Below, one piece after another: positions 1 through 64,000 of a stretch of DNA of 64,000 bases. Every line of letters begins with the position of its first letter. Positions within the stretch are counted from its first letter, which is position 1. Where the stretch lies: positions 8 through 64,007 of the forward strand of contig JAZQQH010000132.1 of the NCBI GenBank assembly GCA_045628985.1, in the 5' to 3' direction. The stretch is from Bacteroidales bacterium. Lineage in GTDB: Bacteria > Bacteroidota > Bacteroidia > Bacteroidales > UBA3663. A model generated the notes under the pieces. That model did no database searches, had not been told where the DNA came from, and saw nothing but the letters and a program-made list of their open reading frames with translations. The translations under genes and the position numbers were made by a program.

Positions 1-27
1 CAATATTAATAACTAATTTTTTTTAAC

Positions 28-3000
28 ATGAACAAAAAGTTTTTAAGTGCTATCCTGTTTGGTGCTCTCGTAGCATCTACAGGTTCGTTCGTGTCTTGTG
101 CTGATAACGATGATAAGATCGATCAGCTTCAGGATCAGAACAGCGAGCTTAAGGCTCAGCTTGCTCAGTTGAAGAGCGAGCTCCAGGCAGAGCTTAAGAA
201 TGCTGCTAGCGCATCACAGGTTGCTGCTATCGAGGCTAAGCTTTCTGCTATCGAGGGCGTAACCTCTGACAACATCGCTGCAACTGTAGCTGCACTCAAG
301 GGTAACTTTGATACCCAGGAGGCTCGTGTCGTTGCTCTCGAGACCCAGATCAAGGCTCTCGAAGGTCTTAAGGACGTTGACGCTAGTGAGTTGATCGCAG
401 TTCTCAACAAGGCTAAGGAGAATGGTACAGCTGACATGACCGGTCTCTCTGCAATGGTTGATGCTCTCGACGCTCAGGTTAACACTCTCCTTACCGATGT
501 ACGCTCTATCGTATTCCAGCCAGAGTTCTACGTTGACGGTATCGAGGCTGCAGAGTATACATACCTCCGTTATGTACCTCTTTGCGACGATGGCGATGCT
601 CGCGTTTATGGTGAGCAGGTTAGCGATAAGCTTAGCCAGGCAGACACTGAGTATCCTGGTGGTTCTTATGTCGCTTGGAACTATGGCAAGTATAATTCTA
701 TTACGATTAAGAAGGACTTCAAGTGGGCTTATCTCCATGTAGGTGATATTACCACAGTTTGGGAGCACCCTGCTACTTATTCTGGTACCAGCTTGGAGAC
801 TGCTTTCTATATGAGCTCTTCTTCTTCTTGCAATGCAGATGGTTGTACTTCTAGTTCTTATGATTGGGGTTATGGTATCAGTAAGGCTAAGGAGGCTGTT
901 GTTGTAGGCAAGAACATCATTAACACCATGTATTTCGCAGTTAATCCTGCTAATACTGAGGTTAAGGCTGAGGATCTTAACGTTGCTGTTAAGAACGTTA
1001 TGGCAATGACTCGTGCTAGCGTTGCTGACGTTACTATTACCAACGTTACTCCTGTTAAGGATGGTGCTGCAGCTTCTAAGAATGAGAAGATTGTTAAGGT
1101 AGAGTACTATATTTCTAATCCTTTGGATATCATCACTGCTAACAATGATGAGTCATATAGTGTTCTTAATAAGAAGGAGAATACCACAATCATCAAGCTT
1201 CAGGCTGCTACCGAGGGTGGTATCGTAGAGTCTGACTGGGCTGCTCTTTATGAGACCTCAATTCAGCCAGTTGCTGTTTCTTTGAACAAGAAGGGTGCAG
1301 ATGCTAAGTGGAATGCTCCTATCAACTGTACTGGTGCTGAGAACGCTGCTTGTGGTGAGAGCTATCATAATTACTCTCATTATGCTAAGGATGCTGCTGA
1401 TGCTGTTTATCCTGAGCTCCACAAGAACCCATACGAGGCTCTTATCGACGATCATCGCACTGCTGAGATCGATTATCGTAGCCAGGGTATCAACATTGCT
1501 GAGCACATTGAGCTTCACTTCGTAAAGCGTGATGCAGAGAAGGCTGATCGCAAGCATGCTGATGAGCACAGCGCTACTGGTCACAACAACAATAAGAAGG
1601 AGGTTCTTCGTCCACACGTAACTATGTCTCTTGCTGAGGCTGCTTACAAGTTCGGCTTCACCTATGAGTTCGCTCTTGTTCCTTACACTACTGATGACAA
1701 CAAGACCAACAACTCTGCATACGCTCACTTGGCTGAGGCTGCTAGCATGGATAAGGCTACCTATGGTACTCCAGTGATTATCCCTAACACCGTTGAGGAG
1801 GATCCAAAGTTGGTTGATGATCAGTTCAACTTGATTCCTAAGAAGGCTGTTGCTACCAGCACCTATACTAGCAACGATGGTTATGAGCAGGGCGCATCTT
1901 CTGTAGATCGTCAGCCACTCGTTCAGGTTCTCGTTAAGAAGGACGGTGAGGTTATCCTTGATGCTTATGTTAACTTCATCATTACTCGTCACGTAGGTAA
2001 CATCATTGCTCCTCTCTTTGATCTTGGTTCAAAGGATAAGTCATGTCTTACTCTTACTTATGCAATGACCTGGAACCAGGTATCTGAGCTCCTTTATGAG
2101 CAGACTGCAAATAAGGGTCTCGGCATGAGCAAGCTTGAGTTCGAGGAGTCTTATGAGCTCGCTCGTTATGACAATGGCGCTATCATGCAGTTCGACGTTA
2201 AGGAGAACACCAACATCTATGGCGAGAAGGATTATGAGGCAACTCCAGTTAAGTACGAGAATACTTATACTGTAGTATATGAGGATATTGATCTCAATGG
2301 TACTACTACCAGCGTCCTCAAGCTTGATCTTGACAAGTTCGATCAGCAGTATGTATACGAGAAGGAGAACCGCAGCGACATTATCTATGTAATGTACATC
2401 CGCAAGGGCACCGCTGTTAACTCTACTCTTAACGGTATCCTCGTTCCAATGCAGATCGCTATCAACGAGGTTAAGGCTCTCGAGTATAGCGAGAAGAACA
2501 TCAACTTCTGGTATGACAAGACCGGTAAGCCAAATATCCTTGACTCAATCGGTATCAACAACCAGTCAATTCGTCTCAATGTTAACTACGCTCTTGATAA
2601 GGGTGATACCTACACCACTGAGAACGGTACTTTGAATGATGAGAAGTTCAATGGTGCTACTGTTCAGGGCTTCGTTCGCGATCTCGACGATGCATGGGAT
2701 GGCAAGGCTCTCAAGGTTGGTGCTGAGAAGGTTAAGACCCAGGCTAACTACTACTTCCACCCACTCACCAAGAATGTTGTAATCACTGATGAGTACAGCG
2801 GTGTTAAGTATCAGCTCGACGTTGATAGCGAGTCTATGTACTGCGCTATCTGGGTTATGGGTGATGATCCAGGGCTCTATACTGGTGTCAACAAGCACGA
2901 GCACCTCGTATCTGACTCAATCTCTAAGCAGGCTCCTGGCTTCGTTAAGCAGGCTGAGAAGGATAACAACGTTAAGGTAACTAAGGGCATCTACACCAAT

Positions 3001-3810
3001 ACTAAGCTCTATGCTTATGAGGTTGGCAAGAAGGCTACTACCCGCACTCAGATTGCTGAGTTGAACGGTCAGACTGGCGATGTACACTACATGTACAACG
3101 ACATGGCTAAGAAGGTACTCAATGCAACTGGTCACCGTGTAGCAGAGGAGTATGCATACTTCGGTATCTACCTCGCTAACGAGTGTGAGATTGCTAAGTA
3201 CATCAACTACGATGCAGTTCCTGAGAACATCTTCGCTGGCTACTGGCTCCGTCCACTCGACATCAAGCCATGTGACAACGACACCGTTATCGACGCTACC
3301 AACAATGCTTACTACATCTCAATCTTCGACAAGTACAACTTCTCAGATTGGCGTGACTACAGCATCGTTGACAAGACCAAGACTCCAATGGATTACAAGA
3401 ACGTTTGGTTGCTTGCATTCTATGGCGTTAAGTCTATGACCCTCCAGTTGGATAAGGTTACTACCGATATGAACAAGCACAACATCAAGACTGATCTCCT
3501 TACCTCTGTTAACCAGGATATCAAGATCTCTTATGTTGAGCACAACAAGACTTCTGTAATCGGTACTCTTGGTTCTGCTGCTACTAAGACCATCGACCTC
3601 AAGACTTACAACAAGGAGTCTATGGGTCTTAAGTCAACCTACGATGCAATCGTTGAGCACTTCGGCTACCTCAAGTATGAGAATAAGGGTGCTAACGTTT
3701 CTAACTTCAAGTTCCTTGTTCCTGTAACCTTCGGTTACGACTGGGGTGAGATCACTACCACCTTCGAGGTACAGGTTATCGGTACTGAGGGTAACCACGA
3801 CGGTGAGTAA
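28..3810 (+). CDS. Large cell-surface lipoprotein (major surface/S-layer-like protein family of Bacteroidales)
   Basis: 1260-aa ORF; lipoprotein signal MNKKFLSAILFGALVASTGSFVS-C followed by an acidic motif; N-terminal coiled coil; beta-rich C-terminus ending VPVTFGYDWG; codon usage typical of highly expressed genes (AAG, GAG, GCT, CTC). Confidence 0.7.
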   Translation: MNKKFLSAILFGALVASTGSFVSCADNDDKIDQLQDQNSELKAQLAQLKSELQAELKNAASASQVAAIEAKLSAIEGVTSDNIAATVAALKGNFDTQEARVVALETQIKALEGLKDVDASELIAVLNKAKENGTADMTGLSAMVDALDAQVNTLLTDVRSIVFQPEFYVDGIEAAEYTYLRYVPLCDDGDARVYGEQVSDKLSQADTEYPGGSYVAWNYGKYNSITIKKDFKWAYLHVGDITTVWEHPATYSGTSLETAFYMSSSSSCNADGCTSSSYDWGYGISKAKEAVVVGKNIINTMYFAVNPANTEVKAEDLNVAVKNVMAMTRASVADVTITNVTPVKDGAAASKNEKIVKVEYYISNPLDIITANNDESYSVLNKKENTTIIKLQAATEGGIVESDWAALYETSIQPVAVSLNKKGADAKWNAPINCTGAENAACGESYHNYSHYAKDAADAVYPELHKNPYEALIDDHRTAEIDYRSQGINIAEHIELHFVKRDAEKADRKHADEHSATGHNNNKKEVLRPHVTMSLAEAAYKFGFTYEFALVPYTTDDNKTNNSAYAHLAEAASMDKATYGTPVIIPNTVEEDPKLVDDQFNLIPKKAVATSTYTSNDGYEQGASSVDRQPLVQVLVKKDGEVILDAYVNFIITRHVGNIIAPLFDLGSKDKSCLTLTYAMTWNQVSELLYEQTANKGLGMSKLEFEESYELARYDNGAIMQFDVKENTNIYGEKDYEATPVKYENTYTVVYEDIDLNGTTTSVLKLDLDKFDQQYVYEKENRSDIIYVMYIRKGTAVNSTLNGILVPMQIAINEVKALEYSEKNINFWYDKTGKPNILDSIGINNQSIRLNVNYALDKGDTYTTENGTLNDEKFNGATVQGFVRDLDDAWDGKALKVGAEKVKTQANYYFHPLTKNVVITDEYSGVKYQLDVDSESMYCAIWVMGDDPGLYTGVNKHEHLVSDSISKQAPGFVKQAEKDNNVKVTKGIYTNTKLYAYEVGKKATTRTQIAELNGQTGDVHYMYNDMAKKVLNATGHRVAEEYAYFGIYLANECEIAKYINYDAVPENIFAGYWLRPLDIKPCDNDTVIDATNNAYYISIFDKYNFSDWRDYSIVDKTKTPMDYKNVWLLAFYGVKSMTLQLDKVTTDMNKHNIKTDLLTSVNQDIKISYVEHNKTSVIGTLGSAATKTIDLKTYNKESMGLKSTYDAIVEHFGYLKYENKGANVSNFKFLVPVTFGYDWGEITTTFEVQVIGTEGNHDGE

Positions 3811-3838
3811 TCTTTAGATTCTCTAAGTTAAACATATT

Positions 3839-3871
3839 AGAGTGCGTCTCTCTTGGGACGCACTCTTTTTT
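3839..3871 (+). terminator. Intrinsic terminator after the surface protein gene
   Basis: agagtgcgtctc-tctt-gggacgcactct stem followed by a T run. Confidence 0.8.
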
Positions 3872-3894
3872 CAAATAGTCTTTTTTTATTCTTT

Positions 3895-4383
3895 ATGAAA
3901 AAGATTCTTTATTTTGTTCTTTTCTTTATCTCTTCGTCATTGATTGTATCTTCTTGCTCTTCAAAGTCTGATAAGCAGGAGGGTGCTTCTGCACATGATA
4001 GCTTTGTTGCTTCATTAAGCAGTGCTGATACTACTGAGGTCTTGAATCTTTGTCAGGACTTCTTTGCTAAGCTCGCTGCTGGCGATAAGGAGGCTGCCAT
4101 CGGTATGCTTTCTTTGAGCAATGATTCTGGTCTTATTTCTTCAATGACTGACGAGAAAGCTCAGAGTCTGATCAAACAGTTTACGCTCTTCCCTGTACTT
4201 GACAATCATCTTGTAGATTATACATTTGGAGATGCTGCAGATAACTTGGTTCGCTTCAAGGTTGTCTTCTCAAAGGATGATCAGGGCAAGGAGGATGCTA
4301 TCAACTTTGGCTTGAATCCTATCCGCAAGGATGGCAAGTGGTATCTTACCGTACGTAATGCTTCTGCACAGGTTGCGCAGTAA
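3895..4383 (+). CDS. Small lipoprotein of unknown function
   Basis: ATG at 3895, MKKILYFVLFFISSSLIVSS-C lipobox; C-terminal LNPIRKDGKWYL resembles NTF2-like/DUF4878 ends. Confidence 0.65.
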   Translation: MKKILYFVLFFISSSLIVSSCSSKSDKQEGASAHDSFVASLSSADTTEVLNLCQDFFAKLAAGDKEAAIGMLSLSNDSGLISSMTDEKAQSLIKQFTLFPVLDNHLVDYTFGDAADNLVRFKVVFSKDDQGKEDAINFGLNPIRKDGKWYLTVRNASAQVAQ

Positions 4384-4400
4384 TACTTAATAAAAAGAAT

Positions 4401-4594
4401 AGTCCGACTTGATTTCAAGTCGGACATTCTTTTTTCGCGGAATGTCCGATCAGGTTCCCAGTCGGACAATCTTTCTTTGCGGAATGTCCGACCAGGATCC
4501 CAGTCGGACATTTTTTCTTTGCAGAATGTCCGACCAGGTTCTCAGTCGGACATTTTTTCTTTACGGATTGTCCGACTGAGTTCCTGATCGGACA
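4401..4594. repeat. Tandem array of five palindromic units with a 42-bp period
   Basis: (t)gtccga(c/t)-N10-(g/a)tcggaca units start at 4401, 4443, 4485, 4527 and 4569, joined by similar 16-bp linkers. Confidence 0.9.
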
Positions 4595-4608
4595 ATATAA
4601 ACAAAAAA

Positions 4609-4640
4609 TCACCCTTGCTACAAAAATGCAGCAAGGGTGA
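4609..4640 (-). terminator. Intrinsic terminator for gdhA (possibly bidirectional)
   Basis: tcacccttgct...agcaagggtga stem; A run on the + side gives a U tail on the minus strand. Confidence 0.65.
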
Positions 4641-4678
4641 CATCATAGTCGAATGAACCTTGATGGCATCAGCGTATT

Positions 4679-6016
4679 TTAGAATACACCCTGAGCCATC
4701 ATGGCCTTAGCAACTTTCATGAAGCCAGCAACGTTAGCGCCCTTCACGTAGTTTACATAGCCATCAGCCTCGGTACCGTACTTAACACAGTTGTCGTGGA
4801 TGTTCTCCATGATCCAGAGGAGCTTAGCATCAACCTCCTCGCTGGTCCATGAGAGACGCTGTGAGTTCTGAGCCATCTCGAGGCCAGAAACTGATACACC
4901 ACCAGCGTTAGAAGCCTTGCCTGGGCAGTAGAGGATCTTAGCGTCCTGGAATACCTTGATAGCAGCTGGGGTAGTAGGCATGTTAGCACCCTCAGCAACA
5001 GCGATACAGCCGTTAGCTACGAGAGCCTTAGCCTGCTCCTCATTGAGTTCATTCTGGGTAGCGCAAGGAAGAGCGATGTCTACTTTCTCACCCCATGGCT
5101 TAGCACCCTCAACGTACTTAGCGTTTGGATACTCGTTGACATACTCCTTGATACGGCCACGCTGTACCTGCTTGAGGTCGAAGATATAGTCGAGCTTAGC
5201 GCGATCGATACCCTCTGGATCGTAGATGTAACCGTCTGAGTCAGACATGGTCATAACGGTACCACCGAGCTGGAGAACCTTCTCTGCAGCGTACTGAGCA
5301 ACGTTACCAGAACCAGAGATGGCTACCTTCTTGCCTGCGATCTCCTGACCCTTGGTCTTGAGCATAGCGCGGAGGAAGTATACGGTACCGTAACCGGTAG
5401 CCTCAGGACGGATGAGTGAACCACCGAACTCGAGAGCCTTACCAGTAAGAACGCCCTGGAACTGACGGCAGTACTTCTTATATGCACCGAACATGTAACC
5501 TACCTCACGGCCACCTACGCCGATATCACCAGCAGGAACGTCGCAGTCAGGACCGATGTGACGATAGAGCTCGAGCATGAAGGCCTGGCAGAAACGCATA
5601 ACCTCAGCAGAAGACTTGCCACGTGGAGAGAAGTCTGAACCACCCTTAGCACCACCCATAGCGAGGGTTGTCAAAGAGTTCTTGAAGGTCTGCTCGAATG
5701 CGAGGAACTTCAGGATACCAAGGTTAACTGACTTGTGGAAACGGATACCTCCCTTGTAAGGGCCAATAGCGTTGTTGTGCTGGATGCGGTAACCCATGTT
5801 GGTCTGAATCTGACCCTTATCGTCCATCCAAGTTACGCGGAAGGTGTAGATGCGATCTGGAATGCAGAGGCGCTCAATGAGATTAACCTTATCGAACTCA
5901 GGGTGCTTGTTGTACTCCTCTTCGATAGTACCTAATACCTCTTCTACTGCCTGATGATACTCAGGCTCATTAGGGAATCTGCGCTTCAGATCCTCCAAGA
6001 CTTTCTTTGCGTCCAT
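4679..6016 (-). CDS. gdhA: NAD(P)-specific glutamate dehydrogenase
   Basis: GPYKGGIRF, MGGAKGGSDF, DVPAGDIGVG, RPEATGYG, GSGNVA motifs; 445 aa. Confidence 0.97.
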   Translation of the reverse strand: MDAKKVLEDLKRRFPNEPEYHQAVEEVLGTIEEEYNKHPEFDKVNLIERLCIPDRIYTFRVTWMDDKGQIQTNMGYRIQHNNAIGPYKGGIRFHKSVNLGILKFLAFEQTFKNSLTTLAMGGAKGGSDFSPRGKSSAEVMRFCQAFMLELYRHIGPDCDVPAGDIGVGGREVGYMFGAYKKYCRQFQGVLTGKALEFGGSLIRPEATGYGTVYFLRAMLKTKGQEIAGKKVAISGSGNVAQYAAEKVLQLGGTVMTMSDSDGYIYDPEGIDRAKLDYIFDLKQVQRGRIKEYVNEYPNAKYVEGAKPWGEKVDIALPCATQNELNEEQAKALVANGCIAVAEGANMPTTPAAIKVFQDAKILYCPGKASNAGGVSVSGLEMAQNSQRLSWTSEEVDAKLLWIMENIHDNCVKYGTEADGYVNYVKGANVAGFMKVAKAMMAQGVF

Positions 6017-6090
6017 TTTTCTAGTTGTTTTAAAGTATGTTGAATTTGTGTTTACCTTCTATAACGGCAATCTTAATCTATTTGCGAGTG

Positions 6091-6098
6091 CAAAGATA
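6091..6098 (-). promoter_or_regulatory. Bacteroidetes sigmaA -7 element for gdhA
   Basis: TATCTTTG on the minus strand (caaagata) matches TAnnTTTG. Confidence 0.6.
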
Positions 6099-6239
6099 AG
6101 CATATAGTTTGAGATATCCAAATAAAATTGTAAAAAAAGTTAGTATTTGCTGTAAAAAGTAGAAAAAGTTAATTATTTTCCGTTATTTATTGCAATTTGC
6201 CATATTATTTTGTTCTCAGCCGTGGCTTTATTTATCACA

Positions 6240-6293
6240 TGGAGTTAATAGAGTTTATGGAGTTTAATCACTCCTTATACTCTATTTACTCCA
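6240..6293. repeat. Inverted pair of 9-mer tandem repeats between the divergent gdhA and tex promoters
   Basis: tggagttaa-tagagttta-tggagttta followed by the complementary actcctta-tactctatt-tactcca. Confidence 0.6.
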
Positions 6294-6376
6294 TGTGTAA
6301 TAAAAAAGAGCCTGTTTATTTTACTATATGTGCAATAAAAAAGAGCAGATTTTTTCATTTTATCAAGAATTTTGTG

Positions 6377-6384
6377 TATCTTTG
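6377..6384 (+). promoter_or_regulatory. sigmaA -7 element for tex
   Basis: TATCTTTG about 30 nt upstream of the ATG at 6414. Confidence 0.65.
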
Positions 6385-6413
6385 CGCCACAAATCATCAA
6401 AATCACAGAAAAT

Positions 6414-8627
6414 ATGCTTGAAATCTATCCAGCGCTGATCAGTAAGGCGCTCAATATACCTGAAAAACAGGTGGCAGCTACGCTCGATCTGCTCGAGAGT
6501 GGATGCACAATCCCTTTTATCAGTCGTTATCGCAAGGAGGCGACAGGCTCGCTCGATGAAGTACAGATCGCCTCGATTGCCGACCAGTATGAGAAGCTTG
6601 GCGAGATGCAGAAGCGCAAGGTGACGATTCTTTCGACCATCGAAGAACAAGGAAAACTGACCGAGGCGCTACAGAAGCGTATCGAGGACTGCTGGGATGC
6701 TACCGTCCTGGAGGATATCTATCTGCCATATAAGCCAAAGCGTCGTACACGTGCCATGGTGGCGCGTGAGAAAGGTCTGGAGCCTCTGGCTAACTTTCTG
6801 CTTTCGCAAGCCACCGACCTGAACCAGCGACCAGCCACGCAACAGGACGTCGATCATGAGCTCTCTATATATATAAATAAGGAGAAAGGTGTGGAGACGG
6901 CCGAAGATGCGCTCAAGGGAGCTCAGGATATCATCGCGGAGATGATTGCAGAAGATGAGAGGGCGCGTAATACGGTGCGAAAGAATTTCTCTTTTGATGC
7001 GGTGATCACGTCGAAGAAGGTAAAAGTGAAAAGTGAAAAGGGAAAAATAGGAGATGCAGAAGAGAGTGACTTCGAGCAGAAGGCGCAGAAATATCGCGAT
7101 TATTTCGACTGGAAGGAGCCTCTGAAGCGTTGTGCAAGCCACCGACTGCTGGCCATGCGCCGTGGCGAGGCTGAAGGTGTGCTGCGATTGTCGATCAGTG
7201 GCGACGAAGGCGTGTGCATTGATCGCCTGACGCGACAGTATGCAAAGAGTAGTCGCTCGGCAGCTTCTCCGCTGGTGACCGATGCGATCATCGATAGCTT
7301 TAAGCGACTTTTAGGACCAAGTATCGAGACGGAATACATGCAGCAGAGCAAGGTCTCGGCCGATCAGGAAGCTATCCGTATCTTTGTCCGCAATCTGGAG
7401 CAGCTGCTGATGTCTGCGCCGCTTGGTCAGAAGCGTGTGCTGGCGCTCGACCCGGGTTTCCGCACGGGTTGCAAGCTCGTCATTCTCGATCGTGAAGGCA
7501 ACTTGCTGCATCATGACGTGATCTATCCTCATCCACCGAAGAGCCAGTTCGTCGACGCGATGGATAAAGTAGAGTCGCTGGTGAAGAAGTATCAGATTGA
7601 GGCTATCAGCATTGGAAATGGCACGGCGTCGAGAGAGACGGAGGAGTTTGTCAAGGGATTGGACTTGAAGATTCCTGTGTTTGTGGTCAGTGAGGACGGA
7701 GCGTCGATCTATTCGGCCAGCAAGGTGGCACGAGAGGAGTTCCCTGATGAGGATGTGACGGTGCGAGGTGCTGTTAGCATTGGCCGACGACTGATGGATC
7801 CGCTGGCCGAGTTGGTCAAGATCGATCCTAATTCCATCGGAGTGGGACAGTATCAGAAGGACGTCGACCAGAAGGAGCTGAAGAAGAGCCTCGACCAGAC
7901 GGTAGAGAACTGTGTGAATAAGGTTGGCGTCAACCTGAACACGGCTTCGAAGCACCTCTTGACTTATATCTCGGGCCTTGGACCTTTGTTGGCGCAGAAT
8001 ATCGTGGATTATCGTGCACAGCATGGCGCCTTCAGGAATCGTCGTCAGTTGCTCGACGTGCCTCGCATGGGACCGAAGGCTTACGAGCAGTGTGCAGGCT
8101 TCCTGCGCATCACCGATGGCGATAATCCGCTCGATAACTCGGCGGTGCATCCAGAGTCGTATACTATCGTTGAGCGTATGTCAAAGGATCTCAATTGCAA
8201 AGTCTCTGACCTAATGGGACCGGACGGCAAGGAGATGCGAGAGAAGATCAATCTGCAGCAATATGTATCGACCGACGGAAAGGGTTTGGGCCTGCCGACC
8301 CTTCAGGATATCCTCAAGGAACTGGAGAAGCCTGGACGAGATCCGCGTCAGCAGCTTGAGGAATTCAGCTTCAGCAGTGAGGTGAAAGTGCTGGAAGATG
8401 TGCATGAGGGAATGGTGCTTCCTGGTATCGTGACAAACATCACGAATTTCGGGTGTTTCGTCGATGTGGGAGTCCATACTCAGGGCTTGGTGCACGTTTC
8501 GGAGCTTGCAAATAAGTTTGTAAAAGATCCAAACACGCTCGTTTCGCTCCATCAGCATGTGCAAGTTAGGGTCAAAGAAGTGGATTTGAAGCGCGGAAGA
8601 CTGTCACTTTCGATGAAAAATCTGTAA
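6414..8627 (+). CDS. tex: Tex family transcription accessory protein (YqgF, HhH and S1 domains)
   Basis: TIPFISRYRKEATGSLDE, LDPGFRTGCK, IGVGQY, C-terminal S1 domain (NITNFGCFVDVGV); likely start is the ATG at 6414. Confidence 0.95.
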   Translation: MLEIYPALISKALNIPEKQVAATLDLLESGCTIPFISRYRKEATGSLDEVQIASIADQYEKLGEMQKRKVTILSTIEEQGKLTEALQKRIEDCWDATVLEDIYLPYKPKRRTRAMVAREKGLEPLANFLLSQATDLNQRPATQQDVDHELSIYINKEKGVETAEDALKGAQDIIAEMIAEDERARNTVRKNFSFDAVITSKKVKVKSEKGKIGDAEESDFEQKAQKYRDYFDWKEPLKRCASHRLLAMRRGEAEGVLRLSISGDEGVCIDRLTRQYAKSSRSAASPLVTDAIIDSFKRLLGPSIETEYMQQSKVSADQEAIRIFVRNLEQLLMSAPLGQKRVLALDPGFRTGCKLVILDREGNLLHHDVIYPHPPKSQFVDAMDKVESLVKKYQIEAISIGNGTASRETEEFVKGLDLKIPVFVVSEDGASIYSASKVAREEFPDEDVTVRGAVSIGRRLMDPLAELVKIDPNSIGVGQYQKDVDQKELKKSLDQTVENCVNKVGVNLNTASKHLLTYISGLGPLLAQNIVDYRAQHGAFRNRRQLLDVPRMGPKAYEQCAGFLRITDGDNPLDNSAVHPESYTIVERMSKDLNCKVSDLMGPDGKEMREKINLQQYVSTDGKGLGLPTLQDILKELEKPGRDPRQQLEEFSFSSEVKVLEDVHEGMVLPGIVTNITNFGCFVDVGVHTQGLVHVSELANKFVKDPNTLVSLHQHVQVRVKEVDLKRGRLSLSMKNL

Positions 8628-8741
8628 TATTCTTTCATATTTGTCAAAAAATTGTCAAAATCGTTAAATTGAACGAATTTTGTGCGACATTGAAACAAAT
8701 GTTGTTGGAAGAGTCAATTATTTGACGTATCTTTGCACCGT

Positions 8742-8893
8742 CGAAAAAGGAATGGCAATATTTCTTTTTTCAATAATTGGATTTCATAGCAAGGTTTAGT
8801 TATACATTCGATGTTTTATTAATGGTATTAGTTTTATTCTAAGGTATAGTAGTGTTATAAAAAATAGTTGGCCGTGAGGTCAACTATTTTTTT
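8742..8893 (+). ncRNA. Putative ~150-nt intergenic small RNA
   Basis: TATCTTTG promoter at 8728-8735, no credible ORF, ends in aatagttggcc-gtga-ggtcaactatt plus a T run; the next gene is on the opposite strand. Confidence 0.6.
8859..8893. terminator. Bidirectional intrinsic terminator
   Basis: A run - tagttggccgtgaggtcaacta - T run. Confidence 0.85.
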
Positions 8894-8941
8894 ATTCGTT
8901 ATTTTATCTTTTTCCCTTTTCCTTTTCACTTTTTCCCTTTA

Positions 8942-9154
8942 TTATGGTACCGGGTCATATCCCGATCCTCCCCAAGGATGGCAGCGACAGATGCGCTTCA
9001 GGCCGAGCCAGCTTCCTTTGAGCGCTCCATATTTCTGGATTGCCTCGAGCGTGTATTGCGAGCACGTCGGAGTGTATCGGCACGCAGGTGGTGTCAATGG
9101 AGAAATATGATGCTGGTAAAAGCGGATCAGGAACAAGAGGAGGCGGCTCAGCAT
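8942..9154 (-). CDS. yidD: Membrane protein insertion efficiency factor YidD
   Basis: [10 protein letters not shown]...[17 protein letters not shown] signature. Confidence 0.97.
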
Positions 9155-9561
9155 TTCTCTATTATTTTGATCAGGCGATTGATGGCTTTGCCGATGGCAG
9201 TATAGGTGTCGTCGTAGGAGATGAATCGATTGTCAGAATAGAGAAAGGCGACTTCGATGGCCTTTTTGTTTTCTTTGAGTGCATCCCACAACGGAAGTTT
9301 CTGTTTGCGATAGGCCTCGCGAGTCAGACGCTTGACGTGATTGCGGTCAACGGCATGCTTGAAGCGTTTCTTCGGAGCAACCGTCATTACGGAACAGCGC
9401 GATTGACGTTCTTCAGACGGACGAGTCTCGTCGTTCTCATCCTTCAGCAGATACACTACACGATACGGATAGGCCGTAAACGACGAACCATTAGCAAATA
9501 ATTCGCTAATGGATTCTCGCAGATACAGACGCTCCGTCTTGGGTAGTGTAAACTGTTTCAA
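9148..9561 (-). CDS. rnpA: Ribonuclease P protein component
   Basis: [31 protein letters not shown] (RNR motif); TTG start; next to yidD. Confidence 0.93.
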
Positions 9562-9591
9562 AGTTAGGAGTGAGGAGTTAGGAGTGGGGAG

Positions 9592-10335
9592 TTAATCCTT
9601 TTGAGTTTGCAAGTATTTCTGCAGCAGGCTGGTCATTGAGCTGCACTCTGGCGTAGGACCTGCAATATCGACACGCAATCCGTGATCTTCAGCTGCTTTG
9701 CGGGTACTTGGACCAAAGAGTCCGATAATCTGTTCGCCTTGCTGATACTCTGGAGAGTTCTCGAACAAAGACTGGATGCCGACGGGGGTGAAGAAGACCA
9801 GCATATCGTATGATGCAATCTCTTCAGGAGTAAACTCGGTGCTCACGGTGCGGAACATCACTGCGGTAGTTACCTGAACTTTTGCCTTGGTGAAGCAGGT
9901 CAGATCCTCTTTGTGAACATCGGCCACTGGCATGAGGAACTTCTCGGAGTTATGTTTCTTCATGACCAACGCCAGATCTTCAATCTTGCCAATCTTGCTG
10001 AAGTGAACCTTGCGCTTGCGATAGACGATATAGTTCTGAAGATAGAGGGCAATGGTCTCTGACAAGCAGAAATACTGCATCTCTTCGTTGGGCTTGGCCC
10101 TGAGTTCTTCTGCCAGCTTGAAGAAGTGGTCGACAGCAGTACGTGAAGTGAAGACAATGGCAGTGAAGTTTGGAATAGTTATCTTCTGCGTGCGGAACTC
10201 CTTTGCGGAAAGGGACTCAACACGAATAAATGGCTTAAAGGTCAGTTCCACTCCGAACTTTTTCTGAATGTCAAAGTAAGGAGACTTCTCCGAAGAGGGA
10301 TAGGGTTGTGAAACCAATATATTTTTAATATCCAT
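9592..10335 (-). CDS. hemD: Uroporphyrinogen-III synthase-like protein
   Basis: IKNILVSQPYP..KSPYF, VFTSRTAVDHFF, Bacteroidetes HemD family; conserved synteny with rnpA. Confidence 0.85.
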   Translation of the reverse strand: MDIKNILVSQPYPSSEKSPYFDIQKKFGVELTFKPFIRVESLSAKEFRTQKITIPNFTAIVFTSRTAVDHFFKLAEELRAKPNEEMQYFCLSETIALYLQNYIVYRKRKVHFSKIGKIEDLALVMKKHNSEKFLMPVADVHKEDLTCFTKAKVQVTTAVMFRTVSTEFTPEEIASYDMLVFFTPVGIQSLFENSPEYQQGEQIIGLFGPSTRKAAEDHGLRVDIAGPTPECSSMTSLLQKYLQTQKD

Positions 10336-10353
10336 GATCTATTATTACGCTCG

Positions 10354-11079
10354 TCAAGTAGTGAGTCTGGCCCAAATTATCCATAATGGTGCAAATTCGA
10401 GCGTGCAAAGATACGCAATAATTATCAAAAATGAATCAAAACCCCTCAAAAAAATCTTAATTCCGTTGAAAATGAATAAAATTTGGGACAAAATGAAGAG
10501 CGTAGCAAGCAAAATAACGGTCGTCTCATGCGAAAAAGAACCAGACATTGTGCCAATAAAGATGAGTGTGGCAAGGGGCGACAGGACAATCAGAGACGCC
10601 ATGTAGGTGCGGTTCATGATGATCTGCTGGAACTTGGTGTTGAACAGGTAGCAGAACCAGTTGTAGCTGATAAACTGTAGCAGGATTACAATCACTGGGA
10701 GCAGCAGACATTGGCCAAGATGCATCCAGGTCTCAAGGTCCGGATTCCCAAGATGTAGGGCAGGAGAACTGTCGGTGATACAGTAGATGCTGAGGCAGGT
10801 GAAGAGGAAAAGCTGGAAAACCAGTATCGGTTTCAGCCAGGGATACACGATGGAAGACGCCTCGAAAGTGCGGGCGTTGCGTGTGTCTCCTAACCATGCC
10901 AGCTGCTGCATCAGCATACCATTAGGATGGCACGCCAGCAGGTTAATGGCAGCAAAGGCAATAATCAGAATAACGATGACCGCGTTGTTCTGCAGCTGTG
11001 GCAGGGCCCACGGCAGGTCGTCGCTAATCTGTATTGCCATGACTGGACTTTGTATGATATAGGATGGATTAATGATCAT
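10354..11079 (-). CDS. DUF4271-like membrane protein
   Basis: Multi-TM protein ending YLCTLEFAP; usual position upstream of hemD. Confidence 0.75.
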   Translation of the reverse strand: MIINPSYIIQSPVMAIQISDDLPWALPQLQNNAVIVILIIAFAAINLLACHPNGMLMQQLAWLGDTRNARTFEASSIVYPWLKPILVFQLFLFTCLSIYCITDSSPALHLGNPDLETWMHLGQCLLLPVIVILLQFISYNWFCYLFNTKFQQIIMNRTYMASLIVLSPLATLIFIGTMSGSFSHETTVILLATLFILSQILFIFNGIKIFLRGFDSFLIIIAYLCTLEFAPLWIIWARLTT

Positions 11080-12316
11080 TTTTTAGTAGTTGCAGTGTCA
11101 CTTGAAGTGGATAGTGATCTGAATAAAGAACGTCCTTGCGTACAGTCGCATTGAGCGCCTTGAAATGCTTGGAATGGAAGGCGTGATCGATGCGGAACCA
11201 GAACTTATGCTCGCGGAACGTGATGCCAGGGCCTCGGCCGGCTTCCTGCCACGAATCTTTAAGTCCGTGGCGTAGTGTGCGATAGCAATAGCTGACTGGA
11301 GTATCGTTCATATCGCCACAGATGATGAGTGGCATATCGCTCGGATGTGTCTCCTGCAAGAAGCGACTGATCAGGTTAGCCTCTTCTGCACGGCTTCTGA
11401 AGGCTCTGGCCAGCGAGCGCATCATGCCGGTTCGGATACGTTCGAGGCTGTCTTTCTCAAAATGTTCGATCATCTCATCATAGAGGATGCGATCTTTTGG
11501 CTGGATGCTGTTGGTGTGCAGATGCATGTTGATGAGGCCGATGCGCTGACCGTAGGCTTCCAGTTGATAGTACATCGCAGAGAAATACCCCGACTTGCGC
11601 TTGTCAATGCGAGTAGCTTTCTTGATTGGGAACTTGGAATAGAGCGCGATACCCATGGCCTTCTTTCCGGTATTCGGAGTGAAGTCATAATAGGGGTAGA
11701 GGTCCGAGAGGCGGCTTCGCAGTTCCTTTTCGGTGTGGCCATCCTTCGAAAGCGTGAAGGCGTATTCTTGCAGGCAGACGATGTCGGCTCCTGACTCGCG
11801 TATTACGTCAATGACATGGATCTTTTCCTTCATTTTCGAGAGGCGAGTCTGTCCCATGGCACAAGTATTATAGGAGAAGAGCCTGATGCTATCTGCTGGA
11901 ATCGCGGTGGTTATACCATCCTTGGTAATCTCGTTTGTCTCAGGTTTCGGAAGTCCGAAAATCTGTAAAGGACAGACGCGAGTGATTGGCTCGTAGGTCA
12001 GGCAAAGCGAGATAAGCAGGATAATCGAACACTTCCATTGACGCAGAATCAGCAAGATCAGGAGCCAGAGGAGTGCCAGGGAGAGTGTAAGGCCAAAGGC
12101 AATGCCAAGGAAAGACGGGTAGACCCAGGTCGAAGGACTGATAGAGTCGCTGTAGGCAGATAAGATCAGTAAGGCGCAAAGCAACAGTGTCAGCGCCATC
12201 ATGATAGACCAGTAAGTCCATTTGGTGATGCTGACGAGCAAAGACGAGACCTTGGCTTTGGCTTTGGTCTTGACTTTGGTTCGCTTGCTTGAATTATCTT
12301 TTTTCTGCGATTCCAT
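11069..12316 (-). CDS. Endonuclease/exonuclease/phosphatase (EEP) family membrane protein
   Basis: N-terminal TMs; DIVCLQE, ICGDMND, RIDH, SDHYP motifs; start placed at MESQKK. Confidence 0.9.
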   Translation of the reverse strand: MESQKKDNSSKRTKVKTKAKAKVSSLLVSITKWTYWSIMMALTLLLCALLILSAYSDSISPSTWVYPSFLGIAFGLTLSLALLWLLILLILRQWKCSIILLISLCLTYEPITRVCPLQIFGLPKPETNEITKDGITTAIPADSIRLFSYNTCAMGQTRLSKMKEKIHVIDVIRESGADIVCLQEYAFTLSKDGHTEKELRSRLSDLYPYYDFTPNTGKKAMGIALYSKFPIKKATRIDKRKSGYFSAMYYQLEAYGQRIGLINMHLHTNSIQPKDRILYDEMIEHFEKDSLERIRTGMMRSLARAFRSRAEEANLISRFLQETHPSDMPLIICGDMNDTPVSYCYRTLRHGLKDSWQEAGRGPGITFREHKFWFRIDHAFHSKHFKALNATVRKDVLYSDHYPLQVTLQLLKNDH

Positions 12317-12323
12317 TGTGAGA

Positions 12324-13232
12324 TTAGTTCTTTCTGCGCTTAGATGCATCAAAAAGCAGTTGCTTCTCCTCGGCGGTCAGTCCGTCGTAGCCATGCTTGC
12401 TGATCTTGTCGAGAATCTCATCAATACGAGCCTCATGCTGACGCTTGTCCGTATTATACTGCATGTCTTTCTGCTTGTCTGCACTGATTGGGTCTCTTCG
12501 ACCACCTGCTGTAGCTTTCATCTTGGGCTTGTTCCAATCCTTGATCCATTGAGCGATGGTCTGGCAACCCTCAGAGAACCAGACGGTAATGTCGGTACCC
12601 TGACGGAAAAAATAACCATAGACAAAGCCGAACAAGGCGCCACCAACGTGGCAGACTAATCCTCCTGTGTTGCCGGCAGGACCAGCAAAGAGAGTCAGCA
12701 AGAGAACAACTAATGCCACCCACTTCATACGAGTGGTGATGGTGCGGATGAAGAGGTTGAGTCCTACGAGCTGGTCTGGCTGCATGATGATGGCCGCCAG
12801 CATGGCGCAGACAGAGCCTGACGCTCCGACAATCCAGGTGTAGTGGCGGTCAAAGCGGAAATAAGGGAAGACATTATAGACCAGCAGGAAGAATAAACCT
12901 GCAAAGATGCCACCCATCAGGTAGAGCGACAAGAATTGCTTGCTGGTATGAAAGCGAAGGAAGATCGGCGCCAGCCACCAGAGCCAGAGCATGTTGAACA
13001 CGATGTGTAACACGTTCTGACCGATGTCGGCATGGCAGAACATGTAGGTCAGGATCGTCCAAGGCCGCATGGCCAGATCGCTCAGGTTGGCAGGGAGCGC
13101 CAGCACCTGCTGCCAGTCGTATCCGCTGAAGCAGAACAAGAGGCAGACCAGTCGCCAGAGCTGTGTCAATGCATAGACGGCGACGGTGATATATATGATT
13201 TTACCCTGGATAGGCAAGGACTTATAATTCAT
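12324..13232 (-). CDS. Rhomboid family intramembrane serine protease
   Basis: HIVFNMLWL, VGASG, CHVGG; C-terminal IDEILDKISKHGYDGLTAEEKQLLF (DUF6576-like). Confidence 0.92.
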   Translation of the reverse strand: MNYKSLPIQGKIIYITVAVYALTQLWRLVCLLFCFSGYDWQQVLALPANLSDLAMRPWTILTYMFCHADIGQNVLHIVFNMLWLWWLAPIFLRFHTSKQFLSLYLMGGIFAGLFFLLVYNVFPYFRFDRHYTWIVGASGSVCAMLAAIIMQPDQLVGLNLFIRTITTRMKWVALVVLLLTLFAGPAGNTGGLVCHVGGALFGFVYGYFFRQGTDITVWFSEGCQTIAQWIKDWNKPKMKATAGGRRDPISADKQKDMQYNTDKRQHEARIDEILDKISKHGYDGLTAEEKQLLFDASKRRKN

Positions 13233-13295
13233 AGAATTAATTACGAATTACGAATTACAAATTTCGAGGCTTCGAATTACAAATTACGAGCCGCT

Positions 13296-14012
13296 TTAGA
13301 AATTCATGCGACGGTCTTTTTTCCACATCATGATGAGGATGAAACCGAAGAGCATGCCACCGAGATGTGCAAAGTGAGCGACGTTATCGCCAGTCGTGCC
13401 AGCCACGCCAGACATCAGTTCGAAGATACCGTAACCGATGACCAGCCACTTGGCTTTCAGTGGCATAGGTGGGAAGAGAAGGAAGATGCGGGCGTTAGGG
13501 AACATCATGCCAAAGGCCAGAAGGATACCGAACACAGAACCTGATGCGCCGACCGTAACCAGTCGGTTCAAGATGCTTTGACCTTCGAGAATCAGCTGTC
13601 CATAAGTGAAGTCGGGATCTTGTAAATGAATCTCCGAGAGCCAGCTGTTGACAAATCCGAATCTCCAGGTGAGCTGCTGCACGATGGCTGCACCGACGCC
13701 ACATACCAGATAATAGATCAGGAATCGCTGAGGTCCCCACACCATCTCCAGCAGACGTCCGAACATGTAAAGCGAGAACATGTTGCAGAAGAGATGTGAG
13801 AAGTTAGCATGCATGAACATATAGGTCACAGCCTGCAGGATGTTATACTTGTCTGCGTCATAATAGTGAAGACCTAAATACGAAGACAAGTCGATCCCTT
13901 TTGTCTCCATCACCGCATCGGCCAACAGCAGAAGCACATTGATGATGATGAGGTTGGTGGTGACGGGTGTTGAGGGTTGCCCGCTATAGTTATTATTGCT
14001 AAAAAACGACAT
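13296..14012 (-). CDS. Rhomboid family intramembrane serine protease
   Basis: HLFCNMFSL, VGASGSVFG, AHFAHLGG. Confidence 0.93.
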   Translation of the reverse strand: MSFFSNNNYSGQPSTPVTTNLIIINVLLLLADAVMETKGIDLSSYLGLHYYDADKYNILQAVTYMFMHANFSHLFCNMFSLYMFGRLLEMVWGPQRFLIYYLVCGVGAAIVQQLTWRFGFVNSWLSEIHLQDPDFTYGQLILEGQSILNRLVTVGASGSVFGILLAFGMMFPNARIFLLFPPMPLKAKWLVIGYGIFELMSGVAGTTGDNVAHFAHLGGMLFGFILIMMWKKDRRMNF

Positions 14013-14147
14013 TTTTCTTAGTTTCAAAGAGTAAAATTAACTATAAATTTGGCGCAAAAATAGGTTTTATTTTGGAAAAACAAGCATGTCGCCCCCTCTT
14101 TTTACTCTTTTTAGAGCAATTTTATTGCTTTTTGCACAAAAAAGTAT

Positions 14148-14155
14148 TATATTTG
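14148..14155 (+). promoter_or_regulatory. sigmaA -7 element for the ftsX operon; a divergent element for the rhomboid operon lies at 14055-14062
   Basis: TATATTTG with an upstream TTTG; TATTTTTG on the minus strand at 14055-14062. Confidence 0.55.
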
Positions 14156-14215
14156 CAGCGAATTTGGGGAGTTTCGCCTCTTTAGAATCAAGTATTTGAA
14201 GCAAAAAAGTTGTCA

Positions 14216-15085
14216 ATGAAAAGGTATTTCGGCGCAAAGTTTACGACCACTGTCAGTATCACCCTCGTGCTTTTTGTCATGGGACTGATGACCATGGGTG
14301 GCTTGGTGGCAGCACGTATGGCCCAGGCTTTGCGAGAGCAGTTTACCATCACGATGACAATCAGCGATGGCGCGAAGGAAGGCTATGGTGCCAAGATGGT
14401 TCGCGACCTGAAAAAGACCAAGTATGCTGCTGATGCTGTCTATGTAAGTCCGGACAGTGCACTCAAGGTGCTGCAGGCTGAACTTGGAGAGAACCCAGCG
14501 GAGTTTCTTGGCTATAATCCATTGCCTGCTACCGTAGAGTTGAAGCTGAAGTCGGAGTATGCTGAGACCGATAGCATCGCTCAGATTGTCAAGCAGCTCA
14601 AGCAGGTGCATAAGCGCAATGTGACTGCCATCGAATACAATAGCACTTTGCTCGAATCGGTCAATGCGAATCTCCGTCGTTATGCCATCGCGCTGACCAT
14701 TCTGGCAGCGGCCTTGCTACTTATCAGTATCTCGTTGATCGGCTTTACTGTCCGATTGGCCTTGCATGCAGATCGTTTTCTTATCAATACGATGCGCCTT
14801 GTCGGTGCAACCTCATGGTTTATCCGCAAGCCATTCATCCGTACTCATGTTATCTGTGGCCTGATAGCGTCGTTCGTGGCCTTGCTGGCTCTTGGAGGTC
14901 TGATCTATGGCGGTATGACCCAAGGTTTTGCCAGCGTGGTTTCGGATTGTCTGCTTCATCCGGTGCCATTGTGTATCTTAGTAGGTACGGTCGTGGCCTT
15001 GGGTATCCTGATACCTGCCATTGCTGCATGGTACTCTGCTGGTCATTATCTGAGACGATCTGTCGACGAGCTTTACTTGATGTAA
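14216..15085 (+). CDS. ftsX: Cell division permease-like protein FtsX
   Basis: TTTVSITLVLF, LGYNPL, RFLINTMRLVGATSWFIRKPF. Confidence 0.92.
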   Translation: MKRYFGAKFTTTVSITLVLFVMGLMTMGGLVAARMAQALREQFTITMTISDGAKEGYGAKMVRDLKKTKYAADAVYVSPDSALKVLQAELGENPAEFLGYNPLPATVELKLKSEYAETDSIAQIVKQLKQVHKRNVTAIEYNSTLLESVNANLRRYAIALTILAAALLLISISLIGFTVRLALHADRFLINTMRLVGATSWFIRKPFIRTHVICGLIASFVALLALGGLIYGGMTQGFASVVSDCLLHPVPLCILVGTVVALGILIPAIAAWYSAGHYLRRSVDELYLM

Positions 15086-15131
15086 TCATCGTCTTTCCCC
15101 AATTAGTTGTGTAATTTTTAAATCGCTTGTT

Positions 15132-15359
15132 ATGCGTCTTTGTTTAGGTAAACTCAATTTTATCATCATGGGCATTTCGGCCCTGCTTATCCTCGTAGGC
15201 TTTGTCATGACGGCAGGTCCTGCCAGCACTCCAGAGCATTTCAATCCGGAAGTTTTCAGCGATACAAGAGTTGTCTATGGTCCTAATGTCTGCTTCTTTG
15301 GCTATCTGCTGATGATTGTCGGCATCTGTGTCAAAGGCAAGAAGGAGAAAGAGTTGTAA
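15132..15359 (+). CDS. DUF3098-like small membrane protein
   Basis: Two TMs with FNPEVFS..R; conserved position between ftsX and uppP. Confidence 0.8.
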   Translation: MRLCLGKLNFIIMGISALLILVGFVMTAGPASTPEHFNPEVFSDTRVVYGPNVCFFGYLLMIVGICVKGKKEKEL

Positions 15360-15395
15360 TCAGTAATTTGTAATTCGTAATTTGATTTATCACAG

Positions 15396-16235
15396 ATGGA
15401 TTGGTTACAAGCATTGATCCTTGGCCTCGTTCAGGGACTCACAGAATATCTTCCTGTCTCATCGAGCGGACATCTTGAGATCGGCAAGGCCCTTTTGGGA
15501 GAAGGCGCTGAGGCCGGAGGACTTACCTTCGATATTGTTGTGCATGTCGCTACCGTGTTAGCTACTTTGGTCATTCTTTGGAAGGAGGTGGTCTGGATCT
15601 TCAAAGGTCTGTTCCGTCCTCTCGGACCTGGTTGCGCGCTCAACGACGAGCAGAAATATACGCTCAATATCCTGATTTCGATGATTCCTGTCGGAGTCGT
15701 CGGCCTTTGCTTCAAGGATACGATCGAGAGTCTTTATGCCGATGAGCAGGTCAAGCTGATGGTCGTAGGTGGCTGTTTGCTGGTTACTGCAGCGTTGTTG
15801 GCACTGACTCATTTCTATAAGCCACAGCCACGAGAGCAAATCTCTCCAGTGCAAGCTTTCATCATCGGTATCTCGCAGGCGCTGGCTGTATTGCCAGGCT
15901 TGTCACGTTCTGGTTCGACCATTGCTACTGGTCTTTTGCTCGGCAACAGTCGTCAGTCGCTGGCTCAGTTCTCGTTCCTGATGGTGATTCCTCCTATCTT
16001 GGGAGAGGCCTTGCTCGATTTCAAACACATCGTAGCTCCATCAGCTGAGTATTTGGCAGAACATGGCATTGACGAACCGATCGGCACTTTGCCTCTGATT
16101 GTTGGCTTTGTTGCTGCATTCGTCAGCGGATGTCTGGCTTGTAAGTGGATGATTGCGCTGGTGAAGAAGTGCAAGCTGATCTATTTTGCTATCTACTGTG
16201 CACTGGCCGGCCTCTTCACATTGTTCTTCCTCTAA
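15396..16235 (+). CDS. uppP: Undecaprenyl-diphosphate phosphatase
   Basis: [25 protein letters not shown]. Confidence 0.96.
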
Positions 16236-16274
16236 GAGAAGAGGTAATTCGTAATTTGTAATTCGTAATTTTTC

Positions 16275-17231
16275 TTGAAACAATACGATTTTATTGAGGG
16301 CGAGATCCTCGCCTTCGACAAACCGCTTACTTGGACTTCGTTCAATCTGGTGAAGGTCGTCCGCAACAATCTCAGCCGCCGTCTGGGGATCAAGAAACTC
16401 AAGGTGGGTCATGCTGGCACCCTCGACCCTCTGGCCAGTGGTGTGATGATCATCTGTACGGGCAAGGCGACCAAGCAGATTGATCAGTTGCAGGCAGGAA
16501 CCAAGGAGTACATCGCTACGCTCAGATTAGGTTGCACGACTCCTTCATTCGATGCTGAGCATCCAGTCGATGCGACTTTCCCGACCAGCCACATTACCCG
16601 TGAGGCGGTGATGGAGGCGCTTGAGAAGTTCAAAGGAAGCATCTGGCAGGTCCCTCCTGTCTATTCTGCTTGTAAGGTAGAAGGCCGACGCGCCTTCGAC
16701 TATGTTCGTCAGGGCGAAGAAGTAGAGCTCAAGGCCAAGGAACTGGTCATCGACGAGATTGAGCTTCTCGACCTGCATCTGCCAGAACAAGGAATCATCT
16801 CACCGAAGGCCGAAAATGTTCTTTCAACAGTCCGTGAGGGTGTGGATATCAAGGAGTATGGACGCAGGAAACAAAGTATAGAGGACTTGGGTCTTGTTCC
16901 TTTCGGAAAGCAAGAGAACTCGGATAAAAAAGAGGTTTCCGCTGAGGTTGAGGCTCTAGCACCAGAGGTCAGCGAGGAAACAACTCCTCACTCCTCACTC
17001 CTCATTCCTCACTCCTCATTCCTTACCATCCGCGTTGTCTGTAGCAAGGGTACTTATATCCGCGCTCTGGCTCGCGACATTGGCCAGGCTTTGCAGAGCG
17101 GAGCTTACCTGATCAGCCTGCGTCGCACTCGTGTCGGTGATTTCCGAGTAGACCAGTGTCTTCAGGTCAAGGACGTCGAGAAGTGGGCTCTCGAAGTGCC
17201 GGTCGTTGACCATAATAATGATAATTTATAA
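16275..17231 (+). CDS. truB: tRNA pseudouridine(55) synthase with an internal insertion
   Basis: [31 protein letters not shown] start; roughly 70 extra aa before the SKGTYIR motif. Confidence 0.95.
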
Positions 17232-17248
17232 TCCAAAAATATAGATTC

Positions 17249-18337
17249 GTGAAGTTATCTCAGTTTAAGTTCAAACTCCCAGAAGAGCGCATCGCACTTG
17301 TTCCGAGTGAAAATCGTGATGAGTGCCGAATGATGGTTCTCCATAAGAAGAGTCATACCATCGAACATAAGACCTTCCGTGATTTCATTGACTATTTCGA
17401 TGAGAAGGACCTTGTTTTGTTCAACGATACCAAGATTTTCCCTGCACGCCTCTATGGCAATAAGGAAAAGACCGGAGCTCGTATCGAGGTTTTCCTCTTG
17501 CGCGAGCTCAATCCGGACATCCGTTTCTGGGATGTTCTGGTCGATCCTGCTCGTAAGATCCGTATCGGCAACAAGCTTTATTTCGGTGAGGATGAGAGTC
17601 TGGTAGCAGAGGTGATTGATAATACCACTTCTCGCGGCCGTACACTCCGTTTCCTTTTCGATGGCACGCATGACGAGTTTATCGAGACGCTTTACGGTTA
17701 TGGCGAGACCCCAATCCCACCATCATTGAAGCAGCGTCGTGACGTCATTGACACTCCTGTCGACGAAGATCATCCGTTCACTGACCGAGAGCGCTATCAG
17801 ACCATCTTTGCCAAGAACGAAGGTGGCGTTGTGGCTCCTCAAGCCGCGCTGCACTTCAGTCGCGAGCTGTTGAAGCGTATGGAAATCAAGGGCGTAGACT
17901 TCGACTTCATCACCGTGCATAGCAACCAAGGTAACTTCCGCGAGATTGACGTAGAGGACCTTACCAAGCATAAGATGGACTCAGAGCAGATCATTATCAG
18001 CGAGGATCTGGCAGAGCGTGTCAATGCCACCAAGGATGCTGGTCACCATGTCTGCGCCGTCGATACCTCGGTCATGCGCGCCATCGAGTCTTGCGTCAGC
18101 ACCACTGGCCACCTGAAGCCTTATAATGGTTGGACCAATAAGTTCATCTTCCCTCCATACGACTTCTCGATCGCCGACTGCATGGTAGCAAACTTCTACA
18201 TGCCATACTCGACCCTCCTGATGCTCACCGCTTCATTTGCCGGTTATGACTTCATGATGGAGGCTTATAAATTGGCTATCAAGGAAGGCTATAAGTTCGG
18301 AACTTATGGTGATGCGATGCTGATTCTGCCAGATTAA
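17249..18337 (+). CDS. queA: S-adenosylmethionine:tRNA ribosyltransferase-isomerase
   Basis: [43 protein letters not shown] start. Confidence 0.9.
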
Positions 18338-18372
18338 AAATGTAGAATTTAAAATGTAAAATGTAGAATTAA

Positions 18373-18810
18373 ATGTTACATCTTACATTTATCGCGCTCG
18401 GTTCAAACTTAGGCGATGGACCAGCCTTGCTCGATGAGGCGATTGTCCGCATCGGCCAGCAGATAGGAGAGGTGCTATGTGTCTCGTCCTACATGCAGAG
18501 CGAGCCGTGGGGTTTTGAGAGCAAGCATATCTTTACCAATGCGGTTTGCGCTGTACGTACAGAGCTTGAGCCTTTGCCTCTGCTCGACGCGACTCAGCAG
18601 ATTGAGCGTCAGATGGGACGTAAGCATAAGCATCGACCAGGAGAGTCCTATACTGATCGCGAGATAGATCTGGACATTCTCCTCTACGATGACCTCAATT
18701 ATCAGGATGAGCGACTGACCTTGCCACACCCTCACATCGCAGAGCGCGACTTTGTCAGGATTCCGCTTCAAGAATGTATTGACATTATTTATAATAGCAA
18801 TGAAAACTAG
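18373..18810 (+). CDS. folK: 2-amino-4-hydroxy-6-hydroxymethyldihydropteridine diphosphokinase
   Basis: ALGSNLG, DREIDLDILLY, LPHPHIAERDFV. Confidence 0.95.
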   Translation: MLHLTFIALGSNLGDGPALLDEAIVRIGQQIGEVLCVSSYMQSEPWGFESKHIFTNAVCAVRTELEPLPLLDATQQIERQMGRKHKHRPGESYTDREIDLDILLYDDLNYQDERLTLPHPHIAERDFVRIPLQECIDIIYNSNEN

Positions 18811-20596
18811 TTTTCTGAAAATGGTTCTTGCCGTCATTGTCGGCACCATCATAGTAAGCATCATCAGCACCATGTTTACTACTTGCGTATTTATAGGTAT
18901 GGTTGCTGCTGCATCGACAGAAGAGACGACCACGAGCACCAAGCCAGGCGACGTCATGCTCCTGAAGATCAACAATGAGGTCACCGAGGTGCCTGCTGCT
19001 ATGCCATTCTACATCGATGCTGTTGGCAATTTCAGCATGGAGTCAGGTCTCAGCCTTCGTGGCTATCTCAATGCCATCGAGAGCGCTAAGCAGGATCCTA
19101 ATATCACCGGCATCTATCTCAATACCGATGGCATGGCCGGAGCTCCTGCCACTTACGAGGCTCTGCGCAATGCACTGGCAGACTTCAAGCAGGCTGGCAA
19201 ATGGATCATCTCATACAATGACAGCTATTCCACCGGCCAGTATTATGTAGCTTCTGTGGCAGATTCTGTCTACGTCAATACCATCGGCGGCATGAGCTTC
19301 GACGGTATGAGCAGCCTGCTGACTTATCCTAAGAACCTCCTTGACAAGCTCGGCATCGAGATGCAGATCTTCCGTGTCGGTACTTTCAAGAGTGCAGTAG
19401 AGCCTTATATGGTCGATCATATCAGCGAGGCCAACTACCTCCAGACACAGACTTACCTCAAGAATATCTGGGATGTGATGGTCAGCGAAATCGCTGCTTC
19501 GCGCAATATGACTGTTGAGGCGCTTGATTCTTTGGCCAACCAGGCCGTCAGCTACATGATCCCTGAGGAAATTGCCGCCACAGGCCTCGTCGATGGCATG
19601 CTTTATAAGACCGACGTTGAAAAGGTCATCCTTAGCAAGATCGGACAGGAGAAGCTCGACGGACATCTCGTTTCTGCCAAGTCGATGGCTGCCAATGCTG
19701 CTAAGCTTCAGCCAATGGCTTCAGACAAGGTGGCTGTCCTCTATGCCAGCGGTGAGATTGCCACTGAGGCTGATGGCTCGAGTGATGGTATTTATTATAA
19801 TTCCTTTATCAAGAATATTCGTGCCATCGCTGCAGATAACAACATCAAGGCGGTTGTCCTTCGTGTCAATAGTCCTGGTGGAAGTGCTTTTGCCAGCGAG
19901 CAGATCTGGAAAGCGCTTGAGGATCTCAAGGCTGTTAAACCTCTCGTAGTCAGCATGGGTGACTATGCTGCTTCTGGTGGTTATTACATCAGCTGCAATG
20001 CCAACTATATCGTGGCAGAACCAACCACACTTACTGGTTCTATCGGTGTATTCGGTGTCATTCCTAACCTGAGTGGCCTGGTTTCAGACAAGCTCGGTGT
20101 CAACTTCGAGGAGGTTAAGACTCATCAGTTCGGTACCCTTCACTCCATGCGCGCTGCTACCGACGAGGAGAAGGTTAAGGTTCAGCGTGGCGTTGAGTTC
20201 ACCTACGATCTCTTCACCAAGCGTTGCGCTGAAGGTCGCGGCATGGAGCAAGATAGCATTAAGGCTATTGCCGGTGGCCGTGTATGGACGGGTAGCGATG
20301 CTATCAATCTCGGCTTGGTCGATGAGTTAGGTGGCTTGAACGAAGCTGTTGCCAAGGCTGCAGAACTTGCTGGCTTGACCTCAGGCAATTATGTCCGCGC
20401 CGTCTATCCTTTCGAGAAGTCGAAGATGGAGATCATGATGGAGCTCTTTGGCGAGAAGGCTGAGGATCTTTCCCTCCGCATTGTCGACATCGCTCTTGGC
20501 ACCACGCCTGCTGATCGTGAGGCTCTGAAGTTCATCAAGTCTATCCAGGACGCTGACCACATCCAGGCGCGATCGTTCGAAGCGGTTCGCTTCTAA
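18800..20596 (+). CDS. sppA: Signal peptide peptidase SppA (long type)
   Basis: RVGTFKSAVEPY, LRVNSPGGS, SMGDYAASGGYY, TGSIGVFG; start at the ATG at 18800. Confidence 0.95.
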   Translation: MKTSFLKMVLAVIVGTIIVSIISTMFTTCVFIGMVAAASTEETTTSTKPGDVMLLKINNEVTEVPAAMPFYIDAVGNFSMESGLSLRGYLNAIESAKQDPNITGIYLNTDGMAGAPATYEALRNALADFKQAGKWIISYNDSYSTGQYYVASVADSVYVNTIGGMSFDGMSSLLTYPKNLLDKLGIEMQIFRVGTFKSAVEPYMVDHISEANYLQTQTYLKNIWDVMVSEIAASRNMTVEALDSLANQAVSYMIPEEIAATGLVDGMLYKTDVEKVILSKIGQEKLDGHLVSAKSMAANAAKLQPMASDKVAVLYASGEIATEADGSSDGIYYNSFIKNIRAIAADNNIKAVVLRVNSPGGSAFASEQIWKALEDLKAVKPLVVSMGDYAASGGYYISCNANYIVAEPTTLTGSIGVFGVIPNLSGLVSDKLGVNFEEVKTHQFGTLHSMRAATDEEKVKVQRGVEFTYDLFTKRCAEGRGMEQDSIKAIAGGRVWTGSDAINLGLVDELGGLNEAVAKAAELAGLTSGNYVRAVYPFEKSKMEIMMELFGEKAEDLSLRIVDIALGTTPADREALKFIKSIQDADHIQARSFEAVRF

Positions 20597-20609
20597 CGTT
20601 CGCACCTGG

Positions 20610-20714
20610 AAATTACAAATTACGAATTACAAATTACTTTTCCCCTGCTGTCGTAATTAGTAATTCGTAATTTTGCCCGCAGTCCCGTAATTTGTAATTA
20701 GTAATTAGTAATTA
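20610..20714. repeat. Inverted heptamer tandem repeats (AATTACR / GTAATTH)
   Basis: aattaca-aattacg-aattaca-aattac followed by two blocks of gtaatt(a/c/t). Confidence 0.85.
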
Positions 20715-20719
20715 AAATA

Positions 20720-21835
20720 ATGTATCTCCCCACCGTCAAAAACCTGGACATTCTCCTGCCATTCTCATGGCTCTATGGCTTAGGAGTCTGGTTCCGTAAC
20801 CGTATGTTCGATATGGGTCGCAAGCCTTCGGTCTCTTTTGAGGACGAAGTAGCAGTGATCTGTGTCGGCAACCTCGCTGTGGGAGGTACAGGCAAGACTC
20901 CTCACACCGAGTATTTGGTCTCTCTGCTCCAGAGCCAGGGCATAGGGCCTATTGCCGTCTTGAGCCGCGGATATAAGCGCCACACAACGGGTTTTGTACT
21001 CGCTAAATCGGGTATTACTGCCAATGAGCTTGGCGATGAGTCCTTCCAGCTCTATCGCAAGTATCCGAATATCATCGTTGCCGTCGATGCTGATCGTCCG
21101 CATGGTATCCGTGAATTGCTCAAACTGCCACAGCCTCCTAAGGTCATCCTGCTCGATGATGCCATGCAGCATCGTTACGTCAAGCCAGGCCTGACCATCT
21201 GTCTGACGAGCTATAATCGCATATTATATAAGGATAAGCTCCTGCCGGCAGGCCGTCTCCGCGAACCTGCTGCCAACGTGCATCGAGCAGACATTGTCAT
21301 CGTGACCAAGTGTCCGAACGCTTTGCGAAGCGAACAGGAGACCGAGATCCATGCCAACCTGCCAACCCGCATCGACCAGCCGATCTTTCACAGCGCTTAT
21401 CGCTATGGCCGTCTGGTCAACCTGGCTACCGGTGAGCCTTGCGACATCGATCATGCTACTGAGGTGCTGATCGTAGCTGGTATTGCCGATCCGAAGGTGA
21501 TGGAGAACTATGTGCATACACACTATCGCCTCCTGGATATCATGACCTTCGGCGATCATCATCATTTCTCAAACAAGGACATCGAGAAGATCAGCAGTCG
21601 TCTTGACAACCTCAATGGTGATGGCTATTGCACGACGTTGAGCAAGAACAAGTCGGTGATTATCACGACCGAGAAGGACGCTGTCCGCATGATCAACCAT
21701 CCTGCTGTCACCGACGATCTTCGCAAGCGAATCTATTACCTGCCTACCGAGGTCTATTTCCTCTCGCAGCAGGAAGAGAAGTTCAATCAGCTCGTCCTCG
21801 ACTATGTCCGGAGAGAAAGAAGTAATCATCAATGA
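20720..21835 (+). CDS. lpxK: Tetraacyldisaccharide 4'-kinase
   Basis: VGNLAVGGTGKTP, LSRGY, LDDAMQH, LLPAGRLREP, TTEKDAVR. Confidence 0.96.
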   Translation: MYLPTVKNLDILLPFSWLYGLGVWFRNRMFDMGRKPSVSFEDEVAVICVGNLAVGGTGKTPHTEYLVSLLQSQGIGPIAVLSRGYKRHTTGFVLAKSGITANELGDESFQLYRKYPNIIVAVDADRPHGIRELLKLPQPPKVILLDDAMQHRYVKPGLTICLTSYNRILYKDKLLPAGRLREPAANVHRADIVIVTKCPNALRSEQETEIHANLPTRIDQPIFHSAYRYGRLVNLATGEPCDIDHATEVLIVAGIADPKVMENYVHTHYRLLDIMTFGDHHHFSNKDIEKISSRLDNLNGDGYCTTLSKNKSVIITTEKDAVRMINHPAVTDDLRKRIYYLPTEVYFLSQQEEKFNQLVLDYVRRERSNHQ

Positions 21836-21837
21836 TA

Positions 21838-21985
21838 GAAGTTAATAAGAAGTTACAAGGAAGTTAATGACTTCGTCAAGAAGTTATAAGGACGTTTGTT
21901 TCATTTGTCCTAATAGCATAACTATCGTCCTTATAACTCCTTTATAACTCCTTTATAACTCCCCTATAACTTCTTTATAACTTCC
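21838..21985. repeat. Inverted arms of 11-mer tandem repeats
   Basis: gaagtta(a/c/t) units on the left, ttataact(c/t)c units on the right; gttataaggacg/cgtccttataac is a perfect inner stem. Confidence 0.85.
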
Positions 21986-22013
21986 TATTATCCTTTTAAT
22001 ATCCCTTAAAACT

Positions 22014-22826
22014 ATGAAACAGAAAATCAACGAAACCGCTCAGTACATCCTGAACAGCACCACCCTCCGTCCAAAGACCTCCATCATCCTGGGTACAGGC
22101 CTGGGTCAGTTGGCCACACAGATAGAAGATGCGCAGAGCATCCCATACAGCGAGATTCCTAACATGCCAGTCAGCACCGTCGAAGGTCACAGCGGCAAGC
22201 TCATCTTCGGCAAGCTCGGTGGCAAGGAGATTATGGCCATGCAGGGCCGCTTCCACTATTATGAGGGTTATAATATGAAGGAGGTAACCTTCCCTGTCCG
22301 CGTCATGAAGGCTTGCGGCATCGAGACCCTCTTTGTCAGCAACGCTGCAGGTGGCATGAACAGTTCCTTCCGCATCGGTGACCTCATGATTATCGACGAT
22401 CATATCAACCTCTTCCCAGAGCATCCGCTCCGTGGCAAGAACGATCCTGAGCTTGGTGTCCGCTTCCCAGATATGCACGAGGCTTACGACCAGCAGCTCA
22501 TCGCCTTGGCCGAGAAGATTGCTGCTGAGAAGAATATCCACCTCCAGAAGGGCGTCTATGTCGGCACACAGGGCCCAACTTTCGAGACTCGTGCTGAGTA
22601 TACCTACTTCCGCACCATCGGTGGCGACGCTGTGGGCATGAGCACCGTCCCTGAGGTCATCGTTGCTCGCCACGCTGGCATCAAAGTCTTCGGTATCAGC
22701 GTCATTACCGACCTCGGCGGTTTCGGTGTCCCTGTGCCAGCTACCCACGAGGAGGTGCAGGAAGCAGCCAACGCTGCACAGCCACTCATGACTACGATCA
22801 TGAGCGAGATGATCAAGCGCAGCTAA
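22014..22826 (+). CDS. punA: Purine-nucleoside phosphorylase
   Basis: IILGTGLG, MQGRFHYYEG, GPTFET.AE, DAVGMSTVPE. Confidence 0.93.
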   Translation: MKQKINETAQYILNSTTLRPKTSIILGTGLGQLATQIEDAQSIPYSEIPNMPVSTVEGHSGKLIFGKLGGKEIMAMQGRFHYYEGYNMKEVTFPVRVMKACGIETLFVSNAAGGMNSSFRIGDLMIIDDHINLFPEHPLRGKNDPELGVRFPDMHEAYDQQLIALAEKIAAEKNIHLQKGVYVGTQGPTFETRAEYTYFRTIGGDAVGMSTVPEVIVARHAGIKVFGISVITDLGGFGVPVPATHEEVQEAANAAQPLMTTIMSEMIKRS

Positions 22827-22842
22827 ACTCTAAACTTAAGAA

Positions 22843-23919
22843 ATGGAAATCAAAGAATACGGCGAGTTCGGCCTGATCAACCATCTGACCGAGAACTTCC
22901 CACTCAAACAAGCTTCTTCAATTTACGGCGTAGGTGATGACTGCGCCGTAATTAGTAATAACCCCTCCGAGGGTCAGACCGTCGTGACCACCGACCTCCT
23001 GCTCGAAGGAATCCACTTCGACCTGACCTATTGTCCTCTCCGTCACCTTGGCTATAAGGCCGTGGCAGTCAATGTCAGCGACGTGTACGCCATGATGGGT
23101 ACTCCTCGTCAGATCACCGTCAGCCTTGGCATCAGCAAGCGCTTCAAGGTCGAAGACCTCGAGGAACTCTATGCCGGCATGCGTCTGGCATGCGATGTCT
23201 ATGGCGTCGACCTCGTCGGTGGCGATACTTCAGCTTCGATGACCGGTCTCACGATCAGCATCACAGCCATCGGTGTGGCCGAAAAACCAGTCTATCGCAA
23301 CGGTGCGCGTCCTAATGACCTCATCTGCGTCAGTGGCGACCTCGGTGCCGCCTACATGGGCCTCCAGCTTCTGGAGCGCGAGAAAGCCATGTTCTGGAGC
23401 GAGTATAACCAGTGGCAGCGTGAGACCAACAAGGGTGCTGACGGCAGTCAGGCGCCACAGTTCAAGCCAAAGTTCGAGGGTCGCGAATACCTGCTCGAGC
23501 GTCAGCTCAAGCCAGAGGCGCGCAAGGATATCGTCCAGAAACTGAAGGAAGTAGGTATCACCCCTACCGCCATGATGGATATCAGTGATGGCCTTTCGAG
23601 CGAGCTTCTGCACATCTGCAAGCAGAGCCACGTCGGCTGTCGCATCTATGAGGAGCGCATCCCTATCGACTATCAGACAGCTGTGCAGGCCGAGGAGTTC
23701 AATCTCAACGTCACCACCGCAGCCATGAATGGAGGCGAGGACTACGAACTGCTCTTCACCGTGCCACTCACCCAGAACGAGCTCATTCAGCAGGTTCCGG
23801 GCATCCGACTCATCGGCCATATCACCGACGAGAAGCTCGGAGCCGCCATGATCACTCGCGACGGCCAGTCGGAGGTGACGCTCAAGGCGCAGGGATGGAA
23901 TGCTTTTTCAAATGAATAA
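22843..23919 (+). CDS. thiL: Thiamine-monophosphate kinase
   Basis: GEFGLI, GDDCAV, NVSDVYAM, MMDISDGL, GGEDYELLF. Confidence 0.96.
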   Translation: MEIKEYGEFGLINHLTENFPLKQASSIYGVGDDCAVISNNPSEGQTVVTTDLLLEGIHFDLTYCPLRHLGYKAVAVNVSDVYAMMGTPRQITVSLGISKRFKVEDLEELYAGMRLACDVYGVDLVGGDTSASMTGLTISITAIGVAEKPVYRNGARPNDLICVSGDLGAAYMGLQLLEREKAMFWSEYNQWQRETNKGADGSQAPQFKPKFEGREYLLERQLKPEARKDIVQKLKEVGITPTAMMDISDGLSSELLHICKQSHVGCRIYEERIPIDYQTAVQAEEFNLNVTTAAMNGGEDYELLFTVPLTQNELIQQVPGIRLIGHITDEKLGAAMITRDGQSEVTLKAQGWNAFSNE

Positions 23920-24024
23920 TGATTAATTAATAATGAATAATGTTTGCCTTACGGATTTTTATTTTATGATTGAGCAGCATTATTCATTCAATTATTAATT
24001 ATTCATTATTAATTATTCATTATT
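23910..24024. repeat. Inverted heptamer tandem repeats (AATGAAT / ATTCATT)
   Basis: aatgaat-aatgatt-aattaat-aatgaat, then attattc-attcaatt-... running up to the mnmA ATG. Confidence 0.85.
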
Positions 24025-25155
24025 ATGAATATAGCAGCACTTCTCAGCGGCGGCGTAGACAGTAGCGTTGCCGTCCATCTGCTTTGTGAGCAGGGACATA
24101 AGCCAGACCTCTTTTATATCAAAATCGGTATGAACGAGGACGGCTACTCATGTCCTCAGGAGGAGGATCTCGAGATCGTCAAAGCCATGGCTCACCGCTA
24201 TGGCCTGAAGTACGATGTCGTTGATCTTCAGCACGAATACTGGGATAATGTCGTGTCCTACACCATCGACAAGGTGCGCCGCGGCTTCACCCCGAACCCC
24301 GATGTGATGTGCAACCGTCTCATCAAGTTCGGCGCCTTCGATCAGAAAGTCGGCCATCTCTACGACAAGACGGCCACGGGTCATTATGCCACGGTCATCG
24401 AAGAAAATGGCTATTCATTCCTTGGTACAACTCCTGATCCAGTGAAGGATCAGACCGACTTCCTCGCTCAGCTCACCGGCCTGCAGGTCAGCCACAGCCT
24501 TTTCCCGATCGGCTCGATGGCCAAAGGCGAGGTGCGTCGCATTGCCGAAGAAGCCAAGCTCCCCTCAGCACATCGCAAAGACTCTCAGGGCATCTGTTTC
24601 CTCGGCAAGATCAACTACAACGAGTTCATCGAGCGTTTCCTCGGCAAGAAGGAAGGTCCTATCATCGAACTCGAAACCGGCAAGATCCTTGGCAAGCACC
24701 AAGGCTTCTGGTTCCACACCATCGGCCAGCGTAAAGGCCTCTATCTCAGCGGCGGACCGTGGTTCGTCATCAAGAAAGACATCGAGCAGAACATCATCTA
24801 CGTCAGCCGCGGCTATGACCCTGAGGCGCAGAAGCAGGATTGGCTCGTGATGCGCGACATGCACTGGATCACCCTTGATCCTTTCGATCAACTGGCAAAG
24901 GATCCTGAAGTAGCAGAAAAATTATCAATTACCAATTATCAATTATCAATTAAAGAGCCTCTCGCTATGCGAGTGCTCTTTAAGATCCGCCACGTCGCCG
25001 AGCTCCGCTCTGGCCTCCTCACCGCCCGTCCCGACGGCAGCTACTACCTTAAGATGGACGAGAAGACCAACGGCGTCGCCCCCGGCCAGTTCTGCGTCAT
25101 CTACACCCCCGATGGCCGCATCTGTCTCGGCAGCGGAGAGATTTCATGGGAATGA
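24025..25155 (+). CDS. mnmA: tRNA 2-thiouridine(34) synthase
   Basis: [45 protein letters not shown]. Confidence 0.96.
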
Positions 25156-25185
25156 TTCTACACATTATTTAAATATAATATAACT

Positions 25186-25446
25186 ATGAACACCGAAATC
25201 ATCGCAAAGCTCGTAGCTCTCCTTCAGTCAAATCCAGGTTTGCAGGAGAAGCTCATGTCATTCACCAACATCAACGACGCTGTAGCTCTCGTCAAGAGCA
25301 AAGGTCTTGAGATTGCAGCTAAGGAACTCCAGGAATTCCTTACCAAGAACCTCAGCCAGGGCGATATCGCCAAGAATGTCCTCGGCAAACTCGCAGGCGA
25401 TAAGGCTGGTGCAGCCGGCGATCTTCTGAAGAATATCCTCGGATAA
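25186..25446 (+). CDS. Small protein with a Nif11-like N-terminal domain
   Basis: LQSNPGLQEKL...DAVALVKSKGLEIAAKEL resembles the Nif11 consensus; strongly biased codon usage. Confidence 0.55.
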   Translation: MNTEIIAKLVALLQSNPGLQEKLMSFTNINDAVALVKSKGLEIAAKELQEFLTKNLSQGDIAKNVLGKLAGDKAGAAGDLLKNILG

Positions 25447-25528
25447 TCCAGATTTTGACGTTACGTACACAACGTTGAAATTCTACACGAAAGGAGTCAA
25501 CACTGCTTTTCTGGTGTTGACTCCCGCG

Positions 25529-25572
25529 ATCACGGCATCCTCCCCAGCGTACGCTGTAGAGGATGCCGTGAT
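25529..25572. repeat. REP-like palindrome (GGCATCCT...AGGATGCC family)
   Basis: atcacggcatcctc...gaggatgccgtgat; two related copies at 46590-46672. Confidence 0.75.
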
Positions 25573-25613
25573 GTAAGAATCTCCAAAGTCACATAACTTT
25601 GGACACTCTTTAC

Positions 25614-25712
25614 TGCAAGATCGGACGCCACGAATTCACGGCGTCCGATTTTGCTTGCAGGATCAGACATTCTGCATTCACGGCGTCCGATCCGTGATCA
25701 AAGATTGGATTT
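25614..25712. repeat. Degenerate 42-bp-period array of alternating tcggac/gtccga motifs
   Basis: gatcggac, gatcagac, gattggat at 25619, 25661, 25703; ttcacggcgtccgat at 25635 and 25677. Confidence 0.7.
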
Positions 25713-25927
25713 CCGGAGTTCCGAACGTCTCTTAATGCAAAAAATACCATTTTATCACACTTTTTTGGCACTTCTCTTGTTTTCGTCAAATCTTTTCCTT
25801 ATCTTCGCGCCCGCTTTCTGAGGAAATACATTTTATACTCAATTTCTGACAAACTTTGCTTACTAAGTGCAGATCCTAAAAGCTTAACTGAAACACATTA
25901 TTCATCTTTTAATTTTCCTCCTTTTTC

Positions 25928-27145
25928 ATGTTAGAAAACTCTAACCAGAGTGTGCCAGCTGCAGAGGTAGCTGGTAAGACCCTTGTCGAGGAATTCATGG
26001 CCCTGAGCTATGAGTTCCGTCGCAACGTACTTTCCGACAAGTACGAAATGAGAGAAGTCTGCAACAACAGCGAAGCAGACGCCCATCCTAAGCCTTGGCG
26101 ACCTGTGACCCGCGAGAGCCAGAACACCGTCGTCCGCCGTGCCAAACGCGAACTCGGGGACCTGAAAGGCCTGAAAGCCAGCATTGACGAGTACATCCAC
26201 TCCGAAGAGACACCTGACTACGACCCGATTGCCGAGTATCTCAACCAGCTACCTGCCTGGGACGGTCGTAACTATGTCCGCGAGCTCTTCCAGCGCCTCC
26301 CTGGCCTTATCGAAGAGCAGCTCGCACAGCACAGCGTCTGGCTCCGTAGCTGTGTAGCTCACTGGCTCCAGCTCGACAATCTTCACGGCAACGAGCAGGT
26401 CCTGACCCTCATCGGCGCGCAAGGTTGTGGCAAGAGTACCTTCTGTGCACAGCTCCTCCCTCCACAGTTCCGTGAGTACTATCTTGACCACGTCAACCTC
26501 GGCAACAAGTTCGACAAGGAGATGGCCCTGACCAGCAACCTCCTCGTCAATCTCGACGAGCTTGACCAGATCAAATCCGGCAAGCAGGCCGAACTCAAGC
26601 AGATGCTCTCGAAGATCCAGGTCAACGGTCGTCCGATCTTCGGCAAGGCCCAGCGCAGTCGCAAGCGCTACGCCTCTTTCGTAGCCACTACTAACAACCC
26701 TCGTCCTCTGCAGGATACGACAGGTTCCCGTCGCTACTTATGTGTAGAAATCCCACAGGACACCATCATCCTCAACGACCATCCCATCGACTATGACCAG
26801 CTTTACGCGCAGGTAGTTTATGAGGTTCGCGAGCAGAAGCTCCCATACTGGTTCTCTCCAGCCGAGACCCGTCGCATCGAAGAAATGAACGTCAAGTTCC
26901 AGCGTGTCAGCGACCTCGAATCGATGGTCACCACCTGCTTCCGAAGACCAGAAGCCGGAGAGATTGCCATCCCTCTCTTAACACGTGACATTGTGTATAT
27001 CCTGTGCAAGAACTACCCAGAGCTCAGGCCTACACAGGGCATGAATGTCAAGGTCGGCCGCATCCTGAAGGCCTTGGATTATGAGCATAAAGCCTCTAAT
27101 CAGGGCTCTGCTTACTTCATCGTCCCGATCAAACGCGCTGCATGA
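25928..27145 (+). CDS. VapE/VirE-family P-loop ATPase (helicase-like) with a C-terminal DUF3874-like region
   Basis: LPAWDG, Walker A GAQGCGKST, LVNLDELD Walker B, ASFVATTN, DTTGSRRYL; no N-terminal primase domain; candidate promoter TATCTTCG at ~25800. Confidence 0.88.
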   Translation: MLENSNQSVPAAEVAGKTLVEEFMALSYEFRRNVLSDKYEMREVCNNSEADAHPKPWRPVTRESQNTVVRRAKRELGDLKGLKASIDEYIHSEETPDYDPIAEYLNQLPAWDGRNYVRELFQRLPGLIEEQLAQHSVWLRSCVAHWLQLDNLHGNEQVLTLIGAQGCGKSTFCAQLLPPQFREYYLDHVNLGNKFDKEMALTSNLLVNLDELDQIKSGKQAELKQMLSKIQVNGRPIFGKAQRSRKRYASFVATTNNPRPLQDTTGSRRYLCVEIPQDTIILNDHPIDYDQLYAQVVYEVREQKLPYWFSPAETRRIEEMNVKFQRVSDLESMVTTCFRRPEAGEIAIPLLTRDIVYILCKNYPELRPTQGMNVKVGRILKALDYEHKASNQGSAYFIVPIKRAA

Positions 27146-27146
27146 C

Positions 27147-27328
27147 GAAAAAATCCTTCACTCCTTCACTACTGAATCTTATCCTGCTGAGTCATAAGCA
27201 ATTCGGTAGCCAAAAATGAGTGAAGGAAGCTAAAAGATCCTTCACCATCCTTCACTCATCCTTCACTTCGATTTCTTCTTAAGAATCAGCAAGATAGATG
27301 GCCGAGTGAAGGAGTGAAGGATTTTTTC
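27147..27328. repeat. 182-bp element with perfect 24-bp terminal inverted repeats and multiple TCCTTCAC motifs
   Basis: gaaaaaatccttcactccttcact (27147-27170) is the exact reverse complement of 27305-27328; starts 1 nt after the vapE stop codon. Confidence 0.9.
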
Positions 27329-27397
27329 TCATTCATTGAAAAATTGTGGTGTACACAAACTTTTTTGATGTTTTTTACTAAAAATTGCGATATTGCG

Positions 27398-27486
27398 TAT
27401 CCGTAACTATGTTTTTTTATATACTTACGGATGAACAATGCGAATATTTTGTCCGTAAGTATGATAAATTTAGTACTTACGGATGA
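27398..27486. repeat. Alternating inverted motifs tccgtaa/ttacgga with a 52-bp period
   Basis: tccgtaa at 27400 and 27452; ttacgga at 27425 and 27477. Confidence 0.7.
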
Positions 27487-27565
27487 GGAATCTTCTACTG
27501 AAGAAAATGATACCACGACAATTTGTCACGGTATTAAAATGCAGCACAAAAGGTGCTGTCGATAA

Positions 27566-28449
27566 AATTCTGGTCGCAATGTCACACTCATGAGTCCTCG
27601 ACGCATGGGTAAGACCGGATTGGTGCCTTCGATGGATTAACCCAGTTCTTTCGTAGTTGTAGTTTGGTCTTTTCTTCTGATCCTATTTCTGGTTCTCCAC
27701 AAGTATCACTTGATTTCAAGCCACAGCAAGCCGAAAATACGCTAAGTGAGATTTTTGAATATCTGAAAAGCTCTGATAGAGAGTGTTTTATTGCACTCGA
27801 TGAATTCCAGCAGGTCACTGAGTATCCGGAGACGGGGCTGGAAGCTGCCATTCGTTCGTATGCTCAATTCTGTCCGAACGTCCATTTCATCTTCTCGGGT
27901 AGCAAGCAACATCTGATGTCTGAGATATTTGATAGTCCTCAGCGTCCATTCTATCGCAGTACGCAGAAGGTCTCCATTGGAGCAATCCCAGAACGTAGCT
28001 ATTATCTCTTTGCCGCAGAATGGCTCTCGAAAGCAGATACCATGCTTCCGCAGGAGATCTTCCATCAGTTATATGAGCGATTTGAGGGCCATACCTGGTA
28101 TTTGCAGAACGTCCTCAACCATCTTTATGAGCAACGCCCTGCCCAGGTGAGCCAGGATGTAATCAACGAGTGTATTGCAGAGATCGTCCTTTCCGAATCT
28201 GAAGACTATAAGCGTCATTATAATCTGCTGACATCCAATCAGCAGCAGTTACTACGCGCAATTGGTATTGAAAAGTGCGTGCAATCCATTAACAGCGGAG
28301 AGTTCCTGTTGCGTTATGGTTTCAAAAGTACCAGCAGCATCAATAAAGCTTTATCCTACTTATTAGACAAAGAGTATGTCTATCGTTCGGATAAAGGTTA
28401 TATCGTTTACGATCGTTTCATGGGCCTGTGGCTTTTGAATCAGGTATAA
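27566..28449 (+). pseudogene. Disrupted AAA+ ATPase (archaeal-ATPase-like, wHTH C-terminus)
   Basis: Walker A segment NSGRNVTLMSPRRMGKTGL (27566-27622) stops at TAA 27638-27640, in a different frame from the Walker B (IALDEFQQ)...FIFSGS...YDRF ORF at 27664-28449; N-terminus missing. Confidence 0.8.
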
Positions 28450-28451
28450 AG

Positions 28452-28570
28452 AGATCCTTCACCATCCTTCACGCATCCTTCACTGTGATTTCTTCTTAAG
28501 AATCAGTAGGATAGAGGGTCGAGTGAAGGAGTGAAGGATTTTTTCGCATTCATTGAAAAATTGTGGTGTA
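28452..28570 (+). repeat. Second copy of the 119-bp direct repeat (first copy 27235-27353)
   Basis: Ungapped alignment by eye gives 8 mismatches in 119 nt; starts 2 nt after the ATPase stop codon. Confidence 0.92.
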
Positions 28571-28610
28571 AAGTTAATTCCTCGAATTGAAGATATAATT
28601 ATAAAATAGT

Positions 28611-28802
28611 ATGAAAAGATCAAATAGCCCATCGCAACACATCTATAAGTTGTACGATGAATTCGAAAAGAGAGGTAAGGACACCTCGTTAATTTCCCAA
28701 GCTATTCAGCACGCCACTGGCACAGTTGGCATATCCAATCTGGAAGTTATTACGGGGTGGATAGAGGAAATGTCCAATTCTCAGACTTATGAACCATTCT
28801 AA
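28611..28802 (+). CDS. Small hypothetical protein or gene fragment (63 aa)
   Basis: ATG-initiated ORF with an AT-rich upstream region, right after repeat copy 2; no motif recognised. Confidence 0.35.
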   Translation: MKRSNSPSQHIYKLYDEFEKRGKDTSLISQAIQHATGTVGISNLEVITGWIEEMSNSQTYEPF

Positions 28803-28828
28803 ATGAGGTAGGAGGTTAATTCATATCG

Positions 28829-28872
28829 AATACAGTGCAATTATGGCGAATTCGCCATAATTGCACTGTATT
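28829..28872. repeat. Perfect 44-bp loopless palindrome between convergent genes
   Basis: aatacagtgcaattatggcgaa|ttcgccataattgcactgtatt. Confidence 0.9.
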
Positions 28873-28874
28873 TC

Positions 28875-31800
28875 TTATACAAGTTGTTTCCGATTGATGA
28901 CATCTTTAAGGACTCCGAGAATAATAATCTCTCCTTCATTTTCAAGATTGATTATTATAGGATCATATCCATCCTTATTTAATGGACGTAGTTCAATCTT
29001 GGTGTTCAAATTAGTAAGAGGATCCTTTTCGCTATGATACTGCTTAATGGTGTATTGACAATTGTAATCATTGTCCTTGCGACTCTGTCGAGCAAGAACA
29101 ATCTGGCCTTCACGGCTACCAGCATTACCAGAACCACCATACACTTCAAACACACAAAGATCTCCAGGATGTATCTTCGGAAGCATTGATTCTCCCTTGG
29201 CGCGAACGACAAACATCTGATTGTTTGGTTTTCGAATGTGTCTAGACACATCAATCCATCCTTCCATCTCTACATCATTCTTGCCTAATGATTGCACGCC
29301 TTCATCGATCAAGGCGCCGCAGGCTATGGCAACATCGTAGAGAGGGAGGAAGCGAGAGAAACGGTCGGAGATGGGAACGTTGGAAGTGTCGAGAACAAAA
29401 GGAGTGTTTTCGGCTTCTTGAGCTTCGCTCTGAACATGGTTGTCTTGGTTAATCCCATCTTTCTGTCTATTGTCTTTGCATTCAATTAATTCTTTGTATA
29501 TTCTAATCTTATCAAGGTAGTACTTTTCCATTTGAGAAACACACGATGCTTTTATGGCATTAACATAGGCCTCAATAAAATCCAAAGCTATCTTGCCGTC
29601 AATAAAAGGGATATTGATCTTTGTTTCGTTGAATAATCTATCAAAATCTCTTACCAATCCACTCAAATACCTTCCACTTGATTTATTGAACCACGTTATG
29701 AACCATTGTGCGATTGTCTCGTTGAAACCCTCAAATTTAGGCGTAGCTGTTTTCGTAAATTGCCCAGCATAGAAATCTTGGCCCATGTAGAAGAATTGCA
29801 TTCTCATCATACCCACAGCAATGACATTTCCTTTGACTTTGTGAGCTTCATCATAGTAATGAACATACCCCATGATGCCATTATTAGCGACAGTACGAGT
29901 GAAGTATGGATAACAAGCCCCTTCTGAAAAATCCAAATCTCCCTTATCTAATTTCGAATTTGATTTTATGTCGAAAAATTCAGAAACCTTTTTATCCTTG
30001 AATGTGCCTCCTTTTTCGATGAACGATTCTATAACCTTTTGTACACGAGGATCTATCTCTGAGTTTTGCATTCTAATTTTATCGCTAACCAACCAATCAA
30101 GATAGTTCTTTACTGTGTCTGCAAAATCTGATGCATTAGGGTTCTTCTCAATTTCTTTATGTTTGTCGCATGTCCAGTCATTTCCTTTCAACGAAATATA
30201 ATCTTCACAGTAATGGTTATTGAAGTAGTGCAGATTGCAATCATTCTTACCTCTTCCATAAAGAACCAATTTTACAATCTCTTCGTAACGTTCAACTGCA
30301 TGGTCTTCATTTCGGAGATTATTCTTTTGACTTGCTTTCTTTCTATTATATCTACCATAGCCATCGTTTGAAAAGTCAATGAATTTTACAAGATTTTGTG
30401 TGTCATGTGGAATGCCGACAGAGAAAACATAAATGGCAGTTTGAACATTTGCCTTTCCTCGAAAAATGTCAGCCATATGAATAGATGCTTCAAGCGTATT
30501 ATGTTTTAGCACTTCTGATGCGTAAGGCAGTCCTTTCCCACTACCAGCTTTCTCGTGAATTAGTACTGCAGCTCTTCCTGATTTCATCATTGAAAGAGCT
30601 TTCTGAACAAAAATCATACCTTTTCCTGGAGCAGAATATGGTGGATTTAGAAGAAATACAGTAGCAGGGAATGGTTCGTCTTTAAGCTTTCCTTGCTCGT
30701 AGTTGCCTTTGAATTCGAGAGAATTGCCTTGTATGATGTTTGCACTACCATCCTTCATCAAAATCATGTTGAGAACTGCAAGCATATACACATCGGGCAA
30801 TTTTTCTATTCCCAATAACTGCTTTGTTTTGATATCAAGAATCTTCTTTTCTAACTCTTTAGGACTCTGACTGTTTTTCTTGGCATCTTCAATCATCAGA
30901 TGCATAGCCGAAATGAGGAATCCTGCAGAACCTACAGTAAAATCCCATACGTAACTATCTTTGTTGACTTTACACAGCTTTGCCATCAATTCCGTGACGT
31001 ATCGAGGAGTCAAGACGACATCATTTTTGTCGCCATCAGGAATATCAACCCATTCATTCATTACGTTGAAAAGGCGGCCTGTAAAATCAATATTATGTAG
31101 TTCGCCCGTTACAAAAGGTAAGATGTTTTGTTTAATGTCTGTGTATACGGTTTTCAGTCGACTTTCTCCATTGATTGGTATCTCAAGATGTGAATGAAGA
31201 AACACCTTGTTTAGTAATTCTGTTATCATATTGATCTTCTCCACCGGCAAATCTTTTGCCTTCAAATAAGAAGATATTTTACGCATAATAATATGACCGT
31301 CAGTATCATTATCACTTTGTTCACCTCTCAATTGATCAATTCGCAATGGTTCTACCTTATCTTTAACTCCAAGGCCTGCCATAATCAAACCGGCGACAAG
31401 CTGAACACGGTTTCCAACGACAATATCTTGCTCATCATGAAGTTTCTGGTTGAGAGTCTTTAGTTTACGCTCAATATCATCTTCTAACACAAGCGTTCTT
31501 CTTTCTTTCTCCTCCTTTGACAAAGAGATATCATCAATCCTTTTTACAAACTCTTCTACATTTTTCTGCAACAGGAATGAAAGGTCTGAATATTCTCCTA
31601 CTTTTTTAGGAAGGAAAAGATTGGATTTGGCAACATAATAAACTCCAATCTCTACCTTTAACTCATCATTGACCTTGTATCCATTGACTCCAATGGCTAC
31701 TACCTCCTTATAGGATTCTGTGTTTTTCAAGATGGCATCAGCATAGTGAACGGCACCATTGACAGCATACTTTGCTATGTTATTATAGTTTGATTCACCG

Positions 31801-32093
31801 TCTTTCTTCTTGTTGTCAACCTCGCCTTCTGTATTGAATTTAACAAAGTCACCCTTTGTCCCTTTAATCTCAATCATTACAGGGATTCGACGAAGGGTAC
31901 TTGTTTCAATAAAAGATTTTATATCGGGAAAGTTTGTACCAGAACCGCCTTTCTTGCTCGGTGCTTTACGTAAAGCTTCCTCAATCTCGGGATTGATGGA
32001 TTCTGTCTTGGTATAGTATTTCTGAGAGCCGAATTGGCGCTTGCACCAATCTTCTACTTGTTCTTCTATGCTGCGAGTTGTATTTTTTGCCAT
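28875..32093 (-). CDS. Single-chain type IIG/IIB-like restriction-modification enzyme (PD-(D/E)xK nuclease, N6-adenine MTase, TRD) fused to a C-terminal S24 (LexA/UmuD-like) peptidase domain
   Basis: FPD...VMIEIKG nuclease motif; LTPRYV, WDFTVGSAGFL (motif I), LNPPY (motif IV); HsdS-like TRD (YPYFTRTVANNGIMG); LPLYDVAIACG...AKGESMLPKI..GD...TIKQY...LRPLN S24 motifs; AT-rich. Confidence 0.85.
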   Translation of the reverse strand: MAKNTTRSIEEQVEDWCKRQFGSQKYYTKTESINPEIEEALRKAPSKKGGSGTNFPDIKSFIETSTLRRIPVMIEIKGTKGDFVKFNTEGEVDNKKKDGESNYNNIAKYAVNGAVHYADAILKNTESYKEVVAIGVNGYKVNDELKVEIGVYYVAKSNLFLPKKVGEYSDLSFLLQKNVEEFVKRIDDISLSKEEKERRTLVLEDDIERKLKTLNQKLHDEQDIVVGNRVQLVAGLIMAGLGVKDKVEPLRIDQLRGEQSDNDTDGHIIMRKISSYLKAKDLPVEKINMITELLNKVFLHSHLEIPINGESRLKTVYTDIKQNILPFVTGELHNIDFTGRLFNVMNEWVDIPDGDKNDVVLTPRYVTELMAKLCKVNKDSYVWDFTVGSAGFLISAMHLMIEDAKKNSQSPKELEKKILDIKTKQLLGIEKLPDVYMLAVLNMILMKDGSANIIQGNSLEFKGNYEQGKLKDEPFPATVFLLNPPYSAPGKGMIFVQKALSMMKSGRAAVLIHEKAGSGKGLPYASEVLKHNTLEASIHMADIFRGKANVQTAIYVFSVGIPHDTQNLVKFIDFSNDGYGRYNRKKASQKNNLRNEDHAVERYEEIVKLVLYGRGKNDCNLHYFNNHYCEDYISLKGNDWTCDKHKEIEKNPNASDFADTVKNYLDWLVSDKIRMQNSEIDPRVQKVIESFIEKGGTFKDKKVSEFFDIKSNSKLDKGDLDFSEGACYPYFTRTVANNGIMGYVHYYDEAHKVKGNVIAVGMMRMQFFYMGQDFYAGQFTKTATPKFEGFNETIAQWFITWFNKSSGRYLSGLVRDFDRLFNETKINIPFIDGKIALDFIEAYVNAIKASCVSQMEKYYLDKIRIYKELIECKDNRQKDGINQDNHVQSEAQEAENTPFVLDTSNVPISDRFSRFLPLYDVAIACGALIDEGVQSLGKNDVEMEGWIDVSRHIRKPNNQMFVVRAKGESMLPKIHPGDLCVFEVYGGSGNAGSREGQIVLARQSRKDNDYNCQYTIKQYHSEKDPLTNLNTKIELRPLNKDGYDPIIINLENEGEIIILGVLKDVINRKQLV

Positions 32094-32140
32094 TGGTAGA
32101 TCGGAGTATTAGCATTGATCTACCACTCACGTGAGCGCAC

Positions 32141-32365
32141 AAAAAGGGCATGAACCTTCTTATGCGTTCTCCGAGGCTGCCTAGGAAAAGAGACCTCATC
32201 CATCGTTAAGAAATGCCCACGCCCAAAAGCATGAACATTGACCTATTAAAACGATGGATAAGGCACACTTCACCCATGGAAGTTGCCTAACCACTATTTT
32301 TGTGTTCTTATCTCTGTAATTGGTTTCCTAGGCCATTCAGGAGAACGCAAATAATAGTCAATGCG
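32141..32365 (-). ncRNA. Putative structured leader RNA upstream of the RM gene
   Basis: Nested stems 32163-72/32340-49, 32179-88/32324-33 and 32194-207/32250-63, plus two flank-to-loop pairings; mismatches on + read as G-U pairs on the minus strand. Confidence 0.65.
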
Positions 32366-32472
32366 CGTTATATGTTAATATGTTACTATTTCTGTACTTT
32401 CTGTTTTTTAATTCGTTTTATCCTCTCCACACACCAATAGTGCGTGTCGGGATGGTGTTTCTTTTTCAAGAA

Positions 32473-32697
32473 TTAGCTTGCCGCATTGTCGCAGAACATC
32501 TCGTAAAGAGCTACGGCTCCAAGATGCCAGAACTTGGTTTCTTCACGTTGAAGTCCTTGATAGGTCTTAGAGGCATAGAAGCGTTGTAAAGCCTCTAACT
32601 GAGAACAATGTTCGTTGGCGGCAATGATACCAGCTACGTTTGCTATCTTTCCTGGCAGGAATAGATACAGATTCTGCTGAGTGACTTCTAAGTTCAT
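32473..32697 (-). CDS. DUF3791-like small helical protein
   Basis: EALQRFYASKTYQGLQREETKFWHLG motif; directly follows the DUF3990-like gene. Confidence 0.7.
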   Translation of the reverse strand: MNLEVTQQNLYLFLPGKIANVAGIIAANEHCSQLEALQRFYASKTYQGLQREETKFWHLGAVALYEMFCDNAAS

Positions 32698-32702
32698 CTT
32701 CT

Positions 32703-33185
32703 CTATCGCAATTTGATGGTTTCAACTTCCTTGAATGCCAGATGCTTTAATGCCGCATTTGTGTGGAACAACAGCTGATCTACAAGGTCATATACTTTCA
32801 ACTCTCTGAGAAGGTCTTCCTTATTGAACACTCCACTTTCGTAAAGTGCAAAGCAAGCATAAACTCTATCGTTGGCAACTGGTCCATACACGAAGTCATA
32901 GTTGTGTGTGAACCCAGTCTTGTTTCTATTGTTGTCTACAAAATCTATCCATTCATCAGTGGGCTCATCGAACCAAAGGGTGTTGAGGTTCTTGACCACA
33001 TCCAAGTCAACTTCATAGACGTTTACATACCCTTCTTCCGCATCTTTCTTGTGCCGCATTACCCAATCAACTGCTTGCTGATAATCGGTAGTGGTATAGA
33101 ATCCCTCACCATAATCGAGAGTGCGGTTGGGCTTGCGGATTTCTGGGTTGCGCACTATTTCCAAGCTTCCATGATAAACCTTCAT
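32703..33185 (-). CDS. DUF3990 family protein
   Basis: VYHGS...LDYGEGFYTTT, WIDFVDNNR, YDFVYGPVAND, QLLFHT. Confidence 0.88.
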   Translation of the reverse strand: MKVYHGSLEIVRNPEIRKPNRTLDYGEGFYTTTDYQQAVDWVMRHKKDAEEGYVNVYEVDLDVVKNLNTLWFDEPTDEWIDFVDNNRNKTGFTHNYDFVYGPVANDRVYACFALYESGVFNKEDLLRELKVYDLVDQLLFHTNAALKHLAFKEVETIKLR

Positions 33186-33397
33186 ATTGCCTTCCTCCTT
33201 TCGATAAAATCATCAATTTCTTCCATTAGCCACTGGCGACTTTGCGTGTGGAGTACATCAAAATTCTCTGCGAGGTATGATGACACACCTGTCGAAAAGA
33301 ATAGTGAAGCGACCTCGACTCCATCCATTCCTTTCGTATGCTTGTATTGTTCGATACAAAACGCCACAAAGTAGGAAATGTCATTATCTCTATTCAT
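33182..33397 (-). CDS. DUF3791 family protein
   Basis: FVAFCIEQYK...YLAENFDVLHTQSRQWLMEEI; ATGA overlap with the DUF3990-like gene. Confidence 0.85.
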   Translation of the reverse strand: MNRDNDISYFVAFCIEQYKHTKGMDGVEVASLFFSTGVSSYLAENFDVLHTQSRQWLMEEIDDFIERRKAI

Positions 33398-33430
33398 CGT
33401 ATTGCTGAGCTTTCAGTATTTCTGCGTTGG

Positions 33431-33438
33431 CAAAGATA
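33431..33438 (-). promoter_or_regulatory. sigmaA -7 element for the DUF3791-DUF3990-RM operon
   Basis: TATCTTTG on the minus strand, about 33 nt upstream of the ATG at 33397. Confidence 0.65.
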
Positions 33439-33636
33439 CACATTTTAAATTATTAAATAACTATATTCTTCCTTTTTTTTAGAACTTTGGTTCATTTTTG
33501 CTTTTATTTGCCATAAATAGGTGCAGTACAATTAATTTTTTTTATTCAAATCAATCGTTTTTTTATTCTGCCAACCACAGGGCGAAGAACTTGTTATATA
33601 CTTCGTAGATATCTTTATCATTGGTGATGATATTAA

Positions 33637-33676
33637 TAAAAGAACAAGCCCAGAGATATCACATCTCCAGGCTTGT
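33637..33676 (-). terminator. Terminator of the fructan PUL, at the end of a long 3' trailer
   Basis: Minus strand acaagcctggagat-gtgat-atctctgggcttgt-tctttt. Confidence 0.75.
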
Positions 33677-33821
33677 AAAAAACACCTAATTATTTATACT
33701 ACACTATTAATAACACAACGAACCTTAGAATAAACACGGAGAAAAGAATCTAAGAATCATATTTAAGTTCAAATTCCTTTAGTAATATGACTATTACTTA
33801 GTACAATGAATTTGATGAACA

Positions 33822-34697
33822 TCAAGCATTCAGAATCTCCTCAGGGAACTTTGGCATAGCACCATTCTGGGTGCATACGAAAGCTGAGGCCTGTACAGCG
33901 ATGTGGTGTGCATCCTGGATAGACTTGCCCTTGAGATACTGAGCAACGAAAGTTGCGGTGAATGAGTCGCCTGCGCCTACGGTATCAGCTACCTGTACCT
34001 TTGGTGTTGGCTGATAGCTGGTTACGGCAGGAGAGAACACGTAGCTACCTACAGCGCCATAGGTCAGGATGACCATCTTGAGCTTAGGATAGCGAGCCAG
34101 GAGCTGGCGGCACATTTCCTCCTCAGTACCGGTGAGGCCAAGAAGTTCGGCTACGACTACGATCTCCTCCTCATTGAGCTTGAGGATGGTAGCGCGACGG
34201 AGGCTGTCCTCGATAACCTCGAGGCTATAGAAATGCTGACGCAGGTTGATGTCATAGATACGCTCGGTATCCATATCCATAGCGTCGAGGAAGCGCATGA
34301 TGGTGTCACGGCTGCCAGCAGAGCGCTGAGCCAAAGAACCGAAGCATACGGCGCGGGTCTTCTTGGCCAAGTCCTCGAGTTCGTCGCTCCAAGGGATGTT
34401 GTCCCAAGCTACGTCCTCGCAGATCTCGTATGCAGGAATGCCATCGCCAGAGAGGGTAACCTTTACGGTACCGGTTGGCTGTGCCACGCGAGCAATACGG
34501 TTGTCGAGGTTCACGCCACGGACGATCTGCATGATCTCGTCACCCAATTCGTCATTGCCTACTGCTGAGATAACTACACTGTGCCAGCCGAACTGACCTA
34601 CATGATATGCGAAGTTTGCTGGAGCGCCACCGAACTTACGACCTTCTGGGAGGCAATCCCAAAGTGCCTCGCCCATGCCTACGATAATATCTTTCAT
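33822..34697 (-). CDS. PfkB-family carbohydrate kinase, probable fructokinase
   Basis: GEALWD, GGAPANFAYH, VCFGSLAQRS, DTVGAGDSF; fructan PUL context. Confidence 0.92.
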   Translation of the reverse strand: MKDIIVGMGEALWDCLPEGRKFGGAPANFAYHVGQFGWHSVVISAVGNDELGDEIMQIVRGVNLDNRIARVAQPTGTVKVTLSGDGIPAYEICEDVAWDNIPWSDELEDLAKKTRAVCFGSLAQRSAGSRDTIMRFLDAMDMDTERIYDINLRQHFYSLEVIEDSLRRATILKLNEEEIVVVAELLGLTGTEEEMCRQLLARYPKLKMVILTYGAVGSYVFSPAVTSYQPTPKVQVADTVGAGDSFTATFVAQYLKGKSIQDAHHIAVQASAFVCTQNGAMPKFPEEILNA

Positions 34698-34704
34698 AAT
34701 AATG

Positions 34705-34832
34705 GACCCTCCCCTGGCCCCTCCGCAAGGGAGGGGAATAGGTTGTAATGAGGGTAAATTTTAATGTTAATATATTTTCTTAAAAGATGAACTATATACT
34801 CCCCTCCCTTGTGGAGGGGTAGGGGGAGGGTC
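34705..34832. repeat. Inverted pair of GC-rich REP-like elements
   Basis: gaccctcccctggcccctccgcaagggaggggaata (34705-34740) and a reverse-complement variant (34797-34832); third relative at 41179-41222. Confidence 0.8.
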
Positions 34833-34834
34833 TT

Positions 34835-35992
34835 TTACTTCTTAACTTTAACAGTCAAGAAGCAGAGATAGATTGCACCGAGAGCCATGACAAGCACAGC
34901 GCCGAGGGTACCCATCGCATCGCTCATGAAGCCCATGGCGAGAGGGAAGAGAGTACCACCGAAGAGACCCATGATCATGAGGCCAGAGATCTCGTTCTGA
35001 TGCTTAGGATCGTGCAACAGCGCCTGGCTGAAGCAGATTGAGAAAACGTTTGAGTTGCCGTAACCTACGAGTGCAATACCGATGTAGAGAAGCACCTGAG
35101 AAGCACCTACTGAGAGGCAGATCATAGAAGCTACGATCATGGCAGCAGAGATACCGAGGAAAGCCTTGCTCGAGATCTTGGCCAGAATGCCAGAACCGGT
35201 GAAGCAACCGATGGTACGGAAGATGAAGTAGAGTGAGGTAGCAAATGCTGCCTCGTCCAAGCTCCAGCCGAGACGCTCGATGAGGATCTTTGGAGCGTAG
35301 GTGTTGGTACCAACGTCAATACCTACATGGCACATGATGCCGAGGAAGCAGAGGAGGATGTATGGCTTGCCGAGCAATGCAAAGCACTCACCGATGGTAG
35401 AAGCCTTGCCCTCGCTCTTTGGCTCCTCGATGGAGGTCATGCTCAGGGCAACGATAGCCAGAATGCCGATGATAGCATAGATTGGGAAGAGTACGCGCCA
35501 GTCAAGACCGAATGAAGGAATCACTGCAGTAGCACCCCACATAGCGATGTAAGGAGCCAGGAACGAAGCGATAGCCTTGACGAACTGGCCGAAGGTGAGG
35601 GTAGAAGCGAGGCTGTCACCACCCACGATAGAAGCTACGAGTGGATTGAGCGAGGTCTGCATCAGCGCGTTACCAATACCCAAGAGAGAAAAGGCGGTGA
35701 GCATCAGCGCGTAGTTGTTGCCAAAGAGAGGCAATGCCAAAGAAACTACGGTAACGAGGATAGAGAGGAGTACGGTCTTCTTACGGCCGATCTTGTTCAT
35801 CAGCATGCCGGTTGGCACAGAGAAGATCAGGAACCAGAAGAATACGAGCGATGGCATGATACCAGCCTCACCGTCGGTAAGACCGAGGTCCTTCTGAACA
35901 TAGTTTGACGCAATACCTACGAGGTCGACAAAGCCCATTGAGAAGAAGCAGAGCATCACGGGCAGGAGCACTGCTATACTAGTTTTTTTCAT
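34835..35992 (-). CDS. MFS sugar permease, probable fructose importer
   Basis: Multi-TM MFS; FFSMGFVDLVGIASNY, QTSLNPL; between GH32 and the kinase. Confidence 0.9.
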   Translation of the reverse strand: MKKTSIAVLLPVMLCFFSMGFVDLVGIASNYVQKDLGLTDGEAGIMPSLVFFWFLIFSVPTGMLMNKIGRKKTVLLSILVTVVSLALPLFGNNYALMLTAFSLLGIGNALMQTSLNPLVASIVGGDSLASTLTFGQFVKAIASFLAPYIAMWGATAVIPSFGLDWRVLFPIYAIIGILAIVALSMTSIEEPKSEGKASTIGECFALLGKPYILLCFLGIMCHVGIDVGTNTYAPKILIERLGWSLDEAAFATSLYFIFRTIGCFTGSGILAKISSKAFLGISAAMIVASMICLSVGASQVLLYIGIALVGYGNSNVFSICFSQALLHDPKHQNEISGLMIMGLFGGTLFPLAMGFMSDAMGTLGAVLVMALGAIYLCFLTVKVKK

Positions 35993-36025
35993 GAGAAAAA
36001 ATAATTACAGATTACTAATTACTGA

Positions 36026-37726
36026 TTACTTCTTCTTGTTAACAGTTAATGTTGTAAGAGGAGCCTGTGGGAACACCAGGTTGGTAAGACATACCTCACC
36101 ATTATTGCCGAATACCTCGACAGAAGCATTGTCGACGATGACACGGATAGAGGTCAATGGACGGTGTACAGGAGCGGTGGTTGAAGCAGGGAACTTAGCA
36201 GAGAAGCCCTGAATGCCACTCTTGGTGCGAGTCACGGTGAGGAGACGTGCTGTATCATCATAGATAATATCTACATGCTCACCATACTTGTTGCTGAGGG
36301 TCCAAGCGCCACTACCCTTTACCTTGATGGTCTGGTCAGCACCCTTGATGATATTGTTGAGAACGCCATTGTCATACTCTGGAGAAGGACGGCAGCCAAC
36401 GTAAGTCTGGCCATGAGCCTCGTAGAGGAAGAGGTCACGAGCGATAGAGTTAGAAGAACGGAACTGCTTGGTAGGAACAGCGTCAGCATACTCCCAGTTT
36501 GACATCCAGGCAATTACGGTCTTACGGCCATTAGGAGCACCAGAGAAAGAAACGGTTGCATAGTGGTCCTTGCCATAGTCCATCCACTTGCTCTCGAAAG
36601 CGTTGTCCTCGCAGACGAAGCGATGACCATCGAATGAACCTACGAAATACTGGGTAGCAGAGCCACCGAAAGGACCGCCAGGGTTGATGTTGCAGACAAG
36701 CACCCACTTGGTCTTACCGGTCTTCTTGCCCAGAGCGTCAAGAACGTCGAGCTCCATCAGGTCCGGACACTCCCAGACACCACCGTGGTTGCCATAACCA
36801 AGGCCGAAGCGTGACTCTTCCTTCCAGTCGATGAGGTTTGGAGAAGAGTAGATGCGCATCTCCTGACCAGCAGCGAGGATGAGGTTCCAGGCGTTGATCT
36901 TCTCATTCCAGAACATATTAGGATCACGGAAGTCAGGGATACCAGCTGCCAATACAGGGTTACCAGCATAGTTGGTGAAGGTCTTGCCGCCATCGGTGCT
37001 GTATGCAAGACTCTGACGCTGGCTGTCACCGGCAGAAGTATAGAGCGCAATGACTGCACCCTTGCCGAAGCCTGCGGTATTCTCCTTATCAACTACACAC
37101 GAGCCAGAGAAGATGGTACCCAAAGCATTAGGAGCAATAGCTACGCCTTCGTCCTTCCAGTTGATAAGATCCTTAGAAGAAGAGTGACGCCAGGTCATGT
37201 TGTTCCACTTCGAATCGTATGGACCCCACTGGTAGTAGAGATTCCAGGTCTGGGTGGTCTCATCATAGAACATACCGTTAGGGTCGTTCATCCAAGCGTA
37301 AGGAGGGGTGTGGTGGAAGCCAGGACGCCACAACTCAGTATTGTTAAGATCGAAAGTATTAGAAAGACAGATCTGGTCCTTCCAAAGAGGCTGCATGCCA
37401 CGGCCAACGTTAAAATCTGCTTCACGGATGTCAAGCAATACCTTGTGACCCTTGAATGCATCGAGCTCGAGTGGCATATAATAGTCAACGGCTTCCTGAG
37501 CCAGGCGCACGGTGAATGTCTGCTCAAGCTTGGTGTCGCACATCAGGCGCACATGGCTCTCAGGAGCTTTTTCTTCAATTGGGAAGAGGAGATACTTGTA
37601 GTCATCAGAAACGCGGATCATGGCATTTCGAGGACCTACATTTTCGACATTAGCATTTGCCTGCTGAGCCGATACTGCAGAGACGCTTGCCAAAGCTGCT
37701 AAAAGAAAGGTTGTAAGTTTTTTCAT
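36026..37726 (-). CDS. GH32 beta-fructofuranosidase with signal peptide and DUF4980-like N-domain
   Basis: WMNDPNG, FRDP, WECPD catalytic motifs; start MKKLTT. Confidence 0.93.
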   Translation of the reverse strand: MKKLTTFLLAALASVSAVSAQQANANVENVGPRNAMIRVSDDYKYLLFPIEEKAPESHVRLMCDTKLEQTFTVRLAQEAVDYYMPLELDAFKGHKVLLDIREADFNVGRGMQPLWKDQICLSNTFDLNNTELWRPGFHHTPPYAWMNDPNGMFYDETTQTWNLYYQWGPYDSKWNNMTWRHSSSKDLINWKDEGVAIAPNALGTIFSGSCVVDKENTAGFGKGAVIALYTSAGDSQRQSLAYSTDGGKTFTNYAGNPVLAAGIPDFRDPNMFWNEKINAWNLILAAGQEMRIYSSPNLIDWKEESRFGLGYGNHGGVWECPDLMELDVLDALGKKTGKTKWVLVCNINPGGPFGGSATQYFVGSFDGHRFVCEDNAFESKWMDYGKDHYATVSFSGAPNGRKTVIAWMSNWEYADAVPTKQFRSSNSIARDLFLYEAHGQTYVGCRPSPEYDNGVLNNIIKGADQTIKVKGSGAWTLSNKYGEHVDIIYDDTARLLTVTRTKSGIQGFSAKFPASTTAPVHRPLTSIRVIVDNASVEVFGNNGEVCLTNLVFPQAPLTTLTVNKKK

Positions 37727-37768
37727 TGTGTTTATAATAATTTTGATGTTTTTCGGTGTTTCACGGTG

Positions 37769-37776
37769 CAAAGATA
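37769..37776 (-). promoter_or_regulatory. Internal promoter -7 element for the GH32-MFS-kinase sub-operon
   Basis: TATCTTTG on the minus strand. Confidence 0.6.
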
Positions 37777-37879
37777 GACCATTTTTATATTAGTAGATAC
37801 AATAAATCGTTCACGAGGTGCAAAAAATGTGTCATAAAACGATTTATTGTATCTTATTCTACATTTTCGCTATCAAATA

Positions 37880-39424
37880 TTACCAGATGCTACTTAATGT
37901 GCGGTACTGCACATTAGTAGCTGAGGCTGGGACGCTGATCTGGTTATAGATAGATTTAGGGAATACGAGGTTGGTCATTGTCAGTGTTCCATCGGCAGAG
38001 AAGATCTCTACAGACGACTGGTCAACGTAGATGTCCAAGGTTATGGTAGGCTCAGAGGTGTAGATCTTACCATTCACCGATGGAATAGAGAAGTTGTTCA
38101 CGGCAACACCAGTAGCCGAGGTGCGCTTGGCACACAACTGGCGATAAATGGTGTTGGTCGAAATCTCGTATGCCTCATTCTCCTCATTGCTGAGGGTGAT
38201 GGTGCAAGCCTCGTTGGTCGGGATGGTGAGCTGCAAGTGATAAGCTGCAGGATTACCTACTGAGCCATTATTGATCTGCTGCCACTTACCGGCAATCTTG
38301 TCAATCTCCTTAACCACATGGCCAGCAATCATTGGCTTGCCGTCAGTGTTGACGAGCGAGAGTTCGCGTGGCAATGTGAAGGCTGAGCGCCATGGGTCAC
38401 ATGGCACGTCGCCAGAATACATCCAGTTGTTCATCCATCCGATCAGGATCTTACGGTCATCAGGCGTATTGCTCCAGGTTACACCCGCGTAATTGTCGAG
38501 ACCGAAATCCATCCACATCGGATAATCAAGGTCGTCGGCCGTGAAGGTCTTACCATCGAAATCGCCAATGAAACACATGATGCCAGAACCACCGAAAGGT
38601 CCGCCAGGGTTGACGTTGACAATGAGGACCCATTTCTTTCCACCTTCATAGTCGAGCTGGATAAGGTCCGGACATTCCCACTGGATTCCCTTGTTCAGAT
38701 GTGTCTCGTATTTGAATGTGCTGGCATAAGTCCAGTTGCGAAGATCAGGACTTGTCCAGAACTCTGCTGCTTTTTCCCAACCTAAAGCCAGTGCCATGAC
38801 CCACCGCTGAGACTCCTCATGCCAGAATACTTTAGGGTCACGGAAGTCACCGCGAGTCGTGTTGCCAATGATAGGGTTGCCTTCATATTTGGTGAACGAC
38901 AAACCGCCATCCTTGCTATAGGCCATGCTCTGCTGCTGGTGGTCGCCAGCGCTGGTATACAGGGCGATGAAAGCATTCTCGCCGAACCCTGCTGTGTTGT
39001 TCTTGTCAATGACTGCCGAGCCAGAGAAGATATCACCAAGATTATCCTTGATCAAAGCGGTTGGCTGCTCCGTCCAGTGCATCAGGTCGGTACTGGTAGC
39101 ATGTCCCCAGCTCATGTTGCCCCAGACGTTGCCGTATGGATTATACTGATAGAAGAGGTGCCAGGTGCCATTGACATAGACCATGCCATTAGGGTCGTTC
39201 ACCCAGTTCTTGATAGGTGTGTAGTGGACCTGAGGACGGTAAAGTTCATGGTAGGCGCCCTGTGGCGTAGGGGTAGGAGTAGGTGTCGGCGTGGGTGTTG
39301 GATTCGGCCCTGGTGTAGGGGTCGGTGTAGGATTGATGATCGGATCATCGCTGCCACCCTCACTACAAGATGCTACGCAGAGAAGTCCTAACGCAAGCAC
39401 AAGAGTAGTGTTAAGTCTGTTCAT
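37880..39424 (-). CDS. GH32 fructan hydrolase, surface lipoprotein
   Basis: Lipobox CVAS-C, PT-rich linker, WVNDPNG/FRDP/WECPD; start MNRLNTT. Confidence 0.92.
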   Translation of the reverse strand: MNRLNTTLVLALGLLCVASCSEGGSDDPIINPTPTPTPGPNPTPTPTPTPTPTPQGAYHELYRPQVHYTPIKNWVNDPNGMVYVNGTWHLFYQYNPYGNVWGNMSWGHATSTDLMHWTEQPTALIKDNLGDIFSGSAVIDKNNTAGFGENAFIALYTSAGDHQQQSMAYSKDGGLSFTKYEGNPIIGNTTRGDFRDPKVFWHEESQRWVMALALGWEKAAEFWTSPDLRNWTYASTFKYETHLNKGIQWECPDLIQLDYEGGKKWVLIVNVNPGGPFGGSGIMCFIGDFDGKTFTADDLDYPMWMDFGLDNYAGVTWSNTPDDRKILIGWMNNWMYSGDVPCDPWRSAFTLPRELSLVNTDGKPMIAGHVVKEIDKIAGKWQQINNGSVGNPAAYHLQLTIPTNEACTITLSNEENEAYEISTNTIYRQLCAKRTSATGVAVNNFSIPSVNGKIYTSEPTITLDIYVDQSSVEIFSADGTLTMTNLVFPKSIYNQISVPASATNVQYRTLSSIW

Positions 39425-39540
39425 TAGGTGTCTATTTAAATATATAATGTGTAGAAAATAAACCCACAAGAATTTTACGAATGTCAAAAATGGTTGTAAT
39501 TCTTCAATTCATAAAATTCTTGTGGCATTTTTTTCACTTG

Positions 39541-39579
39541 TCCTTCGGTGCGCATCCTTAAGACGCGCACTGAAGGAAG
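39541..39579 (-). terminator. Hairpin between the SGBP and GH32 genes
   Basis: tccttcggtgcgc...gcgcactgaagga. Confidence 0.55.
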
Positions 39580-39597
39580 CAAACATCTCACACTTGC

Positions 39598-41109
39598 TTA
39601 TCGGGTCTTAAGGTACTCGATAGCGTTCTTAGCCATACGCTCAATGTTTGGCTGATAAACATTGGTAGAAGGCTGCTTGAGAACGTCGAAGCTGCCATCA
39701 GCCTGCTTGAGGTAGAAGTTACAGCCACCGTTACCAACGCAGATGAGGGTGCCCTGGAACTCGGTGTTACCCTGCTGAGCCTCCCATACGTTGAGCTGGC
39801 TTACCCAGTTGATCTGGCTGTCCCAAGTACCGAGTGGGATGATACCGTAGGTCTTGGTTGTAACGTTGTAGCAAGCCTCCTCCTGGTTGCCGATGCCGGT
39901 GAGAACCGAAGGAAGGTTGAAGAACAAGCAGTTATGGTCCTCAGTGAATGCACCATTCTTGAATGCGATGAGCTTGGTGTTGCCAGCAGGCTCTACGTCA
40001 AGACCACGGAAGATTGGGTGGTTAGAAGCATCCTTCATGAAGCGGCCATCGCCAGGAGCAAGCTGTACAGCCATCTTCCAGGTGTCAGGGTTGTTGTCAC
40101 CCCAGTAGCCGATAGCGTTGTCGTTCTGCTTCATCATGTCGAGGCTCAGACGGCCAAGGTGACCTACATAAGTAGTAGCGTGGCCCCAGAGGAGCATGCT
40201 GCCGCCGTTCTTATACCACTCAGTTACGTATGGAGTAGCGTTGTTAACAACCTCAGGATAATCCCAAGCGCTGCCAGAAACGTCTGGATTGTCAATATCG
40301 CGCATGAAGAATGCTACACGATATGGCTCGAGAACCTCAGCAGAAGTGATGCTGCTGAATGGAACGAAAGCACCGTTAGGATAGGTAGCGTGGAACCATA
40401 CCCAGCCATAAGCCTCGTCATCATCACCCTTCTCGATGAGCTCCTCAGGAGTATCATAGAGGCTGAGGTAAGCAACAGCGAGCTTACCGATGCGGAGTGA
40501 AGAGCTGACAGGGAGAGAAGTACCCTCACCATTCTCAGCCACGAGTGTTACGCTCCAGGTCTCGCCTTCCTTGACGTCCTCAATCTTGAAAGAGGTCTGG
40601 TTAGCAGCAAGAGACTCCTTGATCTGACGACCAGCGCCATTGTCTGCCACGAGGTTAACCTTAGTAGCGTTAGAACCAGCGGTGCTCCACTCTACGGTAG
40701 CATCATAGCCACCAGCCTTCTCGAGCTGAGCCATGCTGATGTTCGAGCACTTGCCAGCACCCGGACGGGTATACTCCTTGATGACACCCTTAGAGAAATT
40801 GCCCTTGCCGTCAGCAAGCTTGAGGATGTACATATAAGGTACGTTGGTGTCGATGTCACGGTGTACGTAAGTGTTGCCAGTAACGATCTCTGAACCAGCC
40901 TTATTGCCATTAGCATAGCGGGTTACCTGCATCTGAGCAGAAGCGTCTGACCAGGTCAGCACGTAGTTGTCGCCCTGGAGGCTGCCCTGGATAGCCTCTG
41001 TATTAGGAGCAGAGAGAACAGGATCAGCGATCTCAATGTCCATGTCAGCGTTGCAAGCAGTCATACCACCAGCAAGGGCCAACATAGCGAAGAAATATCT
41101 TGTTTTCAT
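39598..41109 (-). CDS. DUF4960-like surface glycan-binding lipoprotein
   Basis: Lipobox MTA-C, Ig/FN3-like repeats, EDHNC motif, C-terminal NAIEYL; follows susD. Confidence 0.8.
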   Translation of the reverse strand: MKTRYFFAMLALAGGMTACNADMDIEIADPVLSAPNTEAIQGSLQGDNYVLTWSDASAQMQVTRYANGNKAGSEIVTGNTYVHRDIDTNVPYMYILKLADGKGNFSKGVIKEYTRPGAGKCSNISMAQLEKAGGYDATVEWSTAGSNATKVNLVADNGAGRQIKESLAANQTSFKIEDVKEGETWSVTLVAENGEGTSLPVSSSLRIGKLAVAYLSLYDTPEELIEKGDDDEAYGWVWFHATYPNGAFVPFSSITSAEVLEPYRVAFFMRDIDNPDVSGSAWDYPEVVNNATPYVTEWYKNGGSMLLWGHATTYVGHLGRLSLDMMKQNDNAIGYWGDNNPDTWKMAVQLAPGDGRFMKDASNHPIFRGLDVEPAGNTKLIAFKNGAFTEDHNCLFFNLPSVLTGIGNQEEACYNVTTKTYGIIPLGTWDSQINWVSQLNVWEAQQGNTEFQGTLICVGNGGCNFYLKQADGSFDVLKQPSTNVYQPNIERMAKNAIEYLKTR

Positions 41110-41226
41110 TTTATTTCTATTATTAAATTGATGAGTAAACTCCCCCAACTGATTATTATTTCCAAAGAAGTGGTAATCACTCCCCCTCCCTATTAACGGA
41201 AGGGGGCAAGGGGGGTGGGTCTCCTA

Positions 41227-42984
41227 TTAATATCCAGCGTTCTGAGTATAAAGACCTGGAACGTAGAAGAGCTGCTGGTAAGGGATTGGCCAGTACTCGT
41301 TCTTGCCTGCAGTGAAGTGTGCAGAAGCGAGGTAGCCAGCGTAATCCATACCCTCGTAGTTAGAGTTCTGCTCAGCTGCGAAGTATGCGTTCATGGTTTC
41401 TGAAGCCATACCCCAACGACGGAGGTCGAAGAAGCGCTCTGACTCCATAGCCATCTCAAGACGCTTCTCCCAACGGAGATACATACGAGCCACATTCTTA
41501 TCAGTGGTTGATGGATAATCGCTCAAGTGTGCGATCTTATCAGCTGCATAGTTGATATACTTTGCTACAGAGTTGTTTGCACGATGACGGAGAGCGTTAA
41601 GGATTTCGATAGCATCACCAGTCTCGCCAAGCTCAATAAGAGCCTCTGCACGCCAGAGAGCAACCTCAGAGTAACGAACCACGTAGTCGTTCATTGCGAA
41701 GCCCTGCCAGGTACCCTCGGTGTAGCTCTCGCCCTTTGAGCGCTGTGGAACCTCCTTCAATGAAGTATAGTAGCCGTAAGAAGAAGGACAACGAGCGTTC
41801 TTATCCTTGTCGAGAGTATAAGCTGACTCATACTTATATGGATAGGTAGGAAGACCTACAGTGTGGAAGAGACGTGGATCCCACTTCTGGGTCTGCTCTA
41901 CGCCATTGAGAGGATAGATGTTGTGCTCCTTCTCATAGTCGTTGAACATTGGGAGACCGTCCTCACCGACCTTGAATGCATTGACAAGGTTCTGCGATGG
42001 CTTGTGGAAGTCCCAACCCTTTGACCAGATACCGTGGCAGCCGTTGAGCATGTTGCTCCAGTTAGAGCGACCGAACTTGGTGTTATCGTCCTCATAGTTA
42101 GAGTGCTGCACAGCGAAGATTGACTCTACGCCATTGCGGTTGTCCTGCATGAAGATATCACCGAAATCGTCCTCCATGTGATAGCGACCTCTGTTATCTG
42201 CCTGATAGATCATACCAGTATAGGTCTTGACCTTATCCATGTCTGCAGTGTTGACGTGGCTGTAGCCAGTGTTAGCCTCATAGCCATCACCATAAGCCTT
42301 GGTCAGGTAGCACTTAGCCAACATAGCAGCTGCAGCGTACTTGTTGACGCGAGCCTTCTCGTCCTGCTGCTCTGGGAGGTTGTTATACGCGAACTCGAAG
42401 TCAGCGATGATCTTGTCCATCAGCTGAGCGTGAGTCAGTTCATCGTTGCGGGTCTGCTCCTGAGTAGCATTAGCGAGGATCTCCTCGTCAATGAAAGGAA
42501 CCTGATTGAAGAGCTGTGCAAGCTTGAAGTAGAAATGACCGCGGAGGAAGCGAGCCTCACCCATGCGGCTCTGAGCCTTAGCACCGAGCTTCTCCTCACC
42601 CTTGTCGCGTACGGCCATGATGGCACGGTTGCAACGTGAGATAGAGACATAGAGGTGATACCAGAGCTCATCCATGTGGCCACCAGGGTTGGTAGATGAG
42701 AGCGAGCTCCACATCTCAACAGCGTGATACTCAGTATCGCCAGTATCACCACCGCCCTTGAGAGCGTCATCGCTGGCCAGTGAGCCGTAAGGCCAGAGGT
42801 TGAAAGGATAGGTATACCAGTCAGCACCGAGAGCTGCATAAGCTGCAGTCACCATGGCATCTGGATCATCAAATGCGAGCTCCTCATCAACGATACCAGA
42901 AGGCTTAACCTCAAGGAAATCATCGCAGCTGCTCATGCTCAATGTTGCAGCAAGTGCAAGGGCTCCGAAAATATATTTTTTCAT
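41227..42984 (-). CDS. SusD/RagB family lipoprotein (fructan PUL)
   Basis: Lipobox, GEARFLRGHFYF, VRYSEVALWRAEA, RFFDLRRW, QNAGY end. Confidence 0.95.
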   Translation of the reverse strand: MKKYIFGALALAATLSMSSCDDFLEVKPSGIVDEELAFDDPDAMVTAAYAALGADWYTYPFNLWPYGSLASDDALKGGGDTGDTEYHAVEMWSSLSSTNPGGHMDELWYHLYVSISRCNRAIMAVRDKGEEKLGAKAQSRMGEARFLRGHFYFKLAQLFNQVPFIDEEILANATQEQTRNDELTHAQLMDKIIADFEFAYNNLPEQQDEKARVNKYAAAAMLAKCYLTKAYGDGYEANTGYSHVNTADMDKVKTYTGMIYQADNRGRYHMEDDFGDIFMQDNRNGVESIFAVQHSNYEDDNTKFGRSNWSNMLNGCHGIWSKGWDFHKPSQNLVNAFKVGEDGLPMFNDYEKEHNIYPLNGVEQTQKWDPRLFHTVGLPTYPYKYESAYTLDKDKNARCPSSYGYYTSLKEVPQRSKGESYTEGTWQGFAMNDYVVRYSEVALWRAEALIELGETGDAIEILNALRHRANNSVAKYINYAADKIAHLSDYPSTTDKNVARMYLRWEKRLEMAMESERFFDLRRWGMASETMNAYFAAEQNSNYEGMDYAGYLASAHFTAGKNEYWPIPYQQLFYVPGLYTQNAGY

Positions 42985-42988
42985 ATTA

Positions 42989-43120
42989 GTTCGTTGTTTT
43001 GTTGTTTTGTTACTTTGTTCTTATGTTTTATGTTGTTTTGTTGTTTTGTTGTGGTGTTAAGCATTAACAAAAGAACATATTAACAAAAGAACAAAAGAAC
43101 ATAATTACATATTAACATTG
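42989..43120. repeat. Inverted 8-mer tandem repeats filling the susC-susD gap
   Basis: ttgttttg units followed by aacaaaag units. Confidence 0.75.
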
Positions 43121-43121
43121 A

Positions 43122-46100
43122 TTAGAAACCAATCTGGATACCTGCAGTGATAGAGGTTGAGATAGGATAAGCGAAGCCTGGGTTCTCAGGATCGGTGCAA
43201 GTCAGGCTGCTGCTCTTGATGGTAGCAAGGTTGTTGCCACTGAGGTATACGCGAGCGCTGCCGATGTTAGCCTTCTTGAGGAGCTTCTCTGGGAAGTTGT
43301 AGCCCACCTGGAGGGTACGGAGCTTGAGGTAAGAGCCATTCTCTACGAAGTAGGTTGAAGCACGACCCTCGTCAGAGTTGTTCATAGTCGAGAGCATTGG
43401 GATAGAGCTCTTCTCGTTTTCGCCTGGCAACCAACCGTTGAGAAGACGGCTACCCTTGCTTGAGTTTACGTCGACGAGACCGTAGAAGTCGGTCTGGAAC
43501 TTCTGGCCGTTGTAGACATCCTGACCAGAAACGCCCTGCCAGAACATCTGGAAGTCGAAGCCCTTATAGTCGAGGTTTACAGTAAGACCGTAAGAGAAGT
43601 CTGGTACTGGGTTGAAGATCCAGGTCTGGTCATCGCTGTTGATCACGCCGTTGCCATCAAGGTCAGCATACTTGATACCACCGAGACGTGCATTCTCCTG
43701 TCCTGAAGCGAGAACCTCCTCACGGCTGGTGAAGAGGCCGTCAGCCACATAACCTACGCTTGAACCGTAAGGCACCTTAGCCTCGATGAGGTTCTGCTTA
43801 GAGGTGTGAGCATAAGAACCAGTGGTGGTCTCAGGCAACCAGGTTACACGGTTGCGGAAGAAGTCAACGTTACCAGAGATGTTGTAACCCATGCCGAATG
43901 AAGTAGTGCCACGGTAGCCGAGGGTAAGCTCCATACCCCAGTTACGGAGCGATGGACCGTTGAGCCAGCTTGCACCACCTTCACCTACAGAACCGAGGTA
44001 AGCTGGGTTGATAAGCATATCCTTTACGTCCTTGATATAAGCATCGAAGGTACCGTAGAGGTCATTGTTGAAGAAACCGAAGTCAGCACCGAAGTTCCAC
44101 TGCTCAGCGGTCTCCCACTTAAGGTTGTCATTACCAGTACTCTGTACACGGTAGCCACTGTTATACTGGCCGCCGCCTTCGCCCTTCATATCATAAGCAG
44201 TACCGTCCTGACGGCCTGTACCGTAGTCAGCGATGAAGATGGTGTAGCGTGCAGAGTTGTCGATAGCCTGGTTACCGGTCTGACCCCAAGAAGCACGGAG
44301 CTTCAAGTCGCTGAGCCAGTCGATGTGGAGGTTCTTAGAGAGACGATAACCGAGAGAAGCTGCTGGGAAGGTACCATAGCGGTTGTTCTTACCGAAGCGG
44401 CTCGAACCATCTCGACGGATGGTGAATGATGCGAGGATCAAGTCCTGCCAGTTATAGTCGAGTTTACCGAAGAGAGAAACAAGTGAATAACCAACGTTAG
44501 CACCGTTGAGACGCATGGTACCAGTTGCAGCGTTTGGCCACATATAGAGCTCGTTCTCGATAGCGAAGTCCTCAGCAGTACCGTTGATGTTGACGAAGTC
44601 CTGCTTGTAGAGCTCGAAACCAGCCAGAGCGGTGAGGGTGTGATCCTCAGGCAGTGGTACGAGGTAGTTAGCGGTGTTCGACCAGTTCCACTTCAGGTCG
44701 TTGGTCTGATCTACACTGGTCTTAGGAGTCTTCTCCGATACGTTGTCAGAGATGAAGGTGTAGGTCATGTGGTGGATGAAGTTGGCGTTGTAGTCAATAC
44801 CGAAGTTTGAGCGGAGGGTAAGGCCCTTGAGAGGCTTGAGGTCGAGGTAGCCGTTACCGAAGATACGCCACATCTTGAGGCGGTTATCCTTGTTGTAAGC
44901 GAGCTCGCGCATTGGGTTCTGACGGTCACGCATTGAGCCGACAGGGCCACCGTAGGTTGTACCATCCTTCTCGAATACTGGGATGATAGCTGGCATCTTG
45001 AGCGCGTTCTCAAGAGGAGCGCAGTCCACCTGGTCGCTGTAAGTGAGGGTGAAGTTCTCGCCCACGCTTACCATCTTATTAATATTATAGGTAGAGTTGA
45101 GACGGATAGCGATGTTCTCGAAGTCAGTGTACTTCAATACACCCTCAGCCTTCTTGTAACCGATGCTGAGCATCTGGGTGCTCTTCTCGGTACCGTTGCT
45201 GATCGAGAGGTCATAGTTCTGAGTGATAGCAGTACGGCTGATCTCGCTGAGCCAGTCAGTATCGCTGAGACGCATCTTCTCGCTGGCGTTGATAAACTCG
45301 CCATTGCCGTATGCACCAGCCACGGTGTAGTTCTTATACTGGCCAGTAGCAATATCGTAAGCCTGGATGCCAAAGCCGCTGCTTGCGTTGAGGTTCAAAC
45401 CATAGTTATAAGCATAAGCCACTGGGTCGATACCATCGTTGAGAGCAGCCTGAGCCATAGCGGTAGCATACTCACGAGCGTTCATGAGCTTCATCTTCGA
45501 CTGACCGTTGTAGAAGTTAGCAGTCAAAGCAGCGTTGAAGTCGATCTTGATCTTGCCCTCGTTCTTCTTACCGCTCTTGGTGGTGATGATGATGACACCG
45601 TTGGCAGCACGCGAACCGTAGATAGAAGCCGAAGCCGCATCCTTCAAAACTTGCATTGACTCGATGTCGGCAGCGTTGAGGGTGTTGAGGCCAGAGGTGG
45701 TTGGCACACCATCGATGACGTAGAGAGGATCCTGGTTAGAGTTGATAGAGCCGATACCACGGATACGGATGGTAGCAGTACCTGCTGGCGAACCGTTGGT
45801 GGTGACGGTCATACCTGCAACCTTACCCTGCAGTGACTTCATTGGGTCAGGGTTGCTGTTGGTCTTCATGTCCTTGGTAGATACTACAGCTACCGAACCA
45901 GTAAGGTCGGCCTTACGCTGTACGGTATAACCAGTTACTACGAACTCTTCGAGCATCTGGCTGTCTTCGCTCATCTCCACGTTCATGGTCTCCTGTGCTG
46001 GGAGCTGGACGGTGGTATAGCCGATGTAGCTGAACTGAAGGGTGGCTCCCTTCTGGACGGTGAGGTCGAAGTTTCCGTCAAAATCGGTAACAGTACCGTT

Positions 46101-46247
46101 CTGAGTTCCCACTTCGAGGACGGTGGCGCCTAAGACAGGCTCACCGAGCCCCTTGTCCATTACGGTGCCATGAACCTTGATTGTCTGTGCCAATGCCAGC
46201 ATGGTAGTGCAGAGCATCATGGCAGCGATCAATAGGAATCGTTTCAT
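43122..46247 (-). CDS. SusC/RagA TonB-dependent transporter (fructan PUL)
   Basis: LKDAASASIYGSRAANGVIIITTK plug motif, LKWET, ENGSYLKLR, C-terminal F. Confidence 0.96.
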   Translation of the reverse strand: MKRFLLIAAMMLCTTMLALAQTIKVHGTVMDKGLGEPVLGATVLEVGTQNGTVTDFDGNFDLTVQKGATLQFSYIGYTTVQLPAQETMNVEMSEDSQMLEEFVVTGYTVQRKADLTGSVAVVSTKDMKTNSNPDPMKSLQGKVAGMTVTTNGSPAGTATIRIRGIGSINSNQDPLYVIDGVPTTSGLNTLNAADIESMQVLKDAASASIYGSRAANGVIIITTKSGKKNEGKIKIDFNAALTANFYNGQSKMKLMNAREYATAMAQAALNDGIDPVAYAYNYGLNLNASSGFGIQAYDIATGQYKNYTVAGAYGNGEFINASEKMRLSDTDWLSEISRTAITQNYDLSISNGTEKSTQMLSIGYKKAEGVLKYTDFENIAIRLNSTYNINKMVSVGENFTLTYSDQVDCAPLENALKMPAIIPVFEKDGTTYGGPVGSMRDRQNPMRELAYNKDNRLKMWRIFGNGYLDLKPLKGLTLRSNFGIDYNANFIHHMTYTFISDNVSEKTPKTSVDQTNDLKWNWSNTANYLVPLPEDHTLTALAGFELYKQDFVNINGTAEDFAIENELYMWPNAATGTMRLNGANVGYSLVSLFGKLDYNWQDLILASFTIRRDGSSRFGKNNRYGTFPAASLGYRLSKNLHIDWLSDLKLRASWGQTGNQAIDNSARYTIFIADYGTGRQDGTAYDMKGEGGGQYNSGYRVQSTGNDNLKWETAEQWNFGADFGFFNNDLYGTFDAYIKDVKDMLINPAYLGSVGEGGASWLNGPSLRNWGMELTLGYRGTTSFGMGYNISGNVDFFRNRVTWLPETTTGSYAHTSKQNLIEAKVPYGSSVGYVADGLFTSREEVLASGQENARLGGIKYADLDGNGVINSDDQTWIFNPVPDFSYGLTVNLDYKGFDFQMFWQGVSGQDVYNGQKFQTDFYGLVDVNSSKGSRLLNGWLPGENEKSSIPMLSTMNNSDEGRASTYFVENGSYLKLRTLQVGYNFPEKLLKKANIGSARVYLSGNNLATIKSSSLTCTDPENPGFAYPISTSITAGIQIGF

Positions 46248-46355
46248 GTCTTGTGTTTTTAATAAGTTAGAATAATATTTGTTGATTTTTTTTGTTTTTG
46301 TGCGCTAGGTGCTTTTGAGGGAGAAGCAGGTTTCTCTTCTCTCGATTTTCCGGCG

Positions 46356-46425
46356 CAAAGATACTTATATAAAATTAAGCGACTAGAAATTTATGTTGCG
46401 AGGAGAAAGAAAATTGTTGCAGAAA
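46356..46425 (-). promoter_or_regulatory. susC promoter (-7 TATCTTTG) and candidate HTCS binding site
   Basis: caaagata at 46356-46363; tgttgc direct repeat at 46394 and 46415 (21-bp spacing). Confidence 0.6.
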
Positions 46426-46507
46426 AGTATTATGCAACATTTTTTTTAGTCATTGAGTAATATTTCTTATTCTTTTGATCTGTTTCTGGCTCTATGTCTC
46501 TTAAAAA

Positions 46508-46672
46508 AAGGATATCAACACTTGTTTCTAGGTGTTGATATCCTTATGGAATAATTTCGGCACTCAAAAAAAAGTGCCGAATTTTACAATCATGGCATCC
46601 TAGACTCAGTACGCGCTGGAGGATGCCACGACCTCGGCATCCTCCAACGTGTACTGAGTCTAGGATGCCGTG
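46508..46672. repeat. Hairpin cluster downstream of the HTCS gene, including a pair of REP-like palindromes
   Basis: aaggatatcaacac...gtgttgatatcctt; ttcggcact...agtgccgaa; two ggcatcct...aggatgcc units in opposite orientation. Confidence 0.75.
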
Positions 46673-46693
46673 ATTCATGAAGGTATTACCCGA

Positions 46694-49534
46694 TTATCCC
46701 TTGCGCTTTACGAGTTCATTCGGATTCTCTCCGAAATACTCCTTATAGCACTTGGTGAAGTAGCTCGGGGCGGTGAAGCCGACGGCGTAGGCTACCTGTG
46801 CGATGGTATCATCGCCCTGGGCAAGGAGTTGCTGAGCGCGCTTCAGTCGGGTATTGCGGATAAGCTCGACAGGGGAGTAGTTGGTCAGCGCCTTGCACTT
46901 GCGATAGAGCTGTGCGCGGCTCATGCCAATCTCGTCACCGAGGAGTTCGACGCCGAACTCTGAGTCGCTGAGATGTGCTTCGATGAGGGTGCGCATCTTG
47001 TTGAGGAACTTCTCATCGATGCTTGAGATGGTGTTGTAATGTACTTCCTTGGCAGGCGTTGCTTCCGTTGAGGTAGAAGAAGTCGCAGAGCTGCTGCTCG
47101 CATCGCGCTCAGTGGCAGGGTGAGCGTAAGTCGAGTCGGAGAAGTAGTCGCGCACGCGGTCATGATTCTTGATCAACGCCTCAAGCTGAGCCATGAGCAC
47201 CTCGTTGTTGAATGGCTTAGAGAGGTAGGCGTCAGCACCTTCCTGATGGCCTTGTACGCGCTGCTCGTCGAGGTTGCATGCGGTGAGCATCATGACAGGG
47301 ATGTGGCTGGTGTTGACCTCCGACTTCAGTCGGCGGCAAGTCTCCAGACCGTCCATCACTGGCATCATCACATCGCAGAGGATGGCATCTGGCACGAGGC
47401 GCATGGCCTTGCGGATACCTTCCTGTCCGTTAGATGCGGTGAAGACATGATACGTTGAGCCAAGCAGCGTGCGCATAAGTGCCAGGATGTCAGCATTGTC
47501 GTCGATGACCAGTACGGCTGGCTTTGGATCGTCTTCTGCGAGTTCCTGAGGTTCAACACTTTCGGCCAGCTCCATCTCGACCTGCTGTGCATTGAGCGCC
47601 ACGGCGCGACGCTTCTCCTGCTGTTCGAGGCTCTCGGAAACTTCACGGATCGGGAGGGTGACGGTGAAGATGGTTCCCTTGCCCTCGCTGCGGTTTTCGA
47701 CGCTGATCTGGCCACCATGCAGTTCGACGAAATTCTTGACCAAGGCAAGTCCGATGCCGGAGCCTTCGTGGTGAGCTGAGTCGATCTGATAGAAGTTCTC
47801 GAAGATTTTCTGTATATGCTCTACGTTGATGCCAGGGCCTGTGTCACCAATGCTCATTATTATATTATCGCGCGTGCGAGAGAGTCCTACCTCGATGCGA
47901 CCGTTCTCAGGGGTGAACTTGAAGGCGTTGCCCATGAGGTTGAAGAAGATGCGCTCCAGCTTTGGCAGGTCACCCATGGTGAGGTAGGCGTTGGCGTCAT
48001 CCTGCTTCTGGAGCTGCAGCGCCATGCGGATATGCTTCTTGAAGGCCAGGCCTTCGAACGAGTGATACCAGCCAGAGACAGAGTCGGCCAGGTCGACGGC
48101 TTCGAGGTTCAGCTCGAGCTTGCCACTCTCATATTTGCGGAAGTCAAGGATCTGATTGACGAGGCGCAGAAGTACCTGTACATTCTTCTGGGCTAATTGT
48201 ACAAATTGGGATTGCTCGGTCGTCAGGTTGGTGGCATTCTGCAGCTTTTCGATAGGAGCGGAGATAAGCGTCAGTGGGGTACGGAAGTCGTGTGAGACGT
48301 TGGTAAAGAACATCAGTTTGGCCTTGGTGGCCTCCTCTACTTGACTGGTCAGTACCTTGAGCTGCTTGTTCTGCTCCTGCAGCTGGTCACGCTGCTGCTT
48401 GAGCGTTTCCTGCTGACGTGCAAGGCTCTCGTTGAGTCGCTGCTTGATATAATACTGTCGATAGAGGACGATGATGAAGATGATGATGAAGCCTACGAAG
48501 ACCAGCAGACCGCCGAGGAGTGTCTGCTCGAGGTTGTGCTGCTGCCAGAAATAGTCGATGCGGCCTTTGAGCATCTGCACGGTGTCTACCTCGCGCAAAA
48601 CCTCCTGATAGATATTGTCCATCAGCGGAGCGTTGAGCGGGTCGACCATATAGGTCTTGAGCGAAGTGTTTCGCTCGAAAGGCTCGCCATTGAGAATCTT
48701 GACTGCGGTCTGGATGATGCGGTCGCCACCGGTGGCATAGACGGCTGAGGCTTCAATCTCGCCCTTGATGATGGCTTCGACGCCATTGCCAGGACCGGTC
48801 AGGCCATCGACACCGATGATGATGATGTCGTTGCCCGGCTGCAGGCGGTTGGCTGCCTGGCGTGCACCGATGGCCATCTGGTCGTTCTGCGCCAGAATCA
48901 TCTGTACGTCAGGATAAAGGCGCAGCAGGCTGTCGGTTACGACTTCGCCGCGGTCCTTGAAGAAGTTGGCCACACCCTGATGAATCTCATAGAGGTCAGC
49001 TTTTGTGCCGAGCATTTCCAGGAAGCCTTCATGACGCAGTTCGGCAGGGGTTGAACCCGGAAGACCCAGGATCTCGAGCACCTTGCCGCCTTCGGGCATC
49101 ATCATCATGAGGTGCTGAGCCATGAGGTGTCCTACCGCGCGGTTGTCGCCACCGATGAAGGCGGTGTACTTCTCGCCAGTCACCATACGGTCAGCCACAA
49201 TGACAGGAATCCCTGCATCGAACGCCTTGGAGACAGCCGGTGTGAGCTTGGCTGCCTCGTTAGGAGAGACGATGAGCAGATCGACGTGCTTGTCGATGAA
49301 ATAGTCGATATCTGCTGCCTGACGGTTATTGTCGTTATCGGCAGAACGTACTTCGAGTGAGATTTCGGGGTGGAAGAGGAGCTCGCGCTGCATCTCCTCA
49401 TTGAGCTTGGTGCGCCAGGCGTCGTCACTACATTGTGAGACACCGATGCGATAGTTGTTTGCTGCATTCTTCTGATCACAAGCAGTCAGAAAGAGCGTCA
49501 GTATGGCAATTACTCCGAATAGGTATTTATGCAT
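46694..49534 (-). CDS. Hybrid two-component sensor/regulator with a periplasmic sugar-binding domain (BT1754-like fructose sensor)
   Basis: IGVSQCSDDAWR PBP domain, SHDFRTPLT HisKA, GSGIGL HATPase, DVMMP receiver, AraC HTH. Confidence 0.93.
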   Translation of the reverse strand: MHKYLFGVIAILTLFLTACDQKNAANNYRIGVSQCSDDAWRTKLNEEMQRELLFHPEISLEVRSADNDNNRQAADIDYFIDKHVDLLIVSPNEAAKLTPAVSKAFDAGIPVIVADRMVTGEKYTAFIGGDNRAVGHLMAQHLMMMMPEGGKVLEILGLPGSTPAELRHEGFLEMLGTKADLYEIHQGVANFFKDRGEVVTDSLLRLYPDVQMILAQNDQMAIGARQAANRLQPGNDIIIIGVDGLTGPGNGVEAIIKGEIEASAVYATGGDRIIQTAVKILNGEPFERNTSLKTYMVDPLNAPLMDNIYQEVLREVDTVQMLKGRIDYFWQQHNLEQTLLGGLLVFVGFIIIFIIVLYRQYYIKQRLNESLARQQETLKQQRDQLQEQNKQLKVLTSQVEEATKAKLMFFTNVSHDFRTPLTLISAPIEKLQNATNLTTEQSQFVQLAQKNVQVLLRLVNQILDFRKYESGKLELNLEAVDLADSVSGWYHSFEGLAFKKHIRMALQLQKQDDANAYLTMGDLPKLERIFFNLMGNAFKFTPENGRIEVGLSRTRDNIIMSIGDTGPGINVEHIQKIFENFYQIDSAHHEGSGIGLALVKNFVELHGGQISVENRSEGKGTIFTVTLPIREVSESLEQQEKRRAVALNAQQVEMELAESVEPQELAEDDPKPAVLVIDDNADILALMRTLLGSTYHVFTASNGQEGIRKAMRLVPDAILCDVMMPVMDGLETCRRLKSEVNTSHIPVMMLTACNLDEQRVQGHQEGADAYLSKPFNNEVLMAQLEALIKNHDRVRDYFSDSTYAHPATERDASSSSATSSTSTEATPAKEVHYNTISSIDEKFLNKMRTLIEAHLSDSEFGVELLGDEIGMSRAQLYRKCKALTNYSPVELIRNTRLKRAQQLLAQGDDTIAQVAYAVGFTAPSYFTKCYKEYFGENPNELVKRKG

Positions 49535-49927
49535 GAGTAAAAATAGTGTAGGTGAAGTGCTTGTAAGTCGAATTATTGATGTGCAAAAATAAGTGTTTCC
49601 CGTGAGAATTACAAATTTTGACTCTTGTTTTTTTATTTATTGTGCAAAATTAGGGTGCGAAATATATTGCGCATGCCGTGTTGCGAAAGAAAAGAGCGGA
49701 AAAAAGTGCAAAAAAAAGCGTTGAAAATCTATAATTTAATGACAAAAGAGTGGTTTTCTACAAAAAATGAGGTAAAATAAGCAAATTAGTGGCAAAAAAT
49801 TTGGTAGTGTTAAAGAAAATAACTAAAATTGCAGCGTCAAAATAGCAAATCTTATACTGAAATTGTTAAAACGACACACCCACATCGTCAAAAAACAATC
49901 AATAATAATAATTAAAACACTTATGAC

Positions 49928-52900
49928 ATGAAAAGCAGTGCATGCAAAATGAACTGGCTTGGCAAATTGGCGACTCTGTTGGTGACTATCGTCATCAGTG
50001 GAGCGATGGCTTTTGCCCAGACAAAAACCGTCACTGGTACCGTCATTGACGACCTTGACGAGCCTATGATTGGCGTAAATGTGTCTGTGAAGGGTACCAC
50101 CAATGGTACTATTACCGACATCGATGGTAACTATACCATCACCGGCGCCTCTGCAAATGACATCCTGGTGTTCTCATTTGTAGGTATGAATTCCCAGGAG
50201 ATCAAGATCGGTGATCAGACCACGATCAACGTTAAGATGGCTGAGGACAGCCAGATGCTTGAGGACGTTGTAGTCATCGGTTATGGTACAATGAAGAAGA
50301 AGGACCTCACGGGTTCTGTATCAACCGTAGGTTCTGACAAGCTTACCGCAGTCCCTGTTGCTAATGCAGCAGAGGCACTTCAGGGTAAGATGGCCGGTGT
50401 ACAGATTACCGCAAGCGAGGGTTCTCCTGATGCTAGCGTATCTATCCGCGTTCGTGGTGGTGGTTCTATTACCCAGTCGAACGAGCCTCTCTACATCGTC
50501 GATGGCTTCCCTGTAGATAACATCAACGATATCCCATCAAGCGATATCGAGGATATTACTATCTTGAAGGATGCATCTTCTACCGCTATCTACGGTAGCC
50601 GTGGTGCTAACGGTGTAATCCTCGTGACTACCAAGAGCGGTAAGGAGGGTAAGATCAATGTAGCATACAACGCTTACGTATCTATCAAGAATGTGGCTAA
50701 GAAGTACGATGTTCTCGGTGCTTCTGACTACGCTCACTGGGCATACGAGCATGCTGCTCTCCGTGGCAATGGCGATGCTAATCCTTCGGCTTATACCAAG
50801 TTCTTCGGTAACTGGGATGATATTGATCTCTATGACAATGTACAGACCATTGACTGGCAGGATCAGACCTTCGGCCGCACAGGTCGTGCATTCAACCACA
50901 ACGTTTCTATCAACGGTGGTTCTGAGAAGATCAAGTATACCTTCTCTTACTCTATGATGGATGATAAGGCTATCATGCTCGGTTCAAACTACAAGCGTGA
51001 TAACTTCAACCTCAAGCTCCAGAGCAAGCTCAACAAGTCTGTAACCCTCGACCTTACTGCTCGTTACAGCAAGACCAAGGTTCGTGGTGCTGGTGCTAAT
51101 GCTATCAACGATGCAGGCTCTACCTCTGAGTCTCGTATGAAGTATGCTACCATCTATCCTATCATCCCTATCGAGGGTCTTACTGATGCTGATGCTATGG
51201 ATACTGATCCTGAGTTCAACATGTACAACCCTCTCGATGTTACTTATGACAACGATCAGCGCCAGCTCAAGAAGCAGCTCAACATCAACGGCGCTTTGAC
51301 CTGGGAGATCATCAAGAACCTCCGCTTCAAGTCAGAGTTCGGTTACGATGACTACAGCAGCGAGAATGACCGCTTCTATGGTATGACCACTTACTGGATC
51401 AAGAACAACGGTTACGCTGGTGAGCCTTCTCCTGGTACTATCCTCAAGCGCGGTTCACGCGAGCGCCTGCGTACCACTAATACTATTAACTACGACTTCG
51501 GCAAGATCCTTCCAAAGGATCACACTTTGAACGTCCTCTTGGGTCAGGAGTATCTTACTACCAAGAGCAAGAACATGACCAACACCGTCATGGGTCTTCC
51601 TACTTCATTCTCTGCTGAAGAGGCATGGAAGCTTTCTGCACTCGGTACTGCAAGTTCTATCAACAACTACTACAACCCAGACGACAAGTTGCTTTCATTC
51701 TTCGGTCGTTTGAACTATAACTTCAAGGGTCGTTACCTCTTGAGCGCAACCGTCCGTGCCGATGGTAGCTCTAAGTTCTCTGAGGGTAACAAGTGGGGCT
51801 TCTTCCCATCAGCGGCTCTTGCATGGCGTCTCTCTGACGAGGCATTCATGGAGGGTACTAAGGCTTGGCTCGACGACTTGAAGGTACGTCTCTCTTACGG
51901 TACTGCTGGTAACAACGGTATCCCTGAGGGTCAGATCGTTCAGTCATACGCTGCAAGCAACTCTACCTGGATCAACGGCGTATCAAGCTACTGGGCTCCT
52001 TCGAAGGTCATGTCTAACCCAGACCTCAAGTGGGAGACCACCATCACCCGTAACATCGGTATCGACTATAGCTTCCTCAACGGTAAGATCAATGGTACCA
52101 TCGATGCTTACTTGAACAATACCCAGGATCTTCTCATCAACTTCCCTGTATCTGGTACCGGTTACGATACTCAGTATCGCAACATGGGTGAGACTGAGAA
52201 TAAGGGTCTTGAGTTCTCTATCAACTGGAACCCTATCCGCTCTAAGCACTATGACCTCACCATCGGTGCTAACATCTCTATGAACCGTGGTAAGATCACT
52301 GACCTCGGCAGCATGGAAGACTTCGGTGCTACTGCAGGTTGGGCTTCTACCGATATCAATAATGACTTCTGGGTAGCAAAGGGTGGCCAGGTCGGTGAGA
52401 TCCGTGGCTACACAGCTGCTGGCCGTTATGAGGTAAGCGACTTCACCGGTTATGATGAGGCAAGCAAGAAGTGGGTACTTAAGAGTGGTGTACCTGATGC
52501 AACTACCGTTCTCGGCACCACTGTTCGTCCTGGTACTTTGAAGATTGCTGATATCAATGGCGATGGTGCTATCAATGATGATGATAACTCTATCATCGGC
52601 AACACCAATCCTAAGTTCATCGGTGGTTTCAATGTAAGTGCAAAGGTTTATGACTTCGACTTCGCTGCTAACTTCACCTATAGCGTAGGCAACGATGTAT
52701 ATAATGCTGATAAGGTAATGTTCACCCAGACTTCTAAGTATCGCTACTACAGCATGGTTGACGATATGGCAATGGGTAAGCGCTGGACCAACCTCCGTGC
52801 TGACGGCACCATCTCTAACGATCCTGCCGAGTTGACTCAGATGAATGCCAACACCACCATGTGGTCTCCTCTCACTGGCCGTTATGTTATTACCGACCAC

Positions 52901-53158
52901 TACATCGAGGATGCTTCATACCTCCGTCTCAGCACAATCACTTTGGGTTATACCTTGCCAAAGAACCTTATCCAGAAGGCTCACATCAGCAATGCCCGTA
53001 TCTACTTCACCGGTCACAACCTCCTCTGCTTCACCAGCTACTCAGGTCTTGACCCAGAAGTTTCTACTCGAACTCAAACTCCTTTGACTCCTAATGTTGA
53101 CTACTCAGCATATCCAAAGAGCCGTCAGTTCGTAATTGGTATTAATCTCAACTTCTAA
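49928..53158 (+). CDS. SusC/RagA TonB-dependent transporter (pectin PUL)
   Basis: LKDASSTAIYGSRGANGVILVTTK, LKWETT, EDASYLRL, C-terminal F. Confidence 0.96.
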   Translation: MKSSACKMNWLGKLATLLVTIVISGAMAFAQTKTVTGTVIDDLDEPMIGVNVSVKGTTNGTITDIDGNYTITGASANDILVFSFVGMNSQEIKIGDQTTINVKMAEDSQMLEDVVVIGYGTMKKKDLTGSVSTVGSDKLTAVPVANAAEALQGKMAGVQITASEGSPDASVSIRVRGGGSITQSNEPLYIVDGFPVDNINDIPSSDIEDITILKDASSTAIYGSRGANGVILVTTKSGKEGKINVAYNAYVSIKNVAKKYDVLGASDYAHWAYEHAALRGNGDANPSAYTKFFGNWDDIDLYDNVQTIDWQDQTFGRTGRAFNHNVSINGGSEKIKYTFSYSMMDDKAIMLGSNYKRDNFNLKLQSKLNKSVTLDLTARYSKTKVRGAGANAINDAGSTSESRMKYATIYPIIPIEGLTDADAMDTDPEFNMYNPLDVTYDNDQRQLKKQLNINGALTWEIIKNLRFKSEFGYDDYSSENDRFYGMTTYWIKNNGYAGEPSPGTILKRGSRERLRTTNTINYDFGKILPKDHTLNVLLGQEYLTTKSKNMTNTVMGLPTSFSAEEAWKLSALGTASSINNYYNPDDKLLSFFGRLNYNFKGRYLLSATVRADGSSKFSEGNKWGFFPSAALAWRLSDEAFMEGTKAWLDDLKVRLSYGTAGNNGIPEGQIVQSYAASNSTWINGVSSYWAPSKVMSNPDLKWETTITRNIGIDYSFLNGKINGTIDAYLNNTQDLLINFPVSGTGYDTQYRNMGETENKGLEFSINWNPIRSKHYDLTIGANISMNRGKITDLGSMEDFGATAGWASTDINNDFWVAKGGQVGEIRGYTAAGRYEVSDFTGYDEASKKWVLKSGVPDATTVLGTTVRPGTLKIADINGDGAINDDDNSIIGNTNPKFIGGFNVSAKVYDFDFAANFTYSVGNDVYNADKVMFTQTSKYRYYSMVDDMAMGKRWTNLRADGTISNDPAELTQMNANTTMWSPLTGRYVITDHYIEDASYLRLSTITLGYTLPKNLIQKAHISNARIYFTGHNLLCFTSYSGLDPEVSTRTQTPLTPNVDYSAYPKSRQFVIGINLNF

Positions 53159-53172
53159 AACTTGCGATTACA

Positions 53173-54975
53173 ATGAAATTCAATAAATATATTTTGATGT
53201 TCACACTCGCAGGTGGCATGATGGCTTCTTGCGAAGACGTTCTCGATGCTCCTACCCAGAGCTCAATGGACGAAGCAACAATCTTCTCGCAGTACACGCT
53301 TGCTGAATCGGCTGTACGCGGCATTCACCAGTCTTTTGGTGAGACCAACTCTTATCGTGGCCGTTTCTCTCCATACTACGGACTGAATACCGACTGCGAA
53401 TGGCAGAATGGTGGCGATGCTACCAAGATTCCTGATGGCAACAAGTACGACCTCTCGGCTTACAACCCAACCAGCAAGAACTCGCAGATGAATACTGCCA
53501 ACAATGCTTGGGCTAAGTTCTACGAGGGTATCGAGCGTGCCAACATGATCATCCGTGGTCTTCGCACTTACGGCAACGTAGAGAACGATCCTAAGATGGC
53601 TCAGCTTCTCGGTGAGACCCTTACCCTTCGTGCAATGATCTATCAGGATCTTGTCAAGGCATGGGGTGATGTTCCTGCCCGTTTCGAGCCAAACACCTCT
53701 GAGACCGTATATGTAAATAAGTCTGACCGTGACGATATCTACAAGCAGCTCCTTGCTGACCTTGAAGAAGCTTCTAAGCTCTGCTACTGGCCAAACGAGA
53801 GCGATATCACCAAGACTACTGAGCGTGTAAGCAAGGCTTTCGCAAAGGGTCTTCGTGCTCGTCTCGCTCTCTATGCTGGTGGTTATAGCCAGCGTCCTAA
53901 CTCACTCGATGACAAGACTGGCTCATCTGTACGCCTCTCTAACGATCCTGAGCTTGGCCGTGCTGCTATGTATCAGATTGCAAAGCAGGAGTGTCTCGAT
54001 ATCATCAACTCTGGCCGCCTTACCCTCGGTGCCTTCGACGCTCCTTTCAAGGCGCTCTGCAACGACGATGTTACCGCTGGTAAAGAGAACATCTTCGAGA
54101 TTCCATTCTCTGACGGTCGTGGCCGTGAGCTCTACACCTGGGGTGTAAAGCACGAGAATACCGACAAGTACACCAACCAGGCGCAGGGTGGTTACAATGG
54201 CCCTGTTCCAACCCTCTACTTCGACTATGATGTAGATGATGTACGTCGCGATATCACTTGCGTACCTTATAGCTGGGTCAATGGTGTTCAGACTATTGAC
54301 AGCAAGTCTAAACTCTATTCTCAGTACTTCGGTAAGCTCCGCTACGAGTGGATGAAGCGTGTCGTAACTTCTACCAACGACGACGGTATCAACTTCCTCT
54401 CTATGCGCTATGCTGATGTCTATCTCATGGCTGCTGAGGCTATCAACGAGCTCGACGGTCCTTCATCTGCTGCTCCATACCTCAAGCCAATCCTCGACCG
54501 CGCTTATCCTGCTGCTAAGGCTGAAGCTATCCTTAAGGCTGCTACTGCAAGCAAGGAGGCTTTCTTCGAGGAAATCGTAAATCAGCGTAAGTTCGAGTTC
54601 GCAGGCGAGCGTCTCCGCAAGATGGACCTCATCCGTTGGAACCGTCTCGGTTCTGCTCTCGCTCAGACTAAGAAGGATATGATTGCTCTCGCTAATCGTG
54701 AGGGTAAGTATGCTGACGTGCCTACTGCTGTATATTGGAAGAACAATGGTGAGGTTATTGATCTCGTTGGCTTCGGTCATGGTCTTATCTCTGAAGAGGA
54801 GGCTGAGAACCTCAAGCTCAATGGCTATACTGAGAACAAGAACTTCATGAAGCTCGACACCAAGTACATCGACGCACTTTACGTCAATGACCCAGACACC
54901 AAGCAGTTCTGGCCAATCATGGACGAGTTCATCAACACAAGTAACAACCATTTGTGGAACAACTACGGTTATTAA
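53173..54975 (+). CDS. SusD/RagB family lipoprotein (pectin PUL)
   Basis: Lipobox MAS-C, WGDVP, MRYADVYLMAAEA, FEFAGERLRKMDLIRW, NYGY end. Confidence 0.95.
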   Translation: MKFNKYILMFTLAGGMMASCEDVLDAPTQSSMDEATIFSQYTLAESAVRGIHQSFGETNSYRGRFSPYYGLNTDCEWQNGGDATKIPDGNKYDLSAYNPTSKNSQMNTANNAWAKFYEGIERANMIIRGLRTYGNVENDPKMAQLLGETLTLRAMIYQDLVKAWGDVPARFEPNTSETVYVNKSDRDDIYKQLLADLEEASKLCYWPNESDITKTTERVSKAFAKGLRARLALYAGGYSQRPNSLDDKTGSSVRLSNDPELGRAAMYQIAKQECLDIINSGRLTLGAFDAPFKALCNDDVTAGKENIFEIPFSDGRGRELYTWGVKHENTDKYTNQAQGGYNGPVPTLYFDYDVDDVRRDITCVPYSWVNGVQTIDSKSKLYSQYFGKLRYEWMKRVVTSTNDDGINFLSMRYADVYLMAAEAINELDGPSSAAPYLKPILDRAYPAAKAEAILKAATASKEAFFEEIVNQRKFEFAGERLRKMDLIRWNRLGSALAQTKKDMIALANREGKYADVPTAVYWKNNGEVIDLVGFGHGLISEEEAENLKLNGYTENKNFMKLDTKYIDALYVNDPDTKQFWPIMDEFINTSNNHLWNNYGY

Positions 54976-54995
54976 TCTGATAACACACTAACAAA

Positions 54996-56534
54996 ATGAA
55001 TAAGTATACTAACAAAATATCTTTGTATCTCTGCATGGGTACACTCGTTCTGGGTGCAGCCTCATGCTCAGAGCCAGACGATATCATCTCATCAGTTAAG
55101 TACGATCGCTTGTTCTCCCCTACAGAGATTGGTACACGTGTAAGAAACCGTACTGATGTTGAAATCTCTTGGTCAACACGTAACGCTAAGGTTGATCAGT
55201 ACACCATCGAGCTGGCAACTGATGAGTCGTTCTCTTCGATTGCACGTACTGAAACCGCTACTGTTTCTCCTTGGCTCATCGCTGGTTTGGATGGCGAAAC
55301 TGAGTATTTCGTACGTGTCAAGGCTGCTGCTGAGGGTATTGCAGAGAGTAAGTGGTCTCCTTCGGCTAAGTTTACAACCGATACAGAGAATATCTATCTG
55401 CCATTGCTGGATGGTGACTTGCAGGCCACTAGCGTTAATCTGCGCTGGACTCCAGGTCAGGTCGTAGAGTCTATCGAGGTTCTTGATCAGTCAGGTACTA
55501 AGGTAAAGACTCAGGCAGTTTCTTCTAGCGAATCAGCTGCTGGTGTTGCTACTGTAACAGACCTCCAGGGTGAGACTACTTATACCTTCGTCCTCAAGCG
55601 TAATGGCAAGACTCGTGGTTCTATCAACTTGACCACTGAGCTCGACCTTGCGGGTGCTATCAAGGTTACTGTTGATGATGACTGGGCATCTTTGCTCAAG
55701 AATGCTCAGGCTGGCGATGTATTCGCACTCATGCCAGGTACTTATGAGAATGCAGAGGTTACCAATATTACCTTCCCTGCAAGTGTAAGCATCAAGGCTG
55801 CTAAGTCAACTGACAAGCCAGTATTGAAGGGCTTCAACCTCAAGCTCAACAATGGCGCTTCTCTCGAGCTCCTGAACGTTATCCTCGATGGTAATGGCCA
55901 TGGTGATCAGGCAATCATTACTGCGGAGGATGGTGAGATTGACCACATCGTCATCTCTGGCAGCGAGATCAAGAACTTCGTGAAGGGTGTTCTTTATGTA
56001 AATACTAAGACTGCTATCAATACTGTCGACATTAATCATAACTACATCCACGACATCGATTGTAGCGGTGGTGATGGCTTCGATATGCGTAATGGTGCTG
56101 CTGCAGTATTCACATTCACCAACAACTCTGTTGTCAATGTTGCTGCTGTAGGCAAGCGTGATCTCTTCCGTATGGATGCTAATGGTAACAAGGTCGTTGC
56201 TGCAGGTACTATCACTATCTCTAACAACAACTTTGAGAAGGCATCTACTAAGGAGAAGCGTATCCTCTACATCCGTCTGGGTGAAGCCTTCCCAATCACC
56301 TTCACCAAGAACGTGATTTCGAATACAGAGGCATACTATACCAACCAGAAGACTACTCAGATTGAGTCTGTTGCTAACAACAACTACTTCAACGCTCCTA
56401 ACTTCGTAGCTTGTGAGGTTGCTAATGCTGTAGTTGATGCTACTGGCACAAGCAAGAGCCTCGATCCTAAGTACAATGCAGAGTATCTCGTAACCAACGA
56501 GGATGTAATCTTCGAAGGCCTTGGTAATTTCTAA
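54996..56534 (+). CDS. Surface glycan-binding lipoprotein (FN3 plus DUF4957/DUF5123-like beta-helix)
   Basis: Lipobox, RLFSP motif, FN3 repeats, Asn-rich beta-helix. Confidence 0.8.
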   Translation: MNKYTNKISLYLCMGTLVLGAASCSEPDDIISSVKYDRLFSPTEIGTRVRNRTDVEISWSTRNAKVDQYTIELATDESFSSIARTETATVSPWLIAGLDGETEYFVRVKAAAEGIAESKWSPSAKFTTDTENIYLPLLDGDLQATSVNLRWTPGQVVESIEVLDQSGTKVKTQAVSSSESAAGVATVTDLQGETTYTFVLKRNGKTRGSINLTTELDLAGAIKVTVDDDWASLLKNAQAGDVFALMPGTYENAEVTNITFPASVSIKAAKSTDKPVLKGFNLKLNNGASLELLNVILDGNGHGDQAIITAEDGEIDHIVISGSEIKNFVKGVLYVNTKTAINTVDINHNYIHDIDCSGGDGFDMRNGAAAVFTFTNNSVVNVAAVGKRDLFRMDANGNKVVAAGTITISNNNFEKASTKEKRILYIRLGEAFPITFTKNVISNTEAYYTNQKTTQIESVANNNYFNAPNFVACEVANAVVDATGTSKSLDPKYNAEYLVTNEDVIFEGLGNF

Positions 56535-56553
56535 TTGAGACTATGCTTTATTC

Positions 56554-56590
56554 AAGAGGGCAAGTTCTATAAAGACTTGCCCTCTTTTTT
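56554..56590 (+). terminator. Intrinsic terminator/attenuator
   Basis: aagagggcaagt...acttgccctctttttt. Confidence 0.85.
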
Positions 56591-56616
56591 AAGGTATTTA
56601 CAGCAATAAACCCCTT

Positions 56617-58950
56617 ATGAGATTCTTAACTAATCTTTCCCGTTTGTGTGCTTTGGCGCTTGTCTGCCTTTGTTGCGCTTCTGTAGCCATTGCACAGGAT
56701 GGACGACCTTTCGGTTGGGCTTGTAGCAGCTCTGCTACATCGGGTGATGACTATCAACTGACTGGCGGCGGCGATGGCAAGCGTATTACTCTGACGTCGA
56801 CAGGCAATGACATGCGCAAGGAGATTACCAACGCTGTCAAGAAGTACGATGTGGTGATTCTGGATGGTTCAAAGGGAGATTTCTTCGTCTCTACGTCCAT
56901 CTCGCTCTCCAATCTGCAGAATAAATCCATCGTCGGTATCAATGGAGCTCGTATCTGCACGCAGTTCTACATCACTCCGGAGATTCACCAGATGCTGGTC
57001 GATGTTGGTGCGCTTGAGGCTTCTACTTCGTCTGGCACAGGAGGAACATTGAAGGTCGGAGATGAAGAAGTCAAGATCTCGGAGGAGTGTGAGTTCCTTT
57101 GCCGTAGTACGATTTATAAGGCATGGGGCAATGAGGACTATCGAGAATCTGGCATCTTTAAACTCAGCCATTGTGAGAATTTCATTATCCGAAACCTGAA
57201 GCTGGCAGGACCTGGTTCCATTGATGTGAGTGGCAATGATGTCCTTTCGGTCATCGCCTGCAAGCATGTATGGATTGACCATTGTGACTTGACTGATGGT
57301 ATGGATGGCAACATGGATATCACGCAGGGCTCGGACTTCATCACCGTGTCGTGGTGTACGTTCAGCTATACTGAGCGAGCTTTCATCCATCAGAACACCA
57401 ATCTGGTGGGGCATAGTGACAACTCCAAGATGGACGATGGCCTTCTACACGTTACCTATGCTTATAATGTCTGGGGTCATGGTTGCCGCGCCCGCATGCC
57501 TATGGTTCGCTTTGGCACGGTGCATCTGCTCAACAACTACTATAACTGTGTGGGTAACCTGACGCCTTGCATCAATGCTCGCAAGAACTCTTCCCTGCTT
57601 ATCGAAGGTAACTATTTCGAGAAAGGTATCACTCGTATCTTTGCACAGAAAGATGCTACCATCTGGGTGTGGGATAAGAGCAACAATGTCAATGAGAAGT
57701 TCGAGCCATCGAGTCAGGGACAGCTCTCTATACCTTATAAATATATACGCGAGAAGGCTGACAAGCTGCCAGCACTCCTGACTGGTAGTCATGGCGCAGG
57801 TGCAACCTTAGGAGACCCTTTGGCCAATAATGATACTGTAAGATATGAGGTTCTGAAGTCAATGCCAGCTTACTACGAGCAGCTGAGATCGCAGCTCACT
57901 TATCCAATGGCTTGGCGAAATGCTGGTATTCGCAAGTTTAATGTCTGGCGTGCAAAGGCGCGTCAGACAGTTTTTGATTTGATGGGAAATCTTCCTCCTG
58001 CGCCAAAGAACTATGACATGAAGGTGGTTGATGCGGAGCAGCGTGAGGGATATACGGCTTATAAGATTGAGTTTAATATCTCCGAGTGGACCCGCATCCC
58101 TGCGTATCTTCTCGTTCCGGGCAACAACTCCTCACTCCTCACTCCTCACTCCTCACTCCCCCCGATGCCTGCCATCGTGGCTCTCCACGATCATGGCGCA
58201 CATTTCAGCATTGGTAAGGAGAAGATGATCCGTCCATTCAAGGTTTCTTCTGCTATCTTGGAAGACGCTCAGTCATGGGCAGATAAGAATTATGACGGTG
58301 TATTCTTTGGCGATTATCTGGCTAGTCAGGGTTTTGTTGTGTTGGCCATAGATGCACTCTTCTGGGGAGAGCGAGGCCGTAAGGAAGGTGTTGACTATGA
58401 CGCTCAGCAGGCCTTAGCGTCGAACTTCCTGCAGATGGGAACCAATTGGGGTTCCATCATCAATATCGAGGACATCCGTTCTGCCGAGTTCCTGGCATCT
58501 CTGCCTTTTGTCGATGCGAAGCGCATCGGCTGTTGTGGCCATTCGATGGGTGGCTATCGCTCTTGGATGCTGGCTGCGCTCAGTGACGTCATCTCGGCCA
58601 GCGCCAATATCTGTTGGATGAATGATACGGATCACCTCATGACCTTGACCAACAATCAGAACCGTGGTGGTTCTGCTTATTCCATGCTTATTCCGGGCTT
58701 GCGTAACTATCTTGATTATGCCGATGTTGCAGCTATGGCTTGTCCGAAACCTACCTTATTTTTTAATGGTACGAGCGATAAACTGTTCCCTGTTGAGGGA
58801 GTGGAAAAGGCTTATCAATCAATGCAAAAGGTCTGGGATAGTCAGAAAGCAAAAGACAATCTGGTGACGAAGATTTGGGAAGAGAAGCACTTTTTCAATA
58901 AGCAGCAACAAAAAGAAGTGCTGGATTTCTTCACCCAGCACTTAAAGTAA
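56617..58950 (+). CDS. PL1 pectate lyase fused to an alpha/beta-hydrolase (dienelactone hydrolase/esterase-like)
   Basis: Signal peptide; VWIDHC, DGNMD, RMPMVRFG PL1 motifs; C-half LHDHG and GHSMGG nucleophile elbow. Confidence 0.88.
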   Translation: MRFLTNLSRLCALALVCLCCASVAIAQDGRPFGWACSSSATSGDDYQLTGGGDGKRITLTSTGNDMRKEITNAVKKYDVVILDGSKGDFFVSTSISLSNLQNKSIVGINGARICTQFYITPEIHQMLVDVGALEASTSSGTGGTLKVGDEEVKISEECEFLCRSTIYKAWGNEDYRESGIFKLSHCENFIIRNLKLAGPGSIDVSGNDVLSVIACKHVWIDHCDLTDGMDGNMDITQGSDFITVSWCTFSYTERAFIHQNTNLVGHSDNSKMDDGLLHVTYAYNVWGHGCRARMPMVRFGTVHLLNNYYNCVGNLTPCINARKNSSLLIEGNYFEKGITRIFAQKDATIWVWDKSNNVNEKFEPSSQGQLSIPYKYIREKADKLPALLTGSHGAGATLGDPLANNDTVRYEVLKSMPAYYEQLRSQLTYPMAWRNAGIRKFNVWRAKARQTVFDLMGNLPPAPKNYDMKVVDAEQREGYTAYKIEFNISEWTRIPAYLLVPGNNSSLLTPHSSLPPMPAIVALHDHGAHFSIGKEKMIRPFKVSSAILEDAQSWADKNYDGVFFGDYLASQGFVVLAIDALFWGERGRKEGVDYDAQQALASNFLQMGTNWGSIINIEDIRSAEFLASLPFVDAKRIGCCGHSMGGYRSWMLAALSDVISASANICWMNDTDHLMTLTNNQNRGGSAYSMLIPGLRNYLDYADVAAMACPKPTLFFNGTSDKLFPVEGVEKAYQSMQKVWDSQKAKDNLVTKIWEEKHFFNKQQQKEVLDFFTQHLK

Positions 58951-60606
58951 TCATTTCTTATTTCTTTCCAGCTCCTGCAGGTTCTCCAGTTTCTTCTTCT
59001 CAAGGAACTCATAGATGCCACACAGGTGCTCACGAACTTTTCCTTCGCCAAACTCATAGACTTTCTCGACCAGTCCGTCGAGGAAGTCTCGGTCGTGACT
59101 GACGACGATGAGTGTGCCATCATAATCTTTCAAGGCCTGCTTGAGAATGTCCTTGGTCTTCATGTCGAGGTGGTTGGTCGGCTCGTCGAGGATCAGGAGG
59201 TTGACTGGTTCGAGCAGGAGTTTGACCATGCAGAGACGCACGCGCTCACCGCCTGAGAGCACCTTGACCTTCTTTTGAGTATCCTCACCTCCGAACATGA
59301 ATGCACCGAGGAGGTCGGAGATCTTCTTGCGGATCTCACCCACGGCAATATCATCGATGGTCTGGTAGACGGTTGCTTCTTCATCGAGCAATGACGCTGA
59401 GTTCTGAGCGAAATAGCCGATCTGCACGTTGTGTCCGACGGTCAGTTCGCCGGTGTGCTGAATCTCATTCATAATGGCCTTGACCATGGTCGACTTGCCC
59501 TCTCCGTTTTTGCCAACAAAGGCAATCTTTTGTCCGCGTTCAATCATGAAGGTGGCGTTGTGGAAGATGCAGTCCTCCTCAGTCAATGGCTTTGTGTAGC
59601 CGGCGCCCATGCTGTCAGCAATGACTGGATAGGTGCCACTGCGAGGTGAAGGTGGGAACTTGAGACGAAGTGCTGAGGTGTCTTCTTCGTCAACTTCCAC
59701 GAGTTCAAGTTTCTCGAGCCACTTAACTTTGCTCTGCACCTGGAAGGTCTTTGAATATGTTCCCTTGAAGCGCTCAATGAATTCCTTGGCTTCCGCAATC
59801 TGCTTCTGCTGGTCTTCATACTGTTTCTGCTGCTGTTCACGACGCTCCTTACGAAGTTCCAGATAATGGCTGTACTTGGCTTTGTAGTCATAAATACGGC
59901 CTAAGGTGACTTCGATGGTTCGGGTGGTGATAGTATCGACAAATTTACGGTCGTGCGAGATAAGGACCACAGCCATCGGAGAGTTGGTGATGAAATCCTC
60001 TAACCAGCCGATGGATTCGATGTCAAGGTGATTGGTTGGCTCGTCGAGCAACAATACATCAGGATTCTGGAGCAGCAGTTTGGCCAACTCAATACGCATA
60101 CGCCAGCCTCCGCTGAACTCTGAAGTCTGGCGGTTGAAGTCTGAGCGCTTAAAGCCGAGTCCGAGCAAAGCCTTCTCGACATCTTCCTCGAAGTGAGTCA
60201 TATCGATGGCATAGAACTTTTCGCTCATGGCAGTGACTTTCTCGATCAATGCCATATAATCTTCGCTTTCGTAGTCGGTGCGAGTGGCCAGCTCGTTGTT
60301 CAGTTCCTCAATCTGCGCCTCCATCTCGTGGAGGTGCGAGAAGGCCTGGCTTGCTTCCTCGAAGACGGTGCGGCCATCTTCGGTCATCAGGTGCTGAGGC
60401 AGGTAACAGATGGTGCAGTCTTTAGGTGCTGACACACTGCCGCGAGTGGCGGTACGTACGCCTGCAAGAATTTTCAGCAAGGTACTTTTACCGGCACCAT
60501 TTTTGCCCATCAAAGCAATACGGTCTCTCTCATTGATTACAAATGATACGTCCTTGAAGAGGGTGCTGCCTCCAAATTCGACTGTTAATCCGTCTACGCT
60601 TACCAT
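58951..60606 (-). CDS. ABC-F family ATP-binding protein
   Basis: Two NBDs (GKNGAGKST, FSGGW, LDEPTNHLD; GKNGEGKST, LSGGE), no TM. Confidence 0.95.
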   Translation of the reverse strand: MVSVDGLTVEFGGSTLFKDVSFVINERDRIALMGKNGAGKSTLLKILAGVRTATRGSVSAPKDCTICYLPQHLMTEDGRTVFEEASQAFSHLHEMEAQIEELNNELATRTDYESEDYMALIEKVTAMSEKFYAIDMTHFEEDVEKALLGLGFKRSDFNRQTSEFSGGWRMRIELAKLLLQNPDVLLLDEPTNHLDIESIGWLEDFITNSPMAVVLISHDRKFVDTITTRTIEVTLGRIYDYKAKYSHYLELRKERREQQQKQYEDQQKQIAEAKEFIERFKGTYSKTFQVQSKVKWLEKLELVEVDEEDTSALRLKFPPSPRSGTYPVIADSMGAGYTKPLTEEDCIFHNATFMIERGQKIAFVGKNGEGKSTMVKAIMNEIQHTGELTVGHNVQIGYFAQNSASLLDEEATVYQTIDDIAVGEIRKKISDLLGAFMFGGEDTQKKVKVLSGGERVRLCMVKLLLEPVNLLILDEPTNHLDMKTKDILKQALKDYDGTLIVVSHDRDFLDGLVEKVYEFGEGKVREHLCGIYEFLEKKKLENLQELERNKK

Positions 60607-60799
60607 CTTTTATCTTTATTTTTTGTGCCACGAGTGGCATTATTTCTGTTCGATTCTTAACTTATCTTTTGAAAAACTGCGCAAAGATACGAAAAAAAAT
60701 CGAAATGAGCATATTATTTGGCGAAAATAGGAACTAATATTTTGTTCTCCAACGCTTTTTTACTACCTTTGTGCTCGAAAAAACTCTAACGAATATCCT

Positions 60800-61879
60800 A
60801 TGAATCGATTTATATTACCTTTTTTTCTGGTCTTAACGACTCTCTGCTGTCTGTGGTCGTGCAGCAAGGGTGAAGACTCTGAGAAGATAGGGCAACCTTA
60901 TGTGGTTAAAGGAACTGTCATGTTGGACAGTTCTTGGGTAATGAATAACAAGTTGGTGTTGTTCGCAGACAATCATCGTGCACTGAAGATGGACACAATT
61001 GAACTGTCTCCAGAGGGTAGTTTTGAGTTTGAAGGTCATACTTTGGGTCTCGATGAACTGTATTTGTGTGGCGAACAGGGCGAACTTTGCCGATTCTATG
61101 CATCAGGTGGCATGGAAGTCAATCTTTCTGTCTCTGTCTCAGCAGAGAATGGTGTAAAGACGCAGTTTTTAGCTTCGTCGCTTGACTCCATTAATGGTTG
61201 GTTACAGGAGAATAGCGGTATTATTAAGAATGATGCTAAGGAATGTCGACAGTGGTTGGAAACAAAAATAGCAGAGAATCCGATGGATGTGCGACTTGCG
61301 CTTCTGCTACGTGACCAGTTAGAATTGATCAATGATTCTTTGTACATTCGTCAGACTTTAGGAGGTTTGAAGGATGAGGCCAAACCAGATTGGCTGAAGA
61401 AGTCTTTCGATGCTACGCTCAGTGCTATGAGTGCTGGTAAAAATAACTTTAATCGACGACTCCTTAATGCCACATTCGAGACTAAGGATACGATCATTGA
61501 TCTGTCAACATCTCGCTCCGACTATATGCTGGTCTGCTTTTGGGCCGACTATTCAAAACCTTCGATTGATACATTACGCGCTTTGGCTAATCTGCTCAGC
61601 AAAGAATATGAAGGCAAGCGACTTTCATTTATGTCATGCTGTCTCCATGCCGAAGATAGTGCGATGTGGCGTATCCGCATCAACTTCTTGGACGGTCAGC
61701 ATACTTGGGTCAAAGGCGGATTCAGTGACTCGCGTATGAGAGCTTGGAACATTCAGCAGGTTCCATCGGTGATTCTGATGGATATGTACTGCAATCAGAT
61801 GCAGAAGAATGTCTGGGGAGGCGAACTGCGTAAAGCGCTAGATCGTGTGCCAAACCGTATTGGATACCAGAAGAAATAA
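60800..61879 (+). CDS. Lipoprotein with DUF4369-like N-domain and a thioredoxin-like (TlpA) fold lacking CxxC
   Basis: Lipobox LWS-C; VCFWADYSKPS in place of FWASWCxxC; IQQVPSVILMD; TACCTTTG promoter at 60764. Confidence 0.7.
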   Translation: MNRFILPFFLVLTTLCCLWSCSKGEDSEKIGQPYVVKGTVMLDSSWVMNNKLVLFADNHRALKMDTIELSPEGSFEFEGHTLGLDELYLCGEQGELCRFYASGGMEVNLSVSVSAENGVKTQFLASSLDSINGWLQENSGIIKNDAKECRQWLETKIAENPMDVRLALLLRDQLELINDSLYIRQTLGGLKDEAKPDWLKKSFDATLSAMSAGKNNFNRRLLNATFETKDTIIDLSTSRSDYMLVCFWADYSKPSIDTLRALANLLSKEYEGKRLSFMSCCLHAEDSAMWRIRINFLDGQHTWVKGGFSDSRMRAWNIQQVPSVILMDMYCNQMQKNVWGGELRKALDRVPNRIGYQKK

Positions 61880-61903
61880 CACATTATATAATTACCCCCT
61901 TAG

Positions 61904-63442
61904 ATGGTTGTCAAAACAATTACTGCTGCCCTTCAGGGTATCAATGCCACTGTGGTTCATTGCGAGACAGTGACTGCTCCAGGTATACGTTGCATCATGA
62001 TCGGATTGCCCGATATGGCAGTCAAAGAGAGTCGTGACCGTTTGGAAAGCGCTATGCTTGAGTCTGGAGTAAAGTTCCCGCGCAAGGCTGTTACAATTAA
62101 TCTTGCGCCAGCCGACATTCGCAAGGAAGGTGCCTTGTATGACGTCCCGATTGCCGTGGCAGTTTTGGCTGCCGATGGCGTTATTCCGGCCGACAAGCTT
62201 GATAAATACATGCTGGTGGGAGAGTTGTCGCTCGATGGCGCGGTTAAACCCGTCAAGGGTTGCCTGCCGTTTGCGATCCTGGCACGAGAGATGGGCCTGC
62301 AGGGTATCATTGTGCCAAGAGAGAATGGCGTTGAGGCTGCGGTAGTCAACAACCTGGAGGTCCGTGTTGCTGATCGTTTGCGTGACGTAATCGGTTTTAT
62401 GAAAGGAGAGTCGGAACTTGAACTCCTTCAGCTCGATACACGTGAGATTTTCCGTCAGGCAGAACGTCACTACTCTTGTGATTTTAAAGATGTTAAAGGC
62501 CAGGCGGTTGTAAAGCGTGCATTTGCCATAGCTGCTTCCGGAGGTCACAATCTCATCATGGTAGGTCCTCCTGGTGCCGGAAAGTCCATGATGGCCAAGT
62601 GTCTGCCATCCATTCTTCCTCCATTATCTTTAGGAGAAGCACTCGAAACGACCAAGATTCATTCCGTAGCAGGCTTTCGCTCAGAGACAGGACTGATCAC
62701 ACAACGTCCATTCCGATCTCCACATCATACGGTTTCCTCCGTTGCTTTGATCGGAGGTGGAACGAACCCGATACCGGGAGAAGTTTCTCTTGCTCATAAC
62801 GGAGTTCTTTATCTTGACGAGCTGCCTGAGTTCGCAAAATCGGTGCTCGAAGTGTTGCGTCAGCCGCTTGAAGACCGACAGATCACCATTGCCCGTGCAA
62901 AGAATACCGTGACCTACCCTTCGTCGTTGATGCTTGTGGCCTCGATGAACCCATGCCCATGTGGCTATTACAATCATCCGACTCATCCTTGTGTCTGCAC
63001 GGAGACTCAGGTCCGTAAGTACTTAGGGCGTGTTTCTGGTCCTTTGCTTGATCGCATCGACCTTCAGATTGATATTGTCCCGCTCAGTTTTGAAGAAGTT
63101 AGTAGGACGACTGTCGCTGAATCTTCTGAAGAGATTCGTAAACGTGTGGTTCGTGCGCGACAGATTCAGGATGTGCGATTCAAGGATCATCCTTTGATTC
63201 ATAATAACGCTCAAATGACATCGGCCATGATCCGAGAGTATTGTGTGCTCGATGAGAAGTCGTTGAATCTTCTGAAGAAAGCGATGACCAAACTCGACCT
63301 TTCCGCTCGCGCTTATGACCGAATCCTCAAGGTCGCGCGTACCATTGCAGATTATGAAGGTTGCGAGAATATCTCATCTGCGCATATTGCAGAGGCAATT
63401 TCATATCGCAATCTGGATCGAAGTTCATGGGGACAGGGTTAA
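61904..63442 (+). CDS. comM: YifB/ComM Mg-chelatase-like AAA ATPase
   Basis: IGLPDMAVKESRDR, GPPGAGKSM, RPFRSPHH, LYLDELPEF, NPCPCGY, GPLLDRID. Confidence 0.93.
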   Translation: MVVKTITAALQGINATVVHCETVTAPGIRCIMIGLPDMAVKESRDRLESAMLESGVKFPRKAVTINLAPADIRKEGALYDVPIAVAVLAADGVIPADKLDKYMLVGELSLDGAVKPVKGCLPFAILAREMGLQGIIVPRENGVEAAVVNNLEVRVADRLRDVIGFMKGESELELLQLDTREIFRQAERHYSCDFKDVKGQAVVKRAFAIAASGGHNLIMVGPPGAGKSMMAKCLPSILPPLSLGEALETTKIHSVAGFRSETGLITQRPFRSPHHTVSSVALIGGGTNPIPGEVSLAHNGVLYLDELPEFAKSVLEVLRQPLEDRQITIARAKNTVTYPSSLMLVASMNPCPCGYYNHPTHPCVCTETQVRKYLGRVSGPLLDRIDLQIDIVPLSFEEVSRTTVAESSEEIRKRVVRARQIQDVRFKDHPLIHNNAQMTSAMIREYCVLDEKSLNLLKKAMTKLDLSARAYDRILKVARTIADYEGCENISSAHIAEAISYRNLDRSSWGQG

Positions 63443-63650
63443 TCGACTCCTTTATAATATATATAAGGTACGCGTGCGATATTTTGGCGATTTTTTGCTG
63501 AAAAATGAGTCATTTTGCGATTCCTCGATCTGGATTTCTGAAAAAGTCCTCTCGTCGAGGTCGTCTTGGAATGTTTAAATGGCAAAAGATGGCGTAATTA
63601 GGACGATTTTTAATAGATTTTAATAAAAAACGGAAAAAGTTGTCGAAAAA

Positions 63651-63748
63651 TTTGGAGATACAAAAATTTGGTCGTATCTTTGCACCCGCTAACAAGGAAA
63701 TAGTTGAGTTATCAACAATCTTTTTGGCAAAAACTAAGTTCTTTGAAA
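63651..63748 (+). promoter_or_regulatory. rRNA operon promoter and boxA-like antitermination site
   Basis: TTTG at 63651, TATCTTTG at 63675-63682, gttctttgaaa at 63738-63748. Confidence 0.7.
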
Positions 63749-63896
63749 TATTAAAGATTGATAGAATAGCAAGTAGTACAAGTAGAGTAAGGAGCAGTAA
63801 TGCTCAAGAGTCTACCGTCAAAATTCCATTTGGAAATTGAATTGCCAGAATCAAACAAGTCTATAAGTCCTTCGGGACATATAAACGATAAGAAAT

Positions 63897-64000
63897 ACAA
63901 CGAAGAGTTTGATCCTGGCTCAGGATGAACGCTAGCGACAGGCCTAACACATGCAAGTCGAGGGAGATCCCTTCGGGGAGAGACCGGCGCACGGGTGAGT
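63897..64000 (+). rRNA. rrs: 16S rRNA gene, 5' end (runs off the window)
   Basis: agagtttgatcctggctcag (27F site) at 63904, then gatgaacgctagc...acacatgcaagtcg...accggcgcacgggtgagt. Confidence 0.98.

Follow-up and report, generated by a model that had tools for sequence, protein, structure and literature searches.

The window, that is, the whole stretch of 64,000 nucleotides of Bacteroidales DNA that was analysed, carries a vapE gene with a cluster of short repeats directly behind it, a remnant of an ATPase gene followed by half of the same cluster, a small ORF, a palindrome, and defence genes on the opposite strand (Table 1). The gene upstream of vapE encodes a Nif11-like protein.

Table 1. 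Features at the vapE locus, with positions counted in the window
Feature	Position	Strand	Remarks
REP-like short palindrome array	25450..25700	.	genome-wide family
vapE	25928..27145	+	405 aa; predicted self-loading SF3 helicase-initiator, SaPI Rep1-like
DUF3874, predicted winged-helix origin-binding domain	26912..27118	+	aa 329-397; Pfam and fold matches
Specificity block	27059..27136	+	aa 378-403; wing and last part of the recognition helix; changes jointly with the iteron motif
182-bp iteron element	27147..27328		dyad centre at 27237/27238
Left arm of iteron element	27147..27237	.	>> spacer <
Right arm of iteron element	27238..27328	.	>>> spacer <<
119-bp repeat, copy 1	27235..27353	+	right arm plus 25 nt
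IHF-like box (presumed), AATCAGCAAGATA	27284..27296	+	in element spacer; second box at 28501-28513
TCCGTAAG-type palindromic repeats, separate	27400..27491	.	in ATPase leader
Broken AAA ATPase cargo (ATPase_2/AAA_14 type)	27569..28449	+	open frame 27664-28449
119-bp repeat, copy 2	28452..28570	+	half element from the dyad centre; 2 nt past the ATPase stop
63-aa ORF	28611..28802	+	no known family
Perfect 44-bp palindrome	28829..28872	.	between convergent genes
Type IIG restriction-modification fusion, S24 peptidase-like tail	28875..32093	-	adjoining defence gene
Three genes matching PADLOC candidate PDC-M13 (DUF3990, DUF3791)	32473..33397	-	

The vapE product matched a VapE-like Pfam profile (E 4e-34) and retained intact, conserved ATPase motifs (Walker A, GAQGCGKST; Walker B, NLDELDQ). 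The Pfam domain search detected no primase domain in VapE; the N-terminal AEP domain PF08800 was absent, and the two PF08800 matches of the genome lie on other contigs. When the predicted structural model of VapE (mean pLDDT 75) was compared with known structures, the best Foldseek match was SaPI1 PriRep1 (7PDS, E 2e-11), and the VIA alignment with SaPI1 Rep gave a Z of 15.5 with an rmsd of 8.4 over 344 residues, the next match reaching 8.2. The region of aa 325-405 matched winged helices, namely RFX (8zjr, Z 6.9) and the P4 OBD (1ka8, Z 5.8), the latter tied with other winged helices. By this model, the 405-aa VapE is predicted to be a self-loading helicase-initiator like SaPI Rep1. We argue that the 'virulence-associated protein E' at this locus is a replication protein and not a virulence factor.

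The 182-bp element was confirmed as the first-pass annotation had described it, beginning 1 nt past the vapE stop. Its terminal inverted repeats are perfect over 24 bp, and its eight TCCTTCAC/GTGAAGGA sites are arranged in the order >> < >>> <<. Such sites occurred 14 times in the window against 2.4 expected, a number reached by 0 of 100 shuffles. The left arm aligned over 91 bp with the right arm once the latter was reverse-complemented. The box in the spacer is one that we take to be IHF-like by a relaxed consensus; by the same consensus, boxes were counted in 8 of the 8 elements of the genome and in 11 of 55 family elements (1.4 expected). The element was rejected as an RNA family, as no Rfam match was found in 25000-34000. 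The 119-bp direct repeat was likewise confirmed, its two copies differing by 8 mismatches and the second lying 2 nt after the ATPase stop.

Comparison with an intact 370-aa homologue identified the cargo ATPase as a pseudogene, with aa 31-49 in one frame, aa 97-368 in another and aa 50-96 missing. The previously proposed layout of vapE, repeat, ATPase cassette, repeat, small ORF and palindrome was right in its order, but the 'ATPase cassette' is a pseudogene. No integrase match was detected on the vapE contig, as had been stated, or on contig C42, and the neighbours are the type IIG gene and the PDC-M13-like trio. Defence genes adjoined 8 of 15 scanned loci of the window's vapE clade, in keeping with the suggested defence hotspot; the neighbours in the wider family were mostly ordinary genes or DUF6078.

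The search of the genome for the 119-bp repeat detected four copies, only at two vapE loci and bracketing different cargo; the second locus has the same layout with another single gene between the full and the half element. The repeat was rejected as a plain REP/MITE, with 4 copies at 2 vapE loci versus dozens for the neighbouring REP family. The half elements on the vapE contig, C42 and C20 all start at the dyad centre. The assembly is collapsed where C33, C105 and C42 join. The expected variability of the cargo was borne out, as the DNA past the element differs between strains; at 27352, different DNA adjoined the ATPase leader in runs X2 and X15, with no 119-bp repeat there. Of 12 elements retrieved from relatives, 7 had no vapE match alongside. 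For orphan elements with 8/8 perfect sites, vapE genes matching their motifs were not found in the 89%-complete genome, and orphan elements with sister motifs do exist. Among the contig joints listed, none led from 28570 back to 27354 or skipped 1217 bp, and such a junction would resemble the repeat itself. The flank searches for empty alleles in named genomes gave no match in 2 of 4 cases, and the rest revealed a shuffled gene order or a different repeat element at that position.

The same architecture was surveyed in related loci. An iteron cluster, defined as a 6-mer that occurs at least four times without mismatch, in both orientations, within the 230 nt past the stop, was present right behind the gene in 55 of 92 non-redundant loci, each lineage having its own motif; 0 of 111 shuffles exceeded three copies, and 37 of the 92 loci fell short of this strict cut-off. 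A cognate arm was also located upstream in 33 of 57 loci (control, 28/1116) and in 8 of 11 short copies from five named genomes. Two mirror-image arms flank vapE in most relatives, whereas here they are fused behind the gene. A search with four BT4734-type N-terminal seeds found primases near 0 of 91 loci. Close homologues of VapE were found neither on plasmids or phages (best 36%) nor, with a single-protein query, in IMG/VR. A class-wide draw gave 0 of 200 genomes with a match at E 1e-90, and the VapE subfamily was accordingly not found outside gut Bacteroidales/Prevotellaceae records.

Three vapE alleles were distinguished by their iteron motifs, TCCTTCAC, TCCTCCAT and TCTGCCAC. Among six vapE copies with 90-94% identical cores, aa 378-403 showed 100% identity in all four pairs with the same motif and 50-62% in all eleven pairs with different motifs. 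A counterexample was G007:C69, where TCCTTCAC is again the motif and the wing has only 50% identity with that of the window's VapE. The partial correlation of wing with motif given core identity was 0.21, exceeding all 74 control windows (maximum 0.15) in a permutation test that accounts for kinship only through core identity. In 49 of 54 loci, the residue at position 392, His or Asn, corresponded to the motif, TC[AC]C or TA[AC]C, a rule framed post hoc on data already seen; on the tree, there were six independent pairs, of which 3-5 changed the same way and 0 the opposite way (median p 0.06). In these correlations among sequences, the wing and the iteron motif covary and are exchanged as one block. 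The earlier idea that VapE acts on the iteron cluster gains support from this covariation together with the predicted fold.

As the motif letters change with the predicted DNA-reading tip of VapE across dozens of genomes, vapE and its element likely form a stand-alone replication origin, with neither primase nor integrase alongside, that would promote rearrangements near defence genes. We favour the view, at a probability of roughly 0.6, that the 182-bp element is VapE's own iteron origin and that the pair acts as a selfish chromosomal origin, the firing of which would cause breaks and recombination at the arms; a cognate origin of this kind fits the repeats better than integron sites do. The sites in the element are very probably bound by their own VapE, and they probably serve to load the helicase and open the DNA. 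For this variant of the SaPI/P4 Rep-origin module, we infer origin firing and spread.

A study on SaPIs (PMC9371898) describes an origin directly behind rep, where 6-12 short iterons in opposed groups are bound by the C-terminal winged helix, and the wing of PriRep5 reads major-groove bases (bioRxiv 10.64898/2026.10.17.759575). Modelled VapE resembles SaPI Rep1 (PDB 7PDS) in its whole-length fold and C-terminal winged helix, and opposed iterons lie right downstream of the gene in both. The vapE locus differs in having no primase, integrase or packaging genes alongside, in being present in several copies per chromosome and, apparently, in the lack of a strongly A+T-rich centre, and most relatives differ in having two arms flanking the gene instead of trailing it. 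In phage P4, octamers make up the two 120-bp direct repeats of crr, which follows the alpha gene; crr and ori work over a distance. VapE shares the winged helix with P4 alpha protein, at the tied score given above, but has no primase domain. The locus has no integrase or capsid-size genes, none of integrase, psu, sid and delta being found among the 8 proteins around it, and unlike in crr, cargo lies between the two 119-bp copies, the second of which most loci lack. The BT4734/VirEN primase-helicases of Bacteroidetes contain VirE (VapE) and DUF3874 domains (PMC11724360), and VirE was predicted to be a mobile-element helicase (PMC5862659). The vapE product has the same order of VirE ATPase and DUF3874 but lacks their N-terminal primase domain (PF08800). 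The relevant parts of these two papers describe no iterons or DUF3874 specificity, and no report of iterons beside VapE/DUF3874 genes was found in the literature searched, whose coverage largely left out subscription papers.

In the proposed mechanism, the DUF3874 wing would read the iterons of the element, and each arm, with three in-phase sites and an inverted one, would load one hexamer, as judged from SaPI structures. A histone-like protein may bend the spacer, host primase would join, and in-place unwinding and re-replication would begin at or between the arms. Fork repair could then yield half elements from the dyad centre and deletions with a fixed iteron end, as well as allele swaps at one site and turnover of flanking cargo and defence genes, while host recombination might occasionally spread the element to new sites. 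That origin activity causes the rearrangements and spread is conceivable, at somewhat less than even odds. It is more doubtful that this is a categorically new, one-gene selfish element of ~1.7 kb that fires in the chromosome and whose product is pasted by host repair. Such an element would have two origin arms, with a self-loading helicase lying between them or ahead of them, and no primase, integrase or transposase; its 26-residue wing would be swapped with the iterons by a readable protein-DNA code, escaping rival copies, and it would seed the hotspots at which defence genes and cargo vary in gut Bacteroidales.

Alternatively, VapE bound at the arms might only loop and repress the vapE promoter, or keep a nucleoprotein complex together, with the palindromes themselves causing the rearrangements. 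Consistent with this, the upstream arm of most relatives is located 170-350 nt before the start, beside the promoter, the element is predicted to fold into a long hairpin (z -8.7), and its spacers, with 62% A+T (family mean, 58%; genome, 51%), do not look like a strong melting tract. However, both arms are downstream in the window's clade (upstream arm in 0 of 4 intact copies), the helicase motifs are invariant, and the predicted fold belongs to a type of initiator for which the iterons serve as the origin. We consider binding of this kind, without an origin, unlikely.

A transposon-like behaviour, in which the arms mark the ends of the unit, the ATPase VapE serves in targeting or remodelling, a transposase works in trans and the 182-bp element is a miniature derivative, is likewise improbable. 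The arms do form inverted repeats (36-162 nt aligned, 63-96% identical) around units of 1.4-1.8 kb, the similarity of related copies often begins at the outermost left iteron, the neighbourhoods are diverse (45 groups among 47 loci without a common flanking protein), and orphan elements exist. As in IS elements and MITEs, there are terminal inverted repeats (24 bp perfect here, long imperfect arms in 33 selected relatives), a single gene between the arms in relatives, and gene-less derivatives. The gene is nevertheless a helicase in which no nuclease domain was found, and the element holds no transposase, only VapE/DUF3874. No target duplication was detected in 33 loci, with ends set by alignment and without a clean empty allele, the longest shared word being 3.8 nt versus 3.6 in mismatched flanks. 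Right boundaries extended past the arm through DUF6078, and some pairs with a sharp left boundary had a common right flank, so that the boundary marks a rearrangement rather than a new insertion. No transposase was present among 122 neighbouring proteins. Rolling-circle spread by a REP-associated Y1 transposase was rejected, as none was found in the genome (89% complete). The DUF6078 partner, which was not found in the window's own genome, was rejected as a hidden recombinase because, although its model is good (pLDDT 89), none of the 48,161 chains compared with it scored above Z 4.5.

The loci might instead be inactive leftovers of integrative satellite-like islands that were once larger (integrase-primase-Rep-ori) and have shed the rest of their genes. 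Indeed, distant VapE homologues were located in integrase-xis-primase/VapE-RM islands and one IMG/VR homologue in an integrase-xis-Rep-RM island, and stubs, pseudogenes and orphan elements are frequent. This explanation, of low probability, is already weakened by the purifying selection on vapE (dN/dS about 0.07, intact frames in six copies), by one compact layout over about 90 loci with integrases near only 3 of 91 (36 of the 91 loci having 5 kb on both sides), and by the wing and motif that keep changing together. The strong form of the first-pass reading, in which the 119-bp repeat is an attC-like site and an integrase in trans captures or excises cassettes, is very improbable: as in integron arrays, repeats directly past a stop codon bracket single variable genes near defence genes, with different single genes at the two loci of the genome, both half elements start at an identical point and nine tyrosine recombinase genes above the cut-off lie elsewhere in the genome, but the locus has no integron integrase and at most two repeats, the cargo ATPase occurs also without the repeat, an extra arm copy was found in only 3 of 45 relatives' loci and was always the gene's own left arm, and the motif tracks the DNA-binding wing of the helicase.

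The reading as a cognate origin offers a testable function for two uncharacterised domains (VapE in Bacteroidales and DUF3874) and for an intergenic repeat family, and dozens of natural protein-site pairs are available for reading the wing-to-base code. If the origins fire, each genome would hold several extra gene-encoded origins, without an integrase that lets a satellite leave the chromosome first. Local amplification, rearrangement and defence gene turnover would then proceed by a route not yet described, and the origins would supply orthogonal replicons for use in rumen and gut Bacteroidales.

The 63-aa ORF had no match in Pfam, PADLOC or Atlas; a homologue is located upstream of vapE at G062:C18, and the ORF is skipped in one contig of run X15. 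The core of the 44-bp palindrome recurs past the half element on C42. The REP-like array precedes vapE here and at other loci of the clade, and also occurs alone.

Re-examination of the window bore out all coordinates and counts that the first-pass annotation had given for vapE, its element and the repeats. The host was represented by a draft genome (3.65 Mb, 49% G+C, 89% complete). The window DNA was present in animal gut sequencing runs, and among the matches listed the closest homologues (67-89%) came from records titled Bacteroidales or Prevotella. The AAA ATPase carried as cargo was broken: compared with an intact homologue, aa 31-49 and aa 97-368 were in different frames and 47 codons were missing. 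The locus was neighbored by one gene for type IIG RM and by a trio resembling PDC-M13. The two sequences in the REP-like module before vapE were the motifs of two VapE alleles, a pairing that may reflect chance or a weak upstream site.

Features of the window and related sites (C, contigs of the window's genome; G, other genomes; L, relatives' loci)
Location	Feature	Remarks
9562; 16975-17024; 58123-58159	Repeats similar to that in mnmA	
24920-24954	Short dispersed A+T-rich repeat	In frame within mnmA (376 aa here vs about 362 in many congeners)
25186-25446	Nif11-like protein, 86 aa	3' of mnmA; in G017 and G062, absent at the same site in G004 and G018
25529-25572	Module of a genome-wide REP-like family	ATCCTTCAC on one arm, complement of ATCCTCCA on the other
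25928-27145 (+)	vapE, 405 aa	C-terminal DUF3874
27147-27328	Iteron element	Imperfect palindrome, two arms of 91 bp, centre at 27237/27238
27235-27353; 28452-28570	119-bp copies	Right arm repeated past cargo
27400-27491; C42:107050-107110	Palindromes upstream of AAA ATPase genes	Differ gene by gene
28829-28872	44-bp palindrome	
32138-32372	Leader 5' of type IIG gene	Second occurrence at C65; high depth in runs
C20:27493; C40:4133; C60:41; C90:7275; C102:26225	Arrays of heptamers (AGTGAGG/AGTTAGG) facing each other across short spacers	Distinct family
L038 (G018:C54), about 120-930	Half iteron element	Between CRISPR-like array (47-bp repeats) and AAA ATPase 3' stub
L309, about 1330-1470	Other opposed-repeat element (GGTTACA)	At site where L183 has vapE unit

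Family loci came from genus genomes, from 33 metagenome contigs and, out of 386 confirmed matches in genomes, from the best 80. At 55 of 92 non-redundant loci, at least four exact copies of one 6-mer were detected in both orientations within 230 nt past the stop codon, none of 111 block shuffles giving more than three, and this motif varied from lineage to lineage. In six near copies, the VapE core (aa 60-377) was 90-94% identical (dN 0.04-0.06, dS 0.5-0.7), and the wing region (aa 378-403) was identical in the four same-motif pairs vs 50-62% identical in the 11 different-motif pairs. As wing identity followed the motif and its dS was high or saturated between motifs, the wing and the element were exchanged as a block; an exception was G007:C69, with the same motif and a wing just 50% identical. 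With core identity held constant, wing similarity also correlated with motif similarity (partial r 0.21, permutation p 0.0005; maximum 0.15 in 74 control windows) across 43 loci, 12 of the 55 having been excluded manually because of a frameshift or an ambiguous orientation. By a rule formulated after the data were seen, His or Asn at position 392 was accompanied by an excess of the matching pentamer in 49 of 54 loci (57 with His/Asn, 3 ties). This residue changed 11 times on the tree, which provided only six well-supported independent pairs for the rule, three to five in the same direction and none opposite (median p 0.06).

At 33 of the 57 loci with at least four downstream sites, at least three cognate sites also lay within 500 nt upstream (28/1116 with other loci's motifs), forming a mirror image of the downstream arm. 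In 33 loci selected for this layout, the arms aligned over 36-162 nt with 63-96% identity and enclosed 1.4-1.8 kb, and no target duplication was detected at the arm-bounded units. The layout was found in 8 of 11 short copies from five named genomes, with at most three copies per genome. In the window's clade both arms were fused 3' of vapE, an order like that of SaPI. Similarity between related copies often started at the outermost left iteron; in two pairs with a sharp boundary there, the arm marks a rearrangement because the right flank was common to both copies. In L157, L199 and L227, the left arm lay 800-1200 nt 5' of vapE, with an extra gene between the arms in the latter two.

The AlphaFold2 model of VapE (18 sequences; pLDDT 75, pTM 0.63, ATPase parts below 50) matched SaPI1 PriRep1 best in both Foldseek (E 2e-11) and VIA (Z 15.5, rmsd 8.4, 344 aligned), followed in VIA by NrS-1 (8.2) and SaPI5 PriRep5 (7.4). 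Predicted aa 325-405 resembled winged helices such as those of RFX (6.9) and of the P4 origin-binding domain (5.8). The SaPI origin is described as lying directly 3' of rep, with 6-12 opposed iterons bound by a C-terminal winged helix (PMC9371898). The PriRep5 wing is reported to sit in the major groove, three direct and one inverted iteron carrying one hexamer (bioRxiv 10.64898/2026.10.17.759575). VirE is described as a mobile-element helicase by prediction (PMC5862659), a primase-VirE-DUF3874 fusion is named in PMC11724360, and VapE is regarded as a virulence factor in PMC7981956.

A second vapE on contig C42 of the same genome was 90% identical to that of the window, with an element 92% identical and Bro-N (PADLOC PDC-S13) as a different cargo; behind the cargo came a further half element and then type III RM and DndD-like genes. 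As the first 140 bp of C42 also formed the end of both C33 and C105, this copy represents two contexts, or two strains, collapsed into one. The half copies in the window and C42 both began at the dyad centre, each with a 3' flank resembling the full copy of its own locus. On C6, a REP array was joined directly to vapE from aa 275 on. Four further elements had the same plan with other motifs, none adjoining vapE (TCTGCCAC at C20, C86 and C102; TCCTCCAT at C126).

The element was present in 4 of 36 congeners. Among 12 loci fetched, three elements followed vapE, two followed 3' stubs, and seven had no vapE match. The stubs retained the iteron end and were mostly fused to a REP array. They began at aa 241, 275, 363 or 379, with just the final two codons, or at the dyad centre; deletion from hairpins accounts for them as well as one-ended copying does. 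The same site held differing motif alleles between genomes (window's genome C20 vs G018:C154; C42 vs G018:C182), C22 and C89 had no vapE where G004 was filled, and the mnmA site in G004 and G018 carried a REP array and no vapE. Defence matches adjoined 8 of 15 scanned loci of the clade. The proposed variable cassettes bounded by repeats stood as regards the cargo, which varied across assembled runs, and failed as regards neat bounds: the window's repeat-ATPase join was seen in X1, and X2 and X15 had a different join at 27352. X15 skipped the 63-aa ORF, X3 most of the IIG gene, and X2 and X3 the PDC-M13 stretch; X4 diverged to other DNA past the 44-bp palindrome.

An integrase was found near 3 of 91 loci (nine seeds) and a primase near none (four seeds), 36 of the loci having 5 kb on both sides. 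The 78 downstream proteins examined (74 of 133 candidates and four others) included 22 DUF6078 and one integrase, the 44 upstream proteins (of 68) two DUF6078 and four HU-like, and neither set a transposase. The 47 loci with both flanks formed 45 groups without a flank protein in common. Distant homologues in IMG/VR (24-30%) adjoined integrases, one with xis, a fused primase and RM cargo; this setting is likely ancestral.

Anatomy, selection, covariation, absence of nearby partners and variable surroundings were observed, and the fold was shown by prediction. The vapE gene and its element probably function in the manner of the Rep-origin modules of SaPI or P4, with binding and firing envisaged as follows. 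VapE would bind the iterons, one hexamer loading on each arm; firing would occur in place using host primase, and repair of the fired forks would give rise to the half copies and deletions, and to the swapping of alleles and the spread to other sites. In contrast to SaPI and P4, the window's vapE has neither primase nor integrase beside it, and the module therefore lies outside both classes. Neither these iterons nor the specificity of DUF3874 was described in the literature searched. A tentative proposal (probability about 0.3) is that such modules form a new class of selfish elements with a single gene.

DUF6078, for which structure comparison gave no fold match and whose gene was not found in the window's genome, was the usual partner, located directly past the right arm in L073, L167, L188 and 19 more loci. 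Within its 145 aa, four cysteines are invariant and the C-terminal part is helical.

What the first reader, a model, noticed from the sequence alone, without database searches (positions are those of the whole stretch)
32094..32365. Pseudoknot-capable ~220-nt structured RNA directly upstream of the restriction enzyme gene
Seen: the gap between the DUF3791-like gene and the RM gene contains nested complementary segments. These are tgcgttctcc 32163-72 / ggagaacgca 32340-49, gcctaggaaa 32179-88 / tttcctaggc 32324-33, and cctcatccatcgtt 32194-207 / aacgatggataagg 32250-63. The loop of the innermost stem can also pair with both outer flanks (gggcatg 32146-52 with cacgccc 32218-24; cattgacctatta 32236-48 with taatagtcaatg 32352-63), which would form pseudoknots. 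The two C-A/A-C mismatches on + are G-U pairs on the minus strand, so the fold favours the mRNA-sense strand. A separate 9-bp hairpin (tggtagatc/gatctacca, 32094-32125) abuts the RM start codon, and an out-of-frame ORF (32199-31981) starts inside the inner stem. Inference: this is a cis-regulatory or cofactor ncRNA that gates expression of a toxic defence enzyme, for example by delaying restriction after transfer or by responding to infection. I cannot assign it to a known RNA family.
Basis: partly seen in the sequence, partly recalled or inferred. Interest (0 to 1): 0.82.

Follow-up and report, generated by a model that had tools for sequence, protein, structure and literature searches.

The report
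Switchable RNA leader of restriction genes
A roughly 230-base folded RNA that matches no catalogued family sits in front of restriction-modification and cell-surface genes in many gut Bacteroidales, and it likely acts as a default-off switch that stops transcription and blocks translation of these defence genes unless it folds the other way.

Summary
All the listed helices are present; the minus strand folds with z = -7.1. It belongs to a Bacteroidales RNA family: 4 copies in this genome, in 19 of 39 genomes of the family, and 112 real pattern hits in a capped GTDB scan. Rfam, five papers and nine paper searches gave no match. Covariation supports the nested core and also helices that exclude one another: a 17-bp long-range helix followed by a U-tract (predicted terminator), two antiterminator hairpins, an early 5′ hairpin, and a 5′ segment that can unzip the hairpin over the start codon. 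A Bacteroidales promoter box lies upstream in 105 of 128 copies. At least 81 of 135 downstream genes are restriction-modification or other defence genes from about 12 families; 17 modify the envelope. Rumen RNA contigs of a homologue are far deeper over the leader than over the gene (one campaign; weak hint). Best reading: a default-off attenuator coupled to a translation lock, with an unknown trigger. The upstream ORF is not conserved, and a cofactor role is unlikely.

The parts
33431..33438 (-). Bacteroidales -7 promoter box (TATCTTTG, then C), 34 nt before the DUF3791 start; likely drives the three-gene block and reads into the leader. This copy has no box of its own within 200 nt.
   Evidence: consensus TANNTTTGY from PMC12632263 (passage)
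32473..33397 (-). Three-gene block: DUF3791 (33182-33397), DUF3990 (32703-33185) and a 74-aa ORF (32473-32697), matching the PADLOC candidate system PDC-M13
   Evidence: no terminator-like site between it and the leader
32367..32385 (-). A-rich unstructured lead-in with ACATA repeats (possible protein-binding site; inferred)
   Evidence: ACATA within 30 nt upstream in 53 of 100 homologues, against 4 of 100 in a control window
32350..32364 (-). S1, the 5′ 'key' segment with three alternative partners: A*, D* and F
32285..32360 (-). Early (metastable) 5′ hairpin: S1 and the P1 5′ strand pair with A* (32311-32285); 9-nt loop CCUAGGAAA (32332-32324) closed by 32333:32323 and 32334:32322
   Evidence: stepwise folds; closing pair A-U 71, U-A 19, G-C 3 of 98; the long stem itself is only modestly supported
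32163..32349 (-). P1, 10 bp: 32349-40 with 32163-72
   Evidence: all 10 pairs show changes on both sides, 92% of cells paired; top mutual-information pairs in an unfitted alignment
32179..32333 (-). P2: 32333-24 with 32179-88; its 5′ strand is the loop of the early hairpin
   Evidence: 100% of cells paired, 5 of 7 pairs compensatory; part of its invariance is imposed by the search pattern
32190..32314 (-).
32194..32263 (-). Helix C, 14 bp: 32263-50 with 32194-207; sequence varies among homologues
   Evidence: seen by eye in alignments A1 and A2
32236..32248 (-). D*, complementary to S1 (off-state pseudoknot 1)
   Evidence: duplex -7.2 against -3.6 kcal/mol shuffled, better in 87 of 92
32212..32239 (-). 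E*:E hairpin (32239-28 with 32212-23), predicted antiterminator 1
   Evidence: cognate -15.5, non-cognate -11.0, shuffled -5.7 kcal/mol
32146..32224 (-). E:E** long-range helix, 17 bp (32224-07 with 32146-62), directly followed by the U-tract; predicted terminator helix (off-state pseudoknot 2)
   Evidence: not in the model used to align, yet 87-95% of cells paired and 14 of 16 counted pairs compensatory; 4-8 independent switches per pair on a tree built without these columns
32173..32197 (-). P4, 4 bp: GAGG 32197-94 with CCUC 32176-73; crosses P2 and P3 (tertiary knot or alternative hairpin)
   Evidence: GGGG:CCCC 39, GAGG:CCUC 31, GUGG:CCAC 4, CAGG:CCUG 3, UAGG:CCUA 1; 0 of 1000 permutations as good
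32137..32165 (-). U-tract (32145-41) and E**:G hairpin (32165-55 with 32137-47), predicted antiterminator 2, which buries the U-tract
   Evidence: 5 or more U in the 8 nt after E:E** in 93 of 100; hairpin columns 70-96% paired, mostly by G-U tolerance
32112..32128 (-). F, complementary to S1 and also the 5′ arm of the start-codon hairpin; point at which downstream genes are exchanged
   Evidence: S1:F at -9 kcal/mol or better in 65 of 92; identity with G024 ends at 32112
32094..32125 (-). F:F* hairpin ending one base before the AUG (predicted translation lock)
   Evidence: present before 44 of 53 RM genes and 0 of 14 surface-protein genes
28875..32093 (-). Type IIG restriction-methyltransferase fused to a specificity domain and a C-terminal Peptidase_S24 domain, 1072 aa
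   Evidence: PADLOC REase_MTase_IIG, E 9e-178

Best explanation
This is a conserved 5′-leader RNA with two mutually exclusive folds that likely acts as a default-off transcription attenuator coupled to a translation lock on the gene behind it. Shown: the helices, their covariation, the upstream promoter box, the U-tract and the gene associations. Inferred order of folding: (1) the first ~90 nt form a hairpin that hides S1, so the E*:E hairpin forms next; (2) the P2 3′ strand invades the 9-nt loop and P1 zips up, freeing S1 some 20 nt before the U-tract is made; (3) OFF: S1 captures D*, E pairs with E** over 17 bp right before the U-tract, and a ~230-nt double-pseudoknotted RNA is released; any escapee keeps the F:F* hairpin over the start codon; (4) ON: if step 3 loses the race, E*:E persists, E** folds back on the U-tract, the polymerase reads through, and S1 pairs with F, which frees the start codon. 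I infer that the race is tipped by a host factor or condition common to all copies (a bound protein or RNA, or polymerase speed). The 1-5 copies per genome would then form a regulon that keeps self-damaging nucleases, methylases and envelope-modifying enzymes low until needed. The trigger is not identified.
For: Covariation of the nested core and of alternative helices that were not in the aligning model: 93.4% of cells paired, 238 two-sided changes against 59 in shuffles, slid controls 37-55% paired; repeated independent switches on a tree. The same E nucleotides covary with both E* and E**. G-U bias to the sense strand. TAnnTTTG within 200 nt upstream in 105 of 128 copies, 72 of the hits in the two bins 41-80 nt upstream, against 31 of 128 in the opposite orientation; 68 of 72 against 31 of 72 in the metagenome set. 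U-rich tail in 93 of 100. Stepwise folding reproduces the early hairpin and the ON fold. Duplex sums for the two states are similar: ON about -45, OFF about -47 kcal/mol before pseudoknot penalties (my sum). Start-codon hairpin before 44 of 53 RM genes and 0 of 14 surface genes. In Prevotella bryantii a -5.2 kcal/mol structure in the 5′ UTR cut reporter protein fivefold (PMC3155529, abstract). RNA contigs in rumen metatranscriptome runs cover a homologous leader and nothing in the 200 nt before its promoter region; near-identical contigs have depth 1065-1503 over the leader against 4-6 over the gene in run X8, while runs X15 and X16 give ratios of 1-2. This is a weak hint only.
Against: No direct RNA ends, probing or reporter data. 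The read tool warns that contig depth cannot rank parts of a gene; the high-depth runs (X4, X8, X11) may be one campaign, and X14, X1 and X10 show little or no excess. No run was laid on the window's own copy. A terminator whose helix spans a 45-nt structured insert and must form as a pseudoknot is unusual, and the tools cannot score pseudoknots. The U-tract is confounded: it must be U-rich to pair with AUAAGAA. The early stem and S1 pairings beat shuffles but only modestly beat non-cognate partners (58-82% of cases). The link between the hairpin and RM genes rests on only 3 independent pairs (p 0.25). Three intact-looking copies (L072, L132, L138) have no gene of their own behind them.
Confidence: 0.6

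Rival explanations
1. A true riboswitch: the double-pseudoknot fold with the P2/P3/P4 knot binds a small molecule (for example a stress nucleotide or SAM) and so decides between the same OFF and ON platforms.
For: Position, promoter and expression platform are riboswitch-like. P4 covaries and crosses P2/P3, which suggests a compact core. A few apparently unpaired positions are conserved (GAAAC, the ATA after P3, A's in the P1/P2 loop).
Against: Much of the invariance is imposed by the search pattern or by multi-partner pairing, and diverged members found by the model change the P2 loop sequence. The downstream genes share no evident metabolite.
Confidence: 0.17
2. The released ~230-nt RNA is the main product and acts in trans, for instance by pairing through its freed A* strand with S1 of nascent copies. 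That would switch defence genes on only after the RNA has accumulated, giving a delay after gene transfer.
For: The leader may be abundant (weak). A* is complementary to S1 and is unpaired in both final folds. A few copies lack their own downstream gene.
Against: 124 of 134 copies have a same-strand ORF starting within 330 nt, and S1 is complementary to a segment next to the start codon; both point to cis action. Abundant terminated leaders are expected of attenuators (own knowledge).
Confidence: 0.1
3. A DNA-level module: a single-stranded-DNA structure or recombination site at which defence cassettes are exchanged, with regulation secondary.
For: Near-identical copies carry different genes, and the switch often falls at F. 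Partial copies follow cassettes in G019 and G397. Two subfamilies are cut at the same point by a shared foreign stretch.
Against: Dedicated promoter, U-tract, start-codon hairpin and cover in RNA libraries. No match in plasmids or phages and 1 viral contig in two scans. Upstream neighbours vary and show no evident recurring integrase (judged by eye, not scanned). Ordinary homologous recombination between repeats would also give the exchanges.
Confidence: 0.06
4. A self-cleaving or RNase-directing element that processes the mRNA and so activates or destroys it.
For: A double pseudoknot with short tertiary pairing is typical of small ribozymes (own knowledge).
Against: No Rfam match; few invariant unpaired residues; three layers of alternative helices fit a switch better.
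Confidence: 0.05

Closest known systems
Riboswitches and attenuators with terminator/antiterminator and translation platforms (general class; own knowledge)
   Same: 5′-leader position behind a promoter, covarying core, mutually exclusive helices, U-tract, hairpin over the initiation region.
   Different: No Rfam family matches; no ligand known; genes are defence and envelope genes from many families; the predicted terminator helix is long-range and pseudoknotted; one 5′ segment serves both the transcription and the translation switch.
Antisense-controlled attenuators and pseudoknot switches of plasmid replication (pT181, pIP501, IncI1 repZ; recalled)
   Same: An early hairpin exposes a loop that a later strand invades; alternative folds decide termination or translation.
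   Different: No conserved antisense promoter box; chromosomal; no replication gene; no match among 72,556 plasmid records.
Type I toxin mRNA leaders with metastable hairpins (hok, aapA, tisB; recalled)
   Same: Ordered co-transcriptional refolding keeps a harmful gene's start site closed until a long-range pairing forms.
   Different: Precedes large enzymes rather than small toxin peptides; no antisense antitoxin seen; has a predicted termination step.
Known control of Bacteroidales RM and surface loci: DNA inversion and UpxY/UpxZ antitermination (PMC12632263, passages read)
   Same: Same kinds of genes (RM, surface) under tight control in the same order of bacteria.
   Different: Those use invertible DNA or NusG-like proteins; this is a large structured RNA found before unrelated gene families.

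Membership tests
Any Rfam 15 family | Covariance-model match over the element | tested here: not met
   No hit on the element in the window, 19 loci or 12 loci (L040, L041, L034 and nine diverged hits); the listed hits are below gathering score and lie elsewhere
Riboswitch | Conserved structured domain in a 5′ leader with covariation | tested here: met
Riboswitch | Mutually exclusive expression platform | tested here: met
   E*:E against E:E** plus U-tract; S1:F against F:F*; predicted, not probed
Riboswitch | Direct, selective binding of a small molecule | not testable with these tools
   needs in-line probing
Riboswitch | Downstream genes share a metabolite or signal | tested here: inconclusive
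   RM/defence 81 of 135, envelope-modifying 17, the rest surface or unknown
Antisense-controlled attenuator (pT181/pIP501 type) | Convergent promoter making an antisense RNA | tested here: not met
   antisense TAnnTTTG at most 7 of 128 in any 20-nt bin within or after the element; other promoter types not tested
Leader-peptide attenuator | Conserved short upstream ORF | tested here: not met
   ATG near the 32199 column in 25 of 100; only that position was counted
Type I toxin-antitoxin mRNA leader | Small toxin ORF with antisense antitoxin | tested here: not met
   downstream proteins are mostly large enzymes; no antisense promoter
Retron or DRT ncRNA | Adjacent reverse transcriptase | tested here: not met
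   no RT family among the 61 and 19 downstream proteins scanned; upstream genes were not scanned
MITE / non-autonomous transposon | Orientation and position independent of genes | tested here: not met
   same-strand ORF within 330 nt in 124 of 134, promoter upstream in 105 of 128; target-site duplications not tested
Self-cleaving ribozyme | Site-specific self-cleavage | not testable with these tools
   no Rfam match; needs an assay

The most novel reading that the evidence does not exclude
An RNA-encoded defence regulon: one riboswitch-like leader family, copied in front of a dozen unrelated restriction systems and envelope-modifying genes, senses a danger or cell-state signal (a nucleotide, a phage- or host-made factor, or its own accumulated transcript) and switches the whole armoury on together through a double-pseudoknot folding race.
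Probability: 0.3. Interest if true: 0.92.

Novelty: new variant of a known kind. Interest (0 to 1): 0.8.

Why it matters
How cells keep restriction systems from harming themselves, and whether they can switch them on together, is an open question; the known answers are mostly controller proteins, methylation-sensitive promoters and DNA inversions (own knowledge; PMC12632263 for inversions). A portable RNA leader shared by about 12 unrelated defence gene families in dominant rumen and gut bacteria would add an RNA-level control layer that can be tested directly with stem mutants. It is also a marker for new defence genes: several unannotated 770-810-aa proteins behind it resemble Eco57I-type enzymes.

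Tried and rejected
Rfam: no match. Phage and plasmid BLAST: no match. Viral contigs: 0 hits with the long pattern and 1 with a 5′ pattern, before a methylase-like gene. Phylum sample: hits only in genomes of the same order, 3 of 151. Earlier scan notes: nothing relevant. Papers: nine novelty or background searches ran besides one on translation initiation; none listed this RNA. Term look-ups in the main text of PMC5737381, PMC11109978 and PMC8632094 found no matching motif; their supplements were unreadable or not read. In PMC8040213 eight supplementary files held none of five sequence motifs, and the three EcoRI-linked candidates in its main table are non-Bacteroidales; files 7 and 8 were not searched. 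A description in those unseen files cannot be excluded. Rejected: conserved upstream ORF, conserved antisense promoter, cofactor of one enzyme, and loop-loop dimerisation through the palindrome CCUAGG (many loops are not palindromic). Rows dropped: 5 of 117 GTDB pattern hits as chance (L062, L069, L140, L143, L145) plus duplicates and one truncated copy; 23 rows lacked anchors (97 kept); 8 of 100 lacked an ORF; 19 of 120 metagenome hits failed an anchor filter that may be too strict. The E**:G register was off by two and was redone. Runs X1, X10 and X14 gave no clear leader excess. The weak model hits L160, L161 and L168 (E about 1e-4) look like shorter relatives but were not counted.

Full report
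Observation. The minus strand, which is the sense strand of the downstream gene, folds at -107.5 kcal/mol, z -7.14; the plus strand gives z -5.50. The downstream gene is an intact 1072-aa Type IIG restriction-methyltransferase with a specificity domain and a C-terminal S24 domain. Upstream on the same strand lie three small genes matching the candidate defence system PDC-M13, with a TATCTTTGC promoter box at 33438-33430 and no terminator-like site before the element.

It is a family. BLAST found matches in 13 of 39 genomes of the family. The 80 titled GTDB records are Bacteroidales or unclassified gut bins, apart from two of the chance hits and one real hit labelled Firmicutes (L064). A covariance model finds 4 copies in this genome, 1-5 copies in 19 of 39 family genomes, matches in 11 of 151 genomes across the order, 7 of them strong, and none outside the order in a 151-genome phylum sample (a sample, not proof of absence). 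No plasmid or phage record matches; one viral contig does. Rfam gives nothing on the element in the window or in 31 further loci.

Structure. In an alignment of 129 sequences not fitted to any structure (mean identity 58%), the top mutual-information pairs are P1, P2, P3, the pair that closes an early hairpin, and pairs of E with two different partners. On 100 model-aligned sequences the nested core is 87% paired, with 574 two-sided changes against 160 in shuffles (fitted alignment). Helices that were not in the model (E:E**, P4, the first four S1:D* pairs, the early-hairpin closing pairs) are 93% paired, with 238 two-sided changes against 59; slid controls are 37-55% paired. Because relatives share changes, I counted switches on a tree built without the E, E** and P4 columns: 4-8 independent switches for each of six E:E** pairs and 7 for the variable P4 pair. 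E:E** has 169 G-U against 14 A-C cells on the sense strand. P4 (GAGG:CCUC) covaries in five sequence forms. Weaker: the long stem of the early hairpin and the S1 pairings beat shuffled partners in 73-90% of 97 sequences but non-cognate partners in only 58-82%, partly because S1 is conserved.

Signals. TAnnTTTG, the Bacteroidales -7 box (PMC12632263, passage), lies within 200 nt upstream in 105 of 128 copies, peaking 41-80 nt before the RNA; the opposite orientation occurs in 31. The metagenome set gives 68 and 31 of 72. The window's copy is one of 23 without its own box and would be reached by read-through from PDC-M13. After E:E**, 93 of 100 copies have at least 5 U in 8 nt; this tail can also pair back with AUAAGAA. 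S1 pairs with a segment before the start codon at -9 kcal/mol or better in 65 of 92. A hairpin at the start site is present before 44 of 53 RM, 8 of 13 envelope and 0 of 14 surface genes, but only 3 independent contrasts exist. There is no conserved antisense box and no conserved upstream ATG (25 of 100).

Downstream genes. 124 of 134 copies have a same-strand ORF within 330 nt. I scanned 61 of these and 19 further or longer sequences against Pfam, 18 against PADLOC, and assigned the rest by BLAST cluster. Of 135 genes, 81 are RM or defence: EcoRI-type methylase 45, Type III Mod 10, PLD-SNF2 helicase 5, MmeI 4, HsdM 4, MmeI-methylase-like 3, C5 methylase 3, Type IIG 2, D12 methylase 2, and one each of Tsp45I, a Type IV-like enzyme and PDC-S11. 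Five more resemble Eco57I-type enzymes by language-model features (leads). Seventeen modify the envelope (Acyl_transf_3 8, MBOAT 3, sulfatase-family 3, GT2 2, GINT1_N 1); the rest are mostly surface or unknown proteins. Near-duplicate loci are included, so the counts are not independent. In 87 further distinct metagenome copies, 44 of 81 ORFs hit the RM/defence groups. RM genes appear in most clades of the RNA tree. Exchange can be recent: 1494 bp (window 32112-33597) are 97% identical in G024, where a Type III Mod-Res pair follows instead. This argues against a cofactor role and fits a portable promoter-leader.

Expression. Using homologue L040, 13 runs on record as RNA hold part of the stretch. 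In four rumen RNA runs, contigs cover the leader and nothing from 2241 to 2445. In X8 two contigs with 0-1 differences have depth 1065 and 1503 over the leader, while contigs over the gene have depth 4-6; X4 and X11 point the same way, X14 does not. X15 and X16 (kind not on record) give leader-to-gene ratios of 1-2 for near-identical contigs, X1 is flat, and X10 shows little excess. The tool warns that contig depth cannot rank genes, RNA libraries may hold DNA, and X4, X8 and X11 may be one campaign. This is therefore a weak hint of an abundant terminated leader, not a measurement.

Mechanism. Folding the growing transcript gives the order: early hairpin, transient S1:D*, E*:E, C, then P2/P1 replacing the early hairpin, then E**:G, then S1:F (pseudoknots cannot be modelled). 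Two end states follow. ON: E*:E, E**:G and S1:F, with the start codon open. Summed duplex energies are close (about -47 against -45 kcal/mol, without pseudoknot penalties; my sum). Before F is made, the OFF exchange gains about 20 kcal/mol of pairing, so I infer termination is the default and read-through needs a delay of the cascade. Bacteroidetes translation is sensitive to structure near the start (PMC3155529, abstract), so the hairpin would be an effective second lock. Helices, signals and gene links are shown; folding order, termination, translational control and the trigger are inferred. I put this at 0.6; rivals are a ligand-binding riboswitch (0.17), a trans-acting released RNA (0.10), a DNA-level exchange site (0.06) and a ribozyme (0.05).

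Comparison and novelty. It works like an attenuator or riboswitch leader and recalls antisense-controlled plasmid leaders and type I toxin mRNAs (recalled, not tested against sequences), but it fails their membership tests where these could be run. Paper searches listed no description. I read passages of PMC5737381, PMC11109978, PMC8632094 and PMC12632263, supplement rows of PMC8040213, and the abstract of PMC3155529. Supplementary alignments of the motif-discovery papers were not visible and could hold a fragment of it. Verdict: real, an apparently undescribed RNA family, a new variant of a known regulatory kind applied to defence genes; interest 0.8.

Noticed in passing
L042 and L121, just after the E** arm: Two different subfamilies of the leader both break off at the U-tract and continue into a shared AT-rich stretch containing an inverted repeat; possibly a mobile element that targets the leader's 3′ end.
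   Followed up: partly
window 28875-29300 (C-terminus of the RM protein); L175 5192-7846: The Type IIG enzyme ends in a Peptidase_S24 (LexA-like) domain; related DNA lies near the end of a Type III Res-like gene in G019. It might couple the enzymes to DNA-damage signalling.
   Followed up: no
window 32473-33397; L172; L175: The PDC-M13 three-gene block travels with the leader in at least three genomes at different chromosomal sites, each time before a different RM system; in G019 it is joined to another leader subfamily.
   Followed up: partly
L175 7980-8051; L032 1501-1600: Partial copies of the leader lie after or near cassettes headed by a full copy, as recombination between leader repeats would leave.
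   Followed up: partly
L066, L097, L106, L108, L038, L058, L131: Proteins of up to 770-820 aa with no Pfam hit (five also without PADLOC hits, four without NCBIfam hits) stand behind the leader; two tested resemble N6_Mtase/Eco57I clusters at 0.95-0.96: candidate new Type IIG-like systems.
   Followed up: partly
L160, L161, L168, L159: Shorter relatives in other Bacteroidales families keep the nested stems, the GGCGUGG hairpin, its 3′ complement and the U-tract but lack the middle; possibly the ancestral core.
   Followed up: no
L082, L088: A surface-gene subfamily of the leader, without the start-codon hairpin, precedes small Cys-repeat radical-SAM target peptides (TIGR04117, below cut-off).
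   Followed up: no
window 32410-32460: A hairpin between the 74-aa ORF and the leader is followed by a T-rich run on the plus strand; it may stop antisense transcription. Similar inserted hairpins precede other copies.
   Followed up: no
window 25928-27145: VapE-like/DUF3874 protein and an AAA ATPase gene (27664-28449) next to the RM gene suggest an island edge.
   Followed up: no
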